Shown: in pieces, positions 1 to 64,000 of the stretch
Numbering within the stretch: the stretch's first letter is position 1
How the letters are laid out: each line of letters opens with the position of its first letter
Assembly (NCBI GenBank): GCA_040397175.1
Contig: JBBAWM010000003.1
Coordinates: 159,255-223,254, forward strand
Direction: 5' to 3'
Source: Candidatus Limnocylindrus sp.
GTDB taxonomy: Bacteria > Chloroflexota > Limnocylindria > Limnocylindrales > Limnocylindraceae
DNA length: 64,000 bases
Position numbers and translations under genes: made by a program
Notes under the pieces: model-generated
Told to the model about the DNA's origin: nothing
Databases searched by the model: none
Seen by the model: the letters and a program-made list of their open reading frames with translations, nothing else

Positions 1-38
1 AGGGCCGCCACCTCCATCACCGGATCAATAGGTGTCAT
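1..38 (-). CDS. nuoL: Probable 5' end of NADH-quinone oxidoreductase subunit L (partial, runs off window)
   Basis: ATG at 38-36 lies 3 nt after the nuoK stop and reads MTPIDPVMEVAA. Identity is inferred from nuoJ-K-L gene order only. Confidence 0.55.
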   Translation of the reverse strand, partial: MTPIDPVMEVAA

Positions 39-41
39 GGG

Positions 42-362
42 TTACTGCCTCATCGTGTCGTACTCGTCGACGAGCGGCGTCTTTCGGTTGCGGAAGATGG
101 CGATCACGATCGCCAGGCCAACGGTGGCCTCTGCCGCCGCCACGGCGATGATCAACAGCGCGAAGGCTGCCCCCTGCCCCGCGAGCGACGGGATAAATGC
201 GCCAAAGGCCAATGCGGCAAGGTTCACGGCGTTCAACATCAGTTCAATGCTCATCAGCATGCTGATCGCATTTCGTCGCGCGAGGAAGCCGAATGATCCG
301 ATGGCAAAGAGCATCCCCGCGAGAACGAGGTACGGCTCGAGGTGCCCAGCGATTTGGCTCAC
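42..362 (-). CDS. nuoK: NADH-quinone oxidoreductase subunit K
   Basis: Three TM helices with SIELMLNAVNL and AVAAAEATVGLAIVIAIFR motifs, including both conserved Glu. Confidence 0.97.
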   Translation of the reverse strand: MSQIAGHLEPYLVLAGMLFAIGSFGFLARRNAISMLMSIELMLNAVNLAALAFGAFIPSLAGQGAAFALLIIAVAAAEATVGLAIVIAIFRNRKTPLVDEYDTMRQ

Positions 363-919
363 TGCGCCTCCTCGCCTACTTCATCAGCCTTCGGCTCCAT
401 CGCGAGGTAGAGGCCCCCGATCACGGCGGCAAGGATGAGCACGCTCGCGATCTCAAATGCAAGGAGATATGGGCCAAAGAGTGCCGCAGCAACGGGCGCG
501 GTGCCCGTTGCAGCAGGCGTATCCGTGAAAACGGTGGAGCCCCAGTTCGTGCTACCGAACGCGAGGCCAAAGAGCACGGCGAGCAGCACAGCGGCAAGTG
601 CTGCCGGCGCGACCTGCGTTTGGAAAGCAAGCTTCACCGGCGCCACCTTTGTCTGTGTGAGCATGATCGCAAAGAGAATCAGCACGCTAATTGCACCGAT
701 GTACACCAGTACCTGCGCGCCAGCAACGATGGCTGCGCCCAACATCACGTAGATGCCCGCAAGTGCGCCGAGGGTAAGGATTAGGAAGAGGCCACTCTTA
801 ATGATGTCGCGGCCAAAAACGACGGCGAACGCTGCAGCGAGCACCACGCCGCTCAGAAGTAGGAAGAGAACATCCGACCACCCGAGCCCAATAAACGGGA
901 TGACGTCGGGGAGCGGCAT
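359..919 (-). CDS. nuoJ: NADH-quinone oxidoreductase subunit J
   Basis: QVLVYIGAISVLILFAIMLT and YLLAFEIASVLILAAVIGG motifs; 4-nt overlap with nuoK. Confidence 0.96.
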   Translation of the reverse strand: MPLPDVIPFIGLGWSDVLFLLLSGVVLAAAFAVVFGRDIIKSGLFLILTLGALAGIYVMLGAAIVAGAQVLVYIGAISVLILFAIMLTQTKVAPVKLAFQTQVAPAALAAVLLAVLFGLAFGSTNWGSTVFTDTPAATGTAPVAAALFGPYLLAFEIASVLILAAVIGGLYLAMEPKADEVGEEAQ

Positions 920-922
920 CGT

Positions 923-3469
923 TTACTTCCGCAGGCTTTGTGGCAGCACAGGAAGCTGTCGGGCTGGATCGTGACGTCGCCCAGCGACGGTGTTCTCCCA
1001 GTTGGCTTCACCACGAATGAATGTTGCCTCTGATGTGCGCTCCAGCTTTGATAGGGCGATGAGGTCAATCATTGGCTCGCTGCGGTCGGTGTGCGCAAGT
1101 TCAAAGTCGAAGCCGCTGCGGAGCGCGTCATATGGACAGGCGTCAACGCAGATGCCGCAAAGGATGCAGCGAGACTCATCAACTTCGTATTTGGTAAGAA
1201 TTCGTGGCTTCGGCATCAGCGCGCCAGTTGGGCAGGTTTCTGCACAGCGGCCACACGAAACACACGGTGATTCATTGAGGCTCATGTCGAGCGGCGTGGT
1301 GACGAGCGTGTCGAAGCCGGTACGCATGAAGTCGTAGCAGGCGGCGCCAACAACCTCGGCACACACATTGGCGCAACGGCCACAGTCAATGCAGCGTGAT
1401 GGCTCGCGCAAGATGAACGCGTGTGAGTCGTCGCGCAGGTAGTCGTGGTTTGCTCCAGTCCAACGGTTTTCGGTAATGGAGCGGAATCCGGCGCCACCGT
1501 GATGGTCCTTCTCGAGCGTCTTAAGCGTGGTGCCGTATTCGATGCCGAGGCGGCGTAGATCGCAGAAGCCGATCGCTTCGCAGGTGCACTGCAAGCAGCG
1601 CGTGCTCTCGGCCATCACCTCGGGCTTGCTGTACGGAATCTCGTATTGGATGTAATCGTTCTTGCGCTCTTCGGCTGGGAGTGCCTTCAGGCGCAGGCGT
1701 GGCTCCTTCACCTCAGCGGTGAACGGAACGATGCTCAAGAACTCTGGCTGAGGCTCGGCGAGTGTCTGTCGGTTGCGAATCTCCGAGAGGTCGAGCCCCT
1801 GCAGGTACGCATCGACGGCGTATGCGCAGCGTCGACCGTCGGCAATCGAAGCGACGACGGTTGTTGCGCCGTTACGCAGGTCGCCGCAGCCGAAGACACC
1901 GTCGCGGCCAGATTGGAAGGTGACAGCGTCCGCCTTCATGCGGCCGTTCTTGGTGGTGGCGACGCCCTCTGCGCCAACGCTCGCCCAGGTCATATCGGGA
2001 CCCTGGCCGATCGCCTTCAGGATGCGGTCGCACTCGATGATGAATTCAGTGCCAGGAGCTGGCTCCGGTCGTCGGCGGCCTGATGCGTCGGGGGCGCCGA
2101 GCTGCATGCGAATGAACTCAAGGCCGATCACCTTGTTGTTCCCATCGGTGACGACGCGGGTCGGCCCAGCCTGGAAGATGGCGCGTGCCCCCTCCTCGAT
2201 CATCTCGTGCACTTCGTCGGCTGCTGGCATGTCCTTCATGTCGCGGCGGTAGACGAGGGTGACCTCCTTGGCCCCCTGGCGCACGCTCGTTCGTGAGCAG
2301 TCCATCGAGGTGTAGCCGCCACCGACCACGACGACGCGACTCCCCTCGTGGCCTGGGTAGGTGAGGCCGAGGGCAGCGGTGTGCAGGTAGTCGAGACCGT
2401 CGATGACACCGTCGGCGTCTTCGCCAGGAATGCCAAGGTCGTTCGTGTCGTAGCAGCCGATAGCAACGACGACGCCGTCGTAGCCCTGTGCCTTCAGGTC
2501 GGCAACGGTGAAGTCGCGACCGAGCATCTTGCCGCACTCAAAGCGGCCACCAAGTCGCGTGATCGACTGGTACTCACCGTCGAGCACTTCGATCTTTGGC
2601 AGTCGGTACTGCGGAATGCCGTAGCGCAACATGCCGCCTGGCTCTGGGTCTTTTTCGAAGACGGTAACGTCGTGGCCGGCAACAAGCAGGTAGTACGCCG
2701 CGGATGCGCCCGCCGGGCCTGAGCCGATGACGGCGACGCGCTTGCCCGTCTTTGGCTGCAGCTCGAATGGCACTGGTGGGTCGAGATCCTCGTCCCACAT
2801 TGCCTTCAACACCTGGTCGCCGGCGTAGCGATGGCTATCACGAATCGCGATGGCCTCGTCGACCTCGTCTCGACGGCAGTGATCCTCGCAGGGCGCTGGG
2901 CAGACGCGGCCAAGGATGCTTGGGAATGGAATGGTGCGCTTGAAGATGCGTGCCGACTCGCGGAACTGCGATTCTGCGTTCGCCTTCAGGAATCCAGGAA
3001 TGTCGATGTGGCTCGGGCACTTGTTCTGGCACGGTGGCAAGCAGTAGGCGTTGTGGTCGCTGAAGATCAGCTCAAGGTTGGTGCGGCGAATCTCGCGGAT
3101 GCGATCGGTCTGCGTTGCTACGACCTGCGCAGGCTCCGCCTTTGCGGAACAACTGATGGATGGTTGATCGCACCCTTCAACATCCACCACGCACATGCGG
3201 CAGGCGCCGAATCCTGGAAGCTTCGGGTCGTAGCAGAGCGTTGGCACCTCGATACCGTTTGCGCGGCAGACTTCCAAAATGGTCTGCCCTTCGAATGCTT
3301 CAAACTTCTGCCCGTCGATCTCGACGTAGAAGGTTGGTGTGCGCTGCGGTCGCTGTGGGCTGCGTGTGGTGAGCAGCTTGTCGACGGCGACCTCTGCCGA
3401 CGGCGCAGGGGTGATCGCGCGCGATACAGGTGTTACTGCGCTTACCGGTCGATCAATCAGGTCGGCCAT
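923..3469 (-). CDS. Multidomain Fe-S flavoprotein: NuoG-type 2Fe-2S, GltD-like FAD/NADPH module, NuoG/HydA-type 2x[4Fe-4S], and the C-terminal half of NuoI
   Basis: PTLC..GACRMC..C (2Fe-2S); PPCQNKCP..GRVCPAPCE (GltD Fe-S); GSGPAG (FAD); GGGYTSMD and YRR (NADPH-type); CIDCGRCANVC and CVSCGRCAETCP; C-terminal YEVDESRCILCGICVDACPYDALRSGFDFELA resembles the second half of NuoI. Confidence 0.88.
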   Translation of the reverse strand: MADLIDRPVSAVTPVSRAITPAPSAEVAVDKLLTTRSPQRPQRTPTFYVEIDGQKFEAFEGQTILEVCRANGIEVPTLCYDPKLPGFGACRMCVVDVEGCDQPSISCSAKAEPAQVVATQTDRIREIRRTNLELIFSDHNAYCLPPCQNKCPSHIDIPGFLKANAESQFRESARIFKRTIPFPSILGRVCPAPCEDHCRRDEVDEAIAIRDSHRYAGDQVLKAMWDEDLDPPVPFELQPKTGKRVAVIGSGPAGASAAYYLLVAGHDVTVFEKDPEPGGMLRYGIPQYRLPKIEVLDGEYQSITRLGGRFECGKMLGRDFTVADLKAQGYDGVVVAIGCYDTNDLGIPGEDADGVIDGLDYLHTAALGLTYPGHEGSRVVVVGGGYTSMDCSRTSVRQGAKEVTLVYRRDMKDMPAADEVHEMIEEGARAIFQAGPTRVVTDGNNKVIGLEFIRMQLGAPDASGRRRPEPAPGTEFIIECDRILKAIGQGPDMTWASVGAEGVATTKNGRMKADAVTFQSGRDGVFGCGDLRNGATTVVASIADGRRCAYAVDAYLQGLDLSEIRNRQTLAEPQPEFLSIVPFTAEVKEPRLRLKALPAEERKNDYIQYEIPYSKPEVMAESTRCLQCTCEAIGFCDLRRLGIEYGTTLKTLEKDHHGGAGFRSITENRWTGANHDYLRDDSHAFILREPSRCIDCGRCANVCAEVVGAACYDFMRTGFDTLVTTPLDMSLNESPCVSCGRCAETCPTGALMPKPRILTKYEVDESRCILCGICVDACPYDALRSGFDFELAHTDRSEPMIDLIALSKLERTSEATFIRGEANWENTVAGRRHDPARQLPVLPQSLRK

Positions 3470-3471
3470 GA

Positions 3472-4731
3472 TCAGCTCCGTCCGCTTGTTGGTGTTGCCG
3501 CCGATGCGGCAATGGCAGGTCCAAACTCAGAGGCAAAGTATCGCACCCCCGTCAGGAGCGGGCTTGGCGCCAGCGCTTCATGTGCACAGAGGGCGCTATC
3601 GGTCACATCGGCGGCGAGCTTCTGCAGCCGCTCGGCATCGGCAGGGCCGGCCAGCCCATCAACAAAGCGCTGGCCGATCTCAGCGAGTCGGCGCGTGCCG
3701 ATTCGGCACGGAATCGTCTTGCCGCACGCCTCGTCAGCGCACCAGCGCGTCAGCATGGTGGCAAGCTCTGGAATGGCGACGGAGTTGTCGAGCGCCAGGA
3801 GTGCGCCTGAGCCTATATGTGCGCCGACACCCTTGAGCCCTGCGCCGCTGTACGGCGTGCCGCCAAAGAGGTTCGCTGGAATGAATCCGCCCGTTGGCCC
3901 ACCAACGAGCAGCGCCTTGATACGTGCGCCACTGGCAGTGCCGCCCGCCGCCGCGAGGATCTCGTTGAGTGGCGTGCCAGTCGGCACCTCAAGGACGCCA
4001 GGGTTTGCGACAGAGCCGCTGATCTGCACGAGCACCGTTCCCGGCTGTGCCGTGTCACCGATCTGCGCAAAGGTCGCAGCGCCGTTGCTGAGGATCCATG
4101 GCACCGCGGCGAGGGTGGCAACGTTGTTCACGGCAGTTGGCTTGCCGAGGTAGCCGATCTCAGATGGATATGGCGGTGTCTGCTCTGGCTGGCCGCGCTT
4201 GCCGGCCAGCGCCTTCATGAGCACCGTCTCTTCGCCGATCATGCTGGAGCCCTGGAGCGGGCGGACAGTGATGATCAGCTCGCGACCGGTGCCGAGCAGC
4301 GATGCGCCGAGGATCCCCTCGCGTTCGGCGTTGGTGATCACCGCTTCGAGTCGCTTGATCGCTTCGGTGTACTCGGCGCGCACGGCGATGAACGCTTCGC
4401 GGGCGCCAACGGTGAGGGCGGCGATGGCGAGCCCTTCCACGATCCCTTGTGGGTTCTCCTCCATGAGGAGTCGGTTGGTGAAGACGGCGGGGTCAGATTC
4501 GTAGCCGTTCGCCACGGCGTAGTGCTGGCTTGCTGGTTCGGCGGCGGTCGCCTGCCACTTCGCTCCGGTCAGGAAGCCGCCGCCGCCGCGACCACGCAGG
4601 CCGGCGGCGATCAGGGTTGCGGTCGTGCTGGCGGCTCCTGCCGCAGCGGCGGCGCGGAGTGCCGCCCACGGCTCGGTCGGTGCCGCGAACAGGAGTTGGC
4701 TCCAGCCCTTCGGGGCGTTCAGGCGCCTCAT
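3472..4731 (-). CDS. nuoF: NuoF-like (51 kDa subunit family) protein, diverged
   Basis: GLRGRGGGGFLTGAKW, GEETVL..GKRGQP..PPYP..GKPTAVNNV, GGPTGG and EACGKTIPCRIGT motifs. Several cofactor residues are substituted. Confidence 0.85.
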   Translation of the reverse strand: MRRLNAPKGWSQLLFAAPTEPWAALRAAAAAGAASTTATLIAAGLRGRGGGGFLTGAKWQATAAEPASQHYAVANGYESDPAVFTNRLLMEENPQGIVEGLAIAALTVGAREAFIAVRAEYTEAIKRLEAVITNAEREGILGASLLGTGRELIITVRPLQGSSMIGEETVLMKALAGKRGQPEQTPPYPSEIGYLGKPTAVNNVATLAAVPWILSNGAATFAQIGDTAQPGTVLVQISGSVANPGVLEVPTGTPLNEILAAAGGTASGARIKALLVGGPTGGFIPANLFGGTPYSGAGLKGVGAHIGSGALLALDNSVAIPELATMLTRWCADEACGKTIPCRIGTRRLAEIGQRFVDGLAGPADAERLQKLAADVTDSALCAHEALAPSPLLTGVRYFASEFGPAIAASAATPTSGRS

Positions 4732-5549
4732 GCGGCGTACCTACCAGCGAGGGCGGCGGCCCAGCTGGCGGCATTCTTGGCGCTGAGGTCGCGCTGTGGC
4801 TCACCATCAATGACCACGAGTGGTGACGGCGCATCGGGCAGGTGGTTCGGGAGCGACTCAAGGCGCAGGTTGCTCCATGGGATCGCCCGGCCGAACTCGG
4901 TGCCGAACTCATAGCTGAGGGTGCCCATCACCGAGCCTGCTCCTGAGACGAGGCAGTTGGCGCAACGGCAGACCGAGATGGAGCGGGTTACCCCGGGCTC
5001 GAAGGCAAGGTGCTTATAGAAGGTGGCGGTGCCGTACACCATGGCGTACCAGGCGCCGGTCGCTCGGCTGACGCGCTTCAACGCATCAACGGGAAGGTAG
5101 CCGTACGCCGCCTGAATCGCCTCCAGGATGGCGAGCATGTGATGCGGGTCGTAGTCGTGCGCTTCAAGAATCTCGTCGACCCTTGCAATGTTGATGGTCG
5201 CCCCAGTTGCCGCCGCCGCGTCGGAGACGGTTCGACCGGAGCGGCGCATCGCCGACTCTTCACGACGTTCGGCGTACTGCTCGGCGGGGCCCCAATGCAC
5301 GGCAAAGCGACCCTTCGTGTCGGTGCCGCCCATGTCAATGCACTCAATCGGGCAAGCCTGCGCGCACTGGAAGCAGGTCTCGCACTTCAGCGTGCCGTGT
5401 TCGTCGGTAACGAGTTCGAGTCGGCCGCGGTTTCGCGGTGCGATGTCGGGCTTCACCTCTGGGTAGAGCACCGTCCGCTTCGGTTGGAAGAAGCGCGTCA
5501 GCGTGAGACGCATCCCTGAAACGAGCCCAGCGCCAGGAATTCGCGGCAT
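4728..5549 (-). CDS. Fusion of the NuoI N-terminal half with a NuoE-like (24 kDa) domain
   Basis: Start MPRIPG at 5549 with GGGAGGT RBS. TVLYPEVKPDIAPRNRGRLEL..KCETCFQCAQACPIECI is NuoI-N; LEAIQAAYGYLP..VYGTATFY..ISVCRCANC is NuoE. Confidence 0.88.
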   Translation of the reverse strand: MPRIPGAGLVSGMRLTLTRFFQPKRTVLYPEVKPDIAPRNRGRLELVTDEHGTLKCETCFQCAQACPIECIDMGGTDTKGRFAVHWGPAEQYAERREESAMRRSGRTVSDAAAATGATINIARVDEILEAHDYDPHHMLAILEAIQAAYGYLPVDALKRVSRATGAWYAMVYGTATFYKHLAFEPGVTRSISVCRCANCLVSGAGSVMGTLSYEFGTEFGRAIPWSNLRLESLPNHLPDAPSPLVVIDGEPQRDLSAKNAASWAAALAGRYAA

Positions 5550-5551
5550 AA

Positions 5552-6892
5552 CTACCTCCCCGCAATCAGCACGGCGAACGCCGTGGCAAAGATATTGAGC
5601 AGTGATGCGGGCAGCAGCCACTTCCAGGCGAAGCCCATCAGCTGATCAATGCGTGCGCGCGGGAGCGTGCCGCGCATCCAGACGAAGGTGAAGACAAGCG
5701 TGAACGTCTTGATCAGGAACCAGATCAGGCTTGCTACGGGTGGCAGCATCACGTACGCCCACAGGCCGATGGCCGCCGTTGATACCGCGCCGAAGATCAA
5801 GAACCCACCGATCAGTGCCTGCCATCCTTTCACGCGCGTACTCGCGAACCAGAGGGGCGCGGCGAAGAGCAACGTGCCAAGTACCGGCGCGATGCCAGCG
5901 AGCAGCGGCAGCCCAATGCCGAGCGCACTGAGATTGATCAGGATCTGCGGATGGAGGTCAATATGGATTGGCGGGTTGGATCCGCCAAGGAATACGGCGC
6001 TGAAGAGTGCCGAGACGATGAAGACGTTCACGTACTCCGCGAAGAAGAAGAAGCCGAAGCGCATGCCGGAATACTCGGTTGCAAATCCGGCGACGATCTC
6101 TTGGTCGGCCTCGGCATTGTCAAATGGTGTGCGGTTCGCCTCGGCGGTGATGGCGATGAAGAAGATGATCGCCGCGAGGGGCTGGCGGAAGATGAACCAG
6201 TCGAGGAACGAGCCGTCTTGCGCGGCAACGATCTTCGGCAGTGAGAGCGTGCCGGTGAGGATCACGATCCCCACAACCGAAAGTGTGAGTGGAATCTCGT
6301 AGCTGATCGCCTGCGCTGCAGCGCGAATGCCGCCGAGCAGCGAGTACTTATTGAACGACGACCACCCGGCCATCATGAGGCCAACGACGCTGAGTCCACC
6401 GATGGCAAAGAAGTAGAGAAGCCCAAGCTCAAAGCCCATGCTCGTAAGCTCTGGCGCAAACGGGATCACGAGGAGCGTCATGAAGCTTGCGAGATAGACA
6501 ACGACTGGCGCGAGCGTGAAGACTGGAACATCGACGCTCGGTGGCGTGTAGTCCTCTTTCATCAACACTTTAAGGCCGTGCACCACGCTCATCACGGCAC
6601 CGGCTGGGCCGATGCGGTCGGGCCCAATGCGCAGGTTCATGAGCGCAATGATCTTCATCTCCATGTAGATCAGCAGGAATGCGACTGGAACAGAGATCAA
6701 GAATGTGATGACGGATGCTGCAAGGAAGCGCACGATCGGCAAGTTTGCGCCGATGGTTGCGGCGATGGCACCACCAAATGTGGCCAGCAGTACGGTCGTC
6801 AGCGCGCCGCCAATGGCGAGCACGGGTAGCAGCACGGCGAGTACCCGGCCCGCTGGTGTGAGGCGGTTCCAGGCCATCGATGCGCCGCTCAC
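5552..6892 (-). CDS. nuoH: NADH-quinone oxidoreductase subunit H (extended)
   Basis: LRIGPDRIGP, KEDYTP, NKYSLLGGIRAAAQAISYE, EANRTPFD..EIVAGFATEYSG and RGTLPRARIDQLM motifs. Confidence 0.96.
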   Translation of the reverse strand: MSGASMAWNRLTPAGRVLAVLLPVLAIGGALTTVLLATFGGAIAATIGANLPIVRFLAASVITFLISVPVAFLLIYMEMKIIALMNLRIGPDRIGPAGAVMSVVHGLKVLMKEDYTPPSVDVPVFTLAPVVVYLASFMTLLVIPFAPELTSMGFELGLLYFFAIGGLSVVGLMMAGWSSFNKYSLLGGIRAAAQAISYEIPLTLSVVGIVILTGTLSLPKIVAAQDGSFLDWFIFRQPLAAIIFFIAITAEANRTPFDNAEADQEIVAGFATEYSGMRFGFFFFAEYVNVFIVSALFSAVFLGGSNPPIHIDLHPQILINLSALGIGLPLLAGIAPVLGTLLFAAPLWFASTRVKGWQALIGGFLIFGAVSTAAIGLWAYVMLPPVASLIWFLIKTFTLVFTFVWMRGTLPRARIDQLMGFAWKWLLPASLLNIFATAFAVLIAGR

Positions 6893-8100
6893 TTGTCAAC
6901 TCCGCCCATGACTGGGTCGAGGCTGGCCATCACCGCCATTGTGTCGGCGATGAGGTTCCCCCTGGTGAGCGGCCCAACAAGTTGTAGGTGCACGAATGAC
7001 GGGTCGTGGATGCGCATGCGGAACGGCTGGTCGGTGCCATCGCTAATTGCGTAGGTGCCGTACACGCCACGTGGCCCTTCAGCGGCACCGAATGCGCGGC
7101 CAGGTCGCGGGCGCAACAGTCGTGGCAGCTTCGCCATCACTGGTCCGTCGGGCATCTCGTGAAGCACCTGGTCGATGATGCGGATCGACTGCTTGATCTC
7201 GTCCATGCGAACGAGGTAGCGCGCCAGCGAGTCGCCCTCGTCGCGGGTTGGCACGTCGAACTCCAGCTCTGGGTAGACGAGATAGGGGCGGTCGCGGCGC
7301 AGGTCGAACGGCACGCCGCTCGCTCGTAGGTTCGGACCGGTCACGCCCATCTTGAGCGCTGTCTTTGCATCGAGAACGCCGAGGCCACGGGTGCGGCGCA
7401 CGAAGATCTCGTTCTCGTTGATCAGGGCCAGGTTGGAGTCGATCTGCGCCGCGGCGCGGCTCATCCACGTGCCGAGGCGGCTCATGAACTCGTGGTTCAG
7501 GTCGCCGTTCACCCCGCCGATTCGGTAGTAGTTGTAGAGCAGCTTCTGTCCGGTGAGGGCGGCGAGCATGTCGACGATCTCGTCGCGCTCGATGAAGGCC
7601 CAGAGGATCGGCGTGATGCCGCCGAGGTCGAGCGCCATCCAGCCCTGGAAGAGGGTGTGGCTGGCGATGCGGTTGAGCTCCATCGTGAGCACGCGGATGT
7701 ACTGCGCACGGAGCGGCACCTCAACATCCATCAACTTTTCGAAAGCGGCGACCGGTGCAGCCTCACAGAAGAGTGACGCCACGTACTCAAGCGGATCGGT
7801 GTAGCAGATCGCCTGGTGGTAGTCGGCGTTCTCGCAGAGCTTCTCAACGCCGCGATGCAGGTAGCCGAGCACCGGGTCAAGGTCGACCACTTTTTCACCG
7901 TTCACCTTGATAATCACGCGCAGCACGCCGTGGGTTGAAGGGTGCTGTGGACCCATGTTCACGAACATCTCGCCTTCGCGCAACGTGAGGAACTCCGCCT
8001 GTCGCTCTGTCTGTGGGATCGGCGCCGGTTCGTACCACGTGGACTCCGCGGGAATCGCTACGCGTGGATCATCGAGCGATGGGCGCATCTGCTGCGTCAT
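6889..8100 (-). CDS. nuoD: NADH-quinone oxidoreductase subunit D
   Basis: NMGPQHPSTHGVLR, GYLHRGVEKL, ELNRIASH, RIGGV and EGPRG motifs. Confidence 0.97.
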   Translation of the reverse strand: MTQQMRPSLDDPRVAIPAESTWYEPAPIPQTERQAEFLTLREGEMFVNMGPQHPSTHGVLRVIIKVNGEKVVDLDPVLGYLHRGVEKLCENADYHQAICYTDPLEYVASLFCEAAPVAAFEKLMDVEVPLRAQYIRVLTMELNRIASHTLFQGWMALDLGGITPILWAFIERDEIVDMLAALTGQKLLYNYYRIGGVNGDLNHEFMSRLGTWMSRAAAQIDSNLALINENEIFVRRTRGLGVLDAKTALKMGVTGPNLRASGVPFDLRRDRPYLVYPELEFDVPTRDEGDSLARYLVRMDEIKQSIRIIDQVLHEMPDGPVMAKLPRLLRPRPGRAFGAAEGPRGVYGTYAISDGTDQPFRMRIHDPSFVHLQLVGPLTRGNLIADTMAVMASLDPVMGGVDK

Positions 8101-8102
8101 CG

Positions 8103-8654
8103 CTACGCCCCTGGGCTCTTGCGCAGCAGGGTTGCTGCGGTTGCGTCGGCCGGTGTTCCGGCGCGCTCCATGTTTCGCACACCAGCGGCGGGTGAGCGCG
8201 ATGCATCGTCGGCGAGATAGAAATCTTTGCGCAGCGGGAAGCTGCGGTAATCGTCTGGCATGTAGATGCGACGCAGGTCGCGATTCCCCTCAAAGATGAT
8301 CCCAAACATGTCGTAGGCCTCGCGCTCCATCCACTCGGCGCCTGGCCACAAGAATGTTGCCGACGCAATGCGCGGCGCGGTGCGATCGAGTCCTGGAACA
8401 ATGACGCGAAGCCAATCACCACTCGTTGACGAAGAGAGGTGGTACACAACTTGCATCTCTTCGCCGGTGTCGACACCGCACAGGTCAATCAGCATTTCAA
8501 ATCGAAACGCAGGGTCATCGTGCAACAATCGCAACGTATCGGTGGCATCGGCAAGCGCAACGCGAATCTCACTCTCGTCATATCGCTGGCGCACCGGTGT
8601 GAGGAGTCGCTCGCCAAACTTCTCTTGCAGCAGTGCGGCGAGACGGCGATCCAC
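8103..8654 (-). CDS. nuoC: NADH-quinone oxidoreductase subunit C
   Basis: DLCGVD and WMEREAYDMFGIIFEG..LRRIYMP..FPLRKDF motifs. Confidence 0.96.
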   Translation of the reverse strand: MDRRLAALLQEKFGERLLTPVRQRYDESEIRVALADATDTLRLLHDDPAFRFEMLIDLCGVDTGEEMQVVYHLSSSTSGDWLRVIVPGLDRTAPRIASATFLWPGAEWMEREAYDMFGIIFEGNRDLRRIYMPDDYRSFPLRKDFYLADDASRSPAAGVRNMERAGTPADATAATLLRKSPGA

Positions 8655-9362
8655 TTAGATCCCCTTCGGAACTGTTGGCCCGATCGCGCGCTCTGGCCAG
8701 TGGCCGCGGCGATCTTTTACCAACTGCTGCAACTTCATCATTCCGTAGATCAGACCCTCTGGGCGCGGCGGGCAGCCAGGAATATATACATCGACCGGCA
8801 TCACGCGATCGATTCCTTGGACCACGGAGTAGCTGCGCTTGTAGCGTCCGCCAGAGCAGGTGCAGTCGCCCATCGCAACGACCCATTTTGGTTCAGGCAT
8901 CTGCTCCCACAAGCGAATCAGTGGTTCGGCCATTTTTGTTGTCAGTGTTCCGGCAACGATCAACACGTCGGCCTGACGGGGGCTGGCGCGGAACGGGAAC
9001 ATGCCCCAGCGGTCGATGTCGTTCTTCGGTGTTGCGGTCGACATCATCTCAATTGCGCAGCAGGCGAGACCAGAGAGCAGTGGCCACAAGCTGTTTGCGC
9101 GAATCAGATCGAGTACGACGTCGGCCTTCGTTGGAATCGCTGCGAGGGCACCGCCCCAGCGCGCATCATCGACACGACCGTCACCGGTTGCGTCGTAGCG
9201 CGCGAGCTCAAGATTTGGATGCGCCTCGAGTGGTAGCCCGCCGTACGCGCGTGGATCATCGGTGCTCCACAGTGTGTTGCCAACGGTTGCCGGCGACTGA
9301 ATGCTGCCGTCTGGCTGCACTTCAGGCAGGTTGCTGAACTTTGGGTCGCGCGTTATCGCCAT
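8655..9362 (-). CDS. nuoB: NADH-quinone oxidoreductase subunit B
   Basis: [32 protein letters not shown] and [13 protein letters not shown] supply the N2 ligands. Start taken at MAITRD. Confidence 0.96.
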
Positions 9363-9709
9363 GAGAGGACCCCCTTGCGCCATGCATGCGCGAGGCCAAC
9401 AAGGAGCACGCCGATGAAGATCGCCATGGAGATCAGGCCGTCCATCAAGAGCACCTTGAAGTTCAGTGCCCAGATGTAGATGAAGACGATCTCAACGTCG
9501 AAGGCGACGAAAAGGAGTGCGTACAGATAGAAGGAGAGACCGAAGCGCCCGTGCGTGTCGCCGTACGTGTCGATGCCAGACTCGTAGGGGACCTGCTTGC
9601 CGCGGCTGCCGCGCGTGCGGTGGGAGATCAGCCAAGCGAGGCCGATGGTAAGGAACACGAAGGAAGCACCTGCGCCTGCGAAACCGAGGACGTACCAGAG
9701 TCCGGTCAT
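9353..9709 (-). CDS. nuoA: NADH-quinone oxidoreductase subunit A
   Basis: [25 protein letters not shown] and AWRKGVLSW motifs; GGGAG RBS. Confidence 0.96.
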
Positions 9710-9778
9710 GAAACTCCCCCGTTCGATCCATCGCCCCGGCGCGTACCCCGTAGCGGGGGCTCGGGTGGCTACGCCCAG

Positions 9779-9784
9779 ATTCTA
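9779..9784 (-). promoter_or_regulatory. Candidate -10 box (TAGAAT) for the nuo operon, overlapping the stop codon of the upstream methyltransferase
   Basis: TAGAAT about 70 nt upstream of the nuoA ATG; no clear -35. Confidence 0.45.
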
Positions 9785-10963
9785 GACGAGGGGGCGATTC
9801 GGAGCCGCCGTTCCTGGGAGTGGCGATGTGGGGTCGGCGAGGGCATTTGCCCCTGGGGAACGCCCCGCCACAAACAGTTCCACGGCAAATCCGCCCATGC
9901 GGCGAGGATCCATCAGTTGGGCGAGTGCGGAGCGTAGGGCGATCGCCGCCTCAAGGGTTGCCGTCGGCCCGGTGCGGGTTCGGGCTACCTCGCCGTCGAC
10001 CCCCGCCGTTGCGAGAAACCTGGCCTGGTTCGTGCTGGACACGTGGCGGAGCCCACCTCGTTCCGCCGCAGCCCGAAGCAGGGTGAGGTCCACATGGGCG
10101 GTCAGGTCGCGGCCCCCCGGCTCGCCGAGGAGGTCGGCGGTTGCTCGGTGCCCCTGGTAGGCGAGGGCGGTACCGGCCATTCGGCTGGCGGGGTCCCGCA
10201 GGGTAGCCCCCTCACGGCCGTAATCAAGCACGAGGACGACCCCCTCGGTGAGCTCGCCCCCGAGCGTGGCGGCCCAGTCGGCCGTGGCTGGCGAGATCTC
10301 GGCGAGCTGCCCTTCGGCGAGCGGCGGCCAGCCAGCCATCAGGGAGGCGAGCCGCTCGGCGACCTCTGGGTCAGGGGCCACTTCAATCCACGTGAGGGCA
10401 TTTGTTACAGGATCAACGGCCACGCGACGCTCGGCGAAGCCGCCCGGGGCGGCGGCGCGGCCGACCACGATGTGAAAAGGGAGGGCGTCGGCAAACTCAT
10501 TGGCGACCACGATCCCTGCGGCGGGTGGGCTGCTCGCTGCGATGAGCGGCGGCCCCCCACCGGGTCGGGCCCCCAGTGCCGCCGTCAGGTCGGCCAGGCG
10601 GTATGGATTCGCCTCGCTCACCGAGACCTCCAGCACATCCAGTAGGGGGTGCCCTTCGCGGGCGAGGTGGTCGAGTGCTGCCAGCAGCAGGGTCCCCTCG
10701 CCAGCGCCGTACTCACGCCAGCGAAACTGCGTCGGCCGACCGAGCCGATCCCATGTTGCGGCGGCGAGTTGGGCGATGGCGACGCCAAGGAGTGGGTGCA
10801 GCTCTGGCGCGGTCATGAAGTCGCCGCTGCGGCCAGCCCGACGCTGCACCGTTGCGTAGTAGCCGAGCTCGGGCTCAAGGAGGGCGCGCTCCATGAAGCG
10901 CGCAAAGCTGATGGAGCCCTGCCGTTGGGCCTCTTCACGAATGAGCCGTTCGACCTCTTCCAT
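9782..10963 (-). CDS. MidA/NDUFAF7-family SAM-dependent methyltransferase
   Basis: ISFARFMERAL..GYY..GRSGDFMTAPE, EYGAGEG, ANEFADALP, LDYG, PGGRDLTAHVD and RMGGF are MidA-family hallmarks. Start at MEEVERL. Confidence 0.88.
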   Translation of the reverse strand: MEEVERLIREEAQRQGSISFARFMERALLEPELGYYATVQRRAGRSGDFMTAPELHPLLGVAIAQLAAATWDRLGRPTQFRWREYGAGEGTLLLAALDHLAREGHPLLDVLEVSVSEANPYRLADLTAALGARPGGGPPLIAASSPPAAGIVVANEFADALPFHIVVGRAAAPGGFAERRVAVDPVTNALTWIEVAPDPEVAERLASLMAGWPPLAEGQLAEISPATADWAATLGGELTEGVVLVLDYGREGATLRDPASRMAGTALAYQGHRATADLLGEPGGRDLTAHVDLTLLRAAAERGGLRHVSSTNQARFLATAGVDGEVARTRTGPTATLEAAIALRSALAQLMDPRRMGGFAVELFVAGRSPGANALADPTSPLPGTAAPNRPLV

Positions 10964-10970
10964 GCAGTAG

Positions 10971-10990
10971 ATCCTACGCGGCGCTACCGT
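10971..10990. promoter_or_regulatory. Back-to-back leaderless-type -10 boxes: TAGGAT (minus) and TACCGT (plus)
   Basis: Each TANNNT hexamer lies 7 nt upstream of the ATG of its divergent gene (10963 minus, 10998 plus); no SD is present. Confidence 0.55.
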
Positions 10991-10997
10991 CGGGCAC

Positions 10998-11588
10998 ATG
11001 CGTGACCTCGTTGTACACCTAGGGATCGGGGCAAACCTTGACGACCCTGTGGCCACACTCGCCGAGGCGGTCGTTGCGCTCGCGCACATTCCGGGCTGGA
11101 GCCTTGAGCAGGTCTCACCGCTCTATCGCACCACCCCAGTCGGACTTGTTGATCAACCGGAGTTCTTCAATGCCGCGATTCGTCTGCGCGTTGCACTACC
11201 CGACGAGCCAGCTGCGGCGGCGGTTGAGGTGCTCGTGCGCGTGAAAGAACTCGAACGCCTCTTCGGGCGAGTGCCAACAGTACGGTTCGGACCGCGCCGT
11301 CTCGACATTGACATCATCGCTATGGAGAACATCGCGGTCGTGCATCCGCGCCCACTCGGCACAGAGCCAGATGGCGCCGATAGCGATCGGCCCCTCGTTG
11401 TTCCACATTCTGCGGCAACCGAACGCCTCTTTGTCTTAGCGCCACTCGCCGACATTTCACCAACGCTCAAGGCACCAGGCTGGTCGGGAACAGCGCGTGA
11501 ACTGCGTGATGTACAACGAGGTCGTGAGGGCGATGCGGCGGCGCTCTGCGTTGGCGCGTGGGACCAGGCGGCGCTGCGCTGGGTGTAG
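10998..11588 (+). CDS. folK: 2-amino-4-hydroxy-6-hydroxymethyldihydropteridine diphosphokinase
   Basis: LGIGANL, SPLYRTTPVG..DQPEFFNA, FGPRRLDIDI and PH...ERLFVLAPL motifs. Confidence 0.93.
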   Translation: MRDLVVHLGIGANLDDPVATLAEAVVALAHIPGWSLEQVSPLYRTTPVGLVDQPEFFNAAIRLRVALPDEPAAAAVEVLVRVKELERLFGRVPTVRFGPRRLDIDIIAMENIAVVHPRPLGTEPDGADSDRPLVVPHSAATERLFVLAPLADISPTLKAPGWSGTARELRDVQRGREGDAAALCVGAWDQAALRWV

Positions 11589-11592
11589 CGCG

Positions 11593-12975
11593 TTAGCGGC
11601 GGTAGTGCCGCCGGCCAGTGAACACCATGGCGATGCCGTGACGATCGGCGATCTCAATCGCCGCCGCATCACGACGTGAGCCGCCCGGTTGAACAATGGC
11701 GGTGACGCCAGCTGCCGCGGCTGCGGCTATGCCCTCGGCAAATGGGAAGTACGCATCGCTTGCGAGCACTGCGCCGCGTGCGCGCTCCCCCGCCTGGTTG
11801 AGTGCAATGTCAACGGCAACGCGCCGGTTCACCTGGGCCGCACCAATGCCAAGCGTCGTAGCGCCGCGCGCAATTACGATCGCGTTTGATCGAACATGTC
11901 GAACGACGCGCCATGAGAAGAGGAGGTCGGTGAGTTCGTCGAGCGTTGGGCGACGTTCGGTGACGACACGTAGTTGCGAGCGTTCAATGTTTCCCGTGTC
12001 GGCAGTTTGTAAGAGCACTGCACCACTGACGCCGATCATGTCGAACGCTGTCGCACAATGTGAAGGGTCGATCACCACGCTCAGATCTGGCCGCGTGCGC
12101 AGCGTCTCTGTAGCGCCATCATCCGCAAGGGCTGGCGCGAGCACCGATTCGAATGTTCCCGCGGCAATCACCGCCGCAACGCCACGATCAATCGGAACGT
12201 TCAGCACGATCGTTGAACCGGAGCTGGCCGCTGGATCTGTCTCAATTGCGCGAGTGAGCGCGCCAAGCGCTGTTTCGGCGGTTGCCACACCGATTGGGTC
12301 CGTGTGACGAATCAACGCAACACTTGGCGTTGGTAGGTCGGCAACGAGGCGTGCGCCAGCGTCAAGGTCGAGGAGGTCGTTGAGGCTTGGCTCTTGCCCT
12401 TGCAACACTCGGGCGCCCATGATCCCCGCGGCGGCGCTGTGCACGCGTCGGTATGCCGCTGCGGCCTGATGCTGATTCTCGCCGTGCCCGAAGGTGCGAA
12501 TGCGCTCCAGCACGATCACGTCGCGAGCGGGCATCCCACTCTCGCTGTCGCGCGCCAGCGGGGCAACATGCGCCGCGATGGCGAGTGCCGCTGCTCGACG
12601 CAACTCGCCTCGTACTGCGGCAAGGTTCCCTGCGGGTCCAAGGTCGGAGGCGAGGTCACCGGTTGCCGTTGGGTCGACGACGATCAGTGGCCCGCTGTCC
12701 GCGGCAAGGAGCGCGCGCGTGATGGCGAGGATCGTCGCGGGTGGCGCCTCGGCCCCCGCTGGCGCGATCAGGAGGTCGGCGCTGGTGAGGCTTGCCGCTG
12801 CCCCGTCAAGCGACGCCGCGTCGGCATGTTCAGTGACGCTGATCCGCTCGGCCCGAAGGTGCGGGGTGGCCGGGCCGGCTTCGATCGTGGCCCCACGGGC
12901 GGCAAGGGTCGCCAGGAACGGCGTCAGCCCCGCCAGGGCGGGACTCTCGGGGGAGATCAATAGAAGGACGCGCAT
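11593..12975 (-). CDS. purH: PurH-like protein; AICAR transformylase-type C-domain recognisable, IMP-cyclohydrolase N-domain degenerate
   Basis: GENQHQ, SLNDLLDLD, RHVRSNAIV, ASDAYFPF, QPGGS and FTGRRHY are present. GRVKTLHP and IDIGG are absent. AGGAG RBS before MRVLLLIS. Confidence 0.7.
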   Translation of the reverse strand: MRVLLLISPESPALAGLTPFLATLAARGATIEAGPATPHLRAERISVTEHADAASLDGAAASLTSADLLIAPAGAEAPPATILAITRALLAADSGPLIVVDPTATGDLASDLGPAGNLAAVRGELRRAAALAIAAHVAPLARDSESGMPARDVIVLERIRTFGHGENQHQAAAAYRRVHSAAAGIMGARVLQGQEPSLNDLLDLDAGARLVADLPTPSVALIRHTDPIGVATAETALGALTRAIETDPAASSGSTIVLNVPIDRGVAAVIAAGTFESVLAPALADDGATETLRTRPDLSVVIDPSHCATAFDMIGVSGAVLLQTADTGNIERSQLRVVTERRPTLDELTDLLFSWRVVRHVRSNAIVIARGATTLGIGAAQVNRRVAVDIALNQAGERARGAVLASDAYFPFAEGIAAAAAAGVTAIVQPGGSRRDAAAIEIADRHGIAMVFTGRRHYRR

Positions 12976-13057
12976 GCTCCTGATGGTGGCATACTCGCTC
13001 ACACAAACCCAGACGCTGTTGTGCTGGGTGAACTAAAACCTAGCGAGTGAGGACAAG

Positions 13058-13471
13058 ATGTTTCGTTGGCCTTGGGAGTATCTCTTCACCGTCCTGAACG
13101 CCGATCTTGGAACGTTCTACACACCGTTCTGGATTGCAAACCTCGTGCTCTTCCTTGCAACGATCCTGGTCTACTCGTTCGCGACCCGCGGCAGCCGCGG
13201 CCGTGGGGTCATCGGCGACGAGTGGGAGTACATCCTGTGGATCAGCCTCGGCACCTTTGGAATGAACCTGGTCTACGCCGCGTTCCAGTGGTACGGCCTC
13301 TTCCCCATTGCGACCACCCTCGTTGGGCTCCTCGCCCTCCGCGATACCGTCACGAAGCGCTTCCCCCCACTCCTCGCCGCGGAGGCTGATCATGCCGCAC
13401 TCCTGCGCACGCGTCGCCAGGTGGCCGACGGTGTTGAGGCGACCATTCGCCCAGCCAACCGTCGCGGATAG
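13058..13471 (+). CDS. Hypothetical membrane protein (about 3 TM)
   Basis: GAGGA RBS; hydrophobic aromatic-rich helices and a basic C-terminus. Confidence 0.75.
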   Translation: MFRWPWEYLFTVLNADLGTFYTPFWIANLVLFLATILVYSFATRGSRGRGVIGDEWEYILWISLGTFGMNLVYAAFQWYGLFPIATTLVGLLALRDTVTKRFPPLLAAEADHAALLRTRRQVADGVEATIRPANRRG

Positions 13472-13507
13472 CCCTTTAGTGTGCGCAGCTGCGCACGGCA
13501 CGAGTGC

Positions 13508-13888
13508 ATGAACATCCGCAGGTTTGGCCCCGGCCATCGTCGTGCAGACCGCGCTGCGGGCTCACAAGGCGTTCTCAGTAGCGCGATCTTCTCGAACGAC
13601 GTTGCGCAAATTACGGAATTCACCGTCACGCCCGGTGGCACGTACGGCCCACTTCGTAGTGCTGGTGATGTGGTTCTCGTCGTGATTGAGGGGGGCGGCT
13701 GGATCACCGCGCGTGAAACGCAGGTGCATCTTGCCGCCGGTGAGTCGCTGCACCTTGAACGACTAACGCCCTATAGCGTGGCGGCTCGTGAGTTGCCGCT
13801 ACGCGCGATCCTCATCGAACTTACTTCGCACGACCTTGCCGAGCCGGCTCGCACCATAGGCGCCAGCGGCGGCGGCGAGCAGGAGTAG
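13508..13888 (+). CDS. Cupin-fold protein
   Basis: VLVVIEGGGWI...VHLAAGESLHL...YSVAA pattern; the His metal ligands are not evident. Confidence 0.65.
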   Translation: MNIRRFGPGHRRADRAAGSQGVLSSAIFSNDVAQITEFTVTPGGTYGPLRSAGDVVLVVIEGGGWITARETQVHLAAGESLHLERLTPYSVAARELPLRAILIELTSHDLAEPARTIGASGGGEQE

Positions 13889-16800
13889 CGCACCAACGAC
13901 GAGCGTCGCGCTACTGACGAGCGCGGTTTCGCCGGGCTTCTCGAGCGTGACTCCAAATTGGAATGGCCATGTCCATGTTGGCAATACGCCCTGATACCAA
14001 TTGTGTATGCCGGTAGGGAGTGGCAGCGCCGACCAATTCGGATACCAGATGAGTGCGATAGTGGCGATGCTACCGAGTGCGACGGCGAAGATGCGACGTG
14101 GGTCACGTGCGCTGAGGATGGACCATGCCGCCACCGTTGCAGGCACGAGCGCAATCGCGCCGATGAGTGGGCCCGGTGTGCCAAATCCTCCAGAGAGACA
14201 GACCTGACTCTCGGGATACACGCTGGCGACACCTGCGAGTGCGCAGAGTGCACCTGTTCCCATCCAGAGCACCGGCGCAGCGAGGACCGCGCAAGCCCCA
14301 CCAACCCTCACGATGTGCGCAGCGCGCGGCGATCCTGCACGTAGATCGGCCAACAGAAGGGCGAGCCCTATCAGTGCAATCTGTGATGTTGGGTAGTAGT
14401 GATATTGGAATGCGGCACGATCGATACGCGCCCACGGTAGCCAAAGGGCAAGTCCGAGCACGAGGACCGAGGTGAGGCCCCAGCTTCTTCGGCGCCACGC
14501 TTCTGCTGCAAGCCAGAGCGCGCCGCCAATGCTGAGGATGCGCGAGAGCACGTTCCCGCCGTCATACACCGCGGCGGTCCAGGAGCCGCCACCGGCGGCA
14601 AAACTCGATTGGAAGAACCAGACCGGCTTTAAGTCGAGTGGCCACGCCCACCAGGGTGAGCTGGCGGCATGCGCAACGCGAAGGGTGTCGTGATAGCGAT
14701 ACATCGACGACGTGAGGTCGGCGAGCGTCTGCCCCGCGTTGCCGATCGGCCACCCCGCAACGATCTGGTTGCCGAGCGCGGCCCACGGCAGGTAGCTCGC
14801 GATATAGATACCAACAGGGAGAGCCGCGAGCGTAAAGAAGACGAGTGTTGCCTCACCTGGAAGGGAGAGGAGGGCGAGAAGCGAGCGTGGCGTTGCATCG
14901 CGTCGCGAGATGCCGCCGGCGCGAACGGTGGCGGCTCCCGTCGCCGCGAGGAGGACCACCATGACAGCGAAAAACGGCAGGTTTGGGATACGTGTGGAGC
15001 CGTCGACGACCGCGAGTGCCGGCGGAATTAAGGCGCCACCGAGCAGGGCGAGCCCACCCACAACCAAGAGTCGCCCGGGCGCCGTCCGCGCGAGCCACAT
15101 GATTCCGAGACCGAAAATGCCGTAGAGGGCCACCCACTTGCTCGCAAGGGCACCGCCGAGCAGAAGTCCAGCGCCGATGAGAAGGAGCCCCCCAAGAAGG
15201 GCGCCGCGCACGCGGCCCTGGAGCCACGCCACGAAGGCGACCGCGCCGCCGAGTAAGAGGGCAAGAAGGTACACATCGTTCATGCCGATACGGCTCTGCA
15301 CGAACCCCGCACCATCCAGGAGGGCGAGCACGCCGACCAAGGCAGCGACGTCGCGGCGCTCAGTGAGGAGTCGCGCCAAGAGAACCAAGAGGGCTGCGGC
15401 GAGCGCGCCAGCGATCACCCCTGGCCAGCGCCAGCCGGCCGCAAGGTCACCAACGTTCACCTGCGCCATTGCGCCCGATGGCGCGGCGAGTAGCAGCTCT
15501 CCGCTGCCACCATCTGCGCGTTCGCCAGAACCATCAAGTGCCGCACCGCTCGAACCGAGTGTCAGCGCATCGATTCCCACCGCGACATCAGCAAAACGCG
15601 CGTTGCCGTTGGGCTCTATGGTCCACAGCGATGCGCCGGCATCGTTCGGTCCAGGTGCCACCACGTGCACCATGCGGCTCGCGTCGCTCGGCACGATCGC
15701 CGTGGCACCCGGAATGGTGATCTGCGAAAGCAGGGTCGTGCTCTCGCCCCCAGCGACATAGACAAGCACCGCGTCACGCCCCGCAACATAGAGGCGAGGC
15801 GCGTCGAACCAGCTAACAGCGACAACAGCGCCTGCTCCTCCGTCAATCGACAGGAGTTGCGGGCGAGACAAGTCGTGCGCCGCATAGCTCGTGAGGCCAG
15901 CGCTACTCGTGACGAACAACACCTCGTCACCCTTTACCGTCACTGCAACAGCAGTTGAGCCACCGGTAAGCGGCGCGCTTGAGAGCAGAACCCCGTCACG
16001 AAGGATCTCAACTCGATCACGTCGAACGAGTGCGACACGATCGTCAGCCAGCGGCGCAATGCCGTACACCGCACCTCCTGTGGACGCCCAGGTGCGTAGG
16101 CCAATCGCACCGCCCGCTGTTGCCGTTTCTGGGTCAACTGAAAAGATCGTGCCGTCTCCCGTCGCCCCCCAAAGAGCACCGTCGTGCGCTGCAACAAGGT
16201 GCAAGACGTCGCGCACTGGGAGCGCGCCGACCACCGCTCGACTTGACGCATCAATCACGCTGATCTCGTTGGGACCCGCAATCCATATCCGCCCTGGGTA
16301 GCGCGCACCTTCGGGCCGTGCGGCGATTGCGCCAATACTCGTTGGGTATGTCGTGTGCGCATCGACGCGCGGGGCGCCGAACACTTCAATTCCAAGGGCG
16401 ATGAGGTACTTCGCGAGATGTGGATGTGTGTATTCGTAGATCGCATGCGGTTCGCCGTACTTCCAATCTTGCATGAACTCTGTTGCGGTACGCACGTGAT
16501 ACACCTCATCAAACTGGAAGTGTGTCGGTTCACCAACACGCCATCCACGGAGCGAGAGTGCGCTAATGGTCACGAGAACCAATAGCCAGAGGTCTATCCG
16601 CGTTAGTGCTCGGCGGGGTTCGGGCTTCGCTGCAACAACCCGTCTCGGCACGGCGTCCACTCGTTTGCGTTGCGGTGCGGCTGTTCGCTGGCGCCCGCTT
16701 CGCGATTCGGACGTGTGTGCCAGCCATACGGCACCAACCAGCGTTGCAGTGATCGCAGCGGCAACGAGCGTCACGGCGACTGGTGTGTGCAGCGCATCGG

Positions 16801-17983
16801 TAATGGCGCCGAGGTTTGGAAGACCCTCGTTCTGAAAGTAGGCGATGGTGAGTACACCCCAACTATTGGCTAGGAAGGCGAGAGAGGTTGCGAGCGCAAT
16901 CCAGCGCCAGGCGGGTCGAGCTGCGGCCAGCGCGATCGTGAGAGGAATTGCGGGGAAGAGATATCGCTCGTGCACGCGCGTCGGGAGGACAAAGAATGCA
17001 ATGGCGAGGATTGCGGCCGCGGTCACGGTTCGAAGCGCGGTGTCGCGTCGCACGTATCGCATGGCAGCAAGGACGGCGGCGGCGATTGCGGCGGTGCCGA
17101 TTGCCACACCGGGGATGCCGATCAGCGGGAGCGGGTCGACGTCGGATGCCCACCCAGTTGCATCAGCGACTGCTCGTCCTCCGACCGCGACGAGTGCCCA
17201 CGGGTTCCACGCATTCACCGAGAGGTACGGATAGCCGCCGGCCGCCTCAGCGATCTTGGTTAATACGTCGGGGAGCGTGAGTCCAAACGGTAGAGCGGCG
17301 ATGGCGATGGTGGCTGCACCAGCGAGACCCGCGACAACGAAGGCCCATGGTTCGCGCGCCGATCGCGCCCGCACGAAGGCGACGACGCCAATGATCGGAA
17401 TCAAGATGCCGAACTGCGGCTTCAGCACCGCAGCGAGGGCGGCGAGGATCGCACCCTGAACGGTCTTACCCCTGATGAGTGCTGAGAGCGCAAAGAGGAT
17501 GGTGACCGTTCCAACGGCGTCAACTTGCCCCCACACGGCCGAGTCGAGCCAAACCATCGGTCCGATCGCCATCACAACCGCGGCGACGAGCTGGCTTCGG
17601 CGCGATGCGCCCAAATCGGCGGCGAGCCGGACGGTTGCAAGCACGAGCAGCCCATCCGCAAGGATTGCTGGAAGCTTGATTAGTGCCCCTGGGTCAGTGC
17701 TACCGGTCACGAGTGCGCTCAGCGAACCGAGCGCCCAGAGGATCCATAAGTAACCGGGGAGATAGTCCACATAGATTCCCCGCGTGTAGAAGCCCCACGG
17801 CCCTCGGCTCGCTAATTCAGAGGCCCACGCTCGGAATGAGTGTAGGTCTGCGCTAAATCCTGCCTCTGGGGGGAGTGCCGCGTATGCGATGATCAGCCGC
17901 AAGAGAACGCCGAGCGCAGCGATCAGCGCAATTGTGCGGAGGTTGACCGGTTCGGCTGATCGACGGGTCGTCTGAGAGGTCAT
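13799..17983 (-). CDS. Large membrane glycosyltransferase: N-terminal GT-C domain plus a PMT-like (GT39) protein O-mannosyltransferase carrying an inserted beta-rich domain
   Basis: N-part DYLPGY, DSAVWGQVD and LPTRVHERYLFP. PMT part FDEVYH..HPHLAKYLIALG, QSRIGMND, ASKW, HAASSPWWAWPLDLKPVW and FQYHYYP. Confidence 0.85.
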   Translation of the reverse strand: MTSQTTRRSAEPVNLRTIALIAALGVLLRLIIAYAALPPEAGFSADLHSFRAWASELASRGPWGFYTRGIYVDYLPGYLWILWALGSLSALVTGSTDPGALIKLPAILADGLLVLATVRLAADLGASRRSQLVAAVVMAIGPMVWLDSAVWGQVDAVGTVTILFALSALIRGKTVQGAILAALAAVLKPQFGILIPIIGVVAFVRARSAREPWAFVVAGLAGAATIAIAALPFGLTLPDVLTKIAEAAGGYPYLSVNAWNPWALVAVGGRAVADATGWASDVDPLPLIGIPGVAIGTAAIAAAVLAAMRYVRRDTALRTVTAAAILAIAFFVLPTRVHERYLFPAIPLTIALAAARPAWRWIALATSLAFLANSWGVLTIAYFQNEGLPNLGAITDALHTPVAVTLVAAAITATLVGAVWLAHTSESRSGRQRTAAPQRKRVDAVPRRVVAAKPEPRRALTRIDLWLLVLVTISALSLRGWRVGEPTHFQFDEVYHVRTATEFMQDWKYGEPHAIYEYTHPHLAKYLIALGIEVFGAPRVDAHTTYPTSIGAIAARPEGARYPGRIWIAGPNEISVIDASSRAVVGALPVRDVLHLVAAHDGALWGATGDGTIFSVDPETATAGGAIGLRTWASTGGAVYGIAPLADDRVALVRRDRVEILRDGVLLSSAPLTGGSTAVAVTVKGDEVLFVTSSAGLTSYAAHDLSRPQLLSIDGGAGAVVAVSWFDAPRLYVAGRDAVLVYVAGGESTTLLSQITIPGATAIVPSDASRMVHVVAPGPNDAGASLWTIEPNGNARFADVAVGIDALTLGSSGAALDGSGERADGGSGELLLAAPSGAMAQVNVGDLAAGWRWPGVIAGALAAALLVLLARLLTERRDVAALVGVLALLDGAGFVQSRIGMNDVYLLALLLGGAVAFVAWLQGRVRGALLGGLLLIGAGLLLGGALASKWVALYGIFGLGIMWLARTAPGRLLVVGGLALLGGALIPPALAVVDGSTRIPNLPFFAVMVVLLAATGAATVRAGGISRRDATPRSLLALLSLPGEATLVFFTLAALPVGIYIASYLPWAALGNQIVAGWPIGNAGQTLADLTSSMYRYHDTLRVAHAASSPWWAWPLDLKPVWFFQSSFAAGGGSWTAAVYDGGNVLSRILSIGGALWLAAEAWRRRSWGLTSVLVLGLALWLPWARIDRAAFQYHYYPTSQIALIGLALLLADLRAGSPRAAHIVRVGGACAVLAAPVLWMGTGALCALAGVASVYPESQVCLSGGFGTPGPLIGAIALVPATVAAWSILSARDPRRIFAVALGSIATIALIWYPNWSALPLPTGIHNWYQGVLPTWTWPFQFGVTLEKPGETALVSSATLVVGALLLLAAAAGAYGASRLGKVVRSKFDEDRA

Positions 17984-18017
17984 CTGCCGAGTGTAGCCGT
18001 GAAGGGGGTTGCGGAAG

Positions 18018-18767
18018 GTGCCACTGCCAGAGCTCTCCCTCTTCTTCCCGTGTCATAACGAGGCCGATAACCTTGATGCACTGGTTGCCGATGCACTTGT
18101 CGCACTACCTGCCCTCGCAACTACCTATGAGGTCATTCTTGTCGACGATGGCTCGCACGACGATACAGCCCGCGTGGCCGGTCGCCTCGTAGAGCGACAT
18201 GGCAGGCTCGTTCGTTTGATACGCCATGAGGTCAATCGCGGATACGGCGGCGCGCTGCGCTCGGGCTTTGCGGCGGCACGGTACGCCAATCTCGCCTATA
18301 CCGATGGGGACCGTCAGTTCCGTGTGGCTGATCTTGCACGACTCGTCGAGTGCGCCGAGGCTACCGACTCACCCGTAGTGATCGGGTATCGACTGCAGCG
18401 CGCCGATCCGCCACTGCGCCTCATCTATGCCACGTTCTACCGTATTGCGAATCGTATCTGGTTCGGACTGCGCGTCCGCGACGTTGACTGCGCCGCGAAG
18501 CTCTTTCGTCGTGATGCGCTGCAGGGAATCAGCGTCCACTCTGACGGAGCATTTTTCTCTGCAGAGCTTCTCATTCGCCTGCGCGTTGCTGGAGTAACGA
18601 TCGACGAGGTTGGTGTGCCGCATTATCCGCGTACCGCCGGATCGCCAACCGGTGCGCGTCTCTCGGTGATCGCGCGAGCGATTCGCGACTTCTGGTCGCT
18701 GCGGATTGGCCTTTGGGTGAACCGTGCTCAAACGCTTTCGCGGGGTCGCGCCCTGTTGGGCGATTAG
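18018..18767 (+). CDS. GT2 glycosyltransferase, polyprenol-phosphate sugar (Dol-P-Man/Ppm1-like) synthase
   Basis: FFPCHNE, VDDGSHD, NRGYGGALRSG, TDGDRQF, DVDCAAKLFRR and HYPRTAG motifs. GTG start 9 nt after GAAGGGGG. Confidence 0.88.
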   Translation: MPLPELSLFFPCHNEADNLDALVADALVALPALATTYEVILVDDGSHDDTARVAGRLVERHGRLVRLIRHEVNRGYGGALRSGFAAARYANLAYTDGDRQFRVADLARLVECAEATDSPVVIGYRLQRADPPLRLIYATFYRIANRIWFGLRVRDVDCAAKLFRRDALQGISVHSDGAFFSAELLIRLRVAGVTIDEVGVPHYPRTAGSPTGARLSVIARAIRDFWSLRIGLWVNRAQTLSRGRALLGD

Positions 18768-18769
18768 CG

Positions 18770-19258
18770 CTATTGCGCCGTCGGTGGCTCCTCGCCGTCA
18801 AGTGAGTTGACAAAGTCGCGGAAGAGCGAGAGGCGCTCCTCTTCGGCGGCTTCCGGAACGATCCCCTCTGCCGAGAGCAGCTCTGCTGCGATGAAGATTG
18901 GCGCCTCGGCGCGCAGCGCCAGTGCAACTGCGTCGCTCGGTCGCGCATCGAGCTCAGCCTCTTCGCCACTTGGGGCAACCATCATCATTCGCGCGCGGAA
19001 CGTCTCTTCGCGAACCTCGGTGATACGCACCTCGCGCAGCGTTGCCCCGAGCGCGCGGATTGCGCGAAGCGCTGTGTCGTGAGTGAGTGGGCGTTCTGGC
19101 GTAATGCCTTGCAGGTGGTAGGAGATGGCGCTCGCCTCGTTGGGCCCAATCGGAATGGGAAGGTAGCGCGCCTCTTCAGCGTCACGAAGTAGCAACACAT
19201 GCGTTCCAGAGATCATCTGGATCCGCACCCCTTCCACCACCGCGCGTCGTAGTTCCAT
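18770..19258 (-). CDS. Bifunctional nuclease family protein (DUF151)
   Basis: RYLPIPIGPNEASAI, RPLTHD, DARPSDAVALALR and RLSLFRDFVNSL motifs. Confidence 0.92.
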   Translation of the reverse strand: MELRRAVVEGVRIQMISGTHVLLLRDAEEARYLPIPIGPNEASAISYHLQGITPERPLTHDTALRAIRALGATLREVRITEVREETFRARMMMVAPSGEEAELDARPSDAVALALRAEAPIFIAAELLSAEGIVPEAAEEERLSLFRDFVNSLDGEEPPTAQ

Positions 19259-19276
19259 CGCCCTATGATCGCACGC

Positions 19277-21763
19277 TTACGGTGTGGGAATCGGCGTCTC
19301 AATGATCGGATCAGGGGTTGGCCCAACGCTCGCGCCAGGCTCCTGTGTCACTGGCACGCCGAGTACGGCGCTGCGAACGCGTCCCGCTTCCGCCCAGATA
19401 AACGTCGGCGCGCCGCCGTCGGCGGCGGGGAGGATGTATCCGCCAAGGATCTCGCCGACGGGATCAGCCCCATCGCCAATGACGTACTGCGCGAGCATCG
19501 CGCCAGACGTCGCCTTGGTGTACGCGATCACTCGATGGGCGCTGCTGTCCCAGACATAGATGACCCCCGTTCGGCTCGCCCCTGCGGACATCACCAGCGT
19601 TGGGGTTAGGAGGGGGCGGAGAAGCTCGTCACCGATATCGGCTGGGGCCCAATCGTCTGGCGCCCCGCCGGAGTAGCGGCGCAGGGTGCCGGCGCTCGTC
19701 ATGTACACATCGCCGTCGATGGCGATGCTGGTCATGGTGCCCAGTGACATCGGGTTGATTAGATACGCCGTTGGAGTCGCGGGGTAGCCCGTTCCGTCAG
19801 GGGCCGGCTGGTATCGCAAAATCTGCCGAGCAGATGGGTCGACCACATAGAGCCGATAGAGCCCGGTCCCTGGATCTGCCGCGAATCCGACGATCGCCCT
19901 CACGTCGCTCCCCCAGAGTTCGCCGTCGCGAACCCGGAGCTTCACCAACGTCCCCTTACCAGCCTTGTCGGAGGGGCGCCAGCGCCAAAGGTTCGACGAG
20001 GCGTCAAACACCACAAGGTCGGGCCCTGCGGCGGTCAGCAGGAGTGCGCGCCCGGTGCGCGTGCCGTAGAGATCAAATCCTGGCTGATACACCACGGTTG
20101 CTCGACCGAGACCAGCATCAATCCGATACACCGCGCCTGTCACCTTGTCGATGACATACGGCAGACCGTCTGGCCCCTGAACCAGCGCCTGGATCTCAAC
20201 ACTTGCGCCCGCCGCTTGGAAGTCGAAGAGTGTGATTGGGGTGGTGACGCTGACAAGGAAGATCTTATTCAGTGTCTCTGTTGCCTCTGCGCGGAGCGAC
20301 GTGATCTGGGCGATCGACCCGCCACCGGCCTCTGCAAGGTTGAGGTTTGCGACGGCGGCTAGTAGGAGGCTCTTCACCCGTGATGGATCGTTGACGAGAA
20401 GGTTGGTTTGGGGGTCGAGCGCCTCGGTAATGCTGATCTCTGCGCTTCGTAACGCCTCGCGTGCCTTCGCCACAGCGTCCAACTCTGGCGCAGTCCCGTT
20501 TAGCACCAGCGCTGTTGCGCCACCAACGCCCGCAATAAGGACCGCAGCCAAGAGGAGTGCCGCCGAGCGGCGTCGGCGCAGACGTTGTACCTCGTGTTCC
20601 GCCTGTTCGTCGCCGCCCTTCGCTGCGCGAAGCGTTGGTTCGGCTGGGGTGATGGTTAACCAGGGTGCACGGCGTTCAATCTCATTGGCGACGCGCGCAA
20701 CAACCCGCTGCAACAACGATGTTGAGGTTGCTGCGCGTTCACGCCACGACCGCTCTACCAGTGGCTCGGCCACACTGCGGTGTTCTGCTCGCAGTCGCGC
20801 CTCCGCGCGCGCAGTCTCTTGTGCGGCTCGCACCGCATCGCTCGTGCGCTGATCGCGCGCGAGTGGCGGCTGGCTCTTCCCTCGCGCGCGCGCCTCCGCT
20901 CCACTTCGCGCGCTTGGGCGACGTGCGTCGATAACCGCTTGTGCCGCTGTGTCGATCGGTTCGTATGGTGGCGTGTGTGCATCCGGTCGGTTCGGGTCGG
21001 CTTTCGGCGCAACTGGTTTTGCAGCAGAGATCCTCGCCTCGCGCTCAAGGTTCCCCTCTTCCCAGCGTGCGCGCGCGTTGACCTTTGCCGCTGCAACCGG
21101 GTCAACAGGAACGTTGAAGAGCGTCTCCGCCTCGGGCATTGCTCGCGAAAGCGTGGTTCGCACTGGCAGGAGCACCTCGAGGAGCACCGCCGGATAGGCG
21201 AGTGGCGCGAACGAACCGCTCGCAGGCGTGTGCGTTTTTACTGCAAGCTTCGCCTCTTCTGGCGTAGCTGCCAACGCAACACGGTCGCCCGGCCCCATCG
21301 CGAGTCGCGTCGTGGAAATGCCACCGCGCTCGAGCGTGCGTGAGGCCGCACCAGGTGCTTCGTCGGGCAACATGATTGTTGTTATGCGGCCATCTGTTGT
21401 TCGACGCGCAGCAACCGCCACGCCGCTCGTGCGCGCAACGAGTACCTCGCTGCGCGAGAGCGCGACGAGCCCAACCGCAACACTCTCACCAAGCCGTTTT
21501 TGTGCCGCGCTGAGCGCGCGGCGCGCCCGCTCGGCGGGACTCGCTGAGGCATCGTTGTCAAAGAGGTCCAACGTTTCGGTTGCGGCTCTCTGGAGCTGTT
21601 CCGCCGTAGCGCCAGTGAGGCGGATGAGTGCGGCGCGTGTGCCGAGCATGCGCTCTTCAGACGGCCCCTTCGGTGTGCGCGCGAGTAGAAGCCAGCCCGC
21701 GCCAAACGCCGGTTCGGCCGCTGTGAGTACCGCGGGGTGAATGGTTTGCTCTGCGTGGTCCAT
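19277..21763 (-). CDS. Single-pass membrane protein: degenerate PP2C-like N-terminus, linker, TM, extracellular beta-propeller-like domain
   Basis: RRRR followed by a hydrophobic helix near aa 400. C-part repeats YVID..GAVY, YVVDPSARQILRY and YVWDSSAHRVIAY. Pro/Thr-rich tail. Confidence 0.7.
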   Translation of the reverse strand: MDHAEQTIHPAVLTAAEPAFGAGWLLLARTPKGPSEERMLGTRAALIRLTGATAEQLQRAATETLDLFDNDASASPAERARRALSAAQKRLGESVAVGLVALSRSEVLVARTSGVAVAARRTTDGRITTIMLPDEAPGAASRTLERGGISTTRLAMGPGDRVALAATPEEAKLAVKTHTPASGSFAPLAYPAVLLEVLLPVRTTLSRAMPEAETLFNVPVDPVAAAKVNARARWEEGNLEREARISAAKPVAPKADPNRPDAHTPPYEPIDTAAQAVIDARRPSARSGAEARARGKSQPPLARDQRTSDAVRAAQETARAEARLRAEHRSVAEPLVERSWRERAATSTSLLQRVVARVANEIERRAPWLTITPAEPTLRAAKGGDEQAEHEVQRLRRRRSAALLLAAVLIAGVGGATALVLNGTAPELDAVAKAREALRSAEISITEALDPQTNLLVNDPSRVKSLLLAAVANLNLAEAGGGSIAQITSLRAEATETLNKIFLVSVTTPITLFDFQAAGASVEIQALVQGPDGLPYVIDKVTGAVYRIDAGLGRATVVYQPGFDLYGTRTGRALLLTAAGPDLVVFDASSNLWRWRPSDKAGKGTLVKLRVRDGELWGSDVRAIVGFAADPGTGLYRLYVVDPSARQILRYQPAPDGTGYPATPTAYLINPMSLGTMTSIAIDGDVYMTSAGTLRRYSGGAPDDWAPADIGDELLRPLLTPTLVMSAGASRTGVIYVWDSSAHRVIAYTKATSGAMLAQYVIGDGADPVGEILGGYILPAADGGAPTFIWAEAGRVRSAVLGVPVTQEPGASVGPTPDPIIETPIPTP

Positions 21764-21778
21764 ATGGTGAGAATACGC

Positions 21779-22120
21779 TCAGTCTTGTTCGCCGCTTGGG
21801 GGCGCAATTCGTACTGTGAGGCCGAGTGAACGTTCGCCGCCTGGCCGCTCACTAAAGGCCCGCGCAAGTTCTGCGCCGCGAAGGTGCAGCTCCTGTGCCG
21901 CTACCGGGTTCTGCGCTTCAACAATGAGCCGGCCGCGCTCGATGGCAACGAGGTGGGTGTCGGGGGCGAGGTGGGGGGCCACTTCACGAAGGAGATCGCT
22001 GAAGGCGCCCATGGTGCGGGCAAATCGCAGCTCCTCTTCGAAGCCGAGGGCGCGTGCCGCTTCAGGGAGCAGCCCTGCCAGCCCCTCTGGCCGCCCCTTC
22101 CGCGTGCGCTTGGTGCTCAC
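21779..22120 (-). CDS. dciA: DciA (DUF721) helicase-loader family protein
   Basis: Directly follows recF with a GTGA overlap; THLVAIERGRLIVEAQNPVAAQEL pattern. Confidence 0.8.
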   Translation of the reverse strand: MSTKRTRKGRPEGLAGLLPEAARALGFEEELRFARTMGAFSDLLREVAPHLAPDTHLVAIERGRLIVEAQNPVAAQELHLRGAELARAFSERPGGERSLGLTVRIAPPSGEQD

Positions 22121-23271
22121 GCGGCCACCGCGCTGCCGTGTGGGCTGCGCCGAATCTCGCGTGGCTGCGCGCGCGCGACGAGCCCAGGAGCCAGGTCATC
22201 GAGTGCGGTCGCCGTAATGATGCTCTGCGGGAGCGCGGCGATGCGCGCCACGAGGTGCTCACGGCGTTGCGGGTCGAGCTCAGAGAATGCGTCGTCGAGA
22301 AGGAGTACCGGTGGGTGGCCATGCTCATCGGTGAGGAGCGTGATCTCGGCGAAGAGCAGTGCGAGGAGGAGGCTGCGCTGTTGTCCGCGCGACGCCGTTG
22401 GGGCGATGTCGCTCCCTCCGACATAGAAGGCGATGTCGTCGCGGTGCGGGCCAACGAGTGTGTATCCCTGATACCCCTCTGCCTCCGCGGTTTGGTCAAA
22501 CGATTGCGCCAGCCGCGTGGCGCACTCGCCCGCGGACTCATCCGGGCGGTACTCCTCACGCGAACGATAGTGGGTCTCGAGGGCGGCCTCGCTCGGCGCG
22601 ACTTCACTGTGGGTTGCTGAAAGCACCGGGGCGAGTGCGGCGAGAAGGGCGAGGCGGCCAGCGACCACCTCTGACCCGGTCGTGATGAGCATCTCGGTCC
22701 ATGGGCGCATCTCGCTCGCGATGGCGCGCCGCGCAGCGCCGTCGACCTCGAGCGCATCTTTCAACAGCCGGTTGCGTTGGCGAAGCGCGCGCTCGTAGCG
22801 TGTCAGCGTAGCCTCGTACCCGCGCTGCCACTGCGATGCAACGCGGTCGAGCAGTCCGCGGCGCACGGCTGGCGCACCAACAACGAGGCCAGTCTCCTCG
22901 GGGACGAACGCAGCGACTCGCAGCCGTTGACCGAGCGCCGCGGTGGTGCGTGGAGTTCCGTTCAGGAGATGCTTCGCACGCCCCGCGCGCGAGATCTCAA
23001 CACCAAGTGTTGACCGCGCAAGTGTGTCGGCCGGGTCGGCACCGTCATCGCGTACCGTCACCGTGATCGATGCCTCGTCGCCATCACCTGCGATTACTTC
23101 GCGCAGCGCACCCGCCCGGTGTGAACGGCCAGTCGCCGCAATGATGCACGCCTCGAGGATGGTGGTCTTCCCTGCGCCGTTCTCGCCCCAGAAGATGTGT
23201 GTTCCTGGCGCCAGCGCGACGCTCCCGTCGGCCCAGCTTCGAACCTGGTGGAGTCGAACACTCTCAATCAT
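22117..23271 (-). CDS. recF: DNA replication/repair protein RecF
   Basis: GENGAGKT, GPHRDD, SRGQQRS and LLLDDAFSELD motifs. Confidence 0.97.
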   Translation of the reverse strand: MIESVRLHQVRSWADGSVALAPGTHIFWGENGAGKTTILEACIIAATGRSHRAGALREVIAGDGDEASITVTVRDDGADPADTLARSTLGVEISRAGRAKHLLNGTPRTTAALGQRLRVAAFVPEETGLVVGAPAVRRGLLDRVASQWQRGYEATLTRYERALRQRNRLLKDALEVDGAARRAIASEMRPWTEMLITTGSEVVAGRLALLAALAPVLSATHSEVAPSEAALETHYRSREEYRPDESAGECATRLAQSFDQTAEAEGYQGYTLVGPHRDDIAFYVGGSDIAPTASRGQQRSLLLALLFAEITLLTDEHGHPPVLLLDDAFSELDPQRREHLVARIAALPQSIITATALDDLAPGLVARAQPREIRRSPHGSAVAA

Positions 23272-23302
23272 TGCGGCGCCGCGCGTTCGCGAGCGGTGCG
23301 GA

Positions 23303-24418
23303 TCAGGAGGGTGTGCGCACCGGCATCACAACGTGCAGGTAGTCGCGACCGTCAAGCGGGCGAAGCAACCCGGGTGCGACGGGGCCGGTGAGCTCGAGTG
23401 AGAATTGATCAGCCTCGACGCGCGAGAGCACATCGACAAGATATTTCGCGTTGAATGCGATCGTTGTTCCCTCGCCTTCAACCTTCGCCTCGATGTGCGC
23501 TGCGTGATCACCAACATCCGCCGCCGCAGTGATGTCAATGGCGCCGCCGCCCGTGGTGGTGATGGCGAAGCGCACGATGTGCGCAGACGCATCAGCAACA
23601 ACCTGCGCTAGCTTCACCGCTGAGAGGAAGCTATCTCGGTCGAGCGTCACCTTGGTGGTGTGGCTCGTTGGTACGACCTGCTGGAAGTTTGGAAACTGCC
23701 CCTCAATCAGTCGGCTCACTAGCATGGTGTCACCGAGCTTGAACTGCAGCTGGTTCTTTGTTGCGGTGTACGTGATCTCCACAAGATCGTCGACATCAGA
23801 GAGAAGGCGCAGCAGCTCCGCATAGGAGCGGGCAGGCACGATCAAACTTGTCTCGGGCGCCGCCTCTGCAAGCGGTGCCCCGGCGACGGCGATGCGGTAA
23901 TTGTCTGCGGCGGCGAAGGTTGCCTTCTCACCCGTGAACTTTGTTAGCACGCCGGTGAGGATCGGCCTCGCCTCATCGCCCGCGGCGGCGAAGACGGTTG
24001 ACTCAAGCGCGGCCTTCAGCGCCTTCTGCGTGATGCGCGCTGTTGGCCGCTCTCCGGCGGCGCCCACTGGCGGGTAGTCGTCGGCTGGTGTCGCGCGAAG
24101 GTGGGAGGCGTTGCGACCACACTTGATCTGCGCGCGGCCGTCGGCGAGGAGCGAAAGGTCGATCTTCTCGTTCGGGAGGCCGTTCACAACGTCGGCAAGG
24201 AGCCGGGCCGGGATGGTGGTGGAGCCCTTCTCCTCAACCTTCGCCGGAACCCAGTGGGTGATGGCAATGTCAAGGTTTGTGGCGACAAGGCGAAGCCCGC
24301 CATCCTCAGTGCCGAGGTAGACGTTCGACAGGATCGGCAGCGTGTTGCGGGTCGCCACGGCGTGGCCAACGATGGCGAGACCGCGGGCAAGGTGATCCTG
24401 GATTACCGAGAGCTTCAT
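23303..24418 (-). CDS. dnaN: DNA polymerase III beta clamp
   Basis: TLPILSN, ATNLD, RPILTGV, SRLIEGQFPN, IAFNAKYL and VVMPVR motifs; GGAGG RBS. Confidence 0.97.
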   Translation of the reverse strand: MKLSVIQDHLARGLAIVGHAVATRNTLPILSNVYLGTEDGGLRLVATNLDIAITHWVPAKVEEKGSTTIPARLLADVVNGLPNEKIDLSLLADGRAQIKCGRNASHLRATPADDYPPVGAAGERPTARITQKALKAALESTVFAAAGDEARPILTGVLTKFTGEKATFAAADNYRIAVAGAPLAEAAPETSLIVPARSYAELLRLLSDVDDLVEITYTATKNQLQFKLGDTMLVSRLIEGQFPNFQQVVPTSHTTKVTLDRDSFLSAVKLAQVVADASAHIVRFAITTTGGGAIDITAAADVGDHAAHIEAKVEGEGTTIAFNAKYLVDVLSRVEADQFSLELTGPVAPGLLRPLDGRDYLHVVMPVRTPS

Positions 24419-24430
24419 CTGTTCCTCCAC

Positions 24431-24730
24431 ATATAGGTTCCCCCTCTAGGGTAATAGTGTCTTAGTTGTTTTATCTCGTCGTCACCGTATTCGTACTGTG
24501 GGCAGCGTGGAGAGCCGTGCTCACCTTCGCACAAACAGGCCGTGGGAAGGACCCCCCTCCTAGGTGGAGAACCCCCACCCGGCCCCCTGCGGCACCCTTA
24601 CAGCTGGGGAGACAGTGCGGAGAACCAGACCAGGTTACCCACACCCCTCTTCACACGCCCCTCGAAAAACCCCCACGAAACCACACAGGAACGGGTGTTA
24701 TCCACGAGATTTCCACACCTCCGGGGGGCG
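24431..24730. other. oriC: Chromosomal replication origin (oriC), dnaA-dnaN intergenic
   Basis: DnaA-box-like 9-mers TTATCCACG (24698-24706) and TTACCCACA (24635-24643), several degenerate boxes on both strands, and an AT-rich stretch at about 24451-24476 next to dnaN. Confidence 0.8.
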
Positions 24731-26158
24731 TTATGGGCGAGCGGCAACCCCTTGCCCGAGACGAAGCAGGGCTTCGCGCAGCAGAGCAACCTCGCGGCGC
24801 AGCTCACCGTCGTAGCTCATCTCCCGTTCAATCTTGGTGCAGGCGTGGATGATGGTCGAGTGGTCACGCCCGCCCAGGGCTGCCCCGATTCGTACAAGCG
24901 AGGCATCGGTCTCCTCGCGAGAAAGGTATGCCGCAATCTGTCGCGGGGTCACAATTTCACGATCGCGCTTGGGGCCGCGAAGCTGCTCGACGGTGAGGCT
25001 GAAGTGCTCGGCAACCGTGGCGACCACCTGCTCCGGCTCAAGGATGCGCTTTGGGTTCGGGTAGACGGCCTCGTTCAACACACGCGCCGCGAGCTCCATC
25101 GTGACCGGCATGCCACTCAGCCGCCCAACGGCGACGAGTCGCGTTAGCGCACCCTCAAGCTCGCGCACGTTGCTCTGCACGCGTCGCGCGACCTGCTCAA
25201 CCACATCGTTCGCAACAATGACGCCACTCTCTTCCGCCTTCGCGCGCAAGATCGCAATACGCGTTTCGAGATCGGGCGACGAGATATCGGCGATGAGGCC
25301 CCACTCAAATCGCGAGCGCAGACGCTCCTCAAGCAGTGAGATCTCCTTCGGCGTGCGATCCGACGTCAACACGATCTGCTTCCCCGCGGAGTGCAGCGCG
25401 TTGAACGTGTGGAAGAACTCCTCCTGCGTGCGCTCCTTATCGGCAAGGAACTGAATGTCATCGATGAGTAACACGTCGATCTTGCGGAAGCGCGAGCGGA
25501 ATGCTTCAGCGCCGCTCTGTTGAATGCTGGTGATGAATTCGTTCGTGAACGCCTCGCCGGTGATGTAGAGCACTTGGCGCTTTGGTGAGCGCTCGGCAAC
25601 GGCGTTGCCGATGGCGTGCAGCAGATGTGTCTTACCGAGGCCGGTGCCGCCGTACAAGAAAAGCGGATTGTATGCGCCACCTGGTCGCTCAGAAACGGAG
25701 AGCGATGCCGCATGCGCAAGTCGATTCGCCGCACCAACAACGTAGGTCGCAAATGTGTAGCGAGCATTCAAGTTCGTTGCGCGCGCTGGTGCATCGCGAT
25801 CAACAATGCGTACGCTCTCTTGTGGTGCGGTGACACGCGGCGCTGCATCGTTTGCAACAGCGCCCTTCCCCTTTCCGGCGAGGGCGCCGTGTGCGTCGAG
25901 CTCTGCGTCACTCACTACTTCAACAGAGAGCGTCACGCTATAGCCAACAACCTTCGCCATCGTTTGCGCGATTAAGGAGCGGTAGCGCTCATCAACCCAG
26001 TCCTTAGCAAAGCCCGACGGAACGCCGAGAACAAAGGTGGCAGTCGACTCATCAACACGAAGGAGTGCGGTGCGACGGAACCAGGTCTCGAAGGTGGCCT
26101 GCGAGAGGCTGATCTCCAGCTCTCCGAGGACTGCGCGCCAGACCTGTCGTCGATCCAT
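24731..26158 (-). CDS. dnaA: Chromosomal replication initiator DnaA
   Basis: YNPLFLYGGTGLGKTHL, LLIDDIQF, QEEFFHTFN, RLRSRFEWGL and GGRDHSTIIHA motifs. Start MDRRQVW. Confidence 0.98.
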   Translation of the reverse strand: MDRRQVWRAVLGELEISLSQATFETWFRRTALLRVDESTATFVLGVPSGFAKDWVDERYRSLIAQTMAKVVGYSVTLSVEVVSDAELDAHGALAGKGKGAVANDAAPRVTAPQESVRIVDRDAPARATNLNARYTFATYVVGAANRLAHAASLSVSERPGGAYNPLFLYGGTGLGKTHLLHAIGNAVAERSPKRQVLYITGEAFTNEFITSIQQSGAEAFRSRFRKIDVLLIDDIQFLADKERTQEEFFHTFNALHSAGKQIVLTSDRTPKEISLLEERLRSRFEWGLIADISSPDLETRIAILRAKAEESGVIVANDVVEQVARRVQSNVRELEGALTRLVAVGRLSGMPVTMELAARVLNEAVYPNPKRILEPEQVVATVAEHFSLTVEQLRGPKRDREIVTPRQIAAYLSREETDASLVRIGAALGGRDHSTIIHACTKIEREMSYDGELRREVALLREALLRLGQGVAARP

Positions 26159-26356
26159 TCCGCAGCGCCCCCCTTTGTTCCGCTGGTGTGCGCCACCAAC
26201 ACTGCGGCAGAAGGGCGAAGCCGCCGAGGAGTCGGCGGTGCCACCCTGGTGCAAGATTGAGTCTGTGCTGACCGGCTTATGCCAGCCCCTCCCACAGCCC
26301 CGGAAAAGAGACCAACCGACGGTGTGATGTCGTTCGGGTCCTTTGTGGGGAGGCGG

Positions 26357-26384
26357 AGAATAGCACCCGCGGCGCTTCCTGCAA
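26357..26384 (-). promoter_or_regulatory. Probable sigma70 promoter of dnaA
   Basis: TTGCAG-N16-TATTCT with an extended TGn element. Confidence 0.55.
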
Positions 26385-26406
26385 GCCCAGGCTCACCCCG
26401 ATTTTT

Positions 26407-26425
26407 GATACCCCCTAGGGGTATC
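26407..26425. promoter_or_regulatory. Palindromic operator-like site GATACCCC-CTA-GGGGTATC
   Basis: 8-bp perfect arms between the divergent dnaA and rpmH promoters. Confidence 0.5.
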
Positions 26426-26454
26426 TGGCTAAATCCCCGTTACAGGGGTCGGAA

Positions 26455-26484
26455 TTGACACCGCCGCCTGCGAGGAACGATACT
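26455..26484 (+). promoter_or_regulatory. Probable sigma70 promoter of the rpmH operon
   Basis: TTGACA-N18-GATACT. Confidence 0.6.
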
Positions 26485-26601
26485 TCCCCTCTCAGAACCG
26501 CCCCCTTCGCGGCCTGAGTAAAAACCAGGAAGAACCCCTCGGGGGCCACCGCCGACGAAGGCAACCGTGGCACTTGAGACCACCGGATCGGAGCGATACC
26601 A

Positions 26602-26736
26602 ATGAAGCGAACGTATCAGCCGAAGAAGCGCCAGCGGTTCCGCGAGCACGGATTCCGTAAGCGCATGTCGACAACGTCCGGCCGCCGGGTTCTTGCCCGA
26701 CGCCGCGCACGTGGTCGCAAGCGCCTCACCGTCTGA
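26602..26736 (+). CDS. rpmH: 50S ribosomal protein L34 (below the ORF-track size cut-off)
   Basis: Translates as [44 protein letters not shown]. Confidence 0.98.
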
Positions 26737-26771
26737 TCAAGGCGGCGCGTACGCGCCCCAGGAGCATCGAC

Positions 26772-27110
26772 ATGTTGCGCACACCCTCCGACTTCGCCGC
26801 GTTAAGCGCCGCACCCGGCGTTACCACGCCGCTGCTTGGCGTTCGTCATCGCACCGTTGCGGCCACCGAGTCCACACCGTCGCTTCGTCTCGGCATTGCA
26901 ACGAGCCGCAAGGTGGGGAACGCTGTGGTGCGTAATCGCATTCGCCGCCGACTGAAGAGCATTGCGCGCGAGCTTGCACCGCAGGTGCGCCCAGGCGCAG
27001 AGATCCTGATCGGCGTCCGCACTGCAGCGAGTACCGCAACCAGTGAAGAGTTGCGCGCCGCGCTCACCGAGTGCCTACGTCGTGCCCGACTCGTTGAGGT
27101 CTCGGCGTGA
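26772..27110 (+). CDS. rnpA: Ribonuclease P protein component
   Basis: RLGIATSRKVGNAVVRNRIRRRLK (RNR motif). Confidence 0.96.
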   Translation: MLRTPSDFAALSAAPGVTTPLLGVRHRTVAATESTPSLRLGIATSRKVGNAVVRNRIRRRLKSIARELAPQVRPGAEILIGVRTAASTATSEELRAALTECLRRARLVEVSA

Positions 27111-27343
27111 ACGCGCTGCGACGCATCGCTGGTATTCCAGCGTACGCCGGGACACTTTTGATTAAGGCATACCGCGTGGTGTTTTTTTGGCTCCCGTCGA
27201 GCTGCCGCTTCGAGCCGAGCTGCTCGCGTTACACAGAGGAGGCGATCGTGAAGTACGGACTACTCAAGGGTTCATGGATGGGAGCGAAGCGCATTAGTCG
27301 CTGCTCCCCACTGAGCGCTGGCGGATTGGATCCGGTCCGATGA
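27107..27343 (+). CDS. yidD: Membrane protein insertion efficiency factor YidD
   Basis: CRFEPSCSRY..RISRCSP..GGLDPV. Confidence 0.95.
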   Translation: MNALRRIAGIPAYAGTLLIKAYRVVFFWLPSSCRFEPSCSRYTEEAIVKYGLLKGSWMGAKRISRCSPLSAGGLDPVR

Positions 27344-28452
27344 GCCGCCAAACAGTGAAGGTGATTGCGCTCCTCGGCTTTGCGCTGCTCCTTGTCGCTG
27401 CGTGCACCAGCCCAATCCCGCATTCGGACCTGAAGCCTGCGACCCCGGGCGCCGATCCATTTAGCTTGCTGGCCTGGCTCTTTACGCCAATCTTCCAAGC
27501 GCTCTTCGTCGGCCTTGTCCTGCTCGATCGACTTACTGGTGATATCGGTATCTCAATCCTTATCTTGACACTCGTCATTCGTGTGATCCTAATCTCGCCA
27601 TATCGCAAGCAGCTGGTCTCGCAGAAGCGCACCCAACTGCTCGCGCCAGAGGTGGCAGAGATTCAGCGTCGCTACAAGGGCGATAAGGTCAAGATCCAAC
27701 AGGCCCAGATGGAGCTCTACAAGTCGCGAGGCGTGAGCCCATTCGGCGGCTGTCTGCCAACGCTGTTGCAGTTCATCGTGTTGATTCCGATGTACACGGT
27801 GATCTCGAGCGGACTTACGAACCCAAACCCAACGGCAATGCTCAACGTCTTCGGCTTTGACATCGGCAAGGCGATTGGCCTGGTGTGTGCAAACGGGGCA
27901 CCCGCAGCGGGCTTCAACAAAATGGAGGCGTGCATTAGGTCGACGGTGCCATGGCTCGGCGGCCTCGATGCCTCGAAGCCTTCCGTCATTGTGATTGCAG
28001 GCTTCGGCCTCTCAATCCTTGCGGTCATCAGTGCGCTGCTACAGGTCATTCAGACACGCATGACGATCAATCCGAAGGCACCAAAGAACGACACGACCGC
28101 AGGGGCACAGGGGCAGACCCTGGTCTTCCTGCCACTCATTTCGGTACTGTACGGCGGGATTCTTCCCGCCGGCCTGTTCATCTACTGGATCTCGTCCACG
28201 CTGTTCTCGATCGTTCAGCAGTACTTGATCCTCGGCTTCGGTGGGCTCTTCCCGCTCTTCGGCTGGACGCCCGCCTTTGCCGTTAACCATGCCCCGCGCT
28301 TCCCAGTCGCGATGCCGGAATCGGTTCCGGATGTTGCTGGGGAAGCGGTGGTTCCACACGAGCGAACGGAGCTCGACCGAGCCGCATCAGCGGCCGCCAC
28401 GATCCGTTCGGCAAAGAAGCGCGACCGACATGGTCGACGAGGGAGTAAGTGA
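27340..28452 (+). CDS. yidC: YidC/Oxa1 membrane insertase with a lipoprotein-type N-terminus
   Basis: LVAAC lipobox-like motif; GISILILTLVIR, GGCLPTLLQ and PAGLFIYW..QQ motifs. Confidence 0.95.
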   Translation: MSRQTVKVIALLGFALLLVAACTSPIPHSDLKPATPGADPFSLLAWLFTPIFQALFVGLVLLDRLTGDIGISILILTLVIRVILISPYRKQLVSQKRTQLLAPEVAEIQRRYKGDKVKIQQAQMELYKSRGVSPFGGCLPTLLQFIVLIPMYTVISSGLTNPNPTAMLNVFGFDIGKAIGLVCANGAPAAGFNKMEACIRSTVPWLGGLDASKPSVIVIAGFGLSILAVISALLQVIQTRMTINPKAPKNDTTAGAQGQTLVFLPLISVLYGGILPAGLFIYWISSTLFSIVQQYLILGFGGLFPLFGWTPAFAVNHAPRFPVAMPESVPDVAGEAVVPHERTELDRAASAAATIRSAKKRDRHGRRGSK

Positions 28453-29360
28453 TGGCGAACGAGGGCGCATACCAGGAGTTCACCGGCAAGAGCGTTGAAG
28501 AGGCACTGAAGGGTGCTTGCGATGCGTTCAAGGTTGGCATCGGCGATCTCGACTTCGAGATCATCGCCCCAGGTTCACGTGGCGTACTCGGCATGGGTGC
28601 AGAGCCTGCCCGCATCGTTGCTGCGCCAATCAGCGCACTCGGCGGCGCCGCTCCGAAGCGTGCCGGCGAGTCAAGCCGCCCAGCACCAACACCAGCGCCC
28701 GTTCGCGAAGAGCGAGCGCCGCGCCCAGCGCCACGAAACGACGCACCAGTAGCGCGAGCCGCTGCGCCACAGGCTGCAGGGCGTCCAGCGCCACGTGGCG
28801 ATCGTGGGCCACGACCTGAGCGTGCACCGCGCCCGGAGCGCGCGCCACGTGAGGATCGCGAGCCACGAGAGCGACGCGAGCGCAGCGAGACAACGCCAGA
28901 GATGATCAGCGGCGGCAAGGAGATCCTTGAGACGCTGGTGAAGCACCTCGGCTTTGAGGCTGAAGTCCGCGTCACCGGAGCAGGCGCTGACACCGTGTTG
29001 AACGTTGCCGGCACCTCACCAGAGGCGGTCGACGAGCTGAACAGCTTGATCGGCGGTCGCGGAGAGCGACTGCAGGCGATCCAGCATCTCGTGAACCTGA
29101 TGCTCAGCCGCAAGATGGGCGAGTGGGCACGTGTCACCGTGGACATCGAGGAGTATCGAGGCCGACGTGAGGCACAGCTCCGCGCACTTGCGCGAAAGGC
29201 TGCAGACCGCGTCAAGGAGACCGGCCGCGCTGTTCAGCTTGAGCCAATGACAGCGCTAGAGCGCCGCTGGATTCACGTTGAGCTTCAGGAGATGGACGGT
29301 ATCGCGACCGAGTCTGCTGGTGAAGAGCCAGAGCGCCGCGTGGTCGTGATCCCGGCGTAA
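28452..29360 (+). CDS. jag: Jag/KhpB (EloR) RNA-binding protein
   Basis: Jag_N GKSVEEAL; KH LIGGRGERLQAIQ; R3H LEPMTALERRWIH; Arg/Pro/Glu-rich linker. Confidence 0.94.
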   Translation: MANEGAYQEFTGKSVEEALKGACDAFKVGIGDLDFEIIAPGSRGVLGMGAEPARIVAAPISALGGAAPKRAGESSRPAPTPAPVREERAPRPAPRNDAPVARAAAPQAAGRPAPRGDRGPRPERAPRPERAPREDREPRERRERSETTPEMISGGKEILETLVKHLGFEAEVRVTGAGADTVLNVAGTSPEAVDELNSLIGGRGERLQAIQHLVNLMLSRKMGEWARVTVDIEEYRGRREAQLRALARKAADRVKETGRAVQLEPMTALERRWIHVELQEMDGIATESAGEEPERRVVVIPA

Positions 29361-29376
29361 CTCGGGAGGGGCCACC

Positions 29377-29931
29377 ATGCCGACAAAAGATCCAAAACGG
29401 GAGGCGCACTTCCCTGCAATCGAGAAGCGCTACGGCGAACCGATGAAGCACTGGTTCGCAGTAATGAAGACCGTTGCAGGGAAGCGCTACCCGGAACAGA
29501 TCGCTCACCTGCGCGAGAACTACGGATTCTCCCAGGCGCACGCCAATGCCCTCGTGCTCTTCTCGCGCGGCTCTCTCTCTTCACAACGGCATGCAACGCC
29601 GGCCGACTACTTTAAGAGCATTGATTCGCAGCAGGCGCGCACGATGCGCGCGATCTTCAAGGTGGTGCGCACGAAATACCCAGAGCTGGAGTTCGTGATC
29701 GCGTACAACCAACCGATGCTGCGCAAGGGAACGCAGTATGTGCTCGGCGCGTCGGCACTAAAGAAGTACCTCCTAATCAACCCATTCAGCAAGTCGGTCA
29801 TCGATTCCTTCGCCCCGAAGATGAAGGAACTCCGCGTGTTGAAGCACTCAATCACGATCCCCAACGACTGGGAAATCGACGAGCAGCTGCTGCTCGCGAT
29901 GGCGAAGGCGCGCATTGCGGAGATTGCATAG
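29377..29931 (+). CDS. DUF4287 plus DUF1801(YdhG)-like fusion protein
   Basis: HFPAIEKRYGEPMKHW..LRENYGFSQAHANALV, followed by IAYNQPM..IPNDWEIDEQLL; GGAGG RBS. Confidence 0.7.
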   Translation: MPTKDPKREAHFPAIEKRYGEPMKHWFAVMKTVAGKRYPEQIAHLRENYGFSQAHANALVLFSRGSLSSQRHATPADYFKSIDSQQARTMRAIFKVVRTKYPELEFVIAYNQPMLRKGTQYVLGASALKKYLLINPFSKSVIDSFAPKMKELRVLKHSITIPNDWEIDEQLLLAMAKARIAEIA

Positions 29932-29960
29932 CGCGCGCCGACGGCGCGACGGGTGAGAAT

Positions 29961-30336
29961 TGGTGGAGATGGAGGAGAGTCGAACTCCTCGTCCGAAAAG
30001 CCTTCCTTGAGACCACTACGAGCGTGTCCTGCGGTTTAGTCTAAGTTGAGGCGCTCCCACAGGCCGGATCGACCCTCAACCGAGATACATGTCCCTAAAT
30101 CGGGCTTATGCGATGACTATGCGTCGCTCGTCATCACTGCAGCTTCGCTTTATGACGCTTCCACGACCCGCGAAGCGGGGGCCGCTTCCACGCTCACCGT
30201 ACTGCCTTAGGCAGCGAGGGCGAGAGCAGGCTGGCGATTGCCAGTTACTTCTTTTTGCTACCGGTTTAACGAGGCCTGATAGCAACCTCGACTCGCGTTC
30301 CCAAGGTGCGGATCTCCGTCGAAACCACGCATCCCC
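29961..30336 (-). ncRNA. ssrA: tmRNA with tag peptide (A)GNRQPALALAA*
   Basis: 5' GGGGATG pairs with 3' CATCTCC-ACCA; T-arm GAGGAG-TTCGACT-CTCCTC; tag ORF at 30242-30207; adjacent to smpB; TATCAT -10 at 30351-30346. Confidence 0.95.
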
Positions 30337-30386
30337 AAGGGGGGAATGATACCGCGCGCGGATTGCGATTACTAGTGCGCGGAAGG

Positions 30387-30905
30387 CTACTCGCCGCGCT
30401 TCCAGTCGCCGAGCTGGCGCTCTGCCTCGCGGCGACCCTCGCGATCAGCAATTGCCGCACGCTTATCGAAGGCTTTCTTCCCGCGACCGAGGCCGATTTC
30501 AACCTTGCAGCGACCGCGCGAGAGGTAGAGGCGCAGCGGGATCAGCGTGAGCCCCTTCGTCTTCACCTTGGTGCCAATGGCGATGATCTCGGACTTATGG
30601 AGCAAGAGGCGCCGCACCCGCTTCGGCTCGTGGTTCTGGCTTGCGGCACCGGGCCACTCGGCAATATGCATGCCGATCAGTCGACCCTCGCCCGCCTCGA
30701 GGCGCACGTAGGCATCGCCAATGTCGGCCTTGCCGGCGCGAATCGACTTGATCTCGGTCCCCGAGAGCACGACCCCCGCCTCGTAGTGCTCGACGATCTC
30801 GTACTCGTATGAGGCCTTGCGGTTTGAGGCGAGCGTGGTCCCCGAGGGGGGCGCCTTCGGCTTTGGGGCAGGGGAGGACGCCGTCTTGATGGGAGCCTTA
30901 GCCAT
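30387..30905 (-). CDS. smpB: SsrA-binding protein
   Basis: NRKASYEY..EAGVVLSGTEIKSIR, RRLLLHKSEI and GKKAFDKR motifs. Confidence 0.97.
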   Translation of the reverse strand: MAKAPIKTASSPAPKPKAPPSGTTLASNRKASYEYEIVEHYEAGVVLSGTEIKSIRAGKADIGDAYVRLEAGEGRLIGMHIAEWPGAASQNHEPKRVRRLLLHKSEIIAIGTKVKTKGLTLIPLRLYLSRGRCKVEIGLGRGKKAFDKRAAIADREGRREAERQLGDWKRGE

Positions 30906-31010
30906 TGCGGTACCTCCTCTCGAACAGGGTTGCCCTTCAGGGGCGTATCTGTAGGGTACGCGCCAACCGTGGGCAGGTGTATGTGCGGGGCGATGGAAGG
31001 GGGAGACGAG

Positions 31011-31038
31011 AGAGCCCCGGCCCGAAGGCCAGGGCTCT
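31011..31038 (-). terminator. Strong GC hairpin with cUUCGg loop (terminator or processing/stability element)
   Basis: AGAGCCCTGGCC-TTCG-GGCCGGGGCTCT, followed by a pyrimidine-rich tract but no U-run. Confidence 0.55.
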
Positions 31039-31067
31039 GCTCACTTATTACCGCTCTCGCGGGTCAA

Positions 31068-31115
31068 CTATGCGTTGACCTCGTGAGAGGCGGCGGTACA
31101 ACTGTCATTAGACAC
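31068..31115 (-). CDS. Putative 15-aa small ORF MSNDSCTAASHEVNA
   Basis: GTG start 7 nt after a 10-nt SD (AAAGGAGGTG, 31132-31123); has its own promoter; the stop codon sits at the loop of a long hairpin. Confidence 0.6.
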   Translation of the reverse strand: MSNDSCTAASHEVNA

Positions 31116-31144
31116 TGCACACCACCTCCTTTCGTCTGCGGCGA

Positions 31145-31173
31145 AGGATACGCCCCCGTACGCCTAGGTGCAA
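31145..31173 (-). promoter_or_regulatory. sigma70 promoter for the small transcript upstream of smpB
   Basis: TTGCAC-N17-TATCCT. Confidence 0.7.
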
Positions 31174-31191
31174 GTACCGCGCGGTGAGCGG

Positions 31192-32406
31192 CTACTTGAA
31201 GGAGCCGAGCGCCGCGTCGAGCACCGGGTCGGCCGTCGAGCCCTCGGGGGCGGCGGCAACCGCTAGGTCTGGCGTCAAGCCGATCTTATGGATCCAGCGC
31301 CCGTTTGGGCTAAGCCACTTGGCGATGGTCAGCTTCAGGCCCGAGCCATCACTCAGGTTAATGAACGTCTGAACGACACCTTTCCCGAAGCTGGTCTCAC
31401 CAACCAGCTTCGCCCGGCCGCGGTCTTGTAGGGCGGCGGCGAGAATTTCACTGGCCGACGCGCTCCCCTTATTGATCAGCACGACAAGCTGAATTGAGGC
31501 ATCGGTGGCGATCCCGCCCGCTTGCGCCGACGTGCTCTCACGAACGCCCTTGCTGTTCTCTTCGATGTAGACGACGCCATCGCCGATGAACTCACTCGCA
31601 ATCGAGAGCGCAGTAGAGAGATACCCACCCGGGTCATTGCGGAGGTCGAGCACAATCTTGTTTCCACCGGCATCGACGATCTTCTGCAGCGCGTCATGGA
31701 ATTGCCCGGCGGCGATGTCTGTAAATTCATTGAGCGCAATGTAGTCAACACGATCTCCGGCAGCCGTCTGCAACTGCTTGGTGGTTACCGATGGCAGCTC
31801 AATCTTTGCCCGAACGATGGAAACATCGCGTGGCGCTGCGGTACCCGTGCGAACGGTGATCACAACGGTCGTGCCTTCCGCGCCGCGCACCTTGAGCACC
31901 GCTTGATCAACGGAGAGGCCGGTCAACGCATCGCCATCAATGGCGAGAAACGTATCGCCACGCAGGATTCCTGCGGCGCGTGCAGGGGCACCCTCGATGG
32001 TGTTCGCAACGGTGAGGAGGCACGCACTGCTGATCGCCGTGCAGAGTTCGGCCGTAGGTGTGCGCAAGTCGATGACGGCGCCAATGCCGGTAAAGCTCCC
32101 CGAGAGGCCCTCTTTCATCGCGGCCATCTCTTCGGCGGTGAGGTATTGCGAGTACGGATCATTGAGTGAGCTGACGAGCCCCTTGATGGCCCCATTGACG
32201 AGATCGTCGTTGGTCTCCGTCCCTACGTGCTGCTCTTGGATAAGGGTGAGCACCTCATTGAAACGTGCGAGATCAAGCGTGCTGCTCCCTTGCGGTGTCG
32301 TACTGGCACGCAGTCCAGCGTTATACGCGGCTACCGCAATGACGACGGCGAGAAGGAGGCGTCCAGCTCGCGTGAGGAGCGGCGTTCCCGTTGGTGTGAG
32401 GCTCAT
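31192..32406 (-). CDS. ctpA: S41 family C-terminal processing peptidase with PDZ domain
   Basis: LNDPYSQY, GIGA, LDLRNDPGG, SASASEI, GETSFGKG and LKLTIAKW motifs. Start MSLTPT with AAGGAG RBS. Confidence 0.93.
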   Translation of the reverse strand: MSLTPTGTPLLTRAGRLLLAVVIAVAAYNAGLRASTTPQGSSTLDLARFNEVLTLIQEQHVGTETNDDLVNGAIKGLVSSLNDPYSQYLTAEEMAAMKEGLSGSFTGIGAVIDLRTPTAELCTAISSACLLTVANTIEGAPARAAGILRGDTFLAIDGDALTGLSVDQAVLKVRGAEGTTVVITVRTGTAAPRDVSIVRAKIELPSVTTKQLQTAAGDRVDYIALNEFTDIAAGQFHDALQKIVDAGGNKIVLDLRNDPGGYLSTALSIASEFIGDGVVYIEENSKGVRESTSAQAGGIATDASIQLVVLINKGSASASEILAAALQDRGRAKLVGETSFGKGVVQTFINLSDGSGLKLTIAKWLSPNGRWIHKIGLTPDLAVAAAPEGSTADPVLDAALGSFK

Positions 32407-32434
32407 GGTGATGCTCCTTCGCTGCGTGAGGCGA

Positions 32435-33358
32435 CTAGTCCAGTCGCCCTCGCAGAGAGAGTAGCGCCCCGAGCGCCCCAAGGCCCAGCCCGGCGGCGAG
32501 CACCGAGAGCGAGACCTGCCCGGCGAGGATCGCCGACGTTTGCACTGGGAGGACACGGAAGAGGTTCAGCATGACGGCACCAATGCTGGCACCCAAGATG
32601 CCAAAGATAAAGAGGGTGATGAGCGCCCCGATGGCACCAATCGCTAGCCCCTCGAGAATGAAGGGGAGGCGCACCCAGGTCGCGCTGGCACCCACGATGC
32701 GCATGACGGCGATCTCGTCACTTCGCGCCAGGATGGCGAGTCGGATGGCGTTGACGACCACGGCGAGCACCGCAAGCGAGAAGCCGATCACGATGATCAG
32801 TCCAACGATGCGCAGCGCACCCGTGATCGCCACGAGGTTCTCTGCGAGCGCGCGCCCATCGATGATGCGGCTGAACGAGGAGGCGGCTGTGATGGAAGCG
32901 AGGCCGTCCGCCACCCGTCCTGTGTCTGCGGGGTCATCGAGGGCAATCTCGTAGCTCGCTGGAAGGGGGTTCACGCCAAGGTTCCCCGTGAGGTCGGGCT
33001 CGCCGCGCTCCCTCAGCCGTACCTTAAAAGCAGCGAGCGCCTCGTCCGCACTCACATAGGTCGCCCCCTTCACCCCATCAATCGCCTCAATCTGTACCTG
33101 GATCGAGCGAGCCGCACTCTCGGTGACGGAGCTTTTTAGATAGGCGACAACCTCAACTTTTGAATCGGCATAGGAGAGCGCCGCATCAAGGCCCGCTCGA
33201 ATAACGAGCACCGAGGCGAGCACCATGAGCATGAGCGTCATCGTTGTTGTGGCAGCAATGGTTGCGAGTCGATTACGAGAGAGCCCATTCGCTGCCGCCG
33301 AGATGCTTAGGCGAATCAGACGCCGGCGATGTGGATGACTATCGTACTGCGCGCTCAT
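32435..33358 (-). CDS. ftsX: Cell division permease FtsX
   Basis: NPLPASYEI and NAIRLAILARSDEIAVMRIVGAS..RLPFILEG motifs. Confidence 0.93.
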   Translation of the reverse strand: MSAQYDSHPHRRRLIRLSISAAANGLSRNRLATIAATTTMTLMLMVLASVLVIRAGLDAALSYADSKVEVVAYLKSSVTESAARSIQVQIEAIDGVKGATYVSADEALAAFKVRLRERGEPDLTGNLGVNPLPASYEIALDDPADTGRVADGLASITAASSFSRIIDGRALAENLVAITGALRIVGLIIVIGFSLAVLAVVVNAIRLAILARSDEIAVMRIVGASATWVRLPFILEGLAIGAIGALITLFIFGILGASIGAVMLNLFRVLPVQTSAILAGQVSLSVLAAGLGLGALGALLSLRGRLD

Positions 33359-34083
33359 CAGCCGACCCGGTGGTATGTGGCGTTTGCTTCGTCGCGAATA
33401 AGGCGTCCACCCTCGAGGCCGATCACGCGGCGACGCAGTGTGGTGACGATGTCAGAGTCGTGCGTTGCCACGAGCACCGTTACCCCCAGTCGATTGATAT
33501 CCATGAGTAGCTCCATGATCTCCCAGCTGATCAGCGGATCGAGGTTCCCCGTTGGCTCATCGGCAATGAGCAGCTCAGGTTCACCAACGATAGCCCGCGC
33601 GATTGCGGTGCGCTGCTGTTCGCCACCAGAAAGTTCGGACGGGTAGCGATCGGCAAGTCGTGCCAAGCCAACAATCCGCAACGCGCGATCCGTCGCGGCT
33701 GCAACGAGCTCTGGCGCGGAGCCCGTGACCTCGAGGGCGAAGGCAACGTTTTCACGAACGGTTCGTCGCGGCAAGAGGCGGAAATCTTGGAAGATGACGC
33801 CGATCCGACGACGGAGCTTTGGCACGTCACCGCCAGAAAGGCGATGGACCGGAAAGCCCGCGACATACACCTCACCTGCGGTTGGACGCACGTCGCGAAC
33901 AAGGAGCCCAATCAACGTGGATTTTCCTGCGCCTGAAGGACCAACGAGAAAGGCAAATTCGCCACGCTCGATTTTGAGGTTGACGTCACCCAGGGCGATG
34001 TGGCCACTTGGGTACGTCACAGAGATTCCCTGCAGATTGACGACTGCGGGCTCAGTTTCAGCGTGGCTCATGCCGCTACTCAT
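33358..34083 (-). CDS. ftsE: Cell division ATP-binding protein FtsE
   Basis: GPSGAGKST, FQDFRLL, LSGGEQQR and ADEPTGNLD motifs. Confidence 0.95.
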   Translation of the reverse strand: MSSGMSHAETEPAVVNLQGISVTYPSGHIALGDVNLKIERGEFAFLVGPSGAGKSTLIGLLVRDVRPTAGEVYVAGFPVHRLSGGDVPKLRRRIGVIFQDFRLLPRRTVRENVAFALEVTGSAPELVAAATDRALRIVGLARLADRYPSELSGGEQQRTAIARAIVGEPELLIADEPTGNLDPLISWEIMELLMDINRLGVTVLVATHDSDIVTTLRRRVIGLEGGRLIRDEANATYHRVG

Positions 34084-34092
34084 CGGTTGATC

Positions 34093-35224
34093 CTACTCCT
34101 CATCCACGGTGCCGCCAGCGAGCGGTGCCCCGGTAGAGACACGTTCAAGTTCTGCAAGGATAAACGGATCAAAGTCACCGTCGAGAACGCCAACGGTGTC
34201 GGAGGTTTGCTGCCCCGTGCGGTGATCCTTGACCATTTGATAGGGGTGCAACACGTAACTCCGAATCTGGTTCCCCCAGCCGGCGGAGATCGTTTCGCCA
34301 CGCACACGCGCCAATTCATCTTCGCGCGCGCGAATCTTGAGTTCGATGAGCTTACCGCGCAACATTCGTTCGGCTGTTTCGCGATTCTGCATTTGTGAAC
34401 GTTGATTCTGGCTCGATACGACAGAGTTTGTTGGCAGGTGAGTGAGTCGCACAGCAGACTCGGTCTTGTTCACATGTTGGCCGCCCGCGCCACTGGAGCG
34501 ATAGGTATCAACGCGAATCTCGTCCCAATTGAGCGTGACCTCGGCGTCATCTTCCACCTCTGGAATCACTTCAAACATCGCAAAGGTGGTTTGCCGCCGC
34601 TTCTGTCCGTCGAACGGTGAGATGCGTACCAAGCGATGCACTCCGCGTTCCGCACGTAACCAACCGAAGGCGTTGCGTCCACGAATCTCTAGGACGACGC
34701 TGCGGTAGCCGGCACCCTCACCCTCAGTGGAATCGACGATCTCGGTTGCGAAGCTGTGCCGCTCGGCCCAACGCATGTACGCGCGAAGGAGGATGGCGGT
34801 CCAGTCACACGCTTCGGTGCCACCGGCGCCGGCCTGAATGGTGACGATGGCGTCGGCATCGGCGTACTCGCCGCTAAAGAGGAGCGAGGTGCGGGCCTTC
34901 TCGAAGTCACTCTCGAGAAGTGCGGCCTTGGTTGCAACCTCGTCTTGGAGCCCTTGATCGCCTTCTGATTCGGCCAGCTCGAAGAGTTCACCGAGGTCGC
35001 GAGCAGCGACAGTGAGCTCCCTCCAGAGGGTGATCTCCTCACGTAACCCCTCTGCCTCGCGAGCGAGTTTTCGTGCAACCCGCTGGTCATCCCAGAAGCC
35101 TGGGGCGAGCATCGCCGCTTCGATCTCGGCCAGGCGCGCCGTTTTTGTTACAGGGTCAAAGACGCCCCGAGGTCGCCTCGATGCGGCCGAGGAGGTCTCG
35201 CAGGGAGGCGGCGTCGACGCTCAC
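34093..35224 (-). CDS. prfB: Peptide chain release factor 2 with programmed +1 frameshift after codon 22
   Basis: GTG start at 35224 gives MSVDAASLRDLLGRIEATSGRL, then CTT TGA C; the +1 frame continues DPVTKTARLAEIEAAMLAPGFW. SPF and GGQ motifs present. Confidence 0.96.
35155..35170 (-). promoter_or_regulatory. prfB +1 frameshift site
   Basis: TCGGGG-CGT-CTT-TGA-C: a weak internal SD, a 3-nt spacer and the canonical CTTTGAC. Confidence 0.92.
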
Positions 35225-35278
35225 CCTGCACCCTCACCCAGCCGAACCGCGGCACCCACGGGGGACTCGCTGCTCACG

Positions 35279-37987
<2,709 letters not shown>

Positions 37988-38000
37988 CGCCGGCGGAGGC

Positions 38001-38234
38001 CTAGCGCCAGAATCCGGCGGAGTATCCGATCACCAAGATGCCGAAGGTGAGCGCGGCGAGCACAACCCAGAAGAGGGCACTTACCGGCTTGCTGGTCGGA
38101 TTCATTTCAGGATTCTTCATTGGCGCGGCGTTCCATCGCGGGCTACGGAGAGATGCGCGCCAGTCCACGTTCTTCTCTGGAGCGCGCGCAACGATTGCGC
38201 CGCGCTCATCGGGGCGATGGAGCTTCAGTGTCAT
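38001..38234 (-). CDS. Small C-terminally anchored membrane protein
   Basis: ATGA overlap with the prs stop; one TM helix (ALFWVVLAALTFGILVIGY). Confidence 0.65.
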   Translation of the reverse strand: MTLKLHRPDERGAIVARAPEKNVDWRASLRSPRWNAAPMKNPEMNPTSKPVSALFWVVLAALTFGILVIGYSAGFWR

Positions 38235-39268
38235 CGTCGTGTCCGCTTCTCGCTCGATGGAACCGTTGAGACTGGCCCAGTCTGGTGTTCATCCCAGAAG
38301 AGCATCTCCTCAGCGGTCGCCGACTCCTTGCCGAAGAGGGCGCCGACCGATTCGCCAAGGTGAATGCGGCGGATGGCCTCGCCAAAGAGCGGCGCAGAGG
38401 AGAGGCGCTTGATCTTCGTGCTCTTTACGCCGATTGGTAGTGGGATCGAGTCTGTCACCACTACTTCGAGCACGTTGCAGTTCTCGATTCGCTCAATTGC
38501 CGGACCAGAGAAGACGCCGTGTGTTGCACACGCGGTGACCTCGATCGCGCCAGCTTCTTCGATCGCACGGACAATTTCGGTGAGGGTTCCCGCGGTATCG
38601 ATCTCGTCGTCGACGATGACAACGCGCTTCCCCTTCACGTCGCCGATGACGTTGAGTACCTCGGCCTCGTCGTTGTTTCCTTCGCGGCGCTTCTCTACGA
38701 TCGCGAGCGGCGCATTGAGCAGCTCGGCGAAAGTGCGTGCGCGCTTGGCAAAACCGAGGTCGGTGACAACCACGAGGTTTTCGGTGCCGCGCTGGCGCAT
38801 GTAGTTCGATAGCAGATGCACCGCGGTGAGTTCGTCGACCGGAACATTGAAGAAACCTTGCAGCTGACCCTGGTGCAGGTCAAGGGTGAGGATGCGGTTC
38901 GCGCCAGCAACCTGCAACATGTCGGCGACGAGTCGCGCCGTGATCGGTACGCGCGGCTGATCTTTCTTGTCGGAGCGACCGTAGCCATAGTACGGAATGA
39001 CGGCGGTGATGCGACCAGCCGAAGCGCGCTTGAATGCGTCGATCATGATGAGCAGCTCCATGATGGAGTTGCTGACCGGGCGCGACGTTGGCTGCACGAT
39101 GAAGACGTCTTTCTCGCGGGCGTTATCAAGAATCTTGACGAAGATGTTCTCGTTGGCGAAGGCGAAGACCTCGGCCTTGCCGATCTCGCGTCCGAGATAG
39201 CGAGCGATCTTGGCCGCAAGTTCGGGGTTGGCGTTCCCCGTGTAGACGTCGATCGAATCTGCCCTCAT
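38231..39268 (-). CDS. prs: Ribose-phosphate pyrophosphokinase
   Basis: PYYGYGRSDKK, DLHQGQLQGFF, VDDEIDTAGT and THGVFSG motifs. Confidence 0.97.
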   Translation of the reverse strand: MRADSIDVYTGNANPELAAKIARYLGREIGKAEVFAFANENIFVKILDNAREKDVFIVQPTSRPVSNSIMELLIMIDAFKRASAGRITAVIPYYGYGRSDKKDQPRVPITARLVADMLQVAGANRILTLDLHQGQLQGFFNVPVDELTAVHLLSNYMRQRGTENLVVVTDLGFAKRARTFAELLNAPLAIVEKRREGNNDEAEVLNVIGDVKGKRVVIVDDEIDTAGTLTEIVRAIEEAGAIEVTACATHGVFSGPAIERIENCNVLEVVVTDSIPLPIGVKSTKIKRLSSAPLFGEAIRRIHLGESVGALFGKESATAEEMLFWDEHQTGPVSTVPSSEKRTRR

Positions 39269-39299
39269 CGCCGTCCTCCGCTCTCTGGACGGGTCACTC

Positions 39300-41975
39300 T
39301 TAGCGACCCGAACGCTTCTTCGGGGCTGGCTTCCCCTTTGCGACCGGCTTTGTCTTTGCCGCTGGCTTCCCCTTTGATGGGGTGCCGCCCTTGGCTGTTG
39401 GGCGAGGTGCCTTCACAATCTTAGGAACCTCTTGGGCCACCTCAGGCTCCTCGTCATTGTCACCTGTGCCGTTGCGCTTCGCCAGACCCGTCCGGAAGGC
39501 GGCGATTCCAGCCACCTTGTCGCCCTCGCGCAGGGTCATCACGCGCACACCCTGGGCGCTGCCGTCCTTGCGAGTGGCGATGCTCTCGAGCTTGGTACGC
39601 ACGACCTGCCCCTCGGCGCTGATCAAGATCACCTCTTCGTCGGCCTCGCTGACCTGACGCACGGCCACAACTGGGCCGGTCTTGCGCCCCTCGAGTGGGA
39701 TCAGGCGGACGCCCTGGGTGCCACGGTGCTTGCGAGCGAAGGCGCCCACAGGGACGCGCTTCCCGTGGCCGGTCTCTGTAAGGACAAGGAGGTCGGCGCC
39801 AGGCTCCGCCACGGCCATGGCCACCACAAGGTCACCCTGGCGGGCGAGGCGAATACCGATCACCCCTCCAGCGGTGCGGCCCATGGCGCGCGCCTCACGC
39901 TCGTGGAAGCGGCAAATGCGCCCCTGGCGCGTGGCCATGACCAGGTCATCTTCGCCGGAGGTCTGAATCACTTGGGCAAGTTCGTCGCCCTTATCCAGGG
40001 TGATGGCGATGATGCCGGTGGAGCGCACCTTTTCGAACTGCTCGATCGCCGTCTTCTTGATGATCCCCTTCTTGGTGGAGAAGGCGAGGTAGCTGCCCGG
40101 CGTGAAGCCGTTCAGGATGATCGTCGCCACTGGGGTCTCGCCCGACTCCACCTGCACCCCTGGAAGGTTCACGATCGGAATGCCCTTGTTCTGTCGCGAG
40201 GCGTCAGGGATCTCGTGCACCTTGGCGCTAAAGCCGCGCCCCTTGTTGGTGAAGAAGAGGGCGTAATCGTGGGTGTTCGCCACCTGCAACGTGGCGACCG
40301 CATCCTCTTCGCGGGTCGTCATGCCGATCACACCCTTGCCGCCGCGATGCTGCTGGCGATAGGTGGTGAGTGGCTGGCGCTTGATGTAGCCGCGGCCAGA
40401 GATGGTGATCACGACATCTTCGTCGGCGATGAGGTCCTCATCAGACATTTCGCGCGTCGCATCTTGGGCGATCTTGGTGCGGCGTCGGTCGGCAAACTTC
40501 TCTTTCAGCTTGGCGAACTCGTCGGAGATGATCTTCGAGATGCGGGCCGGCCGAGAGAGGATGTCTTCAAGCTCGGCAATGAACTTAATGACCTCAAGAT
40601 ACTCATCTTCAATCTTCTTGCGCTCAAGGGCGGCGAGGCGCGCAAGGCGCATATCGAGGATCGCCTGCGCCTGTAGTTCGCTGAGCTTGAAGCGCTCCAT
40701 GAGTTGCGTGCGCGCAACATCGACGTCGGCTGCCGCGCGAATCGTCTTGATCACCGCATCGAGATTGTCGAGGGCGATCTTGAGCCCTTCGAGGATGTGG
40801 GCGCGCTCGCGCGCCTTCTTGAGTTCGTATTCGGTTCGGCGTCGCACGATGATGCGGCGGTGGTCGATGTGGTGCTGCAGCACCGACTTCAGTGAGAGGG
40901 TCTGCGGCTGGCCATCGACGAGCGCGAGCATGTTCATGCTGAATGCAGAGCGCAGCGGGGTGAGCTTCAACAGCTTGTTGAGCACCTTATGTGGATTCGC
41001 ATCTTTCTTAACTTCAACGTAGACGCGCATGCCGTCGCGGTCGGACTCGTCGCGCAGGTCGGCGATGCCATCGAGGCGCTCCTCTTTGACGAGGTCCGCA
41101 ATCTTCTCAACGAGCGATGCCTTGTTCACCTGGTACGGCAGCTCGGTGATGATGATCGCCGTGCGATCGCCACGCGACGCCTCTTCAAAGTGCGTCGCGC
41201 CGTCAACAACAACGCGGCCGCGTCCGTGCGCGTACATCTGTCGCACCGCATCAATGCGCTCCGTTGCGCCAGTGAGTGGATTCTTAATGGTGTCGTAGCG
41301 ATAGAGGATGCCGCCGGTCGGGAAGTCTGGCGCATTGACGTACTTGCAGAGATCGTCGACGGAGAGTTCAGGGTCAGCGATCAGGGCGATGGCGGCGTCG
41401 GCGATCTCGCCAAGGTTGTGCGGCGGAATGTTTGTCGCCATGCCGACGGCAATACCAGAGGAGCCGTTGACGAGCAGGTTCGGTAGGCGCGAAGGGAGAA
41501 CGCCTGGCTCCTTCTGCGTGCCGTCGTAGTTCGGCGTGAAGTCGACAGTTTCGTGATCGATGTCGGCGAGCATCTCACCGGCGATTGAGGTGAGGCGTGC
41601 CTCGGTGTAGCGCATCGCAGCGGCGGAGTCGCCGTCAACCGAACCGAAGTTTCCTTGGCCATCAACGAGCGGATGACGCATGGAGAAGTCTTGTGCGAGT
41701 CGCACGAGTGCGTCGTAGAGGGCGCCGTCGCCGTGTGGGTGGTACTTGCCCATCACCTCGCCGACGATGGCGGCGCACTTGCGATAGGCGGAGCCGCCAG
41801 AGAGGCCCATCTCGCCCATCGTGTACAAGATGCGGCGGTGTACCGGCTTGAGGCCGTCGCGAACGTCGGGGAGCGCGCGCGCCACGATCACGCTCATCGC
41901 GTAATCGAGATAGCTCGTTCGCATCTCGTCTTCGATGCGAATTGAACGGACGCTCACTCGTGCCTCGTCGCTCAT
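39300..41975 (-). CDS. gyrA: DNA gyrase subunit A
   Basis: [16 protein letters not shown] and AAAMRYTE motifs; GyrA box QHRGGKG. Confidence 0.98.
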
Positions 41976-41989
41976 GCTCTCATCGCCTC

Positions 41990-44835
<2,846 letters not shown>

Positions 44836-44850
44836 GCTCCCCCCTTGTTA

Positions 44851-45672
44851 CTACCTGGCGCCTACGGGGGTTCCGTTGAACACCCGGGCATCAAATTCCG
44901 CTGCAGCCTGCGCGTATGACTCAGCACCCGAGGTGCCTGGCGCGTAACTTCGAATGGCAATCCCGTGGCTTGGCGCTTCGGCCAAGCGTACCGAACGCGG
45001 CACGCGGGCCTTATAGACCAGCTCACCAAAGTGGCTCTCGACCTCACGCACCACGTCGCTGCCAAGTTTCGTGCGGGGATCAAGCATGGTCAAGAGGAGG
45101 CCATTCACCTCCAGGGCGGGGTTGAGGCGCTCGCGCACGAGGCGAATGGTGGCCATGAGCTGCGAGAGCCCCTCCAGGGCGTAGTACTCGCACTGCACAG
45201 GAACAAGTACGGCATCAGCGATCGCGAGGGCACTCACGGTGACCAGGCCGAGTGACGGCGGGGTGTCCACGAGAATTACCTCGACATCCCCTGCGGTGCG
45301 GAGGCCGACCGCAAGCTGGCGTTCGCCACTCTCGTCCCCGGTGGCCAGCTCAACGTCGATCCCGGCAAGGTCGGCCGAGCCCGGAATGAGCGTGAGGTTC
45401 GGAATCGAGGTCGGCTGGGCGAGCTCCGTCGCTGGTCGGCGCCCCACGAGGAGGTCGTAGGCGGTCGGCGCACCCTCTGGGAGGGTGAATCCGAGACCGC
45501 TGGTCAGGTTGCGCTGGGGGTCGAGGTCGACAACGAGCACACGACGCCCTGCGTGGGCGAGCTCGGCGGCGAGATTGAGCACGGTCGTGGTCTTCCCTAC
45601 CCCGCCCTTCTGGTTCGCACACACGATGATTGGCGCGTGGGATCCGGCAGGGTGCTGGACGGTGGTGTTCAC
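44851..45672 (-). CDS. parA: Chromosome partitioning ATPase ParA/Soj
   Basis: NQKGGVGKTT, DLDPQ, DTPPSLG, PVQCEYYALEGL and PRSVRLAEAPSHG motifs. GTG start 6 nt after TACGAT. Confidence 0.96.
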   Translation of the reverse strand: MNTTVQHPAGSHAPIIVCANQKGGVGKTTTVLNLAAELAHAGRRVLVVDLDPQRNLTSGLGFTLPEGAPTAYDLLVGRRPATELAQPTSIPNLTLIPGSADLAGIDVELATGDESGERQLAVGLRTAGDVEVILVDTPPSLGLVTVSALAIADAVLVPVQCEYYALEGLSQLMATIRLVRERLNPALEVNGLLLTMLDPRTKLGSDVVREVESHFGELVYKARVPRSVRLAEAPSHGIAIRSYAPGTSGAESYAQAAAEFDARVFNGTPVGAR

Positions 45673-45718
45673 GCGCTCATCGTAGCAGGAGGGGGCTACC
45701 GGGGAGTTCTGCCGGCCA

Positions 45719-45734
45719 TGTTTCACGTGGAACA
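45719..45734. promoter_or_regulatory. parS: parS centromere-like site
   Basis: TGTTTCACGTGGAACA (reverse complement TGTTCCACGTGAAACA) matches the canonical parS consensus and lies immediately upstream of parA. Confidence 0.93.
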
Positions 45735-45788
45735 GCGGGGGCCCGGCAGGGTGGTGCGCCGAGGCGGCTGCGGGAGTATCCTGCCGCT

Positions 45789-46268
45789 ATGAACAAGCGA
45801 CTCGGCTACGTGCTCGGTATCGTGCTCGCCGCCCTCATCCAGGCACGGCTCCTGCCTGAACTCGGCCTCGAGCGCGTGGTCAACCTCCCGGCCCTCCTCC
45901 TCATTGTTACAGCCTCGACGGATCGTCGCACGCTCGTCCTGGTGGCCGCGACCCTCGCGGGCCTCACGATCGACACCGCGCTCGTGCGGCCGCTGGGGCT
46001 AACGAGCCTGGCGATGATTGCCGGGGTGCTTGTTGCGAGCCAGGTTCGAGGCGCCGGGGATGCCCAGTTGATTCGGCGCATGGTCGCGCTCCTGATTGGC
46101 CTGGCGGCCAGCAACGCAGCGCTCTTTCTTCTCAGCGGTGGCAATAGCGGCCGCCTCGGCGAGAGCACCCTCGCACTCGTGGTGAACCTTCTGGTCGGCA
46201 GCACCCTGGCATGGTTTGGACAGCGCCGGCGCCGCGGATATCAGTTCGACCAATCGCTCCGCGGGTAG
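45789..46268 (+). CDS. mreD: Rod shape-determining protein MreD-like (diverged)
   Basis: About 5 TM; AALIQ..LPEL..NLPALLL..AGLTID..PLG pattern; directly upstream of pbp2-rodA. Confidence 0.7.
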   Translation: MNKRLGYVLGIVLAALIQARLLPELGLERVVNLPALLLIVTASTDRRTLVLVAATLAGLTIDTALVRPLGLTSLAMIAGVLVASQVRGAGDAQLIRRMVALLIGLAASNAALFLLSGGNSGRLGESTLALVVNLLVGSTLAWFGQRRRRGYQFDQSLRG

Positions 46269-46277
46269 CGCACTAAC

Positions 46278-48200
46278 ATGACAACCCCTCAGGTTTATCC
46301 GGGTGGGGGCGGACCACGTGATCGCGAGGTTCGTCGTCGACGCCCGCTGCGATTCTTCGCCGCCGCGCTGATCATCCTTCTGACCTTCGGTGGCCTCGGT
46401 GGCCGGTTAATCCTCACGCAGCTCGGAGCAACGTCGGCAACGGGCGCAACGGGTTCGGTGGCACGTGGCCATCGCATCGTCGAAGAGCCCATCACTCCGG
46501 CGCGTGGCCTGGTGTACGACCGCAGCGGACGCGTGCTCGCAAAAAACATCGCGGTCTATGCGGTGCAAATTCGACCGGGCGATCTCTCACTCACTATTCG
46601 CGAGCGCGTCGTCAAAACGCTCGGAGAAATCCTGAAGATCGATCCCGTCTACATCATTACGCTGCTCGATCGAAGTACCGGTTCGCTCTGGGAACCGATT
46701 CGCATCGCCAACAATGTCAACGAGCGTGCGGCGCGGCTCATCAATGAAGAGCGCTCCAGTCTTCCCGGTGTTGAGACCATCGTTGAGGCTCGACGTGTCT
46801 ATCCGTTCGGAACACTCATCAGCCACATCGTTGGATACGTTGGCCGCATTGACGCAGTCGAAGCGAGCACCCTTGCGCCAGCTGGATACTCCGTCGTCGA
46901 TTTCATTGGTCGAGCAGGCGTTGAGGCGAGCTACGAAGAGATGCTTCGTGGTGCGCCCGGCGTTCGCCAAGTCGAGGTCGATGCGAAGGGCCGTCTCGTT
47001 CGAGTTCTTGGAGTGACGAAACCACCCGTTGACGGTTTATCGTTAACACTCACCATCGACATTGAGGCGCAGCAACAGGCAACGACGGCGCTGGAGTGGG
47101 GACTCAGAAGCGCGGGAACGAAAGAGGGCGTGGTCGCCTCGATCAATCCACAGAACGGGGAGGTGCTTGCGATGGCCTCACTCCCAACCTACGACAACAA
47201 TGATTTCTCGGCAGGGATCAGCAACGCGAAGTACCAGAAATATCTGGCGAATAAATTTTCACCACTGTTGAATCACACGGTCGGCTCATATTTTCCGCCA
47301 GGGAGTACCTATAAGCTGGTCACCTACTCCTGCGCTCTCAACAACAACCTCGTCACACCAACGACACGCTTTGCCTCCACCGCATTCCTTGAGGTCGGCG
47401 GCGAGAAGTTTTATGAGTGGAATCGTGTTGGATTTGGCGGCTCGCTGACGCCCTCCGAAGCGTACTCATGGAGCTCCAACGTGGTGACCTTCCAACTCGC
47501 ACGACTCATCAAGGTTGACCGACTCTCAGCGTGCGGCCGGCAGTGGGGCTTCGGTGCGCCGACGGGGATCGATCTCCCGAGCGAGATTTCTGGGCTCGTC
47601 CCCGATCAAACATGGGCGCGCGCCACCATCAACCGCGGCCTCTACGACGCCGAGGTGTTGCAATCCGCGCAGGGACAGGGGTACGACTTGGCGACGCCGA
47701 TTCAAGTGTTGAACGCCTTTGCTGCGCTCGCCAACAGCGGAACACTGTGGAGGCCCCACGTGGTCCTTAGCGTCACGCACCCAGATGGCGCCGTTTCGCC
47801 CATCGCGCCCGTGGTGAATGCCACGGTCGGCATGAAGGAGTCCACCTATCGCGAGATGCGGCTCGCTGGGCGCAAGATGGCGCTGAACCCCGGCCCATCG
47901 CAGGGAATCTATCGCATGCCCCTCTTCGTCTCGGCGAAGAGCGGGACCGCGCAATACGGCGTACGTGACAGCCTTGGGAGACTGCCGTTTCACAACTGGA
48001 TGGGTGGATTTGTTGCGCCAACGGACGACTGGTCGAAACACGATGCCACCTTTGCCTATGTCGTTTTCATGCATGGAACCAACACAGTGGGCAACGCGGC
48101 GAAAGAGGTAACGAAGTTTTATCTGCAGCTGCACTTCAAGCTCACGCGGGACTATCGCACCGTAGGACTCTTGGCGCGCGGGAACCACTTCGGTGAATAG
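46278..48200 (+). CDS. mrdA: Penicillin-binding protein 2 (class B)
   Basis: N-terminal TM; RGLVYDRSG and RVYP..HIVGY; active-site motifs STYK, SSN and KSGT. Confidence 0.93.
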   Translation: MTTPQVYPGGGGPRDREVRRRRPLRFFAAALIILLTFGGLGGRLILTQLGATSATGATGSVARGHRIVEEPITPARGLVYDRSGRVLAKNIAVYAVQIRPGDLSLTIRERVVKTLGEILKIDPVYIITLLDRSTGSLWEPIRIANNVNERAARLINEERSSLPGVETIVEARRVYPFGTLISHIVGYVGRIDAVEASTLAPAGYSVVDFIGRAGVEASYEEMLRGAPGVRQVEVDAKGRLVRVLGVTKPPVDGLSLTLTIDIEAQQQATTALEWGLRSAGTKEGVVASINPQNGEVLAMASLPTYDNNDFSAGISNAKYQKYLANKFSPLLNHTVGSYFPPGSTYKLVTYSCALNNNLVTPTTRFASTAFLEVGGEKFYEWNRVGFGGSLTPSEAYSWSSNVVTFQLARLIKVDRLSACGRQWGFGAPTGIDLPSEISGLVPDQTWARATINRGLYDAEVLQSAQGQGYDLATPIQVLNAFAALANSGTLWRPHVVLSVTHPDGAVSPIAPVVNATVGMKESTYREMRLAGRKMALNPGPSQGIYRMPLFVSAKSGTAQYGVRDSLGRLPFHNWMGGFVAPTDDWSKHDATFAYVVFMHGTNTVGNAAKEVTKFYLQLHFKLTRDYRTVGLLARGNHFGE

Positions 48201-49320
48201 GCTCGATTCGCCACTCGGCTCCGCACTTCGCCGCGTCGACTGGGTAGCCGCGGCCGCGGTGGGACTGCTGGCGCTAACCGGAGTCGGCATGGCCTGGTTA
48301 AATGCGCGGAGCTACGGCCAAGAGCTGCTCACGCCAAGTTCGCTCCTGGTGCGCTCACTCACCTGGACCCTGCTCTCCCTCGTTGTCTACAGCGTGACGA
48401 CACTGGTGAACTGGCGCTGGGTGCGCACCTTTGCGTGGCCGCTCTACGCCGCGAACATCCTGCTACTCATCGTGACCCTGGTCTACGGTGTCGATTCCGG
48501 CGGAAACAATCGGGCGATCGCCATCTTCGGCCTTGCCATCCAGGCGAGTGAGCTGAGCAAGATCCTGACGCTCGTGGCGATCTCTACCGCACTGACGCGA
48601 GTCGACCGCACCAGTGGCGGAGTACAGGACCTCGTAATGGCGGGCGCCATCGTTGCCCCGCCGTTCCTTCTTGTGGTGGCCCAGCCAGACCTCGGCACGG
48701 CGTTGGTGCTCGTGGCGGCCCTCTTCGGCGCCCTCTATTTGGCCGGCGTTGCAACCCGTTGGGTTGCCGCCCTCGCCAGCCTCGCCGCGATCGGCGGTGC
48801 CCTGGCGTGGGTCGTGGTGCTGGCGGATTATCAGAAAGAGCGACTCCTTGCCTTTATCGATCCTCGCGCCGACCCAGCGGGGCCGAAGTACCAGCTGCTT
48901 CGATCGCTCGAGGCGATCAAGGGGGGCGGTCTCTTCGGCGCAGGCGCCGACGGCACGGCAGACCTCACCCCGCTTCCCGTACAAGAGAGCGACTTTGTCT
49001 TTGCGGCCCTCGTCCGTGCGTTTGGTGCCATTGGCGGCCTCTTTGTCATCGTGCTGCTGGCCATCCTTGTCGGACGGCTCCTCTGGCATGCCTGGACCTC
49101 CCCCGACGAGTTCGGGGTGATCTTTGCCGGAGGGATGGCCACCGTCGTCCTCTTCCAAACGTTCGTGAACATCGGCATGAACCTGGGCGTCGCCCCGATT
49201 ACGGGGATCACCCTCCCCTTTGTGAGCTACGGCGGAGCCTCTGCAGTCTCCCTCGCCTTCGGCCTGGCCCTCGTGCAGAGCCACCGTGTGCATGATGGGG
49301 GCTCATCGCCACTCATGTAA
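48193..49320 (+). CDS. rodA: SEDS peptidoglycan polymerase RodA
   Basis: QASELSKI, QPDLGT, YQKERL, ESDFVFA and PITGITLPFVSYGG motifs. Confidence 0.92.
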   Translation: MNRLDSPLGSALRRVDWVAAAAVGLLALTGVGMAWLNARSYGQELLTPSSLLVRSLTWTLLSLVVYSVTTLVNWRWVRTFAWPLYAANILLLIVTLVYGVDSGGNNRAIAIFGLAIQASELSKILTLVAISTALTRVDRTSGGVQDLVMAGAIVAPPFLLVVAQPDLGTALVLVAALFGALYLAGVATRWVAALASLAAIGGALAWVVVLADYQKERLLAFIDPRADPAGPKYQLLRSLEAIKGGGLFGAGADGTADLTPLPVQESDFVFAALVRAFGAIGGLFVIVLLAILVGRLLWHAWTSPDEFGVIFAGGMATVVLFQTFVNIGMNLGVAPITGITLPFVSYGGASAVSLAFGLALVQSHRVHDGGSSPLM

Positions 49321-49333
49321 CAATGAGGAGCGG

Positions 49334-49362
49334 TTGACGCGGGAGAGCCCTGATCGTAGACT
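49334..49362 (+). promoter_or_regulatory. sigma70 promoter of the rplU operon
   Basis: TTGACG-N17-TAGACT. Confidence 0.75.
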
Positions 49363-49451
49363 TCCCCTCCCGCGACTGACCCGTCCGTCAGACCGCGACC
49401 GCCCAACAGGCGCCGCCTGTACGGCGCACAGACAGTAAGGACAGGGGAACC

Positions 49452-49997
49452 ATGTACGCAGTCATCGAGACCGGTGGAAAGCAGTATCGAGTGGAGCTCG
49501 GCAGCGAGCTGCATGTTGAGCTGACTGGCGCTACCCCAGGCAGCGAGATCTCGTTCGACCGTGTCCTTCTTGTGCGCACCGACTCCACCACGGAGATTGG
49601 CACCCCCGTTGTTGCTGGCGCCAAGGTCACCGCAACGGTGCTTGGCCAGGAGCGCGGACCAAAGACGATCAGCTTTAAGTATCGACCGAAGGCGCGCAGC
49701 CGCATCACCAAGGGCCACCGCCAGGAGCTGCACCTTATTAAGGTGACCGAAGTTGCCGTGAATGGCACGAGCGCAAAGGCGCTCTACGAAGCTGGTGCAG
49801 CAGATCGCGCCAAGGCACAAGTTGCCGCCGCCGCTGTCGCTGCCGATAAGGCGAAGGCCGACGCGGCAGTTGCCGCAACGCTGAAGGTTGGCGCGCCAGC
49901 CGAAGCGAAGGCCGCGAAGAAGCCTGCGGCAAAGAAGCCAGCAACCGCAAAGCCAGCAGCGAAGAGCGCCGACACGTCGGCCGCTGACGCCGAGTAA
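49452..49997 (+). CDS. rplU: 50S ribosomal protein L21 with Ala/Lys-rich C-terminal extension
   Basis: MYAVIETGGKQYRV and KGHRQ motifs. Confidence 0.97.
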   Translation: MYAVIETGGKQYRVELGSELHVELTGATPGSEISFDRVLLVRTDSTTEIGTPVVAGAKVTATVLGQERGPKTISFKYRPKARSRITKGHRQELHLIKVTEVAVNGTSAKALYEAGAADRAKAQVAAAAVAADKAKADAAVAATLKVGAPAEAKAAKKPAAKKPATAKPAAKSADTSAADAE

Positions 49998-50027
49998 CCC
50001 AGCGAACGCTGAGAGAAGGAGACCCCC

Positions 50028-50291
50028 ATGGCACACAAAAAGGCAGGCGGAAGTGTTCGCAACGGACGCGATAGCGCTGGTCAGCGCCTTGGCGTAAAGG
50101 TTGGCGACGGCCAGAAGATCAACGCTGGTGGCATCATCGTGCGACAGCACGGCACCACCTTCGCCGCAGGGCGCGGCGTTGGCCTGGGTAGCGACTACAC
50201 CATCTATGCAACCGTCACCGGTACGGTGAAGTTCGACCACGCGTCGCGCACGAAGAAGCGCGTCAACGTTGTCGCTTCACCAGACGCCTAG
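50028..50291 (+). CDS. rpmA: 50S ribosomal protein L27
   Basis: [24 protein letters not shown]. Confidence 0.98.
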
Positions 50292-50301
50292 AGAGTCGCT
50301 G

Positions 50302-50511
50302 ATGAAGCTAGAGATTCATCCCAAGTACAACACCATCGAAATTACGTGCCTTGCATGCAGCACGAAGTTCTCGATCGGCTCAACGCGAACCAGCGAGCTC
50401 AAGACGGAAGTCTGCTCGAACTGCCACCCGTTCTTTACGGGCAAGCAGCTGATTCTCGACACGGCCGGTCAGGTCGAGCGCTTCCAGAAGCGCCTCGGTC
50501 GCTCGCGCTGA
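50302..50511 (+). CDS. rpmE: 50S ribosomal protein L31, Zn-binding type
   Basis: MKLEIHPKY..CLAC..CSNCHPFFTGKQ..DTAGQVERF. Confidence 0.96.
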   Translation: MKLEIHPKYNTIEITCLACSTKFSIGSTRTSELKTEVCSNCHPFFTGKQLILDTAGQVERFQKRLGRSR

Positions 50512-50516
50512 TCCCC

Positions 50517-51551
50517 ATGCGGCGCCGACTCGGCGTCGCTGCGCGAATCGCGCAGGATCGCTTCGCAGACGTTTCACGAGCACTGCACGCCGTATCTCTG
50601 AGCGCGCGCCCAACAAGCGGCGCAGCGTATGGCGGCCAGGCGTTGATCGACGGCATTCTGATGCGCGGCCCTACACACATCGGTGTCGCGCTACGTACCG
50701 TTGACGGCGGCATCGCCGTAACGTCAGAACCGATTGCCACTGGGCCAGTTCGTCGACGCCTCACCCGCCTTCCCGTACTGCGTGGCGCAGTAGTGCTGTG
50801 GGAGACCCTCGCCCTTGGTAGCCGCTGGCTGCTGCGCAGCGCCGATGTATCGGCGGGCGATGAGTCGCGACCCACCGGCGGTACTGGTTCGATGATCGCA
50901 ACACTTGCGGTCACGCTGTTGGTCGCCGTTGCGATCTTCAATGTGCTGCCAGCGATTGTTGCGTCAGCAATCGTGCATGCACTCGGCATCACGGCGCTGC
51001 TCGCAGAACGCGCGATTGATGGACTCCTGCAGGTGGGCATACTCCTCGGGTACTTGACTGCGGTTGGTCGCAGCAGCGACGTTGATCGAACCTATCGATA
51101 TCACGGCGCAGAGCATCGCGCGATTCACGCGCTTGAGAACGGTGAGCCGCTCACACGCAGCGCGCTGTCACATTGGCCAACGGCACATCCACGCTGTGGC
51201 ACGGAGTTCCTCGTTGTCGTCATTTTAGTGAGCATCGTGAGCTTCTCGCTGATCGGCAGACTTGATCCGATTCCAACGGTGATCAGTCGCATTGCGGGCA
51301 TTCCGCTCGTTGCCGGCCTCGCGTATGAGATTCTGCGCCTGCTAGGTCGCTATCGAACAAACCCAGTGGCACGCGTGCTGGCGGCGCCAGGGATTGCCGT
51401 ACAGCGCATCACCACGCGAAAGCCCGACGACGGCATGCACGACATTGCGATCGTTGCGCTGGCCGCGGCGATCGAAGCCGAAGGCGGCGTGGTGCCGAGC
51501 GGTTCCGAGCGACCAACCTCCCGCGCACTGCAGCCGTTGACGGTGCGCTGA
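50517..51551 (+). CDS. DUF1385 membrane protein
   Basis: [26 protein letters not shown] and [10 protein letters not shown] motifs; typical position between rpmE and prfA. Confidence 0.9.
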
Positions 51552-52633
51552 TGGCCGACGCTGTACAGCTCAACGCACGACTCGCGGCGGCGCTCAAGGC
51601 ACGCGCCGAACTCGAGGCGCAACTGACGCTCCCTGAGGTGCTCGCCGATCACACGGCCCTCGCTCGCATCGGGCGCGAGCTGTCACGCACCGCACCGCTC
51701 GCTGAGGCGGGCGAGGCGCTCGCCGCCGCTCGCCGTCGCGTGACCGATTCCCGCTCACTTGAGGCGGATCCAGGGGCAGACGCGGAGATGCGCGAGCTTG
51801 CCGCCACCGATCGCGCCGAGGCCGAGGTGATCGAGCGCGACATCCTGGAACGGCTCCCGGGCCTGCTCCTTGAGCCTGATCCGAACGACGGGCGAGACCT
51901 GCTGATCGAAGTGCGGCCTGGCGCTGGCGGCGACGAGGCGGGCATCTTTGCTGGCGAACTCTTCCGCGCCTATCTGCGTTACGCGGAACGACAGGGGTGG
52001 AAGAGTGAAGTCGATGCGATCAGCGAAACCGGTGTTGGTGGAATCCGTGAAGGGGTGATGGAGGTCTCTGGCGATGGCGCATGGGCCGCCTTTAAATGGG
52101 AGTCGGGCGTGCACCGCATTCAGCGTGTTCCTGCAACGGAGTCGGCTGGGCGCATTCACACCAGCACCGCGACGGTTGTCGTGCTTCCGGTCGTGACCGC
52201 GGTCGACCTGGTAATTCCTGACACCGACATTCGCATCGATGTAAAGCGCGCCTCGGGGAACGGCGGACAAGGCGTGAACACTACCGACTCCGCCGTGCGC
52301 ATCACGCACCTTCCGAGCGGCATCGTGGTGGAGATGCAAGATGAGCGCAGCCAGCTGCGCAATAAGGAGAAGGGGATGGCGATCCTGCGCAGCCGCATCA
52401 TCGCCGCCGAAGAGGAGCGCAAGCGCGCCGCCGACTCCAAGGCACGCAAGGCACTGATCGGCAGTGGCGATCGCAGCGAGAAGATTCGTACCTATAACGG
52501 GCCGCAGAACCGCGTCACTGATCACCGCATCGGCTTCGACAAATTTGATGTGCCTGGCATTCTCGGTGGCGACCTCGCCCCATTTCATGAGGCACTCGCC
52601 GCCGCGGAGCAGGCGGCGCGATTGGCCGAATGA
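51551..52633 (+). CDS. prfA: Peptide chain release factor 1
   Basis: PAT peptide anticodon (QRVPATE), GGQ and RSEKIRTYN motifs. Confidence 0.97.
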
Positions 52634-53733
52634 TGGGTGACGAGCTTCTTGCCGGTCGGCCCGTTGTTGAGCGCGAGGCCGACGGACCAACACTGCTGCG
52701 CGAAGCAACGCTGCAACTTGAGGCGGCGGGGAGTCCTACACCGCGCCTCGATGCGGAGACGCTGCTCGCAGCGCTGCTCGGCACGCGCGTCTCCACCTTG
52801 CGCACCGCCGTTGCCGCAGGGTTCCCGCTCCCACTCCCAGCGCTCATCGAACTCCCAGAGCCAGAGCCGCTCAGCGATCGACACCCGCAACTTGCACAGG
52901 CACTGCGCATCGCAAGAAGCGCGTTGACAGCGGGCAATGCCCCAGCGGCACTCGCAGCACTGGTGCAAGCGCGCGCCGCGGGTCGACCGATCAGTCACCT
53001 CACCGGGCGTCGCGGATTCCGCAAGCTAGAACTCCTTGTCACCCCTGACGTGTTGGATCCGCGACCGGAGAGTGAACTGATCATTGAGACAGCACTCGCC
53101 TTCCTCGCTGGCCGCGTTGCCGCCGACCGCGCACTCGGTCGCGCACCACATCCACTCAACGCTGCGGAGATCGGTACCGGGAGCGGCGCACTCGCCGTGG
53201 CACTCGCCGACGAATCGCCAGTGCCACTGCGCCTGATTGCCACTGACATCTCTGGCGATGCGCTGACTGTTGCCCGCGCAAATGCGCTGCGCTGCGGTGT
53301 TGCCTCGCGCATCACGTTCATGCACGGTGATCTTGCGGAGCCGCTCCTTGCGTCACGTGCACCGGGCGACCCTGCGCACCTCGACCTGCTCATGGCAAAC
53401 CTGCCCTATGTGCCAACGGCGGAGGTTGATGAGGCCAAGGCCGCCGCAAGCATTCGCGACCTCGCACCACGCGATGTAGCGCGACTCAGCATTGCCGCAG
53501 AGCCGCGTCTTGCACTCGACGGTGGTGTCGATGGGCTTGAACTGATTCGACGGCTGGTTGCTGAACTACCGCGACTGTTGCGCCCGGGCGGGGCTGCGCT
53601 CCTTGAATTCGGCGACGGCCAAGGCGACGACGTTGCGCGACTCGCCGATGGCCTCGGCATTGGATGGCGCGTGGCGATTCGTGGTGATCTCTCTGGTCGC
53701 GACCGCATGGCTGAAATTCGTCGGAGCGGGTAG
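52630..53733 (+). CDS. prmC: Release factor glutamine methyltransferase (HemK), with insertions
   Basis: [26 protein letters not shown] and [11 protein letters not shown] motifs. Confidence 0.92.
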
Positions 53734-53739
53734 CGCGTC

Positions 53740-54606
53740 ATGCCAGTGAAACCAACACTCCCAATTCGACTGCTCGTGATGGATCTCGATGGCACCCTGC
53801 TGCCACACGGCGGCGTCATCGCCAAGCGCACCATCGATGCGATTCGCGCGGCCCGCGCGAAAGGGGTGATTGCCACGATCTCGTCGGGCCGCAACGTGCC
53901 GTCGATCATTGAGTATGCGCACCAGATCGGCCTCGACGGCCCACTGATTGGCATGCAGGGGGCGATCGCGCGCGAGATTCCGGCGAAGGGCGAGGCTGGG
54001 TCAGGGCGCATGATCCGGCACTTCCCCTTCCCTGCCCACCTCGGCGCTAAGGCGGTCGCATGGTGCCGCGAGAACAGCCTCTGGGGCCACGCCGTGATTC
54101 GCGATGACCTGCGCTTCGACATCCGTGATCCACACGTGCGCCAGTACGAGACGTGGCTGCAGGGGGATGCGCTCAAGCGCCTCGGCACGGTGCCAGACCT
54201 CGCCTCCTACCTGACCGAACGCAAGCTGCACCTTTCTAAGGTGGTCGCCCACGCCCCGGAGGGGCATGTGGACGGGGTGCTCGATCAGGCTCGGGCCACC
54301 TTCGCCGGGGAGCTCGATGTGACCATTAGCCACCCCGAATACTTGGAGTTCACCGCCCCCGGGGTCAATAAGGGGACGGCGCTGCGCTGGCTCGCCCGCC
54401 GCCTCAAGATCCCCCTCGGCCAGGTGATGGCGATCGGCGACCAGTACAACGACCTGGAGATGCTCGATGTCGCCGGGCACGGGGTGGCGATGGCTGGAGC
54501 CCCTGGACCGGTGCGGGCCGTGGCGCAATACGAGGCACCCCGTTGTGAAGATGACGGTGCAGCCCGCATGATTGAGCGCCTGATCCTTGGATCAGCGGGA
54601 GAATAG
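53740..54606 (+). CDS. Cof-type HAD superfamily hydrolase
   Basis: DLDGTL, SSGR, GVNKG and GDQYNDLEM motifs. Confidence 0.92.
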   Translation: MPVKPTLPIRLLVMDLDGTLLPHGGVIAKRTIDAIRAARAKGVIATISSGRNVPSIIEYAHQIGLDGPLIGMQGAIAREIPAKGEAGSGRMIRHFPFPAHLGAKAVAWCRENSLWGHAVIRDDLRFDIRDPHVRQYETWLQGDALKRLGTVPDLASYLTERKLHLSKVVAHAPEGHVDGVLDQARATFAGELDVTISHPEYLEFTAPGVNKGTALRWLARRLKIPLGQVMAIGDQYNDLEMLDVAGHGVAMAGAPGPVRAVAQYEAPRCEDDGAARMIERLILGSAGE

Positions 54607-54647
54607 GGGCCAACCACCCGGACGGGGGTAGTGAGAGGGAGGGGACC

Positions 54648-55949
54648 ATGAGCAACGCCGCACACGATCCGTTGATGAACCTGAGCCTTCGCGAGGTTGA
54701 TCCTGAGCTTGACGCCATCTTTGTCAACGAGGCGGTGCGTCAGCGCGACCACATCGAGCTGATCGCCTCCGAGAACTACACCTACGCCGCCGTCCGCGAA
54801 GCGCAGGGCTCCATTCTCACCAACAAGTATGCCGAGGGCCTTCCCGGGAAGCGCTACTACGCTGGATGCGAATTTGTCGATGAGGCCGAAAACCTAGCGC
54901 GCAACCGTGCGCTGCAACTGTATGCGGGCAGTGAACACGTCAATGTGCAGCCGCACTCTGGTGCGTCGGCAAACATCGCAACGTTCACCACCTCCATGTC
55001 GCCAGGCGACTCATTCGTTGCGATGAGCCTCGACCAGGGTGGACACCTCTCGCACGGCGCATCGGTCAACATTTCTGGAAAGTGGTTTAAGCCAACCTTC
55101 TACGGCGTACGCGCCGATGATGGGCTCGTTGATTGGGACGCGGTACAGCGCGCCGTTGACGAAGCGAAGCCAAAGGTCGTCATCGCCGGTGCATCGGCAT
55201 ATCCGCGCGTGCTTGACTTTGAAAAGTTCGCCGCGATTGCGCACGCAGCGGGCGCAAAGCTGATGGTCGACATGGCACATATCTCTGGCGTGATCGCAGC
55301 CGGTCTACATCCAAGCCCATTCCCGCACGCCGATTACGTCACCACCACAACACACAAGACCCTGCGTGGCCCGCGCGGCGGCATGATCTTCGCGCGAGCG
55401 GATGAGGCGGCCGCGATTGATAGGAGCGTCTTCCCTGGCAATCAGGGCGGACCGCTCATGCACGTGATTGCGGCGAAGGCGGTCGCCTTCAAGTTGGCGC
55501 TACAGCCAGAGTTCCGCACGTACATGCAGAAGACCCTGGCAAACGCGCAGGCGCTTGCCGCCGCACTCGCGGCACGCGGGTTCGGTGTGATCACCGGTGG
55601 CACCGACAACCACCTGATCCTCTGTGACGTAACGCCGCTCGGCGTTACCGGCAAGGAGGCCACCGCTGCACTGGAATCGGTCGGCGTGACGATTAACAAG
55701 AACAGCATTCCGGGCGAAACGCGATCACCGATGGTGACGAGCGGCGTGCGCTACGGCACGCCCGCCGCAACGACGCGTGGCATGGGGCTCGCCGAGATGG
55801 AACAGATTGCGCAGTGGTCGGTTGAGGCGATCGCCGCGCGCGAGGACGCCGCCAAGCTAGAGCAGATCCGCGGCGAAGTGGTGAAGTTGGCACGACAGTT
55901 CCCAGTTCCAGGTAATGATGCTGCGGAGCTTGCGGCGCGCAAGAGCTAA
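54648..55949 (+). CDS. glyA: Serine hydroxymethyltransferase
   Basis: LIASEN, NKYAEG, GGHLSHG and TTTTHKTLRGPRGG motifs. Confidence 0.98.
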   Translation: MSNAAHDPLMNLSLREVDPELDAIFVNEAVRQRDHIELIASENYTYAAVREAQGSILTNKYAEGLPGKRYYAGCEFVDEAENLARNRALQLYAGSEHVNVQPHSGASANIATFTTSMSPGDSFVAMSLDQGGHLSHGASVNISGKWFKPTFYGVRADDGLVDWDAVQRAVDEAKPKVVIAGASAYPRVLDFEKFAAIAHAAGAKLMVDMAHISGVIAAGLHPSPFPHADYVTTTTHKTLRGPRGGMIFARADEAAAIDRSVFPGNQGGPLMHVIAAKAVAFKLALQPEFRTYMQKTLANAQALAAALAARGFGVITGGTDNHLILCDVTPLGVTGKEATAALESVGVTINKNSIPGETRSPMVTSGVRYGTPAATTRGMGLAEMEQIAQWSVEAIAAREDAAKLEQIRGEVVKLARQFPVPGNDAAELAARKS

Positions 55950-56998
55950 TGCCCTATCTCGCGATTCTGACGCCGTATCTAGCACTTGCTGCGGTGGCGG
56001 CTGTCGTCGCCCACGTGGGCACAAAGCTCGTGCGTCGTGTTGCCGTGACGTTCAATCTTGCCGATGCGCCAAATGAGCGACGCATCAACACCACCTTGAT
56101 GCCGCGTGCTGGTGGCTTCGCCGTCGCGCTCTCTTTCTTCTTGGTTGGTTCGACGGTCACGATTCTTGCTGCGCCGCTCGGCCTGACAGGCGGAACACCG
56201 CTGCCAACATCCGGCATCGCCGCACTCCTCTTTGGGGTCTTACTCGCGGGCGTGATCGGCCTCGCAGATGATCGTTTCGATTTGCGTGCACGGTGGCAGC
56301 TTGCTGGGCAGCTGATCATTGCAGCGGTGCCGATCGCATTCGGCGTCCGGATCGCCATCCTGTCGAATCCGTTCGGTGCGGGTGACCTATTGATCCCCGA
56401 CGCCATTGGACTCGCCCTGACCCTCTTCTGGGTCCTCGGCATGCAGAACGCCATGAACTTCATCGATGGGCTTGATGGTCTTTCGGGTGGGATCGCCCTG
56501 ATCGCTGCGGTCACCCTGGGCGTGATCGCCCTCCCAGCGACCCCCCTCCTCGCTGCCCTCTGCTTCGCCTTGGCGGGGGCTCTCGCCGGCTTTCTGCGAC
56601 ACAACTTCTACCCCGCCTCCATCTATATGGGGACGAGCGGGATCCTGGCCGTCGCATACGCCCTCGCAGTCCTCTCCCTCCTCGGCACCGCCAAGGTTGT
56701 CGCCGCGCTGCTCATCCTGGGAGTCCCCATCATTGACGCCTTCTTCGTGATCGTGGGGCGGCTCCTGACCGGGCGCTCCCCATATAGTGCCGACAAGACC
56801 CACATCCACCAGCGACTCATCGATGCGGGGCTCAGCCACCGTGGAGCAGTCCTTGCCCTCTATGGCGTCACCCTCCTCCTTTCGGTTGGGGCGGTGGTGC
56901 TGACCGCAAGTGCCGCCCTGTACGCCTTTGCCGGGCTCCTCGTCCTACTCGGCGGGGCGATCGTCTGGCTCTCGCGACGCGCGGAGCGCCGCACATGA
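55949..56998 (+). CDS. Undecaprenyl-phosphate GlcNAc-1-phosphate transferase (WecA/TagO, MraY-like GT4)
   Basis: GLADDR, NAMNFIDGLDGL, NFYPASIYMG and ADKTHIHQRL motifs. Confidence 0.9.
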   Translation: MPYLAILTPYLALAAVAAVVAHVGTKLVRRVAVTFNLADAPNERRINTTLMPRAGGFAVALSFFLVGSTVTILAAPLGLTGGTPLPTSGIAALLFGVLLAGVIGLADDRFDLRARWQLAGQLIIAAVPIAFGVRIAILSNPFGAGDLLIPDAIGLALTLFWVLGMQNAMNFIDGLDGLSGGIALIAAVTLGVIALPATPLLAALCFALAGALAGFLRHNFYPASIYMGTSGILAVAYALAVLSLLGTAKVVAALLILGVPIIDAFFVIVGRLLTGRSPYSADKTHIHQRLIDAGLSHRGAVLALYGVTLLLSVGAVVLTASAALYAFAGLLVLLGGAIVWLSRRAERRT

Positions 56999-57390
56999 GC
57001 GCGCCTAGCCCAGCCCCAAAAAGCGAACGCGAGTTTGCCGACCCTCCGCTAGAATCGCTGCAGATTCCCGAAAAGGCTGTAGGCCTGACCACCGACATCG
57101 GTAAGGGTGCGTATCTCGCCCTCTTCTCGCAGATCGGTATCAGTCTCCTCATCGCGAATCTCGGTGGAGCACTCCTCGGACACTGGATTGACGGTCAGCT
57201 CAACAGCGAACCGATCTTCTTGATCCTCGGATTCATCGGAGGTTTTACCGCTGGCGCGATGGCCGCGGCACGGCTGGTGCAACGAACGTTGCGCCACCTT
57301 GATGCACTTGACGTTGCAACGAAGGCAGCAAAGCGAGAACGTGAGGCGCGCCAACGCGACGCCGCACGATTGAAGGGGAGGGTGGAATGA
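56995..57390 (+). CDS. AtpZ/AtpI-family ATP synthase accessory protein
   Basis: GALLGHWID..EPIFLILG pattern; first gene of the atp cluster. Confidence 0.75.
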   Translation: MSAPSPAPKSEREFADPPLESLQIPEKAVGLTTDIGKGAYLALFSQIGISLLIANLGGALLGHWIDGQLNSEPIFLILGFIGGFTAGAMAAARLVQRTLRHLDALDVATKAAKREREARQRDAARLKGRVE

Positions 57391-58343
57391 GCGTCGCTCC
57401 GGCGAAGAAGAGCTCAACGAAGCGCACACTTCTTCTTGCTGCGCTCGGCGTACTCGCCCTCGACATCTTCGCCGGCATCGTTTCAAACGGTGCCGGACTT
57501 GAAGGGTTTCCTGGTGGCGTGATTGCGAAGGCGCTCGAGCCGATCGTTCCACACGCAGTGATTAATCTCGGGAGCGAAGAGCATCACGTTGCAACTCTCT
57601 TCGACTTCTATCCATCCATTACAGGTTCGATCATCATGAGTTGGATCGTGATGGCGGTGGTGATTGTTCCGCTGACGATTGCCTCGCGCCGATTGAAAGA
57701 GGTGCCGAGCGGCGCGCAGAACGTATTGGAGTTCGCCATTGAGGGGCTCACCTCATTCGCGATGGGGATCGGTGGCCCAGGCGCCAAGCGCTTCATCACC
57801 TTCTTCCTCGCCTGCTTTCTCTTTATTGCAGTCTCAAACTGGTCGGGCCTCATCCCTGGTGTCGGCCGACTGCATGAGTTCCGTGCGCCAACGAGTGACG
57901 TGAACGTCACGGTTGGCTTGGCGCTGGTCGCCTTCGTCTACTTCCACTATCAGGGCGTTCGTGCGCTCGGCATTGGTGGCTACCTTGGAAAGTTCTTCAC
58001 CCTCAAGGGCGGCCCTATCGGCCTCTTTGTTGGCGTGTTGGAGTTCTTCCTTGAGCTAGTGAAGCCGATCACCCTGGCAATGCGACTCTTCGGCAACATC
58101 TACGGCGGTGAGCTTGCCCTTACCGTGATGACCACGATCACCCTCGCCTACATCCCAGTCGCCCTGTATGGTCTCGAGCTCTTCGTGGGCCTCATGCAGG
58201 GGATCATCTTCAGCGTCCTTGTCCTCGTCTTCACCATGCTGGCCATGGAGGGGCATCACGAGGAGGGGCACGATGAGCACAGCCCGGCAGCGGCCGGGGA
58301 TGGCGCGACGGCGGGAGCCGAATCGCGAGTTGCGGCACACTAG
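57387..58343 (+). CDS. atpB: ATP synthase F0 subunit a
   Basis: NWSGLIPG, APTSDVN, LAMRLFGNI and ELFVGLMQ motifs. Confidence 0.97.
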   Translation: MSVAPAKKSSTKRTLLLAALGVLALDIFAGIVSNGAGLEGFPGGVIAKALEPIVPHAVINLGSEEHHVATLFDFYPSITGSIIMSWIVMAVVIVPLTIASRRLKEVPSGAQNVLEFAIEGLTSFAMGIGGPGAKRFITFFLACFLFIAVSNWSGLIPGVGRLHEFRAPTSDVNVTVGLALVAFVYFHYQGVRALGIGGYLGKFFTLKGGPIGLFVGVLEFFLELVKPITLAMRLFGNIYGGELALTVMTTITLAYIPVALYGLELFVGLMQGIIFSVLVLVFTMLAMEGHHEEGHDEHSPAAAGDGATAGAESRVAAH

Positions 58344-58413
58344 CCGCAGGCAGAAACGGAGCGTCGGACGCACGGCACGAGTCCGGGCGGCGACACAGTA
58401 GGAGGTACGAACC

Positions 58414-58623
58414 ATGGACAAGCTTCAGGCGGGCATCGCAGCCCTCGGCGTAATTGGGCCGGCCCTCGGCGTAGGCATTGCCACAGCGGCAGCCGCCAGC
58501 GCAATTGGTCGTAACCCAGAGGCAGCGGGCGCGATCCGCGGCGTCTTCATCATTGGTGCCGCGTTCGCAGAAGGCCTCGGCGTTCTCGCGATCGTGCTCG
58601 GCATCCTTTCACTCGTTCTGTAA
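58414..58623 (+). CDS. atpE: ATP synthase F0 subunit c (H+-type signature)
   Basis: IGRNPEA loop and FAEGLG; the Q..E(S/T) Na+ motif is absent. Confidence 0.96.
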   Translation: MDKLQAGIAALGVIGPALGVGIATAAAASAIGRNPEAAGAIRGVFIIGAAFAEGLGVLAIVLGILSLVL

Positions 58624-58638
58624 GGCGACTGACCAACG

Positions 58639-59211
58639 ATGCAGGGAGTCGACCTGATCCAGGGAGCGCTTGGCGCCACCCCGTTTGCTGAGGCCGCCGC
58701 TGGCGGAGCCGAAGGCGCCGGGCTGAGCTTCAACCTCTTCTGGATCCTTGTCTCAGCAGCGAACTTCGCCTTCTTCATTATTGTGCTGCGCGCAGCTGCG
58801 CTCGGACCAATCACGAAGATGCTCGACGAGCGACGCGAGCGCATCGAGCGCGGGCTTCGCGAAGCGGCTGAGGCCACGATCGCCAAGAGTCGCGCGGAAG
58901 AGGCGGCGGGCGTTGCGCTCGCCGACGCTCGACGCGAGTCGAACGAGATCCGTGCCAACGCCGATAAGGCAGCGGCGCAGATTCGCGATGAGCAGGTCGC
59001 CACACTGAAGGCGGAGTTGGATCGCATGCGAGCCGACGCCACCAAGGAGATTGAGGCGGCGCGCGTGAGCGCACTCGCCGCAATCCGTAGTGAGGTAGCC
59101 GATCTGGCCATTGGTGCCGCCACGAAGGTGGTCGGCTCCTCGATGGATGGCGATCGCCAGCGCGCCCTGGTGGGCGAGTTCTTGGACGAGCAGTCCAAGA
59201 AGGGGAACTGA
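58639..59211 (+). CDS. atpF: ATP synthase F0 subunit b
   Basis: NLFWILVSAANF..PITKMLDERRERI followed by a coiled coil. Confidence 0.95.
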   Translation: MQGVDLIQGALGATPFAEAAAGGAEGAGLSFNLFWILVSAANFAFFIIVLRAAALGPITKMLDERRERIERGLREAAEATIAKSRAEEAAGVALADARRESNEIRANADKAAAQIRDEQVATLKAELDRMRADATKEIEAARVSALAAIRSEVADLAIGAATKVVGSSMDGDRQRALVGEFLDEQSKKGN

Positions 59212-59213
59212 TC

Positions 59214-59759
59214 GTGGACCGACCGCTCGGCTCTTCACGACGATACGCGGCAGCTCTCCTTGGCCTTGCCAAGGACGCGTCGTCGGCGGCGTCTCAGGCA
59301 GACGAGCTCGACCGCCTCGCAGCGGTTCTTGCGGCACCGGGTGCTCGCCAGATTCTCGACGACCCACGCACGCCAGCGGCTGGCCGTGTGGCGGCACTCG
59401 AGAAGGCGGCGGGCGGCACGGTCAGCCCGCACATTCATACGTTGATCGGCATGTTGGCGCGACGACGCACCCTTGCGTCGATTCCGGCAATCGCCGAGGC
59501 AACGCGCGACGCGCTGAATGCGCGCAACGGCATCACCATCGCACGAGTGGTCACCGCCCTTGAGGCGAGCCCTGCAGAGCGCACACGATTTGAGACACAG
59601 GCCGCCACGATGGCGGGCCGCGCAGTTCAGATGTCGTACGAAGTAGATGCAAGCCTCGTCGGCGGAGCAACGCTCCGAGTCGGCGATCGACTTGTTGATG
59701 GCAGCGTTAAGGGGCGGCTCTCGCGAATGCGTGAGCGGATCCTCTCGGTCGCCGGCTGA
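59214..59759 (+). CDS. atpH: ATP synthase F1 subunit delta
   Basis: RRYAAAL and VDASLVGG..RVGDRLVDGSVKGRL motifs. Confidence 0.95.
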   Translation: MDRPLGSSRRYAAALLGLAKDASSAASQADELDRLAAVLAAPGARQILDDPRTPAAGRVAALEKAAGGTVSPHIHTLIGMLARRRTLASIPAIAEATRDALNARNGITIARVVTALEASPAERTRFETQAATMAGRAVQMSYEVDASLVGGATLRVGDRLVDGSVKGRLSRMRERILSVAG

Positions 59760-59798
59760 ACCGGCAGAGCGCGTAGAGCAGCGAGGAGCGAGAAGATC

Positions 59799-61331
59799 AT
59801 GGCAATTAAGTCTGACGAGATCATCAGCATTCTGAAGGCCCAGATCGAAGGGTTCGATGGGAGCGCCGAGTCGCGCACCGTCGGTACCGTTGTCGAGGTG
59901 GGCGATGGCATTGCACAGGTCTACGGACTTTCAGGCGCGCTCTCGTCTGAACTTCTGGAGTTCCCAAACGGCGTTGCCGGCATGGCCTTGAACCTTGGTG
60001 AAGAGACTGTCGGCGCCGTGCTCCTTGGCGACGCGAAGTCCATTAAGGAAGGCGACACCGTTAAGACGACCGGCAGGGTTGTTGAGGTACCAGTCGGCCC
60101 CGAGCTGATCGGACGTGTTGTTGACCCACTCGGTCGACCACTTGACGGCAAGGGCCCAATCAACGCGAAGAAGTCGCGCCCCGTTGAGCGCATCGCTCCG
60201 GGCGTTATCAGCCGCAAGTCGGTCACCACGCCAGTGCAGACCGGCATCAAGGCCGTAGACGCACTGATTCCAATCGGCCGCGGTCAGCGCGAGTTGATCA
60301 TTGGCGACCGCCAGACCGGCAAGACCGCCGTTGCGGTTGACACGATCATTAATCAGAAGGGGAAGGGCCTCATCTGCATCTACGTTGCGATTGGCCAGAA
60401 GCTCTCGACCGTGCGCACCGTTGTTGCGCAGCTTGAGAAACAGGGCGCGATGGCACACACCGTCGTGGTGGTCGCAGGCGCCGAAGATCCAGCACCGCTC
60501 CAGTACCTCGCACCATTCGCCGGTTGCGCGATTGGCGAAGAGATCATGGAGAACGGCGTCACCATTGACGGCGTGTTGGTGCGCGATGCACTCTGCGTCT
60601 ATGACGACCTTTCGAAGCACGCCGTTGCCTATCGTGAAATGGCGCTGCTCTTGCGCCGACCACCAGGACGCGAAGCTTACCCAGGCGACGTCTTCTATCT
60701 GCACAGCCGTCTGTTGGAGCGCGCAGCGCGCCTCTCCGATGACCTTGGTGGTGGCTCACTGACGGCGCTGCCAATCATTGAGACGCAGGCGGGCGACGTG
60801 TCGGCGTACATTCCAACGAACGTCATCTCGATCACTGACGGTCAGATCTTCTTGGAGACCGACCTCTTCAACGCCGGTCAGCGACCAGCGGTGAACGTGG
60901 GTATCTCCGTATCACGCGTGGGTTCTGCCGCGCAGACGAAGGCGATGAAGAAGGTCGCCGGTCCGTTAAAGCTCGACCTTGCGCAGTACCGCGAACTTGC
61001 GGCCTTTGCACAGTTCTCGGGCGACCTCGACAAGTCGACACGCGACCAGCTGACGCGCGGCGAGAAGCTCTCGTCGATCATGCGCCAGCCTCAATACCAG
61101 CCGGTTTCGATGGAGAAGCAGGTTGCGATTCTGTACGTCGCATCGAAGGGGAAGCTCGACGACGTACCAACGCCACGCGTTGGTGAGTTTGAGTCGGGCT
61201 TCGGCACCTTCCTCGAGCGCGAGCGCGCGGCGATCTTGACGAGCATCGCCAAGGAGAACGCGATCTCTGACGATACGGCGAAGGGTCTCGACGAGGCCGT
61301 CGACGCATTCCGAAAGGGGTTCCTCGCCTAA
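59799..61331 (+). CDS. atpA: ATP synthase F1 subunit alpha
   Basis: [29 protein letters not shown] and [10 protein letters not shown] motifs. Confidence 0.98.
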
Positions 61332-61358
61332 CGGCGAGGGGCGAGCGGCGAGGAGAGC

Positions 61359-63654
<2,296 letters not shown>

Positions 63655-63668
63655 GGGTTCCAACCGCA

Positions 63669-64000
63669 ATGTCATTTACGTTGGAGATCGTGACGCCGGA
63701 GCGCCTCGCCTGGAAGGGCGAGGCCTCCGCGTTGGTCTTACCAACGATTGATGGCGAAGTCGGCATCCTGCCGAAGCACGAGCCGTACGTGACGGTGCTC
63801 GGCTCCGGCGAAGGGCGCATCACGACGCTCGACGGCTCGGTCGAGCACATCGCCATCATTGGTGGATTCGTGCAGGTGCGACCCGATCGCGTGGTGGTGC
63901 TGGCCGAGTCGGCCGATCTTTCGGGGGAGCTCGACATTGCCACCATCGAGAAGGCGAAGGCCGCCGCCGAAGCGGCGATCTCGGGCGCTGGCACACAGGA
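63669..64000 (+). CDS. atpC: ATP synthase F1 subunit epsilon (partial, runs off window)
   Basis: MSFTLEIVTPER..GEVGILPKHEP..GGFVQV..VVVLAESA. Confidence 0.95.
   Translation, partial: MSFTLEIVTPERLAWKGEASALVLPTIDGEVGILPKHEPYVTVLGSGEGRITTLDGSVEHIAIIGGFVQVRPDRVVVLAESADLSGELDIATIEKAKAAAEAAISGAGTQ

Follow-up and report, generated by a model that had tools for sequence, protein, structure and literature searches.

A complex I operon of Chloroflexota with nuoI divided around an NfnABC/StnABC-like module

The operon and the two halves of NuoI

Can NuoI, which is regarded as an indivisible core subunit of complex I, one of the best-studied enzymes, be supplied in two pieces by two different proteins, and from where would such an enzyme draw its electrons? 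These questions are raised by a nuo operon of a freshwater Candidatus Limnocylindrus sp. (genome G000; 1.38 Mb, 91.5% complete), carried by the 64,000-nucleotide stretch of DNA analysed here (the window). As listed in Table 1, the genes for NuoA, B, C, D, H, J, K, L, M and N are all present, and three genes, ORFs A, B and C, stand between nuoH and nuoJ. The reading towards which we lean, with moderate confidence and from sequence comparisons, is that of a complex I whose nuoI is split round a cut-down NfnABC/StnABC-type module, and which would reduce quinone, coupled to proton pumping, with NADPH and probably also NADH as electron donors.

Table 1. Genes and domains of the nuo locus (window positions, save for nuoL, M, N)
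Feature	Position	Strand	Description
nuoA	9709-9353	minus	profile match
nuoB	9383-8655	minus	profile match
nuoC	8654-8103	minus	profile match
nuoD	8100-6889	minus	profile match
nuoH	6892-5552	minus	profile match
nuoA, B, C, D, H block	5552..9709	minus	same operon, upstream of ORF A
ORF A	5549-4728 (ATG at 5549)	minus	273 aa; NuoI N-half, linker of ~40 residues, NuoE/NfnC-like part
NuoI N-half	5307..5528	minus	ORF A residues 8-81; N-terminal helix and first CxxCxxCxxxCP
NuoE-like part	4770..5177	minus	ORF A residues 125-260; PF01257 match
ORF B	4731-3472	minus	419 aa; NuoF/NfnB-like flavoprotein, between ORF A and ORF C
ORF C	3469-923	minus	848 aa; NfnA/StnC-like, NuoI C-half at its end
GltD/NfnL-like domain	1796..3043	minus	ORF C residues about 143-558; FAD site
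Two-cluster ferredoxin domain (A2, A4)	1214..1414	minus	ORF C residues 686-752; eight cysteines invariant
NuoI C-half	1067..1207	minus	ORF C residues 755-801; second CxxCxxCxxxCP and NuoI tail
nuoJ	919-359	minus	downstream of ORF C
nuoK	362-42	minus	downstream of nuoJ
nuoJ and nuoK block	42..919	minus	downstream
nuoL, M, N	G000:C3:154399-159292		past left edge of window; continue the same gene set

The layout is genuine: every gene border and the two fusion points are spanned by contigs from four public runs (two DNA and two RNA libraries), and there is no joint within positions 923-5549. Identical junctions were found in 35/35 of the loci examined in groups f1, f2 and f4 of relatives, in 15 Ktedonobacteria loci and in genome G300. 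That the arrangement is a misassembly or a set of decaying pseudogenes has nothing in its favour save one relative, G044, where ORF C is broken into two pieces; given the shared junctions of these loci and the independent contigs, its probability is practically negligible. The RNA-library contigs span the module, which does not by itself prove transcription. No compositional sign of recent transfer was detected, GC3 being 0.73-0.77 in the three genes and 0.66-0.82 in the flanking nuo genes.

A preliminary description had proposed that NuoI is divided between ORF A and ORF C, and profile matches confirm both fusions. Positions 1-64 of TIGR01971 (NuoI) match ORF A residues 12-76 and positions 71-117 match ORF C residues 756-802; on a 152-position profile derived from 37 intact NuoI proteins of Chloroflexota, the ORF A half covers positions 8-81 (61 bits) and the ORF C half positions 88-134 (40 bits), so that the two tile the profile without overlap. 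Like-with-like comparisons of halves (N with N, C with C) score 96-125, against 49-67 for crossed pairs. A better fit to unrelated ferredoxins, which would have spoken against a split NuoI, was not found: the adjoining ferredoxin domain of ORF C reaches 8.5 bits, against 40 for the C-half. As to the cluster ligands (C56, C59, C62 and C66 in the N-half, C768, C771, C774 and C778 in the C-half), all eight are invariant in the alignment of split-type proteins. ORF A has exactly one motif in 68/68 proteins; the terminal motif of ORF C is present in 65 of 68 split-type proteins, the remaining three being cut by contig ends, and in none of four unsplit NfnA-like proteins. A one-chain NuoI with two 4Fe-4S motifs is absent from the operon, where the two half matches both lie below the TIGR01971 cut-off, and the genome has no intact nuoI, as already suspected from the window (six matches, none above cut-off).

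In the two-cluster ferredoxin fold each motif lends three of its cysteines to one cluster and the fourth to the other. It is likely that the two halves fold up together as one NuoI domain; both NuoI clusters would then need both proteins, because of this three-plus-one sharing, and the input arm would be clamped to NuoB/C/D at two points. Ligation across both chains follows from the fold and is weakly indicated by a co-fold of ORF A residues 1-110, ORF C residues 665-815 and four 4Fe-4S clusters, which scored 0.41 against 0.00 for the best control. Contact agreement between runs is at least 78%, and the partner pLDDT is at least 51. Of 157 solved complexes, 116 attain the mark thus reached, but only 18 of them with a score of 0.60 or less, the range that also holds both of the mismatches attaining it (2 of 215). 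The pass may stem from likeness to solved NuoI structures. AlphaFold2 modelling of ORF C alone (47 aligned sequences) gave a mean pLDDT of 61, with residues 658-848 below 50, too low for judging the junction.

We regard it as very unlikely that NuoI is not rebuilt from the halves as in the intact subunit, and that the final ORF C motif pairs instead with the preceding one or the four motifs follow a polyferredoxin-like order. Pfam dicluster models do span residues 736-782, reading the last two motifs as one domain, the inter-motif spacing is ferredoxin-like, and the co-fold returned no contacts, so that it does not show how the motifs pair. However, residues 686-752 give a gap-free alignment with the A2/A4 domain of 9bov_A and 8oh5_C, which means that both motifs there already have a partner; besides, the terminal motif is preceded by the NuoI strand and followed by the NuoI tail, and the motif left orphan in ORF A is invariant.

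The module and its state of repair

The kinship with StnABC/Nfn enzymes suggested beforehand is borne out by the best PDB matches (9bov_A, 8oh5_C and 9n5u_A), the references for the NfnABC/StnABC (Nfn-Bfu) type being the C. saccharolyticus (9BOV), S. ovata (8OH5) and T. sibiricus (9N5U) enzymes (PMC11829005, PMC10482914, PMC12018979). ORF C residues 49-779 match 9bov_A with an E-value of 1e-164, ORF B has 9n5u_B as its best match, and the NuoE-like part of ORF A matches the C subunits. ORF C shows the order 2Fe-2S cluster A1, His-ligated A3, GltD-type FAD/NADPH domain (A6, A7) and ferredoxin domain (A2/A4); it is truncated where the formate-dehydrogenase-like domain began and continues with the NuoI C-half. 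Its match to TIGR01973 (NuoG) is restricted to the N-terminal part (83 bits versus a cut-off of 470), and the C-terminal molybdopterin-enzyme-like domain of NuoG is absent, since ORF C stops after the C-half.

The FAD/NADPH domain is intact, and the ligands of A1, A2, A3, A4, A6 and A7 and Tyr-Arg-Arg 407-409 are invariant wherever covered. At A7, His213 of the window protein stands in place of Lys170 of NfnA/StnC; the position is His in 65/65 split-type proteins covering the site and Lys in 4/4 unsplit homologues. His is a normal cluster ligand. As Lys170 is required for StnC activity (PMC10482914), the substitution could be taken to mean that the GltD domain is an inactive passenger of what is in effect an NADH-only complex I. 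We find this extremely unlikely: the GltD domain and the clusters are the best-conserved part, whereas it is the NADH-side subunits that are decaying.

This decay is visible first in the NuoE-like part. The preliminary description had read ORF A as a NuoE fusion, and it is NuoE-like but not a working NuoE, because the four-cysteine 2Fe-2S signature (N1a; the C1 ligands) is missing, being found in 0/68 ORF A proteins. The helical domain is retained; the window protein lacks cluster cysteines three and four, and several relatives have a deletion of the thioredoxin domain. ORF B, the sole NuoF-type match in G000, falls below the TIGR01959 cut-off and keeps the glycine loop, Lys58 and the GEE motif (the last two in 67/67 rows covering them); the NADH-binding residues of NfnB (glycine loop, Lys164 and a Glu) thus have retained counterparts. 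In its B1 (N3) motif, Thr339 replaces the second cysteine. This cysteine is lost from 35 of 52 Limnocylindria ORF B proteins, the window's included (f1, 5/5; f2, 16/17; f4, 14/14); the other 17, and 16/16 from outside the class, have four-cysteine motifs, and the remaining three cysteines are invariant (68/68). The FMN-loop Asp-Glu-Gly of NfnB is replaced in all split-type rows, and no B3/B4 ferredoxin motif was seen in any Limnocylindria ORF B examined or in the outside-class alignment. In the window lineage the NADH arm is probably altered, with a three-cysteine B1 that perhaps holds a 3Fe-4S cluster, and the loss of the cysteine and of Asp-Glu-Gly may have impaired it.

It could be, then, that with the same architecture the window lineage uses the FAD/NADPH entry only, the NuoE- and NuoF-like proteins serving as scaffolds for the NuoI N-half and NADH reaching the enzyme as NADPH made by PntAB. 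Along with the losses at C1 and B1, divergence is faster in ORF B, with about 50% identity to f2 relatives versus 75% for ORF C, the zinc-site tail is gone in f1 (5/5), and pntB is present in 5/5 genomes. We nevertheless rate this as unlikely. The glycine loop, Lys58, the GEE motif and three B1 cysteines are invariant, A1, which serves the FMN branch alone, keeps its four ligands, and G000 offers neither another NuoF nor a recognisable type II NADH dehydrogenase: it has no NDH2_C match (a weak test, positive in just 3 of 14 controls), and its four strong PF07992 matches are Lpd, TrxB and two GltD-type proteins.

Predicted electron path and comparison with known enzymes

In the favoured reading, with both arms in use, electrons would travel along NADPH > FAD > A7 > A6 > A3 > A2 and along NADH > FMN > B1 > A1 > A2, a wiring modelled on the published NfnA path (PMC11829005). 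For soluble NfnA/StnC, A2-A4-A5 has been described as a dead-end branch (PMC11829005, PMC10482914). Here the NuoI C-half takes the place of A5 and its domain with spacing unchanged, the A4 motif being separated from the next cluster motif by 20 residues in 5/5 split proteins and by 19-24 in four unsplit ones. Because the C-half thus sits at the start of the dead-end cluster, this branch has likely been turned into the way out to the quinone module, electrons passing from A2 to A4, the rebuilt NuoI pair, N2 and quinone. The N2 cysteines of NuoB and the quinone-site His and Tyr of NuoD were seen in the alignment. Canonical complex I uses the His-ligated cluster N5 as its exit; A3, the counterpart of N5, would here be tied into the GltD branch. 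As for sources of NADPH, zwf was above its cut-off in 5/5 genomes tested, and the presence of PntB means that NADH could instead arrive as NADPH. It is likely that NADPH, and probably NADH, feed the proton pump through this relative of NADPH-oxidising transhydrogenases. Electron bifurcation is not expected, since the C1 and B3/B4 ligands are gone: the flavobicluster of the Bfu family is B1-FMN-C1 (PMC11829005), and C1 ligands are absent from 68/68 proteins, the window B1 having three cysteines.

When set beside the canonical 14-subunit complex I (NuoI = Nqo9/TYKY), the enzyme shares the NuoA-D, H and J-N genes and both NuoI motifs, but carries NuoI in two polypeptides, has a NuoE-like part without cluster, replaces NuoG by a GltD-domain protein with an extra A4 cluster and no molybdopterin-like domain, and likely has a different exit cluster. 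With NfnABC/StnABC it has in common an A subunit with a GltD/NfnL insertion and the ligands of A1-A4, A6 and A7; it differs in lacking C1, B3/B4, the N-terminal thioredoxin domain of the B subunit, A5 and the Fdh-like domain, in the A7 His for Lys, in the fusion to NuoI halves and in belonging to a nuo operon, NfnABC/StnABC being soluble.

Three further groups come close in layout. Nuo-Bfu, a predicted bifurcating complex I of Deferribacteres, Proteobacteria, Planctomycetes and Nitrospirae, also has a Bfu-family ABC module in mid-operon instead of NuoEFG; in the parts of the account available to us it keeps the full BfuBC core, with predicted use of NADH and ferredoxin, and neither a GltD insertion nor a split NuoI is mentioned (PMC9304861). 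By contrast, the split form has no complete bifurcating BfuABC in a 14-gene nuo operon. The mbx-like operons of Thermotoga and proteobacteria have, according to the portions consulted, a gltD-related NAD(P)H flavoprotein in the nuoI slot of a complex-I-like operon; there NuoI is substituted and the Mrp-type complex is thought to reduce NAD(P)+ (PMC4758237), whereas the split form keeps both NuoI halves, adds NuoE/F-like subunits and otherwise corresponds to a nuo operon. The 11-subunit complex I-like enzymes NDH-1, Fpo and NUO11 likewise combine conserved quinone and proton parts with a non-standard electron-input module, but, as far as the consulted part of the source goes, with NuoI whole and a separate docking donor (PMC3144371); the split form has its input joined covalently to NuoI. 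The belief voiced beforehand that no complex I of this architecture had been described agrees with our search, which found no published description of split-NuoI wiring in the literature covered. Complex I variants of Chloroflexi and Nitrospira are reportedly the subject of a 2018 ISME J paper.

Distribution and origin

Whole nuoI above cut-off was found in 0/41 close relatives, in just 3/151 Limnocylindria genomes and in 176/222 genomes outside the class. The three exceptions also match the split form and hold their intact nuoI in another operon, with nuoH and nuoJ on either side of it. The N-half fusion is matched as well by 71/71 Ktedonobacteria genomes, which rules out a design confined to Limnocylindria: as judged from the sequences, it is present in two classes of Chloroflexota. 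In Ktedonobacteria nuoB and the three module genes stand together in 15/15 loci, and where operons have fragmented the module is still found with nuoB (order B-D-A-B'-C' in family f3). Ktedonobacteria also keep a canonical complex I operon, beside which the split form seems to be part of a second complex I; this would fit with the split form having a different substrate. Swapping of the module as a cassette onto the canonical membrane arm need not be invoked, a second nuoA-C-D-H cluster (5/5) and a second nuoJ being present; 25 of 26 Ktedonobacteria genomes have two or more nuoM. We give about even chances to the full picture of a two-class complex I that would burn NADPH through its own FAD, hold its NuoI clusters across two fusion proteins, exit through A4 and have its input arm seated on the quinone module in a geometry unlike that of any solved complex I.

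The retention of a canonical enzyme in Ktedonobacteria could also be taken to mean that the split form runs mainly backwards or sideways, proton motive force driving electrons from quinol (or NADH) to NADP+ for biosynthetic NADPH. The parent enzymes produce NADPH (PMC11829005), cave members encode CO2 fixation according to the part of that report consulted (PMC13374853), and the NuoD Arg before the quinone-binding Tyr is Pro, Gln or Asn in split-type proteins, which could shift N2. We judge this quite improbable. With no whole nuoI found in 148/151 Limnocylindria, the split form is likely the sole complex I of a small genome, and zwf, pntB and a cytochrome b/Rieske/cytochrome c gene set are present.

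If NADPH does feed the pump, as we favour, such a native NADPH-fed proton pump would alter redox-balance models for common soil and lake bacteria. A natural split kept in two classes would show that NuoI assembly in trans is possible, and the split nuoI would be a concrete record of the grafting of an input module onto a pump. As cultured Dictyobacter, such as D. alpinus and D. arantiisoli, are among the carriers of the N-half fusion, purification and cryo-EM are within reach.

How did the arrangement arise? Gene order and trees fit one origin and do not give the order of events. The recipient of the module may have been an EFG-less complex I, as proposed earlier, and its insertion into nuoI may have been a single step. 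When 37 intact NuoI proteins were ranked by their likeness to each half, rho was -0.11, -0.45 and -0.11; there being no positive correlation, this test does not show a single donor gene for both halves. The nearest intact rows in both half-trees were short-loop proteins (L101, L103 and L100), with long-branch warnings that bar any inference. The layout search covered Chloroflexota genomes, and beyond the phylum mainly ranked homologue lists. Among 1.84 billion representatives, 79 matched a profile at 1e-30, but they came without names, so that this search does not settle the range outside the phylum. The G300 protein as a query revealed no further family in 401 genomes, at an insensitive threshold that also missed f1, f2 and f4. 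In the source annotations, the module genes appear as formate dehydrogenase, glutamate synthase or ferredoxin.

Organization of the operon and identity of the NuoI halves

On the minus strand of the window the gene order is nuoA-B-C-D-H, ORF A, ORF B, ORF C, nuoJ-K, with borders that abut or overlap; nuoL, M and N, all above their NCBIfam cut-offs, continue the operon outside the window. The preliminary description had proposed a NuoI split into two halves fused to other proteins, and the domain assignments bear this out (table). Close relatives bear the names Ca. Limnocylindrus and Limnocylindrales. A methyltransferase gene lies directly upstream of nuoA; a passage in the literature gives its family as that of the complex I assembly factor NDUFAF7/MidA.

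Coordinates of the genes considered (window positions)
Feature	Position	Strand	Content
ORF A	5549-4728	-	TIGR01971 positions 1-64 (NuoI N-half) and PF01257 domain
ORF B	4731-3472	-	between ORF A and ORF C
ORF C	3469-923	-	C-terminal end, TIGR01971 positions 71-117 (NuoI C-half)
nuoD	6889-8100	-	
Methyltransferase gene	9782-11089	-	PF02636

On a NuoI profile made from 37 intact proteins (36 taken from 40 small loci that lie outside Limnocylindria, plus one intact copy from locus L029), the halves occupy positions 8-81 and 88-134 of 152, and the uncovered stretch is the loop separating the two cluster motifs. This tiling supports an identity as NuoI rather than unrelated ferredoxins, as does a control: ORF C's other ferredoxin domain reached 8.5 bits on the same profile versus 40 for the C-half. 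In all three groups tested, alignment scores were higher for like-for-like halves (96-125) than for crossed ones (49-67). One tree was built per half from 21 split and 37 intact rows (few columns, long branches meeting); in both, the split rows fell on one side of a branch (support 95/87 and 98/86), in identical family order. A rank test with intact NuoI proteins gave no support for a common donor of both halves.

In this fold, either NuoI cluster would form only if both halves meet. That they rebuild one domain, as initially suggested, was weakly supported by co-folding the two pieces with four 4Fe-4S clusters: the score was 0.41 (best of three controls, 0.00), the mark being reached by 116/157 solved complexes and 2/215 mismatches, of which only 18 complexes, and both mismatches, were at or below 0.60. 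Contacts agreed to at least 78% and partner pLDDT was at least 51. The score may be driven by likeness to solved NuoI. Some other pairing of the cluster motifs appears very unlikely.

Conservation and range of the split form

Misassembly at the junctions was checked and not found: contigs of four runs span the borders between genes as well as the two fusion points, and no joint occurs within 923-5549. The claim that no intact nuoI serves this complex also stood, none of six NuoI-family matches in the genome itself (1.38 Mb, 91.5% complete) being over the cut-off; no whole gene was found in 41 close relatives. Across 151 genomes of the class (five unpublished), nuoI was over the cut-off in three, with a partial match in one more; in these three exceptions it is flanked by nuoH and nuoJ within a separate operon, and the split form is matched too. 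Of 222 genomes from outside the class (three unpublished), 176 were over the cut-off. The survey of relatives returned the same split, nuoH then the three module genes, in all 35 loci fetched from families f1, f2 and f4, with nuoJ directly after ORF C in 21/21 f1/f2 loci. In f4, a variable stretch of 0.4-3.3 kb precedes nuoJ in 11 of 14 loci; in the other three nuoJ was not seen. As judged from sequence, the architecture is real, conserved and well supported, its function being predicted; an artefact is next to impossible.

The f4 gap consists of unrelated, variable DNA (0.7-3.3 kb in L028, L032, L033, L035, L036, L038 and L040-L043) and resembles a hot spot for insertions within the operon. 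In genome G040 (L022:3650-8233), ORF B and ORF C share one open frame without a stop, possibly a further fusion; in G044 (L034:4010-6398), ORF C falls into two pieces that overlap, through a frameshift or a sequencing error.

The arm stands apart as a cluster of its own in family f3, where 15/16 fetched loci read nuoB-nuoD-ORF A-B-C (four are truncated at contig ends, and the 16th repeats the f5 locus), and the membrane genes A-C-H-J-K-L-M-N were at another place in 3/3 f3/f5 genomes checked. Searching the phylum with ORF C turned up full-length homologues in genome G300 and in a second class, Ktedonobacteria, where they come from four families. Among 20 loci fetched, 15 were nuoB-ORF A-B-C, G300 had nuoA-B-C-D-H-ORF A-B-C, and four held NfnA-like proteins without the C-half (unsplit). 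Relatives of the Ktedonobacteria type of ORF A go by the names Ktedonobacteraceae, Dictyobacter alpinus and D. arantiisoli; this type was matched in 71/71 genomes of that class (one unpublished). In addition, these bacteria carry a canonical operon in which nuoI is intact (seven examined, one partial), a further nuoA-C-D-H cluster that lacks B and I (5/5), a second nuoJ (5/5) and at least two nuoM (25/26), which would amount to a complete second complex I across three loci.

NuoD residue 103, three before the quinone-site tyrosine, varies by operon type. In Ktedonobacteria it is Arg in 6/6 canonical copies and Asn in 5/5 orphan ones, which marks the orphan nuoD as belonging with the split type; G300 has Gln. 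The 53 Limnocylindria rows comprise Pro (35), Gln (16) and Arg (2), one Arg row being a canonical copy and the other presumably so. Computed with FastTree from 31 rows and 700 columns, a tree of the ORF C core had all split-type proteins in a single clade versus the four unsplit ones (support 1.00), with f3/f5 closer to Ktedonobacteria and G300 than to f1/f2/f4. The tree fits one origin, then transfer or differential loss, and leaves the order of events aside.

Two Ktedonobacteria loci (L205:6419-11470, L207:6803-11826) carry a tandem duplicate of ORF C, the second copy in L207 being in two pieces. The G300 locus (L206, contig C115) has no adjoining nuoJ-N, and a second nuoA-B-C/D cluster lies about 6 kb off.

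The inserted module and its published relatives

The suspected kinship to StnABC-type oxidoreductases was confirmed: ORF C residues 49-779 align to NfnA (9bov_A, E 1e-164) and StnC (8oh5_C). In 68 split-type proteins the scored ligands of clusters A1, A2, A3, A4, A6 and A7 were invariant wherever covered. The counterpart of the A7 ligand Lys170 is His in 65/65 split-type proteins and Lys in 4/4 unsplit homologues. Equally invariant is Tyr-Arg-Arg 407-409, which we take to be the NADPH phosphate motif of GltD-type proteins; an enzyme using NADH only is hardly credible. The C-half starts where the A5 motif starts in unsplit proteins, 20 residues past the A4 motif (19-24 in the latter).

The glycine loop, Lys58 and GEE, which correspond to NADH-binding residues of NfnB (described in the accessible text of PMC11829005), are retained in ORF B. 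This protein has no B3/B4 domain, and the second cysteine of its B1 motif is missing in 35/52 class members, the window included, and kept in 17 others and in 16/16 proteins outside the class. An NADPH-only input in the window's lineage is unlikely, if less so than NADH alone. The zinc-site tail typical of Bfu B subunits, found in 45/52 ORF B proteins and missing in all five from f1, points to a Bfu B subunit rather than NuoF as ancestor. No full 2Fe-2S signature was found in the NuoE-like part (0/68), whose thioredoxin domain is deleted in f3, Ktedonobacteria and part of f2. In the least decayed f2 copy (G031, L013), B1 has four cysteines, and the NuoE-like part has a third one.

The predicted working resembles that of canonical complex I, but three defining features of the latter are absent from the split form; NfnABC/StnABC are the ancestor of the module, without their bifurcation features here. 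Nearest among published ideas are Nuo-Bfu (PMC9304861) and mbx-like operons in which gltD takes the place of nuoI (PMC4758237, whose main supplement shows further variants), neither describing a split NuoI in the accessible text. The main text of PMC6169038 does not mention complex I, nuo or NADH, nor does the accessible part of PMC4453560 mention nuoI. The layout, of which the preliminary description knew no earlier account, appeared in no publication found within the openly accessible literature, passages of PMC11829005, PMC12018979, PMC10482914, PMC3971608, PMC13374853 and bioRxiv 2021.02.01.429150 included. We would regard the enzyme as a variant of complex I, new as far as that literature goes, with a function predicted from its genes.

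Predicted electron path

In the accessible accounts, the NfnA-type path is FAD-A7-A6-A3-A2-A1-B1-FMN and the minimal bifurcation site B1-FMN-C1 (PMC11829005), with A2-A4-A5 a dead-end side branch (PMC11829005; PMC10482914). Bifurcation is not expected here because C1 is missing. Both flavin branches would converge at A2, and electrons would leave through A4 to the NuoI pair and N2 in NuoB. We lean, with some reserve, towards a complex passing electrons from NADPH, and probably NADH, to quinone. Genes for zwf, pntB and a 2-oxoacid:ferredoxin oxidoreductase family member were each present in 5/5 genomes tested, and the window's genome has only one NuoF-type gene. The physiology fits either direction of flow poorly, which leaves doubt; an enzyme working mainly in NADP+ reduction seems improbable.

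Contig C1 of the window's genome (L108:2018-8415, around 168.5-175 kb) encodes a second GltD-type protein, which ends in a 4Fe-4S domain. Its gene immediately precedes those for cytochrome b, Rieske and cytochrome c, and the protein may be an NADPH-linked partner of the cytochrome bc complex.
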